A stretch of DNA of 64,000 bases from Octopus bimaculoides (lineage: Eukaryota), in contig NC_068983.1 of assembly GCF_001194135.2 (NCBI RefSeq), positions 152,339,496 through 152,403,495 on the forward strand, in the 5' to 3' direction. Positions 1 to 64,000 of this stretch are shown here, piece by piece. The position numbers and the translations under genes were made by a program. Below the pieces are notes generated by a model, which saw only the letters and a program-made list of their open reading frames with translations, was not told the DNA's origin and did not search any database. The first letter of the stretch is position 1; each line of letters starts with the position of its first letter.

Positions 1-13122: not shown

Positions 13123-13148
13123 TCGAAAAATACCTTGGGAATGAAGAC
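13020..13148 (+). mobile_element. 3'-truncated family E copy, head-to-head with the previous one
   Basis: ATGGCGTAGTGGCTAAGAGCG...GAGTTCGATTCC...(AAT)n ATCGAAAAATACCTTGGGAATG; shares the central CATG (13019-13022) with the minus copy. Confidence 0.85.
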
Positions 13149-13777
13149 TTTGCACCCACATGCGAAACTCAGAGTAGAAGAGACTGACTCGACCAAAATA
13201 GTGGCTGTGTGGTAATGAGTTTGATTCTCAACCACATGACTCCGGGTTCAGCTCCACCTTAGGGCAAGTGACTTCTAGTATAACCTCGGGCCAACCAATG
13301 TGTTGCGAGTGGATTTGGTTGACAGAAACTGAAAGAAGCTCGTCCTGTGTGTGTGTGTGTGTGTGATGTGTTTATATAGGCGCAAGCACGTGTATTATTT
13401 GCATCCCAACCTCGTGATATCAGGTTGAATCCCAATGCATTTTGGGCAAGCAGCTTCTGCTACAGGTCCGGGCCTGCCAAAGCTTTCCGAGTTGACATGA
13501 TAAAGGGAAAACTAAAAACAAGCTCATCCTAGATATAAACGCATACACACTCAAGCGCTTCTGCCTCTGTGCGTGCATGCATGCGTTACGTGTGTTTATT
13601 GACATCTTCGCTCGAAGGGTTTGCGTTTATTCCAAAATCATTCGATCTGTTTTGGTATTTCTGTTAATAACTTCTCCGTTCGAGTCGTGCGCTCGAAGAC
13701 GTGTGACAAACAAAAAACAAAAAAAAAACAACGAAGTGTTAGCGTCTGTAAAACAATGCTTCAGTATTATAGGCGTC

Positions 13778-14468
13778 GGATCTTTTTTAAAACGGGGGCC
13801 ACATTTTTCATTAACGAAATACTTTGAAACTTGGAACACTGGTAGAATGTGTCATNNNNNNNNNNNNNNNNNNNNNNNNNNNNNNNNNNNNNNNNNNNNN
13901 NNNNNNNNNNNNNNNNNNNNNNNNNNNNNNNNNNNNNNNNNNNNNNNNNNNNNNNNNNNNNNNNNNNNNNNNNNNNNNNNNNNNNNNNNNNNNNNNNNNN
14001 NNNNNNNNNNNNNNNNNNNNNNNNNNNNNNNNNNNNNNNNNNNNNNNNNNNNNNNNNNNNNNNNNNNNNNNNNNNNNNNNNNNNNNNNNNNNNNNNNNNN
14101 NNNNNNNNNNNNNNNNNNNNNNNNNNNNNNNNNNNNNNNNNNNNNNNNNNNTATGGTAAAACGGCAAATTTAAAAAGAAAAAAGCAAATAAAACGAAGAA
14201 AAAAAAAAGAAAATGAAAAAAGCAAATAAAACGAAGCTATGGCTTAATCAACCAAAGGAGTAAATGTAAACAACTGAATACTTGTCAGTGATTGGTTGAA
14301 ATTATCGAAATAAGACAATTTTTTACATGAAATAAATTCGAATACAAAAATATTTTTCTGTTCTATAACACAAAATAGATAAGTATACGAAGTTTGAAAG
14401 TCTTTCCGTACCAAAAACACTACGTAAAACATTAATGAAAAATGTGGCCCCCGTTTTAAAATAGATCC
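13778..14468. mobile_element. Merlin-type non-autonomous DNA transposon (MITE), internal gap
   Basis: ~37-bp TIRs GGATCT(T/A)TTTTAAAACGGGGGCCACATTTTTCATTAA; exact 8-bp TSD TAGGCGTC (13770-13777, 14469-14476). GG termini with an 8-bp TSD fit the Merlin/IS1016 superfamily. Confidence 0.8.
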
Positions 14469-14940
14469 TAGGCGTCTAATTCCTGTTAGGGATGAAAACG
14501 GACTTACATAAGAGCTGATATTACTCTGTTGCTCTTTGCACGTTGACTGCATGTCATGCACACGCAGAGATCCACAACAATTATCTCTCCCTACCGCTTT
14601 ATCTTTCTCCCGCTCTCTCATTCTTCTTCTCACACTACTTCATTTAGCAAGCTCCTAGATTTTCCCCATTATACCCCTCTTTCTTCCTTTCTTACGAACT
14701 ATGCAGTGGCAACACTCGTTAAAAGTTTCACTCTGTCAGGTTATATTTGGGAGAAAGTCAATACTTAATTTTCCTCTCTGCTGGCATCTGCTCTGTTTTA
14801 TCTCAGATCGAACAACTACCTTGTCATTAATACTCTGCATCCATCGTTAATGTTAATGATACCAGTCATGCCTCTATGCCCTGTGATTTTATTCATAAAA
14901 CTTGATTCGCTTTGTTCCGTCCGTAGCTTGGTTCCTTCAG

Positions 14941-15003
14941 ATGAGTGATTCCATGTTTCCCACTGCTGAAATTATAATGACGGAAAAAAATATGGCTGAC
15001 GAA
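14941..15003 (+). CDS. Candidate coding exon of an unidentified plus-strand gene (MSDSMFPTAEIIMTEKNMADE, or MADE from ATG 14992)
   Basis: Acceptor gttccttcag|, donor GAA|GTGAGT at 15004, 63 nt, only frame 0 open, four in-frame ATGs with the best Kozak context at 14992 (AATATGG). Confidence 0.4.
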
Positions 15004-15087
15004 GTGAGTATATTCGCGTTTGTTTATTTGTTCTTTCCGTTAACTGTTATAGAAGTCTTTTTCTTATTTTATACGCGCACGCACGCA

Positions 15088-15130
<43 letters not shown>

Positions 15131-15949
15131 GCAAACACATGTGCGCACGCGCCTGCACATACATGTGCTACACTACAGTCCACATTTACATTCCCCGAAC
15201 TTATTAACAAATTTGGTTTTAAAATTCACAATAGGCTGAACTGACAGGATTTGTATGAAATAAAACTCTGAAAACTATGTTCCAAGTACATTATATTTCA
15301 CAAAATCACTTATTCTTTCAGAAGATCACGCACTCTTTAAATCTAGTCTAAAATTAGTACAACATAAAAGTAACAACTATGAGCGTCTTGTAATACAAGT
15401 ATCAAAGTAATGCAATGCGATATACTAAGTAACTTAATCTAAAATCGCAACATCAATTATCACAAGTTGCAGGAAAATTACATTTTACAAGTCATGGCAT
15501 CTGAGATATTCAGAGAAGCTGGGCTGCTCACCACAAATTCTTTTGCTTTTTTGATGTCTCATTTGACCATGTTATCAGAGAAGGTCTGGGAAGGTGCACC
15601 ATCTGCTACAACATCCCAAACTTGCAATAGTTTGTGGTAACAGTACATGTTGGGTTACTTCCATTAATATAGAAAAAAAATTCTTATGTTCGAATTTAGC
15701 TTTTAATACAAATCAGAATATGAAAATAACAGCTTGCTCCAAAACACAATACTAGTATTAATGCAATCTGAAAGAAGCAACTTATTCTAAAATCAACAAC
15801 TAATCTGTACAGAAAATGTCATTGCCCTCGTCCACATTTCCATGTTTACATGGGTCAGATGGAATTTTGCCGAGGCAGCTTTTCTATGGCAAAATGCCCT
15901 TCCTGCTGGAAGACACAAAGTTGTTGGTACACTGCTATATATATATGTA

Positions 15950-16135
15950 TAAATAATACAAGATAGGACAAGGACGCAAAACATCCAAACAGTTAGGTGA
16001 TACACGAAAGGGACAAAACATACAGATAGACTATACAAAGAAAACAGGGACAGGTCATTCGGATTTTTCTCTCTTCAGTTGAGATCCTTGCAATTTCGGC
16101 TGCTTATTCTCTGGCCAGCCCCAAGGAAAAACTAA
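15950..16135 (-). mobile_element. PLE-type repeat fragment with a core-less hammerhead scaffold
   Basis: Minus strand CCTTG-G-GGCTG-GCCAGAGAATAAG-CAGCC-GAA-ATT-G-CAAGG (16086-16126): two perfect 5-bp helices and GAAATT, but no CUGANGA. Confidence 0.4.
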
Positions 16136-16394
16136 GCTATATACATATATATACATATATGTATGCATGTGTGTCTATATATTTGTGTGTGCGTGGTAGT
16201 CCCCCCCCCCCAACATCGCTTGACAACCGATACTGGTATCTTTACGTCCCCCGTACCTTAGTAGTTTGGCAAAAGAGTCTGATTGAACATGTACTAGGCT
16301 TACAAAGAATAAGTCCCGGGGTCGATTTGTTCGACTAAAGGCAGTGCTCCAGCAGGGCCACAGTCAAATGACTGAAACAAGTAAAAGAATAAAA

Positions 16395-16748
16395 GAATAT
16401 AGTAATAGTAAGAACTTTTGGAAGGAAATCTATAAATTCCTTAATGCATTGCTGCATACGTCCCCACAAATCTCATGTTTTTGTAGTTATATTCCCCATC
16501 CATAGGATATTATAAATATGATTTGCAAAATCCATAGTTTGTGTGAAAAATTATAGGATATAAATATACGTGTGTGTGTGTGTGTGAGTTTTCATATGGA
16601 TATATGAATCCATGGATTTTGCAAATCATATAATATTCTATGGATGGTGAATATAGCAATTAAAACATGAGGTATGTAGAAACGTAAGTTGCAATGCATT
16701 AAGGGATTTATGAATTTCTATTCAAAAGCTCTTGTTATTACTATATTC
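16395..16748. repeat. Long imperfect inverted repeat (foldback/MITE-like), ~140-bp arms
   Basis: Left arm 16395-16536 matches the reverse complement of 16610-16748 (e.g. ataaattccttaatgcattgc / gcaatgcattaagggatttat; atatgatttgcaaaatccat / atggattttgcaaatcatat), roughly 80% by eye. Confidence 0.85.
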
Positions 16749-17396
16749 ATCCTACACTATAGCAGAACCAGACTGAGAACATTGCCATAAGTTTATTTTG
16801 GAAGATGGGAACAATAAGCAGTAGATGGAGTAAATAGCACAGGGGCTTTTTAAAAATGTACTCAAAAACGTTTCACATAAACAAACTTAAAGAATATATA
16901 TATATATCATCATCATCCATAATTTTGAATCTGGGTTTTGTTTCCATTAATGGGGGGTGGCTGGATCTACCTCAATGCCATAGAAACCGCCCTCACACCA
17001 TCTTACCCTCCCAATCTCCTCCTCCACATTTTCCTCAGTTTACCTTGCTTTTGCCGTCCATTCACCTCAAACTGTAGCACCCTCTTCAGAACATGCTCTT
17101 CATCCCTCCTCAACACATGCCCATACCACTGCACTCCATTTGCCCTTGCCAGCTGTTCCACTGATTCCTTCAACCCCCAGCATCCTCATCAAGCCCTCAG
17201 TTCTCCTCTTATCAAACAGCCTCACACCACACATTCCTCTTACCATTGCTCTCTCAGTCTTTCTCAAAATTGCCATCTTTCTCTCTCCCTCAGACACCAT
17301 GCCTCACTCCCAAACAACATTGCAGCTCTCACACAACTCCTATAGACCTTACCTTTTGTCTTCAATGAGAACTTTTTCCCATATAATAATGCTCCA

Positions 17397-17500
17397 AATA
17401 AGTACCAGTTATGCGCTGGAGTCAATGTAATCGACTTAATTCCTTTGTGTGTCCATGTCTGTCCCTTCTGTGTTTAGCCCCCTGTGGGCAATAAAGAAAT
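17397..17500 (+). mobile_element. 5'-truncated family A SINE with a 16-bp TSD
   Basis: TSD atataataatgctcca at 17381-17396 and 17501-17516; body matches the SINE 3' half at 8950-9052. Confidence 0.9.
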
Positions 17501-17530
17501 ATATAATAATGCTCCACATATCCTGAACTT

Positions 17531-18172
17531 GGATCTTGTTCAAAACGGGGGCACCAGTATTTTCTTAACGAAACACTTTGAAACTTGGGACACTGGTAGA
17601 ATGTGTCATATAAAACATCTTTTTCTCTTAGTCTTCTTAAGAAAAATTATTATATTGCAACTTATTTCATGCTAAAGTTGTCGTATTTCTGTAATTTCAA
17701 CCAATGACTGACGTCCATTCAGCCGAAAACATTAAGTGCTGACTACGTGAACAAACGATGGCGTAAACGACTACGTAAACAAAAAATGGCTGAAGCATAT
17801 TGGCAGTAGGGTTAGGGTTAGGCAGTAGCTAATATACCTTTCATACAGTTCAGGCAGATGTTAACGAAATAAACACGCGTGAAAGAAAATGAAAAAAAAG
17901 CAAATGTTCAGTTGTTAATGAAATTATAAATGGAGATTAAATACGCTTTACACTGCTTAAGGAGTAAGTGTAAACAGCTGAATACTTGTCAGTGATTGGT
18001 TGAAATTATCGAAATAAGACAATTTTTTACATGAAATAAATTCGAATACAAAATTTTTTTTCTGTTCTATAACACAAAATACATAAGTATACGAAGTTTG
18101 AAAGTCTTTCGGTACCAAAAACACTACATAAAACATAAATGAAAACTGGTGCCCCCGTTTTGAACAAGATCC
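17531..18172. mobile_element. Complete 642-bp Merlin-type MITE
   Basis: Perfect 28-bp TIRs GGATCTTGTTCAAAACGGGGGCACCAGT; exact 8-bp TSD CTGAACTT (17523-17530, 18173-18180); last ~210 bp closely match the 13778-14468 copy; internal inverted repeat near 17660-17725 and 17975-18040. Confidence 0.9.
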
Positions 18173-18922
18173 CTGAACTTCACCCAGCCAAGTCTCACTC
18201 TTGCTGTCATAGCTGCTTAACATCCACCACTTACTCCCACCCTATCTCTCAAATAACAAAACCCTCTCACCATCTCTACCTCCTCACATAGCATTTCCAC
18301 TGACTTTGCTAGCCTTCCAGCTTCTTTCTCAGATCTTCCACAAACAAACTCTCTTGCCAGTCTTGGGGGTCATCTCCTTTATTTTCATACATCTACCTTG
18401 AATCCATTTCTCACATCTCGCACACAGCACTGCATTTGCCATATATATATATATATANNNNNNNNNNNNNNNNNNNNNNNNNNNNNNNNNNNNNNNNNNN
18501 NNNNNNNNNNNNNNNNNNNNNNNNNNNNNNNNNNNNNNNNNNNNNNNNNNNNNNNNNNNNNNNNNNNNNNNNNNNNNNNNNNNNNNNNNNNNNNNNNNNN
18601 NNNNNNNNNNNNNNNNNNNNNNNNNNNNNNNNNNNNNNNNNNNNNNNNNNNNNNNNNNNNNNNNNNNNNNNNNNNNNNNNNNNNNNNNNNNNNNNNNNNN
18701 NNNNNNNNNNNNNNNNNNNNNNNNNNNNNNNNNNNNNNNNNNNNNNNNNNNNNNNNNNNNNNNNNNNNNNNNNNNNNNNNNNNNNNNNNNNNNNNNNNNN
18801 NNNNNNNNNNNNNNNNNNNNNNNNNNNNNNNNNNNNNNNNNNNNNNNNNNNNNNNNNNNNNNNNNNNNNNNNNNNNNNNNNNNNNNNNNNNNNNNNNNNN
18901 NNNNNNNNNNNNNNNNNNNNNN

Positions 18923-18974
<52 letters not shown>

Positions 18975-19043
18975 GTATATATATATATATATGTATATAC
19001 ACACCCATACATGTGTACCATACAAATACACACACATGCATAT

Positions 19044-19086
<43 letters not shown>

Positions 19087-19791
19087 AAACAGTGTAACTG
19101 AAGAAATTCAAGTGTACTAAATTACTGTTGTTTCAATAATAATGATGATCATGATGATGATAAAAATAATAATAGTAATAATAACACAATCCTTATCAAT
19201 GTTATCATTATTATTATCATTATTGTTATTGTTATTATTATTATTATGATTATCATCATCATCATCATCATCCGTATTTATAAAAATACATATGTAAACA
19301 TATATCATTCATGTCACTGGTATTATTTATATCTGTGGGCTATTTGTGTGAAGAATTATATGATATAAATATACCTCTCTGTGCGTGCTTACGAGCGTGT
19401 GTGTGTGTGTGTATCTTATAAGAATAAGCGAATACATAAAGAGAGACACAAATACACACATATATATACATACGCACGCATACACAAGTATTGCGTGTCA
19501 GAGTTTTAACCAATCTTGTGAAATACCTGAAGCAAAAAAAATACTCTCCAAAACAAACTCCAATTAACAAGTTCTGACACCTCTGCTACTCCCACTGCTG
19601 CTCCCCTACTCATGCATCACCCAAATAACCATAATGTTGAGTTACTTCTTTTTCTTGGAACCAAAACCACCCAAGTGATTAAATAACATGTATCTACATG
19701 ATATGCATAATTCATACTCATGAAATATATATATATATATAAAGATAAACTTGGAAATGGATGTGCGGCTTTCAATCAAATAATATAAATA

Positions 19792-19832
<41 letters not shown>

Positions 19833-20453
19833 NNNNNNNNNNNNNNNNNNNNNNNNNNNNNNNNNNNNNNNNNNNNNNNNNNNNNNNNNNNNNNNNNNNN
19901 NNNNNNNNNNNNNNNNNNNNNNNNNNNNNNNNNNNNNNNNNNNNNNNNNNNNNNNNNNNNNNNNNNNNNNNNNNNNNNNNNNNNNNNNNNNNNNNNNNNN
20001 NNNNNNNNNNNNNNNNNNNNNNNNNNNNNNNNNNNNNNNNNNNNNNNNNNNNNNNNNNNNNNNNNNNNNNNNNNNNNNNNNNNNNNNNNNNNNNNNNNNN
20101 NNNNNNNNNNNNNNNNNNNNNNNNNNNNNNNNNNNNNNNNNNNNNNNNNNNNNNNNNNNNNNNNNNNNNNNNNNNNNNNNNNNNNNNNNNNNNNNNNNNN
20201 NNNNNNNNNNNNNNNNNNNNNNNNNNNNNNNNNNNNNNNNNNNNNNNNNNNNNNNNNNNNNNNNNNNNNNNNNNNNNNNNNNNNNNNNNNNNNNNNNNNN
20301 NNNNNNNNNNNNNNNNNNNNNNNNNNNNNNNNNNNNNNNNNNNNNNNNNNNNNNNNNNNNNNNNNNNNNNNNNNNNNNNNNNNNNNNNNNNNNNNNNNNN
20401 NNNNNNNNNNNNNNNNNNNNNNNNNNNNNNNNNNNNNNNNNNNNNNNNNNNNN

Positions 20454-20830
20454 GCACGAAGGCCAGTCAGGCGGTACTGGCAACGGCCACGCTCAAAATG
20501 GTGTATTTTATTTGCCACTCGCACAAGAGTCAGTCCAGGGGCACTGGCAACGATCTCGCTACACATACACATACATATGCATACACACACACACACACAC
20601 ACACTTACAAATGTATATGTGTGTGAGTGTGTATAGCTAAAACACGTTTCTACTTGCTCTCCTCCAATCATAAAGTTTCCCCTGCCCCCAGGGCTCATAG
20701 CCTTGCAAGCAGCATGACAACCTCACTAGTGATGGTGGCATGAAAAATGTACTGAGTATTAGCTGTAAAGTGGTGCCATTAGGAAGGGTCTTCAACCATG
20801 GAAACCGTGTCAGCATGGAACATGGATGTT
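20454..20830 (+). mobile_element. Family D SINE-like fragments
   Basis: gccagtcaggcggtactggcaac..gccac subrepeats and catggaacatggatgttgaatgatga 3' end, as in the other family D copies. Confidence 0.55.
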
Positions 20831-20906
20831 GAATGATGAAGATGATTATACACATTCTTGATAAATATAGATGTAATTATACATGTATAAATTTGTTTAG
20901 ATGTCT

Positions 20907-20949
<43 letters not shown>

Positions 20950-21429
20950 CTGTTGCAATTTTATCTGGTAACGTCATGTGTTTTGTAGTTACATAATTTG
21001 TTTTTAGTAATGATTTACCATTACCACTCCCATGTCTCTACTCCTCCTTCTTTTCATATCAGAAGCCAGAAAATACAAGTTTTGAGACCTTGAGAGAAAA
21101 GCTCCTAGTTCTAAATCTGAAAATAGTAAATGAATCCCATGATGGTAATTCCAGTTGTTCAATTAATAGAACAACCAATGTATTAAATTCTATAGTATGT
21201 GGCTGATAATACTACACATATATCTTTCTTTAAAGTATCCTCAGACAAGAATCTGTATAAGTTTCCAAATTACAGTTGTAGTCTATCTGATGAATTCCCA
21301 CAATTTCTGTAGAACTGGTTTCATTCAAAAAGCTTTCAACTCACCATCACCTGACGCTACATTAGAAGAAACTAGCCCAAAGTGCTATGCAAAACAATCA
21401 AACCTTTGACCATCTGATTGTGAAGCAAA

Positions 21430-22090
21430 CTTCTTAGCTATTTAACCAGGCAGCTTGTTAGAAAACCTCTATAAGAAATGAAAGCAGTAACTCTAGTGAG
21501 CCGTAGTTCATATAAGCTTGCAAGTGAGCTAGAACGAGCTTCTGCTATCTCTAGCGGACAGGTATCTCCTACTAAGAATGGACAAAAATAGCCCAAAACC
21601 AGTTGGTCTGGTGATCCTGTCAAGTTGCTCTCCTGCTTGTAAGATATAATGGGTGCAGATTGCATCAATAACTAACAAGATGAAGTGTCCTCTTGGGGTT
21701 AAAAAGTCTTAGTACATACACACCATCATCCCTATTGCGCAATTCTTTTTATTAATGTTGTTGCTACTGACACCACTTCTGTGCATGGTGTAAATGACCT
21801 TCACAAACCATACTTCTACCCATATTTTACTTAGCAGCCACAAGGGTACCACTAAGCATGATACCTCAATAATGTTCTTCTTCATGTCCTCAAATGCTGT
21901 GGATAATGGTTTCTTATTGGCTAAAACCATCTCTTGCTGTTGCATTTCTAAGAAGAGGACACCAGTGGTTCTGCATCTCTTCACAAACCAAGTTTCATAT
22001 TATCTAAACTAGGACTCTCTTCTGCAATGAACCAGCATCCATTTCACCAGAAGTGTTGTAGTCTTAATCACTTACACACCATGGAAACTG
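21430..22090 (-). mobile_element. Degraded RTE LINE reverse-transcriptase fragment
   Basis: Minus-strand EMQQQEMVLANKKPLSTAFEDMKK..VPLWLLSKIWVEVWFVKVIYTMHR resembles RTE RT (QEKYLAKNKPLYMAFVDLEK..WWSLRKLGVEEWLVRAVQ). Confidence 0.6.
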
Positions 22091-22114
22091 AGTAACCAGC
22101 CTTAATAATAATAA

Positions 22115-22800
22115 TTTATTTCTTTATTGCCCACAGTGGGGCTAAACATAGAGGGGCCACACAAAGATAGACAAAGGGATTAAGTCGATTACATCGACCC
22201 CAGTGCGTAACTGGTACTTGTTTAATCGACCCCGAAAGGATGAAAAGCAAAGTCGACCTCGGCGAAATTTGAACTCAGAACGTAGCGGCAGACGAAATAC
22301 CGCTAAGCATTTCGCCCGGGGGTGCTAACGTTTCTGCCAGCTCAATAATAATAAGAAGAAGAATAAGAATAACAACAACAGCAACAATCTTATCTACTCT
22401 AAGCACAAGGCCCGAAATTTTGGGGGAGGGGGCCAGTCGATTAGACCGACCCAGCACGCAACTGGTACTTAAATTATCGACCCTGAAAGGATGAATGGCA
22501 AAGTCGACCTCGGCGGAATTTGAACTCAGAACGTAAAGACAAACGAAATACCGCTAAGCATTTCGTTCAGCGTGCAAGCGTATCTTATTTCTTTACTGCC
22601 CACAAGGGGCTACACACAGAGGGGACAAACGGATTAAGTCGATTATATCGACCCAGTGCGTAACTGGTACTTATTTAATCGACCCCGAAAGGATGAAAGG
22701 CAAAGTCGACCTCGGCGGGATTTGAACTCAGAACGTAGCGGCAGACGAAATACCGCTGATCATTTCGCCCGGCGTGCTAACGTTTCTGCCAGCTCGCCGC
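22115..22800 (-). mobile_element. Three tandem family A SINEs in the presumed GPN2 intron
   Basis: Three repeats of tcgaccccgaaaggatgaaaggcaaagtcgacctcggcggaatttgaactcagaacgta in the same orientation. Confidence 0.9.
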
Positions 22801-24273
22801 CTTCAATAATGATAATAAAGCATCCTCCGTGTTTCATGATAATTATTGTTAATACTTTCCATATTGCAAGAGCCTAGAGGGCTCTTCTGGATGAATAGAG
22901 AAGGTGAACTGAAACAAAAAAATTACCAAACATTTGCAAACAAAGGCATTAATAAATTCGATGTAAAAAAACAACTCTTTTAGAATTGGAAGAAAAAAAA
23001 AAATCAAAAGTAAGGGAGGTAACTCTAAATATGTTTACAGCAGTTGATTCCCTTGAAAACTGCAAATAACAACAATGGAATAATTGGATTAATTAAAAAT
23101 CCTATCCAATTCACACAGAATAATGGTAATAGTGAAATGAATGAATATCTGACAATAAAGCAATTCTATGCTTGATGCTGTGGTTTAATGATTGTAATGT
23201 GCAGGAAGTTGCAGAAATATGTGTTGGTATAGTGATGACTATTATTTTCTAACTTGTAGTTTTTCTCCATTGTTGTACCTATATATTGTATTTGCTGGTC
23301 TACTCGTCTGTTTCTCACTGAAATCTCACGGCAATCTGTTTGACTGTATTGTATCTCTTTTTCCCACCCTCTGCATTTGTCAGCCCGTACTTCTCTCTAT
23401 AATGATTTAATACAATTTCCATTCCAAATCAGATTGGAGCCTGGTGTAGCCATCTGGTTCACCAATCCTCAGTCAAATCGTCCAACCCATGCTAGCATGG
23501 AAAGCGGACGTTAAACGATGATGACGATGATGATGAACTTGAAATATAGTAACTCATTTATTGCCGGAGAAATAAGAAGCTGACATGGTAAACCTCTCTT
23601 CCTTGCCCTTGAGACACTTTGTGGGTGGAACCAGCCAAAGGAGGAACTTACTAGTTTTATTTCACGTTAAAACTACTTAAGAAAGGTAACTCAGCTACTC
23701 ACTCCCAGAAAAAATTGATACTGTGAACCAATCTTTGAGGATCTTAATTATATATTCAAGTGAAACCTACCAAAGGAGTCTTTCACTACTTGTCTATGCA
23801 ATATAGTAGAGGAGGTAGAGGGTAGTGCTTGTAGCCTTGCTAAGCTCCTAACAAACACAAAGATGAGACAGAAATAACTGGGGACCATTAATACAGTTAC
23901 AATTTACTTTGAAATTTATAAGGCTTTTATGAGCTGACAGGAAGGGTTATATATTATATACAGGAAGATAGGAAGGGTTATATATGTATACATTTGGCAC
24001 AACACACTTTTGGAATGAGCGTCAGACAGCTGTGTGAATGAAGTAGGTTTAGGTGAGTGAAGAAATGTAATTTGAAATGTTGAATATTTGGATAATTAGT
24101 AAATAACTGGTGTCCTAAAAACGATGATAGCCACCACATCAATTCTCAAAAAGAAAAAGTAAGATGCCTATATAATGATTTAATCTATGAGTGAAATGGA
24201 TTCATTATGTGGTTGTCTAACTGGCTAAAAGTAAGAGTTAAAACACCCGAAAATCACACACTATTATCTTTAA

Positions 24274-24490
24274 CCCTATATCATTCTCATTACTCTGTCA
24301 CATGTAATGCTTATTTATTCACATTCTTTTGAATTAATCATGCATTATCTCATAGCTGTGAGGTATCAATGGTATGCTTGTGTTTAGAATGACACTGTAT
24401 GGTTGGTGTGAGGGACTGGATCTGGGCCAGTTTGAACATAAAACAAGTAGAATATTTGGGCCACATATGGCCTCTTTAAAAGCTAAAAGA
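24274..24490. mobile_element. piggyBac-type MITE (TTAA TSD)
   Basis: ttaa|ccctatatcatt ... aaagctaaaaga|ttaa; degenerate TIRs, 217 bp. Confidence 0.6.
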
Positions 24491-24713
24491 TTAAATGAGA
24501 AAAGGATGAGTTAGATAATGAAGTTCCACATAACGTGGAAGGAAATAGAAGGGTACAGCAGATATGACTTTGATAGTAGTTCTGCTCTGCCTAAGTTGAC
24601 CTGGAGGCTAAACAACTTAAGCAACATCAACAACAACAACCCATTTGATCCTGTAACCGAAAGGATAAAAAAAAAAATTGAAAAACGATCAATAGGCTCT
24701 GACAAGGACTTAC

Positions 24714-25322
24714 CTGCAGACGCTCCAGTAAATAGTTCAGGTCTAAAACATCTGTATAGAAGTCAAGATTAAAGGCAAGTTTACCATACTTTTGAATGAG
24801 ATCAGCTTTTGAGAGGACGTTCACATGAGGGAGACTAACTTGGAGCATTGTGATTAAAGAGGTGAGTAAAACTGAAATGAATTTGCCTGTATCACTGCAG
24901 TAGTGTGCATCTACTAAATGTACAGCTACAAGTCTATAGTCAAGTTTCTGTAAGGCCTCAACAATGTTGTGGACAGCATTGTGGTGAGTGTAGAGTTCAA
25001 CTTGTCCAGGACAATCAAACATAATGTAGTGGTCTTTGGGGATGAGTTTTAGTTTATGAACCAGCCAATCTAGATTTTTATCAAGGTACTCCATGCAATA
25101 TATGAGTCCTCCATTTGGGCCGAGCTTCAGATTCTCCATGACTTCCTCGAGAGTAATCAGTTCTGAGATATTGATGTCTGGTGTGTAAGGAATGCAGTCG
25201 TTGGCAGGATCAAGGTTTACGATTGACACCTTCCGTCCCAAATTTCGCATGAATTCACTCATTCCACGGCAGTAGGTAGTTTTGCCAGAACCAGGTGGTC
25301 CAATAACTAGCTGGGCAAACAT
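24714..25322 (-). CDS. GPN2: GPN-loop GTPase 2, major coding exon (203 codons; gene incomplete at the 3' end)
   Basis: [18 protein letters not shown] (P-loop), NLDPAND, LGPNGGL (GPN loop), [13 protein letters not shown] (G3), VLSKAD (G4), [28 protein letters not shown] fit GPN2 rather than GPN1 or GPN3. Acceptor TAG at 25341-25339, donor CAG|GTAAGT at 24713. Confidence 0.95.
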
Positions 25323-25559
25323 TGTAGTAGTCAGATATCTATAGTTAAAAATCATAATAAAATAAATAAAAAAACAAATTACACAAAGGCAACAGAATTA
25401 CAAATAACAAAGTCTAACTACTAAAGAAAAGAAAAGAAAACACAGATTAATTATCATATGCATATGTTTTTACATATACAAGGCAGAATTTAAACACTAT
25501 TATACTATTGTTTAAATGCTTTCATTATTTAATTCTTTTGTTGTTGTTTTTTTTTTTTT

Positions 25560-25735
25560 GCGGCACGTAAAAGCACTCTCTGAGTGGTTGGCGTTAGGAA
25601 GGGCATACAGCTGTAGAAACTCTGCCAAATCAGATTGGAGCCTGGTGTAGCCATCTGGTTTCACCAGTCCTCAGTCAAATCGTCCAACCCATGCTAGCAT
25701 GGAAAGCGGACGTTAAACGACGACGACGATGTACA
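25560..25735 (+). mobile_element. Young family D element 3' end
   Basis: caaatcagattggagcctggtgtagccatctgg...gcatggaaagcggacgttaaacga(cga)n, almost identical to 23425-23540. Confidence 0.8.
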
Positions 25736-25779
25736 CACACATATCATCATCAGTATTCTTACATTTGGTTTCTCCATAC

Positions 25780-26460
25780 TATAATGACCACAACAGAGAG
25801 AGTTCTGGGTAGCGAATAAAGAAGAGCTAACCAACCTTGGATATCTGAAGAGACTCTAGAACTGGTAGATCAAAGAAGGGAACTTAAGATGAAGTGATCA
25901 GCCATAGAGGATGGAGAATAAAGATATCAAGAGATCAAAAGAGCAGTGAGAAGAGAAGTGAGAAGGGACAAAAACCAGATGAATGGAAGATGTATGTGCT
26001 GAGGTTCAAGATGAATTAAACAAGAATAACATGAGGAAGGCATACAACATTACCAAAGCACTAAAGAAAGGATTCCAGCCAGAAATATAGAAACAAAGAC
26101 TTAAAGGACAGAGTGCTTGATGATCTACAAAATATTCTCAAAAGGTGGAAAGAATATGGAGAAAGAGTACATCAGGACAATATTTCACAATCAGCAGACA
26201 TCAGTTAGGATGATCTGACTTCCCAGCACTAATTGAGTCAGAAGAAAGAGATAGTGACTTCCACAAAAAGCTGATGGAATTGATGGTCTACCTGCAGAAC
26301 TGTTAATAACAAAATTCTGATGATCAGAATGTTATACAGACTCTGCGTTGCACTTTCCTTGACACTGGTGAATGGCCACCAGGCTAGATCAGATCAGTAA
26401 TCAATTCCAAAAAAACAATAACAGTAGAAGATACAGTACATAGAATCCATCCTGCTCAGC
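25780..26460 (+). mobile_element. Highly degraded RTE/BovB-like LINE ORF fragment
   Basis: Broken frames resembling WISEETLELVDQRRELK, ..LKRWKEY and KADGIDGLPAELL, a LINE segment between endonuclease and RT. Confidence 0.4.
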
Positions 26461-27254
26461 TAACAACAATCACTTCGTATATGGCCAGCAGAAGGAAAGA
26501 TATTATTTTTTAAAGACTAACACGGTAAGGTGTGATTTAAGTTGAATCCCGCAGCTATTTCTAACAATTCTGACTATAAAATTTCCCTCATCGGTAAGCA
26601 TTTGTTGAACCGAGTTGGGAATGAGATGTAACTTCCAACTGCTTGTTTCCTAGACAATCAAGCCGAGACCATCACATCTATTTTTCAGGCAGTGTACCGA
26701 TAACAAGATTTTTTTTCAGACAAGTAGTTTTCTTTTTTAAGGCAATAGATATGAAAGAAATTTGACTGCCAGTTCTAGTAGGTCGAACAACCATGTAGAT
26801 ACTCTCGTCGATTTGCAGCGGCATACTTGCCATGACAACGATGACTTTCAAAATTAACACTTTGTCACAAAGCTTGATAAATTCTAGTACATGGCTTGGA
26901 TATTAACGGATATTGCGAGAACGAAAAGCAAAATCAATACGGATAGGAACAAAATGAAACACCTCTATGTTATTTAGTCTGGCGTTCCACCACTCTCCTC
27001 CCAATAGTTTCAACACCGAAGTTTACCACAGAAGATGCTTTATAATCCAGTAGTTTGGATTTAGTATACACAACTTAAATATTTTGTACTTATGTGTTGT
27101 CGTAAATCTGACAAATTATAATTATAAATCATCAACAACGGCTAAACAGCTGATAGCGATAAACAATATAATACTATAGTGTGAAACAGAACTATAGATC
27201 CAGTTATATTATGTCAATGTTTAAATTTCAAACAAATAAAATAATTTAACTTAC

Positions 27255-27310
27255 TACGCGAATTTATAAACATGCACGCTTCAGGAAGTCGCCATCTTCG
27301 AAGTATAAAA
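27255..27310 (-). promoter_or_regulatory. Probable GPN2 promoter / non-coding exon 1 with adjacent YY1 and ETS motifs
   Basis: Minus strand AAGATGGCG (YY1-type, 27298-27290) abuts ACTTCCTG (ETS, 27289-27282); donor |GTAAGT at 27254; could splice to the acceptor at 25338. Confidence 0.5.
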
Positions 27311-27769
27311 ACAAACTCGCATGAAAGATAACTCTTTGATAATCTTATGTAGTTACTTCCCTTGAAAATTTTTTTTTCTTTTTAAACCGATTTCTGATAG
27401 GTCTTTAAAATTTGTTAAAAACACAATGAAATAATAGAAGCTGGAGTATAATTGATAAAAGCCAAATGAGTAAACTTCAATGTTGCTACTTGTCCTGCGC
27501 AAACCAAATGTAGACCGAGTTAAATTTGCCTCGGTCTACACTCTATCGTCATAAAATGAAAGGAAGTACACATTGTGTAATGCAACCCTAGATACACTAT
27601 ATATAAAAATAAACAAGATGGTCACATCTGGAGTACATATTTTCTTCATATACATGCTCGATGTCTATTGGCTTGAGGCCTCCCCCACCCCAAGAAAACA
27701 AACGAAAAAACTGCTGTTTTGAGAAGAGCAAATTGAAACAAAGATAATATGTATAGGTATGGCATAAGA

Positions 27770-28097
27770 TCACTGGTACTCCGTCTGTTACGACGATGAG
27801 TGTTCCAGTTGATCCGATCAACAGAACAGTCTGGCCGTGAAATTACCGTGCAAATAGCTGAACACTCCACAGGCACGTGCACCGGTAACGTAGTTCGCAG
27901 GGATATTCCACCTGACACAGAATATGACAAGACCGGCCCTTTCAAATTCGGGTACTACTTACTATTGCCAGCTGAGTGAACTGGAGCAATGTGAAATAAA
28001 GTGTCTTGCTCAAGGGCACAACGCGTCACCGGAAATTGAACTCATGACCTTATGATCGTGAGCCGGATATCCTAACCACTAAGCCATGTGCCTTCAT
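27770..28097 (-). mobile_element. Near full-length tRNA-derived SINE (family C)
   Basis: A box TGGCTTAGTGG and B-box-like GAGTTCAATTTCC on the minus strand; body as 2576-2720. Confidence 0.85.
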
Positions 28098-28227
28098 ATG
28101 TGATAAGGTTAATCGAGAAATAACTATTCAGGTTGGCTCCTCTTCAAGAATCCTATTTATTAATAATCTGGTAATGTCAGGTTCAGCTTCTTTCACGACA
28201 AAACGTAGTTATTTCCAACCATATTCA

Positions 28228-28725
28228 TCATGTGGTAAGTAGCTTGCTTACCAACCACATGGTCCCGGGTTCAGTCCCACTGTGTGACACCTTAGGCAAG
28301 TATCTTCTACTATAGCCTCGGGCCGACCAAAGCCTTGTGAGTGGATTTGGTAGACGGAAACTGAAAGAAGCCCGTCGTATATATATATATATATATATAT
28401 NNNNNNNNNNNNNNNNNNNNNNNNNNNNNNNNNNNNNNNNNNNNNNNNNNNNNNNNNNNNNNNNNNNNNNNNNNNNNNNNNNNNNNNNNNNNNNNNNNNN
28501 NNNNNNNNNNNNNNNNNNNNNNNNNNNNNNNNNNNNNNNCATCGCTTGACAGTCGATGCTGGTGTGTTTACGTCCCCGTAACTTATTGGTTCGGCAAAAA
28601 GAGACCGATAGAATAAGTACTAAGCTTACAAAGAATAAGTCCTGGGGTCGATCTTCTCGACTAAAGGCCGTGCTCCAGCATGGCCGCAGTCAAATGACTG
28701 AAACAAGTAAAAGAGTAAAAGAGTA
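28228..28725 (+). mobile_element. tRNA-derived SINE (family B) with a central microsatellite
   Basis: gtggtaagtagcttgcttaccaaccacatggtcccgggttcagtcccactg head, (TA)n middle, tgactgaaacaagtaaaagagtaaaagag tail. Other copies at 5480-5670, 6820-7020, 13195-13360, 16170-16395, 33590-33740, 34063-34230, 39405-39732, 42670-43300. Confidence 0.9.
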
Positions 28726-29463
28726 ATTCGGTTGATCACCTTCCATTAACAACAATAGATTAATCCGAACTGAATGATAATTTAATTCAGAGTAAAATTG
28801 AGCAACATACTTCAAAGCATTCACACCGGCGCTATCCTCTTCATGCCATCTCAGTGAGAATCAATAATGAACATAGGTGGATACATCTCAGCGGCCGGAT
28901 CTTCATAGCCAAGGCACCTAAAATAACTAGAATCAATAAGTCAATCTCTCAAAGACGACAAATGATGAGGCGAGATGGTGGTAGGGAGATATAACAGCCA
29001 CTGTATTATTTAACCGTTTGCAATATGCCACTAAGTATTTTGGCTCGGCGTGCTAACGATTCTACCAGCTCACCGCCTTAATAATAATCTTGTATAGGTA
29101 CAAGGCCTGAAATTTTTTAGTGGGGTGGGTTAGTCGATTACATCTACCCCAATGTTTCACCAATACTTAATTCATCGAGTGAAGTTGAACTCAAGACGTA
29201 AAGATGGACGAAATGCCGCTATGCATTTTGGCCGGCGCACTATCGATTCTGCCAGCACGCTGCTTAAATAATAATAATAATAACAATATTTCTTTCTACT
29301 AGAAGCACAAGGCTTCAGATTTGGTGGAAAAATTGGGGTTAAGTCGATTACACCGAATCCATTGCGTAACCTCGAAAGAAATTTGAACTCAGAACATGCA
29401 GGCAGACGAAGTGCCGCTAAACATTTCACCTGATGTGCTAACGATTCTGCCAACTCACCACCT

Positions 29464-29509
<46 letters not shown>

Positions 29510-29535
29510 GAAGAAGAAGAAGAAGAAGAAGAAGA

Positions 29536-30510
29536 AATCCAAACTAAAACTAGAACAGCAATGGACCATGATAAAACGATGGCAAGAAAAGCCCCTACAT
29601 GGTAAATACTGGGCTAAACTAAATGCGAAAGAAATAGACAGAGAAAAATCCCAGCAATGGCTGAGAAGCTCAGGACTCAAAGCAGAGACTGAAGGATTNN
29701 NNNNNNNNNNNNNNNNNNNNNNNNNNNNNNNNNNNNNNNNNNNNNNNNNNNNNNNNNNNNNNNNNNNNNNNNNNNNNNNNNNNNNNNNNNNNNNNNNNNN
29801 NNNNNNNNNNNNNNNNNNNNNNNNNNNNNNNNNNNNNNNNNNNNNNNNNNNNNNNNNNNNNNNNNNNNNNNNNNNNNNNNNNNNNNNNNNNNNNNNNNNN
29901 NNNNNNNNNNNNNNNNNNNNNNNNNNNNNNNNNNNNNNNNNNNNNNNNNNNNNNNNNNNNNNNNNNNNNNNNNNNNNNNNNNNNNNNNNNNNNNNNNNNN
30001 NNNNNNNNNNNNNNNNNNNNNNNNNNNNNNNNNNNNNNNNNNNNNNNNNNNNNNNNNNNNNNNNNNNNNNNNNNNNNNNNNNNNNNNNNNNNNNNNNNNN
30101 NNNNNNNNNNNNNNNNNNNNNNNNNNNNNNNNNNNNNNNNNNNNNNNNNNNNNNNNNNNNNNNNNNNNNNNNNNNNNNNNNNNAATGGAAAAACTTTCAA
30201 AATACAAAGACCTGGAAATAGAGATAACTCGAATGTGGAGTCTAAAAACAGAAACAATTCCTATCATAGTAGGTGCCTTAGGTATAATAAAAAAATATTC
30301 AGACAAATACATAACAAAAACACCAGGACTTACAAATATATATAACATACAGAAAATTGCACTACTGGGTACTGCACACATTCTACGCAAAACACTTTCA
30401 ATACAGTAAACATAAGAGCACCACAGCAAATCACAGCACATACCCAAGGCGCACAGAGCTGCGCTCGGTAGTGAAGTGAAAGCACGTTATAAAAATAAAA
30501 CTACTGAACA
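29536..30510 (+). mobile_element. 5'-truncated R4/Dong-clade non-LTR retrotransposon inserted in (TAA)n
   Basis: WQEKPLHGKYW..IDREKSQQWLRSSGLKAETEG and RLE-type EKLSKYKDLEIEITRMW..TIPIIVGALG..TAHILRKTLS*, with no stops in the sequenced parts; (TAA)n on both sides. Confidence 0.85.
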
Positions 30511-30802
30511 ATAATAATAATAATAATCTTAGTCGATATCATCAACCCTAGTGCGTGACTGGTACTTATTTCAGCAACCACGAAAGGACGAAAGGCAGAG
30601 TCGACTACGGCGGAAATAATAATATTAATGATAATAATAATTTTGCACAATGCCAGCAATTTTAAAGCGAGAAGCGCTGTTTGGTAACATCGACCTTGTA
30701 TTTTACTGGTACTTTATTTTACCAACGCGAAGAAATGAAAAGCAAAGCTGATCTCCACGGAATTTGAACTTATAAAACACGAGGAGAAGTGATAGTAATT
30801 TA

Positions 30803-31058
30803 CAGTTCTATATTTAAGAGATGAGGAATTATTTACATTATTTACATTATTTACATTTGACGGATATTTGTCCTCATCTTGTTTGTTGTTAACACAACGT
30901 TTCGGCTGATATACCCTCCAGCCTTCGTCAGGTGTCTTGGGGAAATTTCGAACCTGGGTTCTCATTCCTAATGATGTTACTATTATTATATTATTATTAT
31001 TACTATTATTAATCAGATCGCTGCCGTGAATCGAACTCGGAACCTTGGGGTTAGTAGC
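30803..31058 (-). mobile_element. Family E element: tRNA head, (AAT)n, intact hammerhead, PLE-like tail
   Basis: B box GAGTTCGATTC next to the gap; homologous to 12787-13021; 3' end has (ATGTAAATA)3 enclosed by a 9-bp inverted repeat AGATGAGGA/TCCTCATCT. Confidence 0.8.
30891..30936 (-). ncRNA. Minimal type I hammerhead ribozyme, all core nucleotides present
   Basis: GACAC-CTGACGA-A-GGCTG-GAGGGTATAT-CAGCC-GAA-ACGT-T-GTGTT: 5-bp helix I (one G.U), 5-bp helix II, palindromic ACGT helix III, GUU site (cut predicted between 30896 and 30895). Confidence 0.75.
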
Positions 31059-32097
31059 NNNNNNNNNNNNNNNNNNNNNNNNNNNNNNNNNNNNNNNNNN
31101 NNNNNNNNNNNNNNNNNNNNNNNNNNNNNNNNNNNNNNNNNNNNNNNNNNNNNNNNNNNNNNNNNNNNNNNNNNNNNNNNNNNNNNNNNNNNNNNNNNNN
31201 NNNNNNNNNNNNNNNNNNNNNNNNNNNNNNNNNNNNNNNNNNNNNNNNNNNNNNNNNNNNNNNNNNNNNNNNNNNNNNNNNNNNNNNNNNNNNNNNNNNN
31301 NNNNNNNNNNNNNNNNNNNNNNNNNNNNNNNNNNNNNNNNNNNNNNNNNNNNNNNNNNNNNNNNNNNNNNNNNNNNNNNNNNNNNNNNNNNNNNNNNNNN
31401 NNNNNNNNNNNNNNNNNNNNNNNNNNNNNNNNNNNNNNNNNNNNNNNNNNNNNNNNNNNNNNNNNNNNNNNNNNNNNNNNNNNNNNNNNNNNNNNCTTAG
31501 TGTGACAAGGCTGGCCCTTTGAAATACTGGTACAACAGAAGAAAGAGTGGGAGAAAGTTGTGGTGAAAAAGTACAGCAGGGTTCGCCACCATCGCCTGCC
31601 GGAGCCTCGTGGAGCTTTGGGTGTTTTCACTCAATAAACACTCACAGCGCCCGGTCTGGGAATCGAAACCGCGATCCTATGACTGCGAGTCCTCTACCCT
31701 AACCACTGGGCCATTGCTCCTCCACACAAATATATTTGGCTTTATCAATATTCATCATAAACGTCGTACTGCTGTTTTGTCAAGGGAGCTAATTCTTCCA
31801 TCAATTATTTCCCTTGCATATAGCGATTTTCTTTTTCTTTTCTACACCATCCATGTATTATTTATTTATTTATTTATTTTTGATTTCACACATTGGGCTA
31901 CAGCCATGCTGGGGTACTGCTTCGAATGCCTTAGTAGAAAAAATTGACCCCAGTACTTATTTCTTTAAGCCTGTACCTTATTCTCTCGGACACTTTTTAC
32001 AGAACCGCTACTTTACCGGGTCGTAAATAAATCAACACCAGCTGTCAAGTTATGGTGGGGCTTATGCACAGACATAATGACAAACTACTCATGCACA

Positions 32098-32131
<34 letters not shown>

Positions 32132-32484
32132 CATACCTACATACATGCATACACACACAAAAAAAAAAATTATACAGGAAGATGGGATAACCAAGCTTTA
32201 ATTACAAATTACAACATTTGTTTCTGTGCAGTGGTACCAGCTGCAAGTTGCTGAGTGTTCATTTTCATACCATTACATGAAATTATTTTATTAGCAATTA
32301 CATAAATAAACAACAAACCGCAGCACCTGTGCTCCTACAGTCCATCAGATCTATACACTAACAGAATTCAACGTGTTTATCCAGCTCAAGGAATAACGTT
32401 ACTGTATGAAGGCATATGGTAGCCGATAGCAGTATAGGAGCTTTTAAATGCAGCTTATGAAGTTATTAACCGTATAATATTGAA

Positions 32485-32527
<43 letters not shown>

Positions 32528-32534
32528 GTGTGTG

Positions 32535-32602
<68 letters not shown>

Positions 32603-34240
32603 CATGCACACACACGCATGGCTCAGTGGTTAGATCATCGAGCTTACGATCATGAGGTTGTGAGTTCGATTCGCGGACCGGGCTGGCTATTGTGTTCTTG
32701 AGCAAGACACTTTATTTCACGTTGCTCCAGTTAACTCAACTGTAGAAATGAGTTCCGACATCACTGGTGTCAAGCTGTATCAACCTTTGCCTTCCCCTCN
32801 NNNNNNNNNNNNNNNNNNNNNNNNNNNNNNNNNNNNNNNNNNNNNNNNNNNNNNNNNNNNNNNNNNNNNNNNNNNNNNNNNNNNNNNNNNNNNNNNNNNN
32901 NNNNNNNNNNNNNNNNNNNNNNNNNNNNNNNNNNNNNNNNNNNNNNNNNNNNNNNNNNNNNNNNNNNNNNNNNNNNNNNNNNNNNNNNNNNNNNNNNNNN
33001 NNNNNNNNNNNNNNNNNNNNNNNNNNNNNNNNNNNNNNNNNNNNNNNNNNNNNNNNNNNNNNNNNNNNNNNNNNNNNNNNNNNNNNNNNNNNNNNNNNNN
33101 NNNNNNNNNNNNNNNNNNNNNNNNNNNNNNNNNNNNNNNNNNNNNNNNNNNNNNNNNNNNNNNNNNNNNNNNNNNNNNNNNNNNNNNNNNNNNNNNNNNN
33201 NNNNNNNNNNNNNNNNNNNNNNNNNNNNNNNNNNNNNNNNNNNNNNNNNNNNNNNNNNNNNNNNNNNNNNNNNNNNNNNNNNNNNNNNNNNNNNNNNNNN
33301 NNNNNNNNNNNNNNNNNNNNNNNNNNNNNNNNNNNNNNNNNNNNNNNNNNNNNNNNNNNNNCATACCCAACTAGTTTCAACAATTTTTTTGTTTATCAAT
33401 GGTACAACTGTATATAAAACAAAGGTATTCTAACAGAGCTTAAAATTACGATAGAATTTTCACATGAAATTAAATGAGAGGGATTGATGATATCAAAGTA
33501 AATGTTCGGTGAAAGAATATAATAAATGTACATTACTAAAAGTTCGGGTATACCGTGTTTTTATAGAATATGTGGACACACATACATATGTATATGATGA
33601 GCTCCTTTCTGTTTCCGCCGATTAAAGCTACTCACACCACTTTGCTCAGCCCCGAAGCCATAGTGGAAGACACGTCTGCAAAGTTCCAATCAGTGGGACT
33701 GAACCCGGAGACGTGGTTAGAAAGCAAACTACTTACCCCTCGGTCAAGCGATCAAAACACCAAAATATAAAACTATATGATTTTCCTATTGTCTTTTCCA
33801 TTTTGTAACTTCAAGCCATACCATAACTGCGTGTTATTGTAATAGTATCAGGAACGATGATTTAAGTACAATATCTTATTTTTGTGGAATGTGTAAAAGT
33901 GATGACTTACATTCGTTTCCAGTTAATAGCAACGGCAGGAAACAAATTTAAAGGGTTACACGAGTTGGAACCAGTGGAGAGGTCTTCTTTAACATAATGA
34001 TTTAAAGAGTAATTGAGAATATACAAAATAATCTGTCTGAGTACTGTTGTTATGTACTGTAGTAAGCGTGGTTGTACAGGTAAGAAGCTTACTTACCAAC
34101 AATGTGATTTTGTGTTCAGTCCCATTGCGCGGCATCTTAGGCAAGTCCTTCCTACTGTAGCTGTAGGCTGACCAAAGCCTTGTGAGTGAATGTAGTAGAG
34201 GGAATGTAGTGTGTGCGTGTGAGAGTATTTGTGTGAATGA

Positions 34241-34276
<36 letters not shown>

Positions 34277-35317
34277 ATGTGTGTTATTTCTTTACTACCC
34301 ACAAGGGGCTAAACACAGAGGGGACAAACAAGGACATGGAAACAGATTAAGTCGATTATATCGACCCCACTGGTCAATATAACTGGTACTTATTTAATCG
34401 GCCCCAAAACGATGACAGGCAAAGTCGACCTCGGCGGAATTTGAACTCAGAACGTACCGGCAGGCGAAATACGGTTAAGCATTTCGCTCGGCGTGCTAAC
34501 GTTTTTGCCAGCTCGCCATCTTGCTGTGTATGTGTGTGTCATAGTTGGTGGTGATAACTGTGTTTTTGTTGTTGCTCTTTCCCATAATATGTCATATAAA
34601 AATGCTCTGGATGGTTTTTTTGTTTTCTTTTGAAGCAATTTCTCCTCATTTTTGCTTTTTTTTACAATAATTGCCACCGCGTTTTTAATTTCCTTCTCTT
34701 CTTTACACTTGTGAACAGCGGTGTTTTGTTCATTGCTTTCTTGGGGACGGGATTGGCTATTTTATTATGAGCAGCTATAAGGCAGTGAGCTGGCAAAATT
34801 GTTAGCACGTCGGATAAAATGCCTGATGGCATTTCTCCCCGCTCTTGACATCCTGAGTCCAATTTCCGCCAAGGTCGACGTTGCCTTCTATCACTTTGGA
34901 GTCGATAAAATGAGTCCCAGTTGAGTACAGGGGTCAAGGTAACTGAATAAACCGACCCCTAAAATTGCTGGCCTTGTACTAAAATTTGAACCCATTATGT
35001 GCAGCCATGTTTACAAAAGTGACAAGAGGAAAAGCAAAAGAGAATACTTATAAATACATAACATAGCAGTCTGCCATAAAATGTGACAAACTCCACCTTC
35101 TTGGGAAGTCCTTTCGTTGTGGAATAATCCAAACGCTGAAATAGAAAAATGACTTTTTTAAAATTTGGTAAGACAGCAAATCTTCGGAACGAGCGAAAAC
35201 ACTTCTTGACAGAGAGACAAACAAACACTAAGTAAAAAATTATAAAAACACACTAAATAAATAAATATAGAATAAAAAAGGGAAAATGAAAATAACGGAT
35301 AAAAACATTAAACACTA

Positions 35318-35879
35318 CAGGGTGTTCACAAATTCTGGGTACATGGACTTATTTAAACATGTTGAGAGACAAATTAATACCTCAAATTGAGCGCCTAGAC
35401 GGNNNNNNNNNNNNNNNNNNNNNNNNNNNNNNNNNNNNNNNNNNNNNNNNNNNNNNNNNNNNNNNNNNNNNNNNNNNNNNNNNNNNNNNNNNNNNNNNNN
35501 NNNNNNNNNNNNNNNNNNNNNNNNNNNNNNNNNNNNNNNNNNNNNNNNNNNNNNNNNTGGAATGGTCCCCTCGTTCAGCAGACCTTTCTCCCCTTGACTT
35601 CTTTTTCTGGGGTATGTTGAAAGAGAAAGTTTACTCAATAAAGATTACAGATTTAAACCACATGAGAGAACGCATTACCAGTCAGTGTGCTGAAATTGAT
35701 GGCAATGTAGACTTATTTAATCAAGTTCACCTGAATTTTGCAGGGCGCATCAAGTTATGCATTGAAAATGATGGAAATCATTTTGAAAATATTATTTATT
35801 AACATTATAATTAAATAAAATTGTTTTGTTTTAAAAATATGTGTTAATCCTCATGTACCCAGACTTTGTGGACACCCTG
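35318..35879 (+). mobile_element. Internally deleted Tc1/mariner (maT/DD37D-like) element
   Basis: TIRs CAGGGTGT(T/C)CACAAA(T/G)TCTGGGTACATG, TA TSDs at 35316 and 35880; WSPRSADLSPLDFFFWGMLKEKVY transposase motif. Confidence 0.9.
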
Positions 35880-36161
35880 TATAGTTATATTTATTTTGGG
35901 CATAAGGTAAGAATTTTTTTCTGGGCGCTAAGCTGCCGATTAAACTAATCCAAAACTTGACTGGTATTTTATTTCATCAACACCGAAAGGATAACAGGTA
36001 AAGTTTATGTTTGTGAGATTTGAACTCAGAACGTAAAGAGTTGGACCGCATAACGCAAGACATATTTCTGCTTGTCTGACTCTAGCGATTCTGTCAGTTC
36101 ATTACTCTACATACTAAACAACAACAACTACAACAACTACAGCAGCAGCACAGCAACAATA

Positions 36162-36232
<71 letters not shown>

Positions 36233-37199
36233 CACTATTACTACTACTACTACTACTACTACTAGTATTACTAAAAAATAATGATGGTTTCAAATTTTGG
36301 CACTAGACCAGTCGTTGTAGAAGGAGGGAGTAAATCGATTGCATCGACCCCAGCACAAAACTACTACTTGTCTTACTGACCCCAAAAGGATGAATGGAAA
36401 AATCGATCTCAGCTGAATGTGAGTTGAGATCATGAAATGTCGGAAGAAAAGCGTCTAAGCATTTTGTTCGACGCATTACCGATTCTGCCAGCTCGTAAGC
36501 GAGAGGTTAAAGGAACATGGAAAGTATAAAACAAAGTACAGTGTTCTAAATAGAAATTGGATGAAGGAAGTCATTCTGAAAACCATGGGGATGTATCGTC
36601 TCCCAAATTATCCTCCAAGACTGCGGGCGCATGTTCTGGACAGGCTCCTTCACTCGTGTTATGTCCCTCTCTGATATCTTTTAAAAATTTGACTGGAGCT
36701 GCTTACCTTCCTTTCTCTAACCTTAACTTCATCCCCGAGAAGAAAATGGAAAACAAATGTAGCTGAAGACTTGACTGAAAACGAAAGTTTTTGACTTCGT
36801 TACTTTCAGTGACATACATCGCAAAACTTCTTTCACTTTTGCCATAGATCGGNNNNNNNNNNTGACCGGAAGGTAAGAATTTTTATCTGGGCGCTAAGCT
36901 GTCGATTAAGCTAATCCCATACTTGACTGGTATTTTATTTCATCAACACCGAAAGGATAACAGGTAAAGTTTATGTTTGTGAGATTTGAACTCAGAACGT
37001 AAAGAGTTGGACCGCAGAGTTACCCGTTTACAGCCGAGCGGATTGGAGCAACGTGAAGCGAAGTGTTTTGCTCAAGAACACAACGCACCGCCCGCTCTGG
37101 GAATCGAAACCACGATCTAATGATCGTGAGTACAACACGCCCAACTGAACGTTTTTTTTTTCGTTTTGCGCGTACCTACAGAGTATATATAAAACCAGT

Positions 37200-37950
37200 T
37201 ATGCCCTTCGTTAGCTCTGACACGTAACGGATTTGTAGAATTTACCTACAGTAGACGAGACAAAAGTCGTTCGGAAAAAAAAAAAAACAGCTAGTTCATT
37301 CTTGTCGAGGTTTGGAGTTTCCAAGAGAATGTCGTCAACTTGCCCTACTGCTATTTGACTATTGACTCCCAACCTACGGAAATTACCAACTGTAGAGAGG
37401 TTTGAGAGCTTGACAACATTGAAGGTGGCAAACACAAAACCATGGTCTTCATTCGACCCTAGACTACAACGTTACCATAGATGTGAGTTATGGAGAATGC
37501 CTGACAATGATCGACTACACTCACTTGTTCAGTCTGGATTTCTCTGAAGATGCTGCAGACATAAAATTTCCGTGCATCAATAACAATGGCATACCGAACT
37601 CTCTGCGTAGAGGATGTTGGACGTAGACGAGTCATTTGAGTAGTGTAACGTGTTTCTTCCACAAGAATCAGAATAGTGGGCGCACCAAACTAGCCTCAGG
37701 AAACGGGGAAAAAGCACAACTATCAGGCAGTAAATTATTATACAGATAATGTAGATATTAATCAACCCTGTCCAGAAGTTTAACCAATTCGTCGGTCCAG
37801 TGCTGTCTGATGGCATTGAATTGCCTCTACTTGTTCTGAGCTGCAACGTCTCCGACTTATCTAAGTTAATCTTTGCTTCTTACACACCTCATATTCTTTT
37901 ACGACGGAGCCACTAACTTCGACTTCCATGATGTTAGACCCCATTTCAGT
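37200..37950 (-). mobile_element. Degraded L1/Tx1-like LINE fragment
   Basis: Minus-strand EAKINLDKSETLQL..WLNFW resembles the post-RT GAKIN.DKS motif; many stops. Confidence 0.35.
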
Positions 37951-38049
37951 GGCGTAAGTAGGTGGGCGATACGAAAGAAGCCTACATTGAAATTTTGTCT
38001 TGATGTGTAGCGTCAAGGTCTCTGTTTTCATTGGGCAATAAGATTTAAT

Positions 38050-38820
38050 GAAAGTTTAGAGGCTGATTTAGTTCAGATAGAGAAGACATCCCTTTTGAGT
38101 AGTAACTAAACTCTCCTAGTAATTGTAGTTGCTTAGCATCTCTTCGTGTCAAGTAATCTTTCCAGGTCAGATTGCAGTAATTATTCTGTTTTGTATCCAA
38201 GGTAACAAATTGATGTTCGAATATGGAAGATATTTGTCATTTTCCAACTTGTGGTATTAAGTCTTTTAGTAAATGAAATAAATTGAGTCAAGTTCTCATC
38301 CTGACCCTCAATAGTTTTGCTAACGCCAATAATATCGCCAAGATAAGCGTGGAATTCTTTGATGTCTTTAAGAAGTGTTTACAGCATTTGTCACACCAAA
38401 TGATAAGAAGGCAAACTAAAATGAACATAGAAATCACTTTGAAATGCGGTTTATCCTTATCGTTATTGTGGAATCTAATGGTTTGCTCCTTTCAAGCCGT
38501 GCTTGCGGGATAATTTACTGAAGAGTATGGAACGTATATGATCTTCAATATTAGGAAATGGATTGACATGGAAAAAACAGAAGCGATTTATCATTTGTGA
38601 GCAGTTGATAAAGAGTTGTTTACTCTTGAGCTCGCCATGGAGAGGTTGAGGGCTCAATAAATCTATCACCAAGAATCCATTTAATCTCTTTCTTAAAAAA
38701 AAATCATTGAGTGGAGCAAAGCGACAAGATTGAGAAGTATTGGTTTGAATTCATTGTATACTGGAGTAAAAAAGTGATGTGTGAGTCACCAACATTGTAA
38801 GAAGTCGGCAATGGTAAGAG
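38050..38820 (-). mobile_element. Degraded Penelope-like reverse transcriptase remnant
   Basis: Ordered minus-strand traces TMLVTHTSLFYSSI, SMASSRV and YLGDIIGV...QFISFTKRLN resemble PLE RT motifs LVSFDVxSLFTSI, GxAMGSxxA and RYxDDI. Confidence 0.45.
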
Positions 38821-38859
38821 TTTTAAAGATTATCTAAGTTAAAATGTCTTTTTGTGTAA

Positions 38860-39947
38860 CCCGTTGGTGCGGCGGGATATTAAAACACCGAGAGTGGAGT
38901 GTAGGTGTGATTTACCTCAGGTATTTCATTTCCTTTTTTATTAGTTTTACAATTATCCATCAAGAGTTTCTGTACAATTTGTTTCTAAAAATACATTTTA
39001 ATCTTATAGAAATTGAAAAAGAAATGAAAAACTCTAAGGCAGGCAAACAAAAAGAGAAGGCATTTTATTTGGCAAACCATTTGATGCTTACTATCTAGGA
39101 CCTGTCACCGCTTGCATTCTCGTCCTCCTCGTCACCTTCACCATAGAAGTGAACACAAACCATAAATGTATGATCTAAACAGATGGGTTTCGAACACCTC
39201 TGACAGCTATTGTTCGTCTGTCGCGCCCTTTGATCTGGGGCACAATGAGTATCTTTATTGAGAATTTTCACAACAAAGTAATCATAATTATATATTATGA
39301 ATACAATAACAACACAAATGCATATTATGTTGTCTATACCACCACTGAACCTTAGGACACACATATAAGATAATAAAGGAAATATATGCTTTAAAATTAC
39401 CCAGCCCCGGGCCGACCAAAGCCTTGTGAGTGGATTTGGTAGATGGAAACTGAAAGAAGCCTGTCGTATATATGTATATATATATGTATGCGTGTGTGTG
39501 TGTATGTTTGTGTATCTGTGTTTGTCCCCCCCCCCCAACATCGCTTGACGACCGATGCTGGTGTGTTTACGTCCTCGTAACTTAGCGGTTCGGCAATAGA
39601 GTCCGTTAGAATAAGTACTAGGTTTACAAAGAATAAGTACTGGGGTCGATTAGCTCGACTAAAAAAAACAAAAGGCGGTGCTCCAGCATGGCCACAGTCA
39701 AAATGATTGAAACAAGTAAAAGAGTAAAAGAACGGTGCAGAGGGGTTTGCTACATTCCGAGGTGAAATCACTGTACGTATACTCCTTCCCTTTACCAACA
39801 ACAGATTGAGCAACGTGATGTGTCAACTCAGTGACCATTTGGCAGGAAATTACTTGGGAAGATACTGGTTTTATTGCTATCAGACGTATGATATTTGTAA
39901 AGAAACATCACTTGGGGTAAGCCACACCCCACTGCACCAACGGAGGG
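38860..39947 (-). mobile_element. piggyBac deletion derivative retaining the C-terminal Cys-rich domain, with a family B SINE inside
   Basis: Ends gtaa|CCCGTTGGTGCGGCGGG and CCCCACTGCACCAACGGAGGG|ttaa; minus frame HCAPDQRARQTNNSCQRCSKPICLDHTFMVCVHF matches the piggyBac CRD spacing. Confidence 0.7.
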
Positions 39948-40876
39948 TTAAGGAAGTCATGTACCCAGCATTACAGGGGTAAAACGAAAATCAGTTAAAT
40001 TCACATTTTTATAAAATGAAATGTTAAAACCAAACTCGGATGGACATTTGAAATAGAGAAAGATGATGAATAAATGTCTGTTGAAATTTAGTTGAGAGAC
40101 TGGGAGTGAGAGATTCTTCTTGACCGCATTATTTATGGCATTTGAAGAACTAACGAACAGAACAAAACATCAATACATTGGCTAACCATATATACAGTGA
40201 TGGTAGTTTTACTTAGTGGGTTTAACTGATGAACTTTTGTCTTAGTGAGGATTGTAGATATTGATGTTGTGGCTGGCTATTTTGCAACTATAGCCCTGGT
40301 ACAACACTTACTGGACAATTATAGTTGCCATGACAGGGGAGCCAAAAATAACATCAATAAGTTGATCTATTCACGATTACAACTATATGCTCATTGCTAC
40401 GAAAGCCGAACCCCAGTCTTGCTACAGTTCCAGATAGAGTATTGAAGGGGAGGAAAGGCCATTAGTAAGTCATTGGATTCTTCAGAGCAGCTTACGTTTC
40501 ACTGATTATTTGCTTCAAATTTAAGGAGACTTTGTCATGTATTGTCCGAGGACGCTCCAGAAATATAAATATTTCTAACGTTATCCATTCGATATGCGTC
40601 AGCAGTTTAGTCTTGAAATATATAGTATCTGGTTTGGTTGTGCAGAGCTGCATAGATATAATTCAATGTCTCCGCATGGTCCTTGGTTTGTGATCGCGAC
40701 TGAAATCTACTAACTACTGTGTTCTGCTGTTTAAGATTCGCATAATATATGTGTCTGTATGTACAAGTATATACAGGCATACATTCACACACACCAACAC
40801 ACGCACACGCATACATATACGTATGTGTGCGTGCGCACGCGTGCGTGGCAGAGAGAGAGATAGAGAGAGAGAGAGA

Positions 40877-40928
<52 letters not shown>

Positions 40929-42169
40929 AAGAGAGACAGAGAAAAGCTGGGGGCAAAAGTACGAAACTAGACAGGGCTTGAAATATTAGTTGTTACGCAG
41001 NNNNNNNNNNNNNNNNNNNNNNNNNNNNNNNNNNNNNNNNNNNNNNNNNNNNNNNNNNNNNNNNNNNNNNNNNNNNNNNNNNNNNNNNNNNNNNNNNNNN
41101 NNNNNNNNNNNNNNNNNNNNNNNNNNNNNNNNNNNNNNNNNNNNNNNNNNNNNNNNNNNNNNNNNNNNNNNNNNNNNNNNNNNNNNNNNNNNNNNNNNNN
41201 NNNNNNNNNNNNNNNNNNNNNNNNNNNNNNNNNNNNNNNNNNNNNNNNNNNNNNNNNNNNNNNNNNNNNNNNNNNNNNNNNNNNNNNNNNNNNNNNNNNN
41301 NNNNNNNNNNNNNNNNNNNNNNNNNNNNNNNNNNNNNNNNNNNNNNNNNNNNNNNNNNNNNNNNNNNNNNNNNNNNNNNNNNNNNNNNNNNNNNNNNNNN
41401 NNNNNNNNNNNNNNNNNNNNNNNNNNNNNNNNNNNNNNNNNNNNNNNNNNNNNNNNNNNNNNNNNNNNNNNNNNNNNNNNNNNNNNNNNNNNNNNNNNNN
41501 NNNNNNNNNNNNNNNNNNNNNNNNNNNNNNNNNNNNNNNNNNNNNNNNNNNNNNNNNNNNNNNNNNNNNNNNNNNNNNNNNNNNNNNAAATTGTTAAAAA
41601 TCAACTGACCACGTATAATGTCCCTTAATTGTGGGCCAAAACGCCTGAAGGTGAAGACGTACTGACCTCCCAAAATAACATGACGATCAAACGCTCACAC
41701 AAACGGAAACACCCTCTTATATACAAATATAAATGCAAACATAGTTAATTGAATGGTATTTGGAATAGAGTGTTTTCTGCAGATACATTAAATACATGCC
41801 CATACATACACATAAAATATTAATTTCAAATTTTGGTACAATGCCAGCAACTTAGGGGGAGGGGGTAAGTCGATTACATCGACCACAGTGTTGAAATAGT
41901 ACGTGTTTTATCGATCCCGGAATGAGGAAAAGCAAAATCGACCTCGGCGGAATTTGAACTCGGAATCTAGAGAAAGACGAAATACTGCTTAGCATTTTGC
42001 CCGGCGTGCTAACGATTCTACCAGCTCGCATACACGCATATATAAGTGTGTACCTATAGTAACGAAGCTAAAGCATGCAGAGTGAAGCGAATTGGCAAAG
42101 ATTGACCTTGGCGTCTGCGCTGCATGCGCACTAAGTTTTAACGCTCTAGCTCACTTCTGCTGCTTAGAG

Positions 42170-42660
42170 CAGTGCTTGGAAAGAAAGTGTGTAACGTGTG
42201 ATCGTTGCATTGGCCTTGACAGAGAAAATTGTCATGACGATACCTGCTCAGAGGTCTACGCAAGTTTACAGAAAGTGTATGGAGAGTGTATGAGCCGCAC
42301 ACGGGTGTAGTAGTGGTTCAGACGTTTCCAAGATCGCTGAAAAAATGGCAATATTGTCTGGGAGACCCGCAACCCGCAGAACCGAGAAAAACATCGCAAA
42401 TGTGTGTGCAGCTGTGAGGGGAAATTGTCGATTCATCATCTGTGAGTTATCAGAGGATGTGCAGATTGGTTACAGTTGTTCAGTTCAGTACATTATCACT
42501 GAAGATCTGGGTATGAGACGCCTGTTTGCCAAGTTTGGGACAAAACTGCTTTCAGCTGATCAAAAAAGTCACTCAGGTTTCAGTTGCATAAGATCTCTTT
42601 GAGTGTGTCAAGAACGACGAAAAATTTCGAAAACTTTGCGTAGGCTTCTGAGCAGGTATC
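42170..42660 (+). mobile_element. Degraded mariner transposase N-terminal (HTH) fragment
   Basis: EVYASLQKVYGECMSRTRV..WFRRFQD, SGRPATRRTEKNIANV, ITEDLGMRRLFAKF..KLLSADQK. Confidence 0.75.
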
Positions 42661-43047
42661 GCCAAAATTAATTGCGTAGTAAGAAGCTTGCTTCCCAATG
42701 ATGTGGCCTTCGGTTCAGTCCCACTGTGCGGCACCTTGGTCAAAAGCTTTCTATTACAGCTTCAGGCCGCTCAAAGCCTTGTGAATGGATTTGGTTGATG
42801 AAAACTGAAAGAAGCCCGTCGTATGTTGACAGTTTTCGAAATTTTCTAACCCCAAAAGNNNNNNNNNNNNNNNNNNNNNNNNNNNNNNNNNNNNNNNNNN
42901 NNNNNNNNNNNNNNNNNNNNNNNNNNNNNNNNNNNNNNNNNNNNNNNNNNNNNNNNNNNNNNNNNNNNNNNNNNNNNNNNNNNNNNNNNNNNNNNNNNNN
43001 NNNNNNNNNNNNNNNNNNNNNNNNNNNNNNNNNNNNNNNNNNNNNNN

Positions 43048-43082
<35 letters not shown>

Positions 43083-44096
43083 TGTGTATGCGTGTGTGCG
43101 TGTTTGTATTTGTCTCCTACTGCCATTTAACAACTGGTATTACTTTGTTTACGTACCCGTAGCCTAGCAATTCGATAAAAGAGACCGAAAGGTTAAGTAT
43201 TGCTTAACAAGTTCTGGGTTCGATTTGTTCGACTGAACAGTTCAAGGCGGCACCCCAGCACGGTCGCTGTCCAATAGCTGAAACAAGGAAAAGATAAAAG
43301 ACAGGCTAACCGTACAAACATATTGTTTTTGCCGACGCAGATTGGTTAAACACAATTGCCAAAGTAGTTACTCTAATTACAACACAATTTCGTTTCCTCT
43401 CGCAGTTGTCAGAAAAGGAAATCAATCCAACTAATTTCAAGTTTTATCGAACTCACATCAGATATCGTTTACTCCTTTTCTGTTCATAGAGAGAATAGCT
43501 TAAAAGACATAAATACATAATAGCTGTAAGTATAAACTCAGCACTAAATTGGTCTTCTTAATGTGCACAACGGTGCAGGTGTCGTGAAAATTAGACAGAG
43601 CAATTTCGTTCTGTCTGTGCATATTACAAATAGCTGTAAGCTATTATTCTTTCTATGGGCAGAAAAGGTATTAATGAATCAATGAAGTGTGTCCTTGCTA
43701 TAGTAATGACACAATTCGTAAATTCCTACGTTATTAATATAAATATAGATGCATGATAAACAGACGGGCGTCTATCTTTAATAAACATGTTTAACCTAGC
43801 TAGGAAAATACGAAAATTAAACACCAGTGTTATTTAATTTTTCAAGATACTTTCTATCTAAAGTTGCAGCGAGAGCTAGATATGTATGTGTGTGTGTGTG
43901 TGTATGTGTGTGTGTGTGTGTGTGAGTGTGTGTGTGTGTGTGTATGTATGTATATAGTTACTCACACACACACGCACACACGCACGCACACACACACACA
44001 CACGCACACACACACACACACACACGTACTTTTCTTCAACCTCTTTAATTCTCTATATCATTTGTATTCTTTGTAAGTCGGACCATTTTGTGTGTA

Positions 44097-44983
44097 CGAC
44101 GGGGTACCCAAAAGTAAGCAGAAACGTTCTCGGTTGGACAAATTCGTTGTAGTTCATGTTTCCGCCGCTGCCAGCTACTGGATCCAACGTTCAGGTATCA
44201 GTCAGCCGACTGTCGTTGCCCTGTGGGGGGTCATGCTGCCACACTGTCTTTGTTTTGCAGTGCTTCTTCCCTGTTCGTCGATTATTGCGATGGTCGAAAC
44301 GAAGAAACAGCGTCCTTCCGCGAAATTTTGCTTTCTGCTGCGAAAAACGGCGGCCAAAACAGTTGTCATGCTTCAAACGGCTTGCAAGGTCGCTGTTATG
44401 AGCAAGACACCAGTTTCCGAGTAGTTTTCATGCTTTAGGAATGGTCACTTGTCTCTTGAGTACCAAATCTCGTTCAGGGCAACCGTCGACCACCCGAACG
44501 AATGAAAACATCACGAAAATTCATGAGCAGATCTGATGAATTTGTTGATATGACTGGTGCGTCCTGGAGTTCCTACCAACGAATTTCGAGCGATGAATTC
44601 CGAATGAAAAATGTTGCAGTAAATATTTGTGCCTCGCTTGCTCGCGGAAGATCAAAAGGTGTCATGAATGAATGCGTGTCGTGAACTGAAAGAACAGTTG
44701 GAAGTTGATCCGGACCTTTTTTTTTTCGAAGGTCATCACTGATGACGAAAACTGGTGCTGCAGAATTTGTAGATGTGGGGGAGGTGAAGATAAAAACGAC
44801 GGAAGCATTAAAAGGCGTCACTTCGTAAGAGTTCTAGCACTACTTCGAGCAGTGGAAGACGCGTCTGAACCGATGCATTGCTTCAAATGGAGAATACTTT
44901 GAAGACGGTAAGAGTGCAAACATGTAAAACTAAGTGAGTAAAATATTATTGCAAAATTCCGGTTTCTTTTGGGTAGCCCTTCG
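44097..44983 (+). mobile_element. 887-bp internally deleted mariner element
   Basis: TIRs CGA.GGG.TACCCAAAAG.AA.C.GAA with TA TSDs (44095, 44984); frameshifted HTH region, FSKVITDDENW, then a jump to EQWKTRLNRCIASNGEYFE. Confidence 0.85.
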
Positions 44984-46949
44984 TATATACGTTTACAAAA
45001 ACAGACATTCATACACATTAATATTTTCGTTAATATAAAATTATTTATAAATGAAGTTGGACATTAAATTGAAAGATCGCTCAATACTTTTCAATTGCCT
45101 ACTATATTATGATTGAAATAAGTAAAAGAGTAAAGAGAGAGATCACCACTATAAGCAGTTGCTTATGAGGAATAGTTTTTTTTTTCGAGAGATGGTCATT
45201 TCTTCAATTAATTCAATGATTATATTATTTCAATAAACGCTGGCAGAATTGTTAGCATGCTGGGGAAAATGCTTAGCGGCATTTCGTCCGTCTCTATGTT
45301 CTGAGTTCAAATACCCCCGGGGTCGACTTTGCTTTTAATCCTTTCGGGACCCATGAAATTATCAGTTGAGTACTGGGGTCGATGTAATCGACTTACTCCT
45401 TCCCCATAATTGCTGGCCTTGTGCCAAAATACGAAACCACTATTACTTTAATAAACCAGATCATTCCTTGGTGATGGTTCATATTTTTAAACAGTTGCTT
45501 GCTACTGCATCAGTATCTACCCCCTCTTCCCTATTTTCCTATGGAACGGTTAATTTTTTGAGGACGTGTAATCCTTCGAAGTTGAATCCTCGAGAATTGT
45601 CACGTGTTTGCTGAATGTTGTTTCGTTAGTTTATTTTATATTTTTATGTTTACAAACGAAAGAAGGGGGGCGGGAAGATTGACAGAATGGATTTTAGTGA
45701 CTTTCCTTGGAATTCTCCGCTTCAACCTCGTTATGATTGTTGTTAACTTTCATCCTTCTAGAATTGATCAATTAATGTACCAGCCAACCATTCACCGGAA
45801 CAATTTTTATCGACTTCGCATCACCTCTTAAATTTGTGGTATTGCTTCTATATTAAAAGTCATCACTGCGCCGATAAAGAAGAGCAATAATTGGCCGAAC
45901 CAGTAGAGCATTGGTTAAATATACTTTGTCTTTCTGAGTTCTAATCTCGCCTGAGTCTTTTAAAAAATTATTTTCCATAGATACTGCTCATGCACTGGTA
46001 CTGTTCTAATTGATATTGCGATTACTCTAAATTTCTAACGTTGTTCTTAAGTTTAAATATCATGGTAAAGGGGGGGGGTAGTAGTAAATGACAGAATCGG
46101 TGGAGTACTGACAGTATGTCGTGTGATATTTAGTTACGTTCTTTTTCTATTTAAAGTTCAAATCCCAGCGGAACCAACATTGGCTTTCTTCCTTCTGGAA
46201 TTAATGAAATAAGAGCTACTCAAGTACTGGCAATCGATTTAAGACTATATTATCTCCCCCTCATCAATTTGTGGCCTTGTGCCAATGTAAGAAATCATTA
46301 TAATTTTGTTGTGAGGAAAAGAGAGAAGATGCGGGATAAAGAAAACGAAAGAGAAAAGGGGGTGAGAAGGGAGAACATCAGAAAGAGGAGAAAAGGGAGA
46401 GAGAAAGAGATAGAGAGAGAGAGAGAGAGTAAAAGAATATTGATTTTTGTGTCGTCTATGCTAAAGGGCCAATTTTTGGAGGGGATATTTACGTGTATAG
46501 AAGTTTGAATCGAGTCCAGTATAATACTTGATTCGCGTTTCTGATGAAGAGTTCCTTCACCACCACCACTAGCACCACCACTAGCATCACCACCACAACC
46601 AGCACCAGCACCACCAGTACAACTACTACCAAGAACAACGACATTTCCCATTTTGAATCTAGAGGTTGTTGTGCGAAGGAAGTTTAGCCTCTATTTCTAG
46701 CATGTTGAGTGACCTCAAAGAAACTTTCAATAAGCATGTGTATTGTATGTGTAGAGTAGTTGAAATGATATAGTAGTGTATTACACTGCAGTGGTGTAAG
46801 CTGCTGTTATTCCAACCGTGACCACCTCGTTTACTTTAAGATACAGTGTGTGCATTATTAAAACATAGAGTGAAATTTGAAGGAAATTTAGTTCTTTTGC
46901 TGGTTGTATCGAAGTGTAGTCTAGTGGAGTATAGCATCATATACGTTGT

Positions 46950-46987
46950 AGTACAATGCAGTAGTAGTAGTAGTAGTAGTACAATGC

Positions 46988-47054
<67 letters not shown>

Positions 47055-47082
47055 CGTAGTAGTAGTAGTAGTAGTACAATGC

Positions 47083-47135
<53 letters not shown>

Positions 47136-47174
47136 CAGAAGCAGCAATTCTGGTAGTAACAGCTGCAGTAGTAA

Positions 47175-47258
<84 letters not shown>

Positions 47259-47352
47259 CAACAGCAGCACGGACAGAAGTATTAATAGTAAGAGTAGTAG
47301 CAGCAACAGCAGCAGTAGTAGTAGTAGTAGTAGTAGTAGCAGCAGCAGCAAC
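46950..47352. repeat. Compound (TAG)n/(TAT)n/(CAG)n microsatellite
   Basis: Directly visible; source of the poly-L/I/Y ORF. Confidence 0.95.
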
Positions 47353-47647
47353 TGCATATCCTTTGCTAAAGCAGATTTGTTTTCAAATGTCTGTCAGTCA
47401 TGATTATTCTATTGTTTTGGTTTAGTCCATGTGTATCCAGTGCTAAGTTACTTAATGTGTCCTACCTGTTTTAAAGCGACGGAGGAAAATTTTAAGAAAA
47501 TTCAGCTGTTACTTCTTGCAGGTCAAGCTACCATATAGCGACTCTCTTGTTGGGCCATGAATTATTCCACCGCTGTTGTTTTAGTCCCAGATCAGATCTG
47601 GTTCAGTCGAGCTTCGATCAAAATATTCAAGCTATGAGCATCTAGTC

Positions 47648-48006
47648 CGGTGGTTCTCAACCGAAGTCCATATAAAATATTTTGGGGTCCACGCAAGCAA
47701 AATAGTCAATGGGAACCACAGTAGTGATTTAAGGGTCCGTAAAAATGTTTTGTTTTAGATGTGTTTGTTGCAAGAAACAGCAAGGTTTCTTTCTTCGACG
47801 CTTAAGAAAGTACAACCTGTTTTAGTATTGTTCTCCAAAAGAGTACTACAGCAAACCTACGCAAGTGAATGAATGAAAAACAAAGTAAGAATTTTGAAAG
47901 ATGTATCTATAAAACTGGTGTTTAAATGTTGAATGGCTACGGGGTCCACCAGGATAATTTAGTCATCAAAGGGGTCCATACATTAAAAAATGGTTGAGAA
48001 CCACTG
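47648..48006. mobile_element. hAT (Charlie-type) MITE, 359 bp
   Basis: TIRs C(G/A)GTGGTTCTCAACC; 8-bp TSD ATCTAGTC / ATCTAGCC (7/8), fitting the nTCTAGAn Charlie target. Confidence 0.85.
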
Positions 48007-48948
48007 ATCTAGCCTTTCTGTATACCGAGCATTACATAGGCTTATGGACCCTTCCTTTTTTAAAGAAATTATGGTGGGATTTGGAAATAATCTGGCTGTT
48101 ATTTCTTACAATTTGAGCGACCATGCAGTGACTCTATCGTTGGCATAATCTCTACAGAATTTTCACCTGTATGTATAAGTGTAACTTATTTTTCTTCATA
48201 CGATGACAATTTATCTGTTTGCATACGTTCAACTTTACGGCAAAACCCCCAATGATGCAAAAAACATGAAAATATCGAGGCATATTTTCAGAAATACATT
48301 CGTTTATCTGTCGCTAATTAATAATTGATATTTTAAATGTTCCATGTTTTAATTCTATGTTTTCCTAATGCCCTCAAGCTTGATGCTTGAAATTACAGTT
48401 GATTTATAATACTAGCTTCATCCGACAAAATTATTCTTTTCTTTGGTGAATAGGAAAATAAAAGAAAAATGTATATAATTAATGTCTTTGTGATCTAACC
48501 TTTTAAATTTCCTATGCAGTATAATCTAGCCTCCATTTGGCTTAAACCATTGTTCAGCGACAATTAAGCAGGAAAATTATATTAATAATATTTATTGACT
48601 ATCAATTTTTATTTCCGGGCACTGTGTATTTAGTACGATGTTGTCCAATTTACTTTCTTATAAGATAGTAGAGTGTTATGTAGAGAGATTTCCTGTTTTA
48701 TTAGAGGTCGAGTGTCTACGGGCCGGCTCCTTCGTTGACTCTTTTCGTTGTCTTGTACAGTGTAGGGCAGTGAATACAGTGTATAACAGAAATATTGTCG
48801 AGGTAATCTGCAATGTAATGCAACGAACCATAATAGCGTGCCAAGAGAAGAATGTAGTGTGGTGTAACACATCAATTTTGTACAATGTATCCAAATATTT
48901 TAGATGAAATGTGGAATAGTATGAAGTTGTGGAGTGGAGGTATACGAA

Positions 48949-49122
48949 GTATTAGTCGTAGTGTTGAATTTTGTGATGTATTAGTCGGAACTTAGGAGTG
49001 TATGATATGTTTGTTGCAGTTTGGAATTGTTTTATGTATTAGTCACAGTTTGGAATTGTATGATGTGTTAGTTGCAGCTAAGAAGTGTATGATGTGGCGC
49101 GTGTAGTTTAGAAGTGTATGAG
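48949..49122. repeat. Degenerate 29-bp minisatellite, about 6 units
   Basis: Units such as gtattagtcacagtttggaattgtatgat and gtgttagttgcagctaagaagtgtatgat in exact 29-nt register. Confidence 0.7.
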
Positions 49123-49779
49123 GTATACTACTATAGTTTAGTAGAATGCAATATTGTAGAGGAGAGAGTAGTTATAGTTGTTGTTTAGAATTAAGTCGAC
49201 CCAGATCGAACGGACATAAGATAAAAGACTTTCAAGTCCTGACAATAGCGTAGAGGTATCTAGGATTACATTACTTTCTATTTTAATACGATAGAGCGTG
49301 ATTTGAGAGAGATTAGACTGCTATTTCTAGCAGGTCGTACAGCAGCGTAGAGGCTTCTTTGTTGCCTTTTTGAACGTTACAGAATTTTGTTTTGTGGAAT
49401 AATGCTTCAAGTGGTGTCGGTATTTGTAGACTGTGAACTAATATATCAGTAGATGCTTCAATGTCACGATTTGTTTCTATAGTTCAATATTTCAATATAA
49501 GCTGTTTGGTTTGATCATTTTGTACGAATTTGATCTTTTTGGCGGCGCTGCATGAAGTTTAAAACATCGATTGGCTGCTGTGGAATAGTTCCAATGTCTT
49601 TATATTTCAAATAGATGTCTTATAGGTGTCAAAGCGACAGCACATTTTCCTGTTTCCGTATTAATTGTATTATTTTCTTTCTTTCAAACAAGTTTTAATT
49701 CTCCATTCTGACATCACGTGAATACTGGAAAGTTGATAAAGTATTGTATCGAAAGTTGTGTAACATATCGATCCTTTCA

Positions 49780-50340
49780 ACAGATAGTTTCACAACTTAT
49801 TTTCTTGTTATATAAGGAAAAACCTGCATTTGAAAAGTTTTGTCACCTTCCTCTTTCGAGGTTTCAAAAATAGATCAGCTAAGCCCAAAAATAGAATGCT
49901 GTTCCTATATACTAGGCTTTATCGAAAAGAAAATTCTCCAGCTGATTAGTAAAAAACTTACCGACATACTACAATCTTTTGCACTCGAATGGTTTCTCCT
50001 AAACCTCCCTATTCTTTTCTATTAGTACTAAAATGGCATGGTTTTCTCAGAAGTAGCTAATTGCATGCCAACTCCACCCAGACACAATCGCACATCCGAC
50101 AGAATCAACGTTCCTTACGTTACTCATTTTTTATCTTACCAACTTTCAGCCAGAACTTGCACAAACCGTTATACTGAATCCTGCTTACCCAATATGTTAT
50201 TCCACTGGAAGTCCTTTTCTGCCTCCGTTTTTCCTGCTGATATCGACTTACAGACGCTTAGATTAAACATTAACCGCATTAATCTCACGAATGTGGGAGA
50301 TCAGCAAAGGCTACAGACGCAGCTTTTCCTTCCTCACTAA
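49780..50340 (+). mobile_element. Degraded CR1/L2-group LINE 3' end
   Basis: RTNRYTESCLPNMLFHWKSFSASVFPADIDLQTLRLNINRINL resembles the CR1-group C-terminus (RT..Y..SF.P....WNSLP..VFP...DLQ.FK). Confidence 0.45.
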
Positions 50341-51599
50341 ATTTCTAAAAAACGCAAAACCCTTTTTTTGTTATGGGAATCTACCAATTTATTTCTCACA
50401 ACGTACGCAATATAGAATATCACCAGACAGTTTTGCATAAATTTGATATGTTGCTTTTTTCTCTTAAATTTATGTTTGCTTTTGTTGAGTAGTTTCACAT
50501 TAAACTGTACTGAACGACCCTATGATTATATGAAATCTAGACATGATCCTTTCATTTGTTTTTTTCCCCATCCATACTATGCTTAAGACTACCTCATCCG
50601 ATGTGTCAGTTGTTTTATTTTTTGTACGAAGGCAATAGCGTTTGAACAATTTGCCAGTAATTTTTAGTAAACTGAGTAACAATGTTGAGGCTTCTCAATT
50701 AGAGAATTGTTATTTTCATTGTTGCTGTTATTTATACAACAGTTTTTGCTCATTAACTTCAAGTGAAACCCTTATCAAGTAAACCTGTGATCAAGAATGT
50801 TTCAGCTGTGATCTCATTTTTGCTTTTCAAATAAAATATATCTACGTACTCACTAGTCACTGTGATAATATGACACACAGTTTTAAAAATGACAGAGTGT
50901 CATATGAGGAAAATTTGCCTGCTATTTCTAGTAGATTGACTATATACACATTTCCCTAATTGTTATAATGTTGTTGTTGCTGTTGTTCTTGTTTAAGTCC
51001 AGCTAAATTCTAATTAATGCGAATTCTGATCAAAAGTGTTGAATCTGTGACCATACGTCTTTCATAAGGTATAGAACTATATACTTTCTTAACTTTTTAG
51101 GGAAGTGAGTTCAAGTAAGTATGACTGCTATTTCTAGCCGTTCGAGCAACCGCATAATATGTCTCGATGTAACTGTACGCTCTAAAGACTCTAACTACTT
51201 CCATATTAAGTATGTTTCATTTCCACTTTTTATAGAATTTCGAATGTTTGGTGCGCACCTGTAGTTGGAGCTTTACTTATTACCGACGTGAATGTCTAGA
51301 CATTTTAACTGAAGGCTTTAAAAAGCTCGTACATAATATATGGTACATCATCTATTCTGCACGAAAATGGTGCAACTGTGTAATAAAATAGAAATACTAA
51401 GAAGAAAGGTGAGATAAGAGAAAATAAAATATATGGTCCAATTCAATAAGTCAGAAGATATTACCACCACCATAACATCTACTGTTTACACTTTTTCATT
51501 AACAACAGAAGAATGCTACAAAAAGAATATCAGTTGCTTTCTCTATGACTGGAGTGTCTCCGCAGCTCGACAGTGCAGCCCTGTACGAGACTAGTAACA

Positions 51600-52750
51600 T
51601 TTTGCAGCATCCATTCAGTGTCTTTATAGTAGAATTTAAGGTAAAACGAGTCAGTGAAGCCTTGTAATGCAGAGTCTCCAAGGATCAGAATGTATCATAG
51701 GATCAAGGTGACAAAAAGAAGGAAATGGAAGGCTGAAAAAGCAGTGCAAATGGCAGAATCTCGTTTAAGGCAAAAAGAACTGGTGGGTGTCTTGACAACT
51801 GTCAGAACCGGCTTGAAATACTAGTCAAAGATCCATGTTGGCTAGGTCTAGAGCAAAGAGAGACATAATCTCATTCACAAGTGGTCCACGCAGGCGCAGA
51901 GGAAGAGATAGGGTTCAAATTGCAGGGAACATGTGTAGCAACGCAGACTTACTTGATCAGATATTATGCAAGTAAACCTCTATTATATATGGTTCTTTGT
52001 CCAGGTTGTTTATGATTCCTTGTAAAGTTCTGCTCACTTTGACATCTGGAACAAGAATGCATCACCATCTTGTTCGTTTTCTCTGAAAGAAAACTCTTAA
52101 AACATCTCACTAGCTGTCCCAAAGCCACTAGAAAAGATAGCTCTCGTTGGTACCATGATCAAGTTCTGAGGCGGTTGCTAAGAGCTAGTCACTGCCATCA
52201 GCTTGAAAGAAGAGAATTAAATTTGTTAAAATTAGACAGAAACAATATATAAAAAAAACAAAACAGGTGGGTCTTCTCTGCATTACATCTAGCTGGCAAA
52301 TGCATGTTTGTCTTGACAGACTGCTGAAATTTCTACAGTATGCAGCACCAACATCACTACGGCCAGACATGAGTTTTATTTCTGAAGGAAAAGCAAACGA
52401 ACAAAAAAAGCAAATGTTGATCCTGAAACAGGTGCCCGGAGAAGAGTTTGTTAATCAAGTCTCAAAGGAATCGTCCTAAATACCAAGAACTTGTGGCTTA
52501 ATGCTTGAACAGAGGCTAGAAAATATATTAAAAGCCTATAGAGGTGGAGTATAAAGCTTTGCAAGAATACTGGCTCTACAAGATTCTCAACTGATTAGGC
52601 TTTACAGGGGTGGCATAGTTGAAGGCCATTAAGTCTGCAAACGGAACCGTAGAGTAAGTCAACTTGAGGGTTTGGATTTAGAGGGATGGGCTACGCACTG
52701 CTGCTGGCAGGGTGCAAATCGGAAGCTGATCAAACCCAGCTGAGCACCTG
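51600..52750 (+). mobile_element. Degraded RLE-type non-LTR retrotransposon (HERO/R2-group-like) 3' region
   Basis: CPKA..WYHDQVLR, TSLRPDM, KYQELVA and P.EV.Y.GF-like traces in the order seen in HERO-clade C-termini; many frameshifts. Confidence 0.5.
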
Positions 52751-55527
52751 TCTAATGTAGAAGGGAGAATTGTCATTAAAGCGTTAGGTAGAATGTTTTA
52801 CAATATATGTTCCATCCCCTGCGTTTTACGTTCAAATCTTACCGAGGTCAACTTTGCTTTTCAGGACACTGAAGTTGCTGAGTAATGTAATAATCTCCCA
52901 GTCAGTACTGAGCTAGATTCTTCTTCACTTTCTTTCTGAATGAAAAAAAAAAAACGAAGATAAGAAAAGGAACTGCTTCACCAGGATTTGATGCCGAAGG
53001 CATATCGTATTTTATGACATCGGTCCCATTACTCCGTTAGGCGCAGTGGGGTGTAGGTATGAGTGTATATGTGTGTGGTATGAGTGTATGAGTACGCGTG
53101 TTTACATGAACAAAATCGTAGTAATTAATACATAGAATGTCAAATACCTTTAATAGTATCGTCCATTTGTGATATTTCAGGACTGGAAACCTCATCCCCA
53201 AGAATGCTGGGTAATCGTGAGAATGCACACTCAACCCCATGGACATCAGTAACATTTATAGATTATATTTTTCTTGCGCTTTTTGATATTGCATTATATA
53301 TCAATTAGAAATATAAAGGGTGAAGGAATTATTAAGTATGGCACAGAAGTGCTAATTTAAATAAATTAAAATTAGTAAATAAGTTGATCAGATAAAATTA
53401 CGAGAGTAACTTTGAGTTTGTTATATTTTATTGTGAGTTACCAGCATGCTTAACGAATACATAACAAAGGCGATAGTGACAGAATGCGTCTTATAGTGGT
53501 ATAATATTTTCCTGGCAAATTGTAAAGTTTTGATCCAATTAATCAGAAAGTAGCGAAATCTTCCAATGTGTCAGTAGTCATTTGTCAATATGGTGACAGT
53601 TTTTGAAAATCTCTGATCTGACGTTTTAATAGTATGTGGATTATTAAAGTTGTTTTCTATAAGACTCTTTTCAGCTATGCATAATTCATGACTTTTTGTA
53701 CTATTTCTGTATAGTCTGTATCTCTTGAATAGATTTGCTGCATTCTTCTTTTCAATATACTTGGAAGAAGTATGATTGAAATGTCGTTTAAATATATTCT
53801 TTTTACTCTATCTACATAATGTCTGCGTACAATATTTTGCTTTGGTTGGAGCGGTGACTTCAACGTTGCATGGTCGATTAAGAGGAACATTCGTTTATAT
53901 TACTGGATATGCAGTTTGCCTTGATTAACTAAGTTCATATCCTTTTTATTAAGTTTTCTTACTCTTGTTTTAGGCGTAGCTTACTTGAAAGTTATGTGTA
54001 TTAAATAACTTTTACTGTTCTGCGTTATGGAGGGAACGCTTATTTATAAACGACTGACAGTTTTTGCAATGTGGTTCTTGCCATTTAAGCCATTCTTGGC
54101 TATATCAGATAATTATTCTGCGGTATCTCTTCTTACTATCAGATGGCACGCAAGATTATAGGAATTTCGTTATATCATGTCTGAATCTCTCAGCTAGCTA
54201 CTACTACGGCGTGAAGACACGATAATACTTCCAAGATGGTTCCTCTAAGAGTTTTGGAGCAAGACCTCTTTGAATCCAACATTCCAGACATGATACTCAA
54301 CTTAAATGCTCTTCAGATTAAAATACATTTCAAAGTGAACTTGACTCTAATATGAAGAAAGTTAAGAATAAAAATTAAAAAAACAGCAAAAATTCATATT
54401 CTGATATAAAAATAAAACACTTTATGAAGTAAAAATTAGTACCTGAAACAAATCCCTAAATAAAGCTATCCCAAACTATAAAATCTTAGCGTAAACAATA
54501 GGCCAAAAATATGTCACAAAATTAAGTTATATTATACATTAAAATATTTACACAAATGTACAGTGTACACTCTATGAGTTGTTTAGTCACATCAAATAGC
54601 ATGTCACCATTACATTGACCGAAACACTTTCTAAAAAATATAGTAAAGACTTGCTAGCGTGCATGGTAACTCTAATTTCAAATCGCCAATAGGGGTAAAA
54701 TTCTAATCTAATCAATTAGTAAGATTACACTAAGTCAAACTGTGTAAACTTTCGATTTATTTATTGTCTATGTTTGAAAGATCGATGGAATACTATGAAG
54801 CTATTTTCAATAATTTTAAACTCGTGGCTAGATTAATTATTTGCAATAGTCGCGTTTAAAATATATTTAGTATATTTACTAAGTAGATATATTTTGTTTG
54901 ATGCGGGGTCAATTAACCTATACTGGAGTAAACTTGAAGACAATCATTATAATCTTGAAATGTAATTTGGCATTCATGTTGCAAAACGTTCGGCTCTATG
55001 ATCTATTTTAAACTTGATGGCTCATGTGAGGATACTTATTTTCTGTACGCAACTGTAATGTTGCTTGAAAGAAGGTGAGACTATATAAGTATTTTCTTCT
55101 CATAAATGTATTGTTTGTTAGAATGAATAAGTAGTTTTCGAATTATTAAGTGCTGTTTTATCTTTCTTTCACCGCTCTTGAAAGGTGTTTATGTGAGAAT
55201 AAATCTTGCCTTTCTTATCTCAAATAAAACGCACTCAAAATCCTTCAGTAATTTGTTACTCGGAGGGTGTGTGGAATTTTGTGTCTTAAGGCCATATGTT
55301 TAGTCACTAGAGACATCGAAGAATTATGATTCTATCGCATTTTCCTTATCTAGCTTCCCGTTTGCTTTCTATTAAAATGCTTTACATATGCATTTCCAGA
55401 AAAGTAGGAATGTTCAGTCTTGAATATGGCACTGACTGCTAGTTAAGAATCTTGTATGTACAGCTCTCGAAAATTAAGAGGCATACCTGTATACATGCAC
55501 GTTGGTGCAACTGTTCACATACATACA

Positions 55528-55565
<38 letters not shown>

Positions 55566-55580
55566 NNNNNNNNNNATATA

Positions 55581-55616
<36 letters not shown>

Positions 55617-56676
55617 ACATATGGTAGAATTATAAACAGGGCAAATTTTATTGGGTTCTCATCAGAGGCGTCTACACCATTCTGACAGTTTCTAGAGAAC
55701 AAGCAGCCAAACTCTTTATATACTCAACAAATGCAGCAGTTACTCTATGAAGGAGTCCCTAATTTGCATACCGAAAGTGTTTAATACTATATAAATACCA
55801 GCGGCCTGTTATCGGGGCCTCAAAATAATAACTGTAATTAATAATGTACACCGCACAACTTGAACAATTAACTCTCCGAAAGTTTGCCACAGATATACTA
55901 ACAATAACAAGACTCTTATCTCTGGTATTATCAGAAATGAAACTACTTTCTTTCCTTCTAGCACATAATCAACATCAATCCAATTGACCCACTATCCTTT
56001 CATACACACTTGAAGGCAAATGTCTTAGTAAGAAATGTTATACTGTATTAATTTAAATTTGACAGTTCTAATTAAAAAAGATAATTTAGTCTAAAGAGAA
56101 CGTGACTTTGAAACTAAATACACGCACAAGGCATAACGTTTTCGTAACCAGGAAAGATAAATGCATCAACTCTTTCTTATATCATGTTTAAAGAATGAAA
56201 AGCAAATGTATTACTAAATTTAAGATAATGTAGTGAAAGTTTTAATTTGTCTGACCATATTCTTGAAGAAATAGGTCGTGATGGTTGTGTTCCTNNNNNN
56301 NNNNNNNNNNNNNNNNNNNNNNNNNNNNNNNNNNNNNNNNNNNNNNNNNNNNNNNNNNNNNNNNNNNNNNNNNNNNNNNNNNNNNNNNNNNNNNNNNNNN
56401 NNNNNNNNNNNNNNNNNNNNNNNNNNNNNNNNNNNNNNNNNNNNNNNNNNNNNNNNNNNNNNNNNNNNNNNNNNNNNNNNNNNNNNNNNNNNNNNNNNNN
56501 NNNNNNNNNNNNNNNNNNNNNNNNNNNNNNNNNNNNNNNNNNNNNNNNNNNNAAAACCGTTACTCTGAGTTTCACGTTCCCGTTCATCGGACAGTTTTAA
56601 ATAAAGCATATTACTCTACCTCTGGTATTTGAGTACTCTTTTTTCCACCTTGTTGCACATTTCATGTGCTTACTCC

Positions 56677-56711
<35 letters not shown>

Positions 56712-56718
56712 GCACATA

Positions 56719-57425
56719 CAGGCTGTTTCAAAAAGTTTTGTATCATTTCACAATCTAATAACTTTGCCAGTTCTTGTTCAAATGACTTCAAATTTAACAG
56801 CATATGTAGAAACAAGTCAAAATTTTATGTTTAATGTTTGATATGTTTATCTTTTCAGGTATAGAAATTGCATTCACTGGAAGAAAAGGGGGTTTTGTGT
56901 GTTGAAGTATGCTCGAACACAGTCGAACAAGACTGTGTAGCGGGCATTTGTAAGAGAGTTCTCGAAAAAGTCACCAGCGGCAATGCAGATTTAGACATGG
57001 CATAAAAAATTCAAAGAAGAAGGCTGTCTGTGCAGAGCGAAAGGATCTGGACTAACATAGGAAGAGACGGTCGAGCGGGTTCGCCAAAAACTCTTGCGAA
57101 GCCCCAAGAAGTCCATAAGAAGAAGAAGAAGTCTGGAAACCCAGATTTCTCCAACGACAGTTTAACACTTGCTAATGAAACCCTACAGACTGCAACACGT
57201 GCAGGCCATAACGGCAGATGACAAGCGAAAGCGCAAAAATGGGGCTATGTGAAGGGCCTGGTCTATGACTCCTTCTTCCTGCAAACCTAGAGGAACTAGA
57301 GCAGATAATCACTACCACACTGGAGGCTGTTACCCAAGACATGCTGCAGCCTGTTTGGAAGGAGCTGGACTACCGACTTGACGTATGCCGTGTCTCAGGC
57401 GGTACGCATGTTGAACATTTGTGAA
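56719..57425 (+). mobile_element. Internally deleted Tc1/mariner (DD37D-like) element; right TIR not seen
   Basis: ta|CAGGCTGTTTCAAAAAG left end; FCVLKYARTQSNKTV..WHKKFKEEGCLCRAKGSG..MKPYRLQHVQAITADDKRKRK fused to WGYVKGLVY..ELDYRLDVCRVSGGTHVEHL*. Confidence 0.8.
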
Positions 57426-58649
57426 ATCGTTCACGGAATCCACATACCTTTGAATTTGTCGTTCAAATTTTGGAGGAATAAATCTTATGTTACTTAACAT
57501 TAAGCTTGTTTAGTTTCATTTGCTTTGACTATGTAGTTTCTTATTTCTTTACTGCCCACAAGGGGTTACACAGAGAGGGGACAAAAAGGGACAGACAAAC
57601 GGATTAAGCCGATTATATCGACCCCNNNNNNNNNNNNNNNNNNNNNNNNNNNNNNNNNNNNNNNNNNNNNNNNNNNNNNNNNNNNNNNNNNNNNNNNNNN
57701 NNNNNNNNNNNNNNNNNNNNNNNNNNNNNNNNNNNNNNNNNNNNNNNNNNNNNNNNNNNNNNNNNNNNNNNNNNNNNNNNNNNNNNNNNNNNNNNNNNNN
57801 NNNNNNNNNNNNNNNNNNNNNNNNNNNNNNNNNNNNNNNNNNNNNNNNNNNNNNNNNNNNNNNNNNNNNNNNNNNNNNNNNNNNNNNNNNNNNNNNNNNN
57901 NNNNNNNNNNNNNNNNNNNNNNNNNNNNNNNNNNNNNNNNNNNNNNNNNNNNNNNNNNNNNNNNNNNNNNNNNNNNNNNNNNNNNNNNNNNNNNNNNNNN
58001 NNNNNNNNNNNNNNNNNNNNNNNNNNNNNNNNNNNNNNNNNNNNNNNNNNNNNNNNNNNNNNNNNNNNNNNNNNNNNNNNNNNNNNNNNNNNNNNNNNNN
58101 NNNNNNNNNNNNNNNNNNNNNNNNNNNNNNNNNNNNNNNNNNNNNNNNNNNNNNNNNNNNNNNNNNNNNNNNNNNNNNNNNNNNNNNNNNNNNNNNNNNN
58201 NNNNNNNNNNNNNNNNNNNNNNNNNNNNNNNNNNNNNNNNNNNNNNNNNNNNNNNNNNNNNNNNNNNNNNNNNNNNNNNNNNNNNNNNNNNNNNNNNNNN
58301 NNNNNNNNNNNNNNNNNNNNNNNNNNNNNNNNNNNNNNNNNNNNNNNNNNNNNNNNNNNNNNNNNNNNNNNNNNNNNNNNNNNNNNNNNNNNNNNNNNNN
58401 NNNNNNNNNNNNNNNNNNNNNNNNNNNNNNNNNNNNNNNNNNNNNNNNNNNNNNNNNNNNNNNNNNNNNNNNNNNNNNNNNNNNNNNNNNNNNNNNNNNN
58501 NNNNNNNNNNNNNNNNNNNNNNNNNNNNNNNNNNNNNNNNNNNNNNNNNNNNNNNNNNNNNNNNNNNNNNNNNNNNNNNTATATATATATATATATATAT
58601 ATACATATATATAATTTTATTCTTTTACACTTTTCAGCTCGAAACACCG

Positions 58650-59000
58650 CCAGTATAATCACCTTTTCAATGGCCAATCTTAAGTGATTGGCCTTTGGTG
58701 AAGGAGGGAGTTCGATATTACTGCCCTCTTTTGAGTCTCCTACCTTGATATTGGTTCGTCTGGGACCTTGGATAGCAAGACGTGAAGTTGTTTCTTAAAA
58801 ACATCTACCCCTACTCCATGAAGATCCCTCAGATGTTCTGACAACGCGTTTAGCTGTGGGCCCTTGAATCTCAAGCTATTGCAGTACATGGTCCTCACTC
58901 TAACTAGGAAAAATGGGAAATTTGCAACGGGTTCTGCTATAGCTCTCGATTCCAATGTCTGGTGCCAACTCCTCCAGTATCTTCCACATTATATCACTAC
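58650..59000 (-). mobile_element. CR1-group LINE 3' fragment
   Basis: CNSLRFKGPQLNALSEHLRDLHGVGVDVFKKQLHVLLSKVPDEP, typical CR1-group C-terminus. Confidence 0.65.
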
Positions 59001-59084
59001 ACACCTCTCTCTGTCTCACTCTCTCTCTGTCTGTCTCTGTCTGTCTCTCTGTTTCTGTCTGTCTGTCTGTCTCTCTCTCGCTAC

Positions 59085-59127
<43 letters not shown>

Positions 59128-59227
59128 NNNNNNNNNNNNNNNNNNNNNNNNNNNNNNNNNNNNNNNNNNNNNNNNNNNNNNNNNNNNNNNNNNNNNNNNN
59201 NNNNNNNNNNNNNNNNNNNNNNNNNNN

Positions 59228-59320
59228 AGCAAACCACAGCACATACCCAAGGCGCACAGAGTTGCGCTCGGTAGTGATGTGAAAGCACGTTATAAAACTA
59301 AAACTACTGAACAATAATAA
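59228..59320 (+). mobile_element. R4/Dong 3' UTR (second copy)
   Basis: About 90-95% identical to 30425-30510, including the GCGCA-6 nt-TGCGC hairpin and (AAT)n tail. Confidence 0.85.
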
Positions 59321-59528
59321 TGATAATAATAATAAAAATAATAATCCTTTCTACTATCGGCACAAGGCCTGAAATTTGGGGAGCAGGGACAAGTCGATGA
59401 CATCGAGCCCGGTGCTCAGCTGGTACTTAATTTATCGACCCCGAAAGCATGAAAGGCAAAATAGACCTCGACAGAATTTGAACTCAGAACATAGCGACGT
59501 GCAAAATAACGCGAAGCATTTTTCCGGT

Positions 59529-59560
<32 letters not shown>

Positions 59561-59564
<4 letters not shown>

Positions 59565-60081
59565 GAAGAGTGCCATTTGTTATCTAGTGAACGATATTTC
59601 GACATCTCGTGTGTCTTCAACTGGTTCAAAAAATAAATTTGTCAATCTACTTCATTTTGGTTAATATAGAAAGGATTGAGGTAACTCCTCCTGAAGATAT
59701 AGAGTCAAAATTAAAAGAAGAGTGCCATTTGTTATCTAGTGAACGATATTTCGACATCTCGTGTGTCTTCAACTGGTTCAAANNNNNNNNNNNNNNNNNN
59801 NNNNNNAAAATGAAGTAGATTGACAAATTTATTTTTTGAACCAGTTGAAGACACACGAGATGTCGAAATATCGTTCACTAGATAACAAATGGCACTCTTC
59901 TTTTAATTTTGACTCTATATCTTCAGGAGGAGTTACCTCAATCCTTTCTATATTAACCAAAATGAAGTAGATTGACAAATTTATTTTTTGAACCAGTTGA
60001 AGACACACGAGATGTCGAAATATCGTTCACTAGATAAATGGCACTCTTCTTTTAATTTTGACTCTATATCTTCCTTTCTAT

Positions 60082-60086
<5 letters not shown>
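59561..60086. repeat. 152-bp tandem repeat in a head-to-head inverted array, embedded in (TAA)n
   Basis: Period 152 (59561/59713; 59807/59959); the right arm is the reverse complement of the left arm units; 24 N at the centre. Confidence 0.9.
59837..59877 (+). ncRNA. Hammerhead-like fold with non-canonical core (identical copies at 59989-60029 +, 59588-59628 -, 59740-59780 -)
   Basis: TGAAC-CAGTTGA-A-GACA-CACGAGA-TGTC-GAA-ATAT-C-GTTCA: perfect 5-bp helix I, 4-bp helix II, palindromic ATAT, AUC site; core differs from CUGANGA at positions 4 and 6. Confidence 0.55.
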
Positions 60087-60137
<51 letters not shown>

Positions 60138-60279
60138 TAATAATAATGGTTTCAAATCAAATTTTGGCCCAAGGCCAGCAATTTTGAGGAGGAATTAGTC
60201 GATTAGATGGACCCCTGTGTTCAGTTGGTGCTTATGTTATCAACCCCGAAAGGATGAAAGGTTAAAACACATGGGTAGT

Positions 60280-60530
60280 AATCGTTCTTACATGGACAAC
60301 GCTCTTTTCAATACGTGTGAAGTATCAGTTAAAGCATTTCTTGCAGGGGTGGTTAGCCAGGAATTATTCTCAAATAATTTTCAGTTCCTTTTTTAATCAT
60401 TCCTAGTGCTCCTACAGTCACTGGTATTGTAACTGTCTTGAGATGTTTTCAATTTTAATGAGCAAATCTTCATATTTTCTCAGTTTATCAATTTTTTTTT
60501 GCTGAGATCACAATGAATATTCATGTCAAG
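60280..60530 (-). mobile_element. Old R4/Dong-like 3' end
   Basis: KLRKYEDLLIKI..LKTVTIPVTVGALGMIKKGTENYLRIIPG..TSHVLKRALSM parallels the 30185-30409 peptide. Confidence 0.65.
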
Positions 60531-60759
60531 AATAATAATAGTTTCAAATTTATGAACAATGCCAACAATCTCAGGCAGGGATAAGTCAATTACATCAATC
60601 CCACTGTTCGACCGGTTCGGTTTGGATACCGAAAGGATGAAAGATAAAGTCGTTAAAAATAAGAATAAGAAAAGATTTCGGGCGCAATATAATTTGATTC
60701 AATCCACCATTTAATATTAGCCCATGAACATACGTAACCTGAAACTTCTTAATGGAAAG

Positions 60760-60910
60760 AAAGAAACACTTTTCTCAATCCCCTGATTTGTATGAGAAAA
60801 CTGGGAGGCCTTTCCGTTCTCGAGTGACCAATTACAAACAGCTGCTAGATATCCTTCAAAATCATGTTGGTAATGTAGATTCACATGAACGACTCTGCAA
60901 ACAATGGTGA
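60760..60910 (+). mobile_element. Possible PLE GIY-YIG endonuclease remnant
   Basis: LYEKTGRPFRSRVTNYKQLLDILQNHVGNVDSHERLC resembles YIGxTGRxxxxRxxxHxxxI; short and degraded. Confidence 0.35.
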
Positions 60911-61435
60911 TCATCATGAATATGACGATGGCTTATACTCTATGTGTATGCTTGCATACATACATACATACATGCATACATACATACATGCATACATACA
61001 TGCATACATACATATACATGTGAACCGAAGAATAAAAAAAAACCTACAGCGGAATTTGAACTCAGAACTTGAAAACGGACGAAATGCCACTAAGCATTTT
61101 TCCCGGCACACTAACAATTCTGTCAGCTCACTTCCTTGAATACGTCTAATAATGTTTGTGTTACATATAACGTATAGGTGATGGGTGACCTACCTGTAAA
61201 ATGATTTATTTATAGGTATCAAGTGCATGTGGCGTACATTAACTCACTCCCTCCATTAAATTGACGCTGTCTCTACAGTTGCGCGGTGGTCAGGTGTCAG
61301 ATGTCGAAGTGATCGCAGTATAACGTGATATGAACACGGTGCACTACCCTGCCTAGGAACTGAACCCACAACCTCTCGATCGTAAATGCAGCAGCTTAAC
61401 TAGGCTATGCGCCATCACACACATATATATATATT

Positions 61436-61489
<54 letters not shown>

Positions 61490-61938
61490 GTATATTTGTA
61501 TGTACGTATGTCTTTTACTGGTTCGTTTACCGTATTTCTTTTCAATGCTACATTGTGCATATATAAATAGATTATTTGTGACAGCTTATATAAGAAACAG
61601 ATGTAAACATTTCACTGTTATATAAAATATCTTCAAAACTGAAAAACAAACCTGACTATTTGTCATTCTCTGTTGGGATTTCATCAACAACTTAGTATTT
61701 TCCTTGACTGTTTACGAAAGAAATGCTTATAAACCTACTACGACTAACAGCTTGAGTAAACCGTGTAAATTGTTTTGCATATATAACGTATTCTTGGCAC
61801 ATATTTCAATTAATAAATTATTGATGAATGTCCCCGACGATACTCTGTTTAAATACATGGCATTTGTAAGTCTTTACATAGAGTATTGGCTAAAATCTAT
61901 AGATACTGCAGTACAATAGAGCACTGTAACAACACTGC

Positions 61939-61994
<56 letters not shown>

Positions 61995-62156
61995 CACATA
62001 CATCTACAATATCTCGGTGAGGGATAAGGTGTATTTTAAGCATTGATTAATGAAATTTATCGATCAATTATAGAGTCATTGTATTTTCTCTACAAGCCTC
62101 ATTTATGCTAGAGATTAACCAATAGCTTTTACCAAATCACTTGACTGATCCTACAA

Positions 62157-62208
<52 letters not shown>

Positions 62209-63659
62209 GAGTGAAAGAGCAGTGCATGCCATTGAAGTGACACTGGGGTAAAATATATGAAGCCCGGTATACCTATCATGACTACCCGTCTGATAAGGGT
62301 ACATCAGGCACATGCACCACAACCATATGTGTACTACATGGTGATCTCATATCAAGATTAACAGTGAATGACCTTACAGGCGGGACCTAGTTAGAATTTT
62401 CTTCAGGTCTAGTATCCCATCCCGCTCAAAGGGTCCCTGAATAAGAGTTGTTTAAGGATGTTGAATGAAACACCCATGTTTCCAAAAGTGAATTATTTAA
62501 ACCCCAAATAGTCCCTCTCAGCACGTGGCTATGATGCTCCCCTCCCCACTACTTCTGCTCGTGATCAGAGATGCACATATCGTCAGCCACTAAGTGACAT
62601 GCTTAACTGGTTAAGGTCTAACAACTGACGAGCAAATCTGTGGTATTGAGTAGAATATTTGCTGTAGCCCATCTTTTACACCAAGACCAAACAACGTACA
62701 TAACACTTTCAATCAGTTAAAATCAGAAGCCATGGCAGCCACTGCTTGGTACTGCGTCATGGCATTTATAATTATAATTATAATTATAATTATAATAATA
62801 ATAATTATTATTATTATTATTGCTACAATAATCTATCTATCTATCTATCTATCTATCTGTGAGTCAGTCAGTCAATTATCAGTCTGTCTGTATATATGTC
62901 TACCTATTTATCCACGTGTATGTGCGTGCATGCTTGTGTGTATTGCGTGTGTGTGTGTGTGCGTGTGTCCAGAAAAATGCCTTTGTAGATGTTATGGTAA
63001 AATAAAAAAATAAAAAAAATAACAATATACTTTAGTGCAAGGCGAAACGAATTTGGCTTGGAAGCCAAAACGTTAGATACATATTTCGCTGTGGATGCTG
63101 CTGGCCGATGGCACTTACTAGTTTCCCTTCCGAAAGAGGTTCAAATCACCCGGCCTGAAGTATATAGAGATAGTATATAAAGTATACATAAGTTTGAAAA
63201 AAATTCAAATAACGCAACAAAAAGCAGCTCTATAGAAAAAGAACTTTATCAATACTTGACGTATGTGTGTCATTCAAAAGCCAGGCGCGGCAACTTTTCC
63301 TCCGAGAAAAAAAAAAACCCCTTTATAGACGTATTGTGTTAAAAAAAACAAGATATACTTCAGGTTATAAACGAAACGAAACCACTCCAGAAGCGATTGT
63401 GAGAATAACACGTACATACATACATATATAATACTTGCATGATTGTCCCGTGCCCCAATGATATGTTAATTCGAATAAAAGAGCTTCGTTTTTGAGATAG
63501 CAACCGGCCTTTTCTGTATTATCGAGAAATTCTTAGAAACATGAAAATAAACTACATAACTCATGTCTCAGAGAGTAGTACAAATAGAAGCAATTTTTAC
63601 GAAATTATGTATTAGCAATCGAAATATTAAGGCTGCAAGTATTATTAATCGAAAAACTA

Positions 63660-63870
63660 AGGCTGTCAGCTGCCAGAATCGATAATACACCGGACAAAAT
63701 GCTCAGCAGCATTTCGTCAGTCCTTACATTCTGAGTTCAAATTCCACGGAGGTCGACTTTGCATTTCATTTTTTCGGAATCTATAAATTAAAGATCAGTG
63801 GAGTAATGGGGTCCATGTAATCAACTATTCCCCCTAAATTTCAGGCCTTGTGCCTTTAGTAGAAAGGATT
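63660..63870 (+). mobile_element. Family A SINE
   Basis: gctgccagaatcg..ttctgagttcaaattccacggaggtcgactttgc..caggccttgtgcctttagtagaaaggatt. Confidence 0.85.
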
Positions 63871-64000
63871 TTAATCGAAATATTTCTATGCGGGAGATCC
63901 ATGGTTGGGCGGGCAGTACTATATCTATGTACTTATATATATATATATATATATATAAACTTAGATAAACTTAGATATGTTTCGACCAAAGATTGGTCCA

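What the first reader, a model, noticed from the sequence alone, without database searches (positions are those of the whole stretch)
59561..60086. 152-bp tandem repeat with one hammerhead-like fold per unit: candidate retrozyme with an unusual CAGUUGA core
Seen: four identical copies of TGAAC-CAGTTGA-A-GACA-(7)-TGTC-GAA-ATAT-C-GTTCA, one per 152-bp unit. Both helices, GAA, the palindrome and the NUH site are in exact hammerhead register, matching the canonical motif at 30891-30936. Established: short tandem repeats with type I hammerheads and palindromic helix III (newt satellite 2, Schistosoma Sm-alpha, metazoan retrozymes) self-cleave, often as dimers, into monomers that can circularise. 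Inference: this is such an element, and U4A plus A6U is either a new active core variant or a fixed inactivation that still amplified. The units are essentially identical, so the amplification is recent.
Basis: partly seen in the sequence, partly recalled or inferred. Interest (0 to 1): 0.85.

Follow-up and report, generated by a model that had tools for sequence, protein, structure and literature searches.

The report
Inverted octopus repeat with broken hammerhead motif
A short 152-bp repeat sits in an octopus microsatellite as two mirror-image arms around an assembly gap; each unit carries a motif shaped like the minimal hammerhead ribozymes of Penelope-like retroelements, but two essential catalytic bases are changed, so it is most likely a dead ribozyme relic.

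Summary
The 41-nt motif exists exactly as described and occurs four times. They are not four tandem copies. Two lie on the minus strand (59588, 59740) and two on the plus strand (59837, 59989), in two reverse-complementary arms that meet at the 24-N gap. Each arm holds fewer than two 152-bp units. The window is Octopus DNA, and no further copy of the unit was found anywhere I could search.

The motif aligns column for column with canonical-core minimal type-I hammerheads from the same window, from O. vulgaris and from a Penelope-like element. It shares their extra base after A9, the G10.1-C11.1 pair, the palindromic helix III and a 5-bp helix I. Its U-turn reads CAGU instead of CUGA. Published saturation mutagenesis found all single and double mutants there poorly active, apart from the C3/G8 swap.

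Statistical support is borderline: a chance rate of 0.005 to 0.12 per window, depending on the null. Rfam finds nothing, but it also misses the canonical controls.

Best reading: one insertion of a short retrozyme-like or Penelope-derived repeat with an inactive ribozyme relic. A chance look-alike remains a serious rival. Modest interest.

The parts
59530..59562 (.). Left part of the (TAA)n tract that the element interrupts.
   Evidence: TRF: period 3, 11 copies, 100% matches; sequence read.
59560..59658 (-). Left arm, outer partial unit (unit positions 1-99 read on the minus strand). It joins the microsatellite at CTTCTTTTA|TTATTA.
   Evidence: 100% identical to the reference unit over 99 nt.
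59659..59782 (-). Left arm, inner unit (unit positions 29-152 on the minus strand). It runs into the gap.
   Evidence: 124 nt, 100% identical to the reference unit.
59783..59806 (.). Assembly gap at the centre of symmetry of the inverted repeat.
   Evidence: About 28 nt are needed to complete the left unit, against 24 N written.
59807..59958 (+). Right arm, inner complete 152-bp unit (the reference unit; GC 32%).
59959..60086 (+). Right arm, outer unit with a 3-bp and a 19-bp deletion. It joins the microsatellite at ATATTAA|TAATAA.
   Evidence: alignment; families D2, D5 and D6.
59588..59628 (-). Hammerhead-like motif, copy 1 (minus strand).
   Evidence: Descriptor scan; covariance models give 19.2 and 15.2 bits.
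59740..59780 (-). Hammerhead-like motif, copy 2 (minus strand).
59837..59877 (+). Hammerhead-like motif, copy 3. Layout: helix I 59837-41/59873-77; box CAGUUGA 59842-48; extra A 59849; helix II 59850-53/59861-64; GAA 59865-67; AUAU 59868-71; C17 at 59872.
59989..60029 (+). Hammerhead-like motif, copy 4 (plus strand).
60080..60147 (.). Right part of the interrupted (TAA)n/(ATA)n tract.
   Evidence: TRF: period 3, 22.7 copies.
59346..59527 (+). SINE-like repeat copy to the left of the target microsatellite.
   Evidence: Direct repeat D4: 59381-59461 against 60186-60266, 78% identity; sequence.
60148..60270 (+). SINE-like repeat copy to the right of the target microsatellite.
   Evidence: (D4).

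Best explanation
The locus is a roughly 0.55-kb insertion in the (TAA)n tract between two same-orientation SINE-like copies of an Octopus genome.

It consists of two head-to-head inverted arms. With the motif strand taken as sense, the 5' ends meet at the centre. Each arm is a more-than-unit-length stretch of an AT-rich 152-bp repeat.

Each unit carries a relic of a minimal type-I hammerhead of the kind found in Penelope-like elements and animal non-LTR retrozymes. The scaffold is intact, but the catalytic U-turn is changed from CUGA to CAGU and helix III from ACGU to AUAU. I therefore predict that the ribozyme does not self-cleave.

Shown here: the anatomy, the register, the core changes, the junctions and the lack of other copies.

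Inferred:
- The element arrived in one event as multimeric cDNA, copied from a multimeric or circular RNA template by a Penelope-like reverse transcriptase.
- Priming came from both nicked ends of the microsatellite. That would explain the inverted arms and the two different junction positions (unit positions 99 and about 150), each at a TAA/TTAA microhomology.
- The four identical motifs then reflect one source RNA, not repeated amplification.
- If the whole locus is transcribed, it would fold into a perfect hairpin of more than 200 bp rather than into hammerheads.
For: - Inverted arms of 203 nt at 100% complementarity, with 152-bp spacing inside each arm.
- Only this gap of 21 has mirror-image flanks, so this is not a general habit of the assembler.
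- The arms differ at their outer ends, so they are not one contig used twice.
- Column-for-column alignment with four canonical-core min-HHRs. The features listed in PMC4209133 are all present: helix I of 4-5 bp, a base between 9 and 10.1, G10.1-C11.1, and palindromic 15.2-16.2. 'Dual motifs on opposite strands 100-700 bp apart' are also described there.
- The candidate is the best non-family hit in the window under both covariance models: 19.2 bits at E about 0.008, and 15.2 bits at E about 0.12.
- Shuffle expectation is 0.0055 per window.
- Real min-HHR families, intact and decayed in about equal numbers, occur in this window and in O. vulgaris.
- A gap-free, diverged head-to-head pair of a hammerhead-bearing SINE lies at 12965-13076. 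Such inverted pairs are therefore real in this genome.
- Penelope-like elements make tandem and inverted insertions, prefer microsatellites and upset short-read assemblies (PMC8557442). They are present in Octopus (PMC13282606).
- Retrozyme units span 51-972 bp, and most families have at most 7 units.
- Inactivity: U-turn double mutants are poorly active (PMC9901934). AUAU helix III is +0.2 against -3.1 kcal/mol. The dimer-like fold is -1.5 against an MFE of -47.7 kcal/mol. The whole-locus hairpin is -387 kcal/mol.
Against: - Significance is borderline. The unbiased octopus-only model gives E about 0.12. With decoy cores, 7% of decoys give at least one hit (at most 2 mismatches) per 130 kb of real octopus DNA.
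- Fold energies of the motif and of the unit are no better than shuffles (z -0.39 and -0.23).
- Outside the motif, the unit has no sequence similarity to the two octopus min-HHR families.
- No second copy of the unit was found in 64 kb plus 72.7 kb of octopus DNA, in metagenome contigs or among predicted proteins. Dispersal, a hallmark of a mobile element, is therefore unshown.
- No reverse transcriptase or GIY-YIG ORF lies nearby.
- No target-site duplication can be read inside a microsatellite.
- The centre of the structure is unsequenced.
Confidence: 0.45

Rival explanations
1. Chance look-alike. The 152-bp unit is an ordinary low-copy local duplication, or a short satellite-like array of the dispersed kind that mobile elements carry in other molluscs. 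It was folded into a palindrome by replication template switching in an AT-rich microsatellite. The hammerhead register is a coincidence in AT-rich DNA.
For: - The unbiased covariance model gives only E about 0.12.
- With decoy cores, 7% of decoys give at least one hit per 130 kb.
- Two of the six specified core bases are wrong.
- Fold z-scores are near zero.
- There is no homology to known octopus min-HHR families outside the motif.
- No other copies were found.
- Short dispersed satellite-like arrays are documented in the oyster Crassostrea gigas (PMC7492417, title and abstract).
Against: - The look-alike falls inside the only long-period repeat of the window, which covers about 1% of its bases. 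That makes the joint coincidence much rarer than the per-window rates.
- Three independent min-HHR hallmarks are all present: the extra base after A9, G10.1-C11.1 and a palindromic helix III.
- With those hallmarks required, 0 of 2000 shuffles match.
Confidence: 0.33
2. Assembly artefact. The inverted arrangement is not real. The 555-bp contig between the gaps at 59128-59227 and 59783-59806 is misplaced or belongs to a second locus, and the true structure is a simple array, or two separate arrays each abutting a (TAA)n tract.
For: - This is a draft short-read scaffold with 21 gaps in 64 kb.
- The symmetry centre lies exactly in a gap.
- The arms are 100% identical over 203 nt, as expected if repeats were collapsed.
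- Tandem and inverted retroelement insertions are known to disturb short-read assemblies (PMC8557442).
Against: - Only 1 of 21 gaps shows mirror flanks.
- The two arms end differently: the unit junctions are at positions 99 and about 150, and the 3-bp deletion is present only on the right.
- Flipping the left contig still does not give one continuous direct array, because its unit stretch would then face the wrong gap.
- The SINE-like copies on both sides are in the same orientation (D4).
Confidence: 0.15
3. CAGUUGA is a new, catalytically competent hammerhead core, and the element is an active retrozyme that self-cleaves as a dimer into a 152-nt RNA that circularises.
For: - The scaffold is in perfect register, with H17 = C.
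- All four copies keep the same core, so the source RNA already had it.
- Canonical min-HHRs are themselves barely active in vitro and may need cofactors (PMC4209133). In vitro rules may therefore not transfer fully.
Against: - All single and double U-turn mutants were poorly active in saturation pairwise mutagenesis, apart from the C3/G8 swap (PMC9901934).
- Helix III AUAU is unstable (+0.2 kcal/mol).
- The hammerhead helices are absent from the MFE of the 280-nt arm.
- Only two units lie in tandem per arm, and no other copies were found.
Confidence: 0.03

Closest known systems
Minimal hammerheads (min-HHR) of metazoan Penelope-like elements (Cervera & de la Pena 2014, PMC4209133)
   Same: - Type-I topology.
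- Helix I of 5 bp.
- An unpaired base between A9 and 10.1.
- A G10.1-C11.1 pair.
- No real helix III, only the palindromic A-N-N'-U.
- Motifs found close together on opposite strands.
- Elements that insert as tandem or inverted copies into microsatellites.
   Different: - The core reads CAGUUGA, not CUGANGA (U4A, A6U).
- Helix II has 4 bp rather than the usual 6-8.
- Helix III is AUAU rather than ACGU.
- No pLTR or RT-EN ORF context.
- No family of covarying copies has been shown.
Animal non-LTR retrozymes (Cervera & de la Pena 2020, PMC7229834; Li et al. 2026 preprint, 10.64898/2026.07.22.740005)
   Same: - A short, AT-rich, non-coding unit (152 bp, GC 32%) repeated head to tail, with one type-I hammerhead-shaped motif per unit.
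- Published unit sizes are 150-450 bp (51-972 in the preprint), and most families have few units per array.
- Penelope-like elements co-occur in the genome.
   Different: - Fewer than two units per arm.
- The arms are inverted.
- The ribozyme core is broken.
- Dispersed copies, transcripts and circular RNA are all unshown.
Newt satellite 2 and Schistosoma Sm-alpha hammerheads
   Same: Type-I hammerheads in repeated DNA with a weak helix III. The newt type is reported to cleave efficiently only as a dimer (as summarised in PMC7229834).
   Different: - Those have intact CUGANGA cores and loop 1 / loop 2 tertiary contacts.
- They occur in thousands of copies.
- Rfam-type models are built on such canonical hammerheads, and nothing here reaches them.
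Octopus hammerhead-bearing tRNA-derived SINE in the same window (30891-30936 minus strand; 12837-12877 minus strand)
   Same: Same motif architecture, including the extra A and the 4-nt palindrome. This family also occurs as a head-to-head inverted pair (12965-13076).
   Different: - It has an intact core (CUGACGA), a 5-bp helix II with a 10-nt loop and a tRNA-like head.
- It has no sequence similarity to the 152-bp unit outside the motif.
Short satellite-like arrays carried by non-autonomous mobile elements in molluscs (Crassostrea gigas, PMC7492417)
   Same: A short array of tandem monomers outside heterochromatin, in a mollusc. That paper describes short satDNA-like arrays dispersed through the oyster genome (title and abstract only).
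   Different: - Those arrays sit inside Helentron-derived elements with defined flanks, and no such flanks are seen here.
- The element ends here are not terminal inverted repeats.
- I did not test for Helitron features.

Membership tests
Hammerhead ribozyme | Conserved box C3-U4-G5-A6-N7-G8-A9 | tested here: not met
   The sequence is C-A-G-U-U-G-A, so U4 and A6 are replaced. No CUGANGA is available in any other register of the motif.
Hammerhead ribozyme | G12-A13-A14, the A15.1-U16.1 pair, and H17 (not G) at the cleavage site | tested here: met
   GAA 59865-67, A59868...U59871, C59872.
Hammerhead ribozyme | Three helices around the core in the correct order and register | tested here: inconclusive
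   Helix I (5 bp) and helix II (4 bp) are in register, and they are the MFE of the 42-nt motif, but z = -0.39. Helix III exists only as a 4-nt AUAU palindrome that needs a partner copy; the duplex is +0.2 kcal/mol. The helices are lost in the MFE of the 280-nt arm.
Hammerhead ribozyme | Match to curated covariance models (Rfam hammerhead families) | tested here: inconclusive
   No hit at gathering score or at E<=10. The canonical-core controls at 30891 and in L014 are also missed, so this negative result carries little weight.
Hammerhead ribozyme | Site-specific self-cleavage | not testable with these tools
   This needs transcription assays. Published pairwise mutagenesis predicts low activity for U-turn double mutants (PMC9901934).
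Hammerhead ribozyme | Compensatory covariation in the helices among homologues | not testable with these tools
   The four copies are identical, and no other copy was retrievable.
PLE-type min-HHR | [quoted passage not shown] | tested here: met
   A59849. The feature is defined in PMC4209133.
PLE-type min-HHR | G10.1-C11.1 closing pair of helix II | tested here: met
   G59850 pairs with C59864.
PLE-type min-HHR | Palindromic 15.2-16.2 and a short helix I (4-5 bp) | tested here: met
   AUAU at 59868-71; helix I UGAAC/GUUCA.
PLE-type min-HHR | Significant score against a model built from bona fide min-HHRs | tested here: inconclusive
   Model R1 gives 19.2 bits, E about 0.008, but it is biased because L014 was found with a pattern taken from the candidate. 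Model R2, built from octopus sequences only, gives 15.2 bits, E about 0.12. The candidate is the best non-family hit in both.
PLE-type min-HHR | Location in a pseudo-LTR flanking an RT/GIY-YIG ORF, or recognisable as a truncated PLE | tested here: not met
   No such ORF appears in the ORF lists. Pfam finds nothing in 10 neighbouring ORFs. Most published min-HHRs are also solo, so this weakens the case without excluding it.
Animal non-LTR retrozyme | Head-to-tail tandem units of a few hundred bp or less with low GC | tested here: met
   152-bp period, GC 32%. However, there are only about 1.5 to 1.85 units per arm, and the arms are inverted.
Animal non-LTR retrozyme | One intact type-I hammerhead per unit | tested here: not met
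   The core is CAGUUGA in all four copies.
Animal non-LTR retrozyme | Many dispersed genomic copies (a mobile family) | tested here: inconclusive
   None in the rest of the window or in 72.7 kb of O. vulgaris. No octopus genome could be searched.
Animal non-LTR retrozyme | Unit-length linear and circular RNAs | not testable with these tools
   No transcriptome data were available.
Animal non-LTR retrozyme | Co-occurrence with Penelope-like elements in the genome | tested here: met
   The window is Octopus. PLEs are annotated in O. vulgaris (PMC13282606).
Foldback / MITE DNA transposon | Terminal inverted repeats at both ends and a defined target-site duplication | tested here: not met
   The outer ends differ: the left end is AAGAAGAGTGCC (unit position 99), and the reverse complement of the right end is TTAATATAGAAAGG (unit position about 150). 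A TSD cannot be read inside (TAA)n.

The most novel reading that the evidence does not exclude
CAGUUGA is a naturally occurring, functional alternative hammerhead core, in which the U-turn is replaced. It operates in a minimal dimeric ribozyme of an octopus retrozyme that produces a 152-nt circular RNA.

A weaker but still novel variant: a ribozyme-dead retrozyme that was nevertheless mobilised. That would show that self-cleavage is dispensable for this class of retroelement.
Probability: 0.04. Interest if true: 0.75.

Novelty: new member of a known kind. Interest (0 to 1): 0.3.

Why it matters
If the motif is a true hammerhead relic, the locus is a compact example of how Penelope-type elements or retrozymes insert. 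It would show more-than-unit copies, an inverted partner and a microsatellite target. It would also show that the source RNA already carried a dead ribozyme, which bears on whether self-cleavage is needed for mobilisation. That question is left open in PMC8557442.

In practice it is a single, unreplicated locus in a draft assembly, so its value is mainly as a pointer. Octopus genomes contain min-HHR families that Rfam does not detect. One of them sits in a tRNA-derived SINE, and that family deserves attention more than this degenerate copy does.

Tried and rejected
- **Rfam, gathering and E<=10.** No hammerhead hit anywhere, including the canonical-core controls. Rejected as evidence either way.
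- **Tandem Repeats Finder.** It does not list the 152-bp period, which is consistent with fewer than two units per arm.
- **Metagenome scan with CCNGNTGAAGACA-N7-TGTCGAAA.** It gave 32 hits, and none extends beyond the pattern. One hit (L014) is a real PLE-type hammerhead next to an RT-like ORF and was used as a comparator.
- **Peptide search with the 59-aa ORF that spans a unit.** No homologue, so no route to other copies.
- **O. vulgaris locus fetched through GPN2.** It reaches only to about window position 29-31 kb, not the element, and contains no copy of the unit.
- **tRNA scan.** Nothing found.
- **Pfam on 10 neighbouring ORFs.** Nothing found.
- **Foldback or MITE reading.** Rejected because the ends are not inverted repeats of each other.
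- **Systematic assembler artefact.** Rejected because 20 of 21 gaps lack mirror flanks.
- **Search for a canonical CUGANGA elsewhere in the unit.** The minus strand has CUGAAGA at 59691-59697, but it is not followed by a helix II and GAAA (read by eye).
Full report
**What is at the coordinates**

Reading 59000-60800 shows the 41-nt string TGAAC-CAGTTGA-A-GACA-CACGAGA-TGTC-GAA-ATAT-C-GTTCA twice on the plus strand (59837-59877, 59989-60029). Its reverse complement occurs twice to the left of the gap (59588-59628, 59740-59780). My own descriptor scan confirms all four.

The repeat finder shows that 59580-59782 and 59835-60037 are 203-nt arms, 100% complementary. Inside each arm the copies are spaced 152 bp apart. 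The locus is therefore not a four-unit tandem array. It is two inverted arms, each with fewer than two units. Tandem Repeats Finder lists no 152-bp array.

**The unit map**

- Right arm: one full unit (59807-59958), then a unit with a 3-bp and a 19-bp deletion (59959-60086).
- Left arm, read on the minus strand: unit positions 29-152 (59782 down to 59659), then positions 1-99 (59658 down to 59560).

**The gap**

The program's note asked that the gap be tested first.

- The flanks are mirror images, not a continuation of one array.
- The left arm enters the gap at unit position 29, and the right arm leaves it at position 1. About 28 nt are missing, against 24 N written.
- The simplest fill is a palindrome centred in the gap. 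Extra whole units cannot be excluded.
- Of the 21 gaps in the window, only this one has inverted-duplicate flanks. This is not a general habit of the assembler. More likely the palindrome caused the gap.
- The arms also differ at their outer ends, so they are not one contig used twice.

**Context**

The element interrupts a (TAA)n tract (59530-59562 and 60080-60147). That tract lies between two same-orientation copies of a SINE-like repeat (59346-59527 and 60148-60270; 78% identity over 81 nt).

Both junctions fall at TAA/TTAA-like microhomology: CTTCTTTTA|TTATTA on the left arm's sense strand, and ATATTAA|TAATAA on the right. The outer ends are not inverted repeats of each other, which argues against a foldback or MITE DNA transposon.

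No reverse-transcriptase or endonuclease ORF lies nearby.

**Organism**

- An exon at 24627-25355 (minus strand) encodes GPN-loop GTPase 2 (Pfam ATP_bind_1, 3e-72). It is 99% identical to the Octopus vulgaris protein.
- The DNA is 85-94% identical to O. vulgaris chromosome OX597816.1.
- The window is therefore from a sister Octopus species, in a draft assembly with 21 gaps.

**Is it a hammerhead?**

Rfam finds nothing at the gathering score or at E<=10. It also misses the perfect-core motif at 30891-30936 and a perfect-core motif next to an RT-like ORF in metagenome contig L014. The Rfam negative is therefore uninformative for this class.

The relevant class is the 'min-HHR' of Penelope-like elements. 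Cervera & de la Pena (PMC4209133) describe it as follows:

- helix I of 4-5 bp;
- a conserved G10.1-C11.1 pair;
- palindromic 15.2-16.2 with no real helix III;
- action as dimers, with low activity in vitro;
- pairs of motifs 100-700 bp apart on opposite strands.

The candidate has every one of these scaffold features. It aligns column for column with four canonical examples. It departs in three respects:

- the box reads CAGUUGA instead of CUGANGA (U4A, A6U);
- helix III is AUAU instead of ACGU;
- helix II has 4 bp.

**Chance**

| Null model | Result |
|---|---|
| 2000 dinucleotide shuffles, at most 2 core mismatches | 0.0055 hits per window |
| Same shuffles, also requiring the extra base and G10.1-C11.1 | 0 of 2000 |
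| 539 decoy cores of the same composition, real octopus DNA (window plus L033) | 7% of decoys give at least one hit per 130 kb |
| Covariance model R1, four canonical motifs | 19.2 bits, E about 0.008 |
| Covariance model R2, octopus motifs only | 15.2 bits, E about 0.12 |

- R1 is biased. One of its four sequences, L014, was retrieved with a pattern taken from the candidate.
- In both models the candidate is the best hit outside the two real families.
- The motif's fold energy is unremarkable (z = -0.39), and so is the unit's (z = -0.23).
- On its own the resemblance is borderline. That it falls inside the only long-period repeat of the window, about 1% of its bases, makes the joint coincidence considerably less likely.

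**Would it cleave?**

- Comprehensive single and pairwise mutagenesis of a hammerhead found low activity for all mutants in the CUGA U-turn. There was no rescue by a second mutation, apart from the C3/G8 pair swap (PMC9901934). U4A+A6U is such a double mutant.
- The trans helix III of a dimer would be four A-U pairs: +0.2 kcal/mol, against -3.1 for ACGU.
- In the 280-nt arm the hammerhead helices are not in the MFE (-47.7 kcal/mol). A dimer-like conformation scores -1.5 kcal/mol.
- A transcript of the whole locus would form a perfect hairpin of more than 200 bp (-387 kcal/mol).
- I therefore predict no self-cleavage.

**Other copies**

I found none:

- in the rest of the window;
- in 72.7 kb of O. 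vulgaris;
- among 32 metagenome pattern hits, all chance matches except the L014 hammerhead;
- among predicted proteins.

No octopus genome could be searched at the DNA level.

**Background from the same genomes**

The covariance models revealed two real min-HHR families.

- **Type A:** ...CAC-CUGAYGA-A-GGCUG-N10-CAGCC-GAA-ACGU-U-GUGUU.
  - It occurs at window 30891-30936 (intact) and 12837-12877 (decayed), and at O. vulgaris L033 20497-20542 and 33029-33071.
  - It lies downstream of a tRNA-like head and an (AAT)n tract, so it sits in a tRNA-derived SINE.
- **Type B:** UGUUW-CUGAAGA-A-GAGC-UKU-GCUC-GAA-ACGU-A-AAAC.
  - It occurs at window 12174-12210, with an orthologue at L033 21010-21046 and a decayed copy at L033 58227-58263.

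Intact and decayed copies are about equally frequent, so decayed hammerheads are an expected component of this genome.

At 12965-13076, two tRNA-like heads of the type-A SINE form a zero-spacer head-to-head pair inside a gap-free contig. They are 88% complementary. Inverted pairs of hammerhead-bearing retroelements are therefore real here.

**Mechanism proposed**

The steps below are inferred, not shown.

- Penelope-like elements are reported to insert as partial tandems with an adjacent inverted copy, to prefer microsatellites and to upset short-read assemblies (PMC8557442).
- Animal retrozymes are proposed to be their non-autonomous derivatives, copied as multimers from circular or multimeric RNA (PMC7229834; preprint 10.64898/2026.07.22.740005).
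- PLEs are present in Octopus (PMC13282606).
- Several features here fit one insertion event of a short PLE-dependent element, primed from both nicked ends of the (TAA)n target: head-to-head arms, more-than-unit length, two different junction positions at microhomologies, and identical units.
- The source RNA would already have carried the mutated core.

**Verdict**

| Question | Verdict |
|---|---|
| Observation | partly confirmed |

| Reading | Probability |
|---|---|
| Dead min-HHR relic in a retrozyme-like or PLE-derived insertion | about 0.45 |
| Chance look-alike in an unrelated local repeat | about 0.33 |
| Inverted arrangement is an assembly artefact | about 0.15 |
| New active core | about 0.03 |

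At best this is a new, degenerate member of a known kind. Interest is modest.

Noticed in passing
window 30891-30936 (-), with tRNA-like head up to the gap at 31059; also 12837-12877 (-) and L033 20497-20542 (-), 33029-33071 (-): A tRNA-derived SINE family of Octopus carries a canonical-core minimal type-I hammerhead: GACAC-CUGACGA-A-GGCUG-N10-CAGCC-GAA-ACGU-U-GUGUU. It resembles the SINE-plus-hammerhead layout of Schistosoma Sm-alpha. Rfam 15 does not detect it. Full-text searches for octopus plus hammerhead ribozyme, and of an O. vulgaris repeat-annotation paper, found no description of it.
   Followed up: partly
window 12174-12210 (+); L033 21010-21046 (-); L033 58227-58263 (+): A second min-HHR family (CUGAAGA-A-GAGC-UKU-GCUC-GAA-ACGU). 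The window copy has an orthologue in O. vulgaris with an intact core and a better helix I (GUUU/AAAC), so the motif has been retained since the two species split.
   Followed up: partly
window 12965-13076: A zero-spacer head-to-head inverted pair of the SINE's tRNA-like heads. The arms are 56 nt and 88% complementary, inside a gap-free contig. Relative to O. vulgaris, the segment 12789-13021 is inverted.
   Followed up: partly
L014 4090-4140 (-) and ORF 127-1983 (-): A metagenome contig (Ga0209562_1014722) holds a canonical min-HHR (GUCACAC-CUGAUGA-A-GACA-N7-UGUC-GAA-ACGU-U-GUGUGAU). It lies upstream of a 522-aa ORF with no Pfam match and a 618-aa RT-like ORF (weak RVT_1 hit, below the Pfam cut-off; the YLLPKIHK...RPIVS motif recalls Penelope-like RTs from memory). 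It is probably a eukaryotic Penelope-like element in a metagenome.
   Followed up: partly
window 24627-25355 (-): First coding exon of GPN-loop GTPase 2 (Pfam ATP_bind_1, 3e-72), 99% identical to O. vulgaris. In O. vulgaris the gene spans 52.7 kb.
   Followed up: yes
window 35359-35802 (+) and 44092-44424 (+): ORF fragments that look like mariner/Tc1 transposase, a C-terminal DDE part and an N-terminal helix-turn-helix part. This is judged by eye only and was not scanned.
   Followed up: no
window 29568-29698 (+): An ORF fragment (MIKRWQEKPLHGKYW...) that resembles the C-terminal part of non-LTR retrotransposon ORF2 proteins. It is cut by the gap at 29699. Judged by eye only.
   Followed up: no
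whole window: There are 21 assembly gaps in 64 kb (7138 N in total), many of them next to microsatellites. This is a draft short-read scaffold, so distances and small-contig placements should be treated with care.
   Followed up: yes
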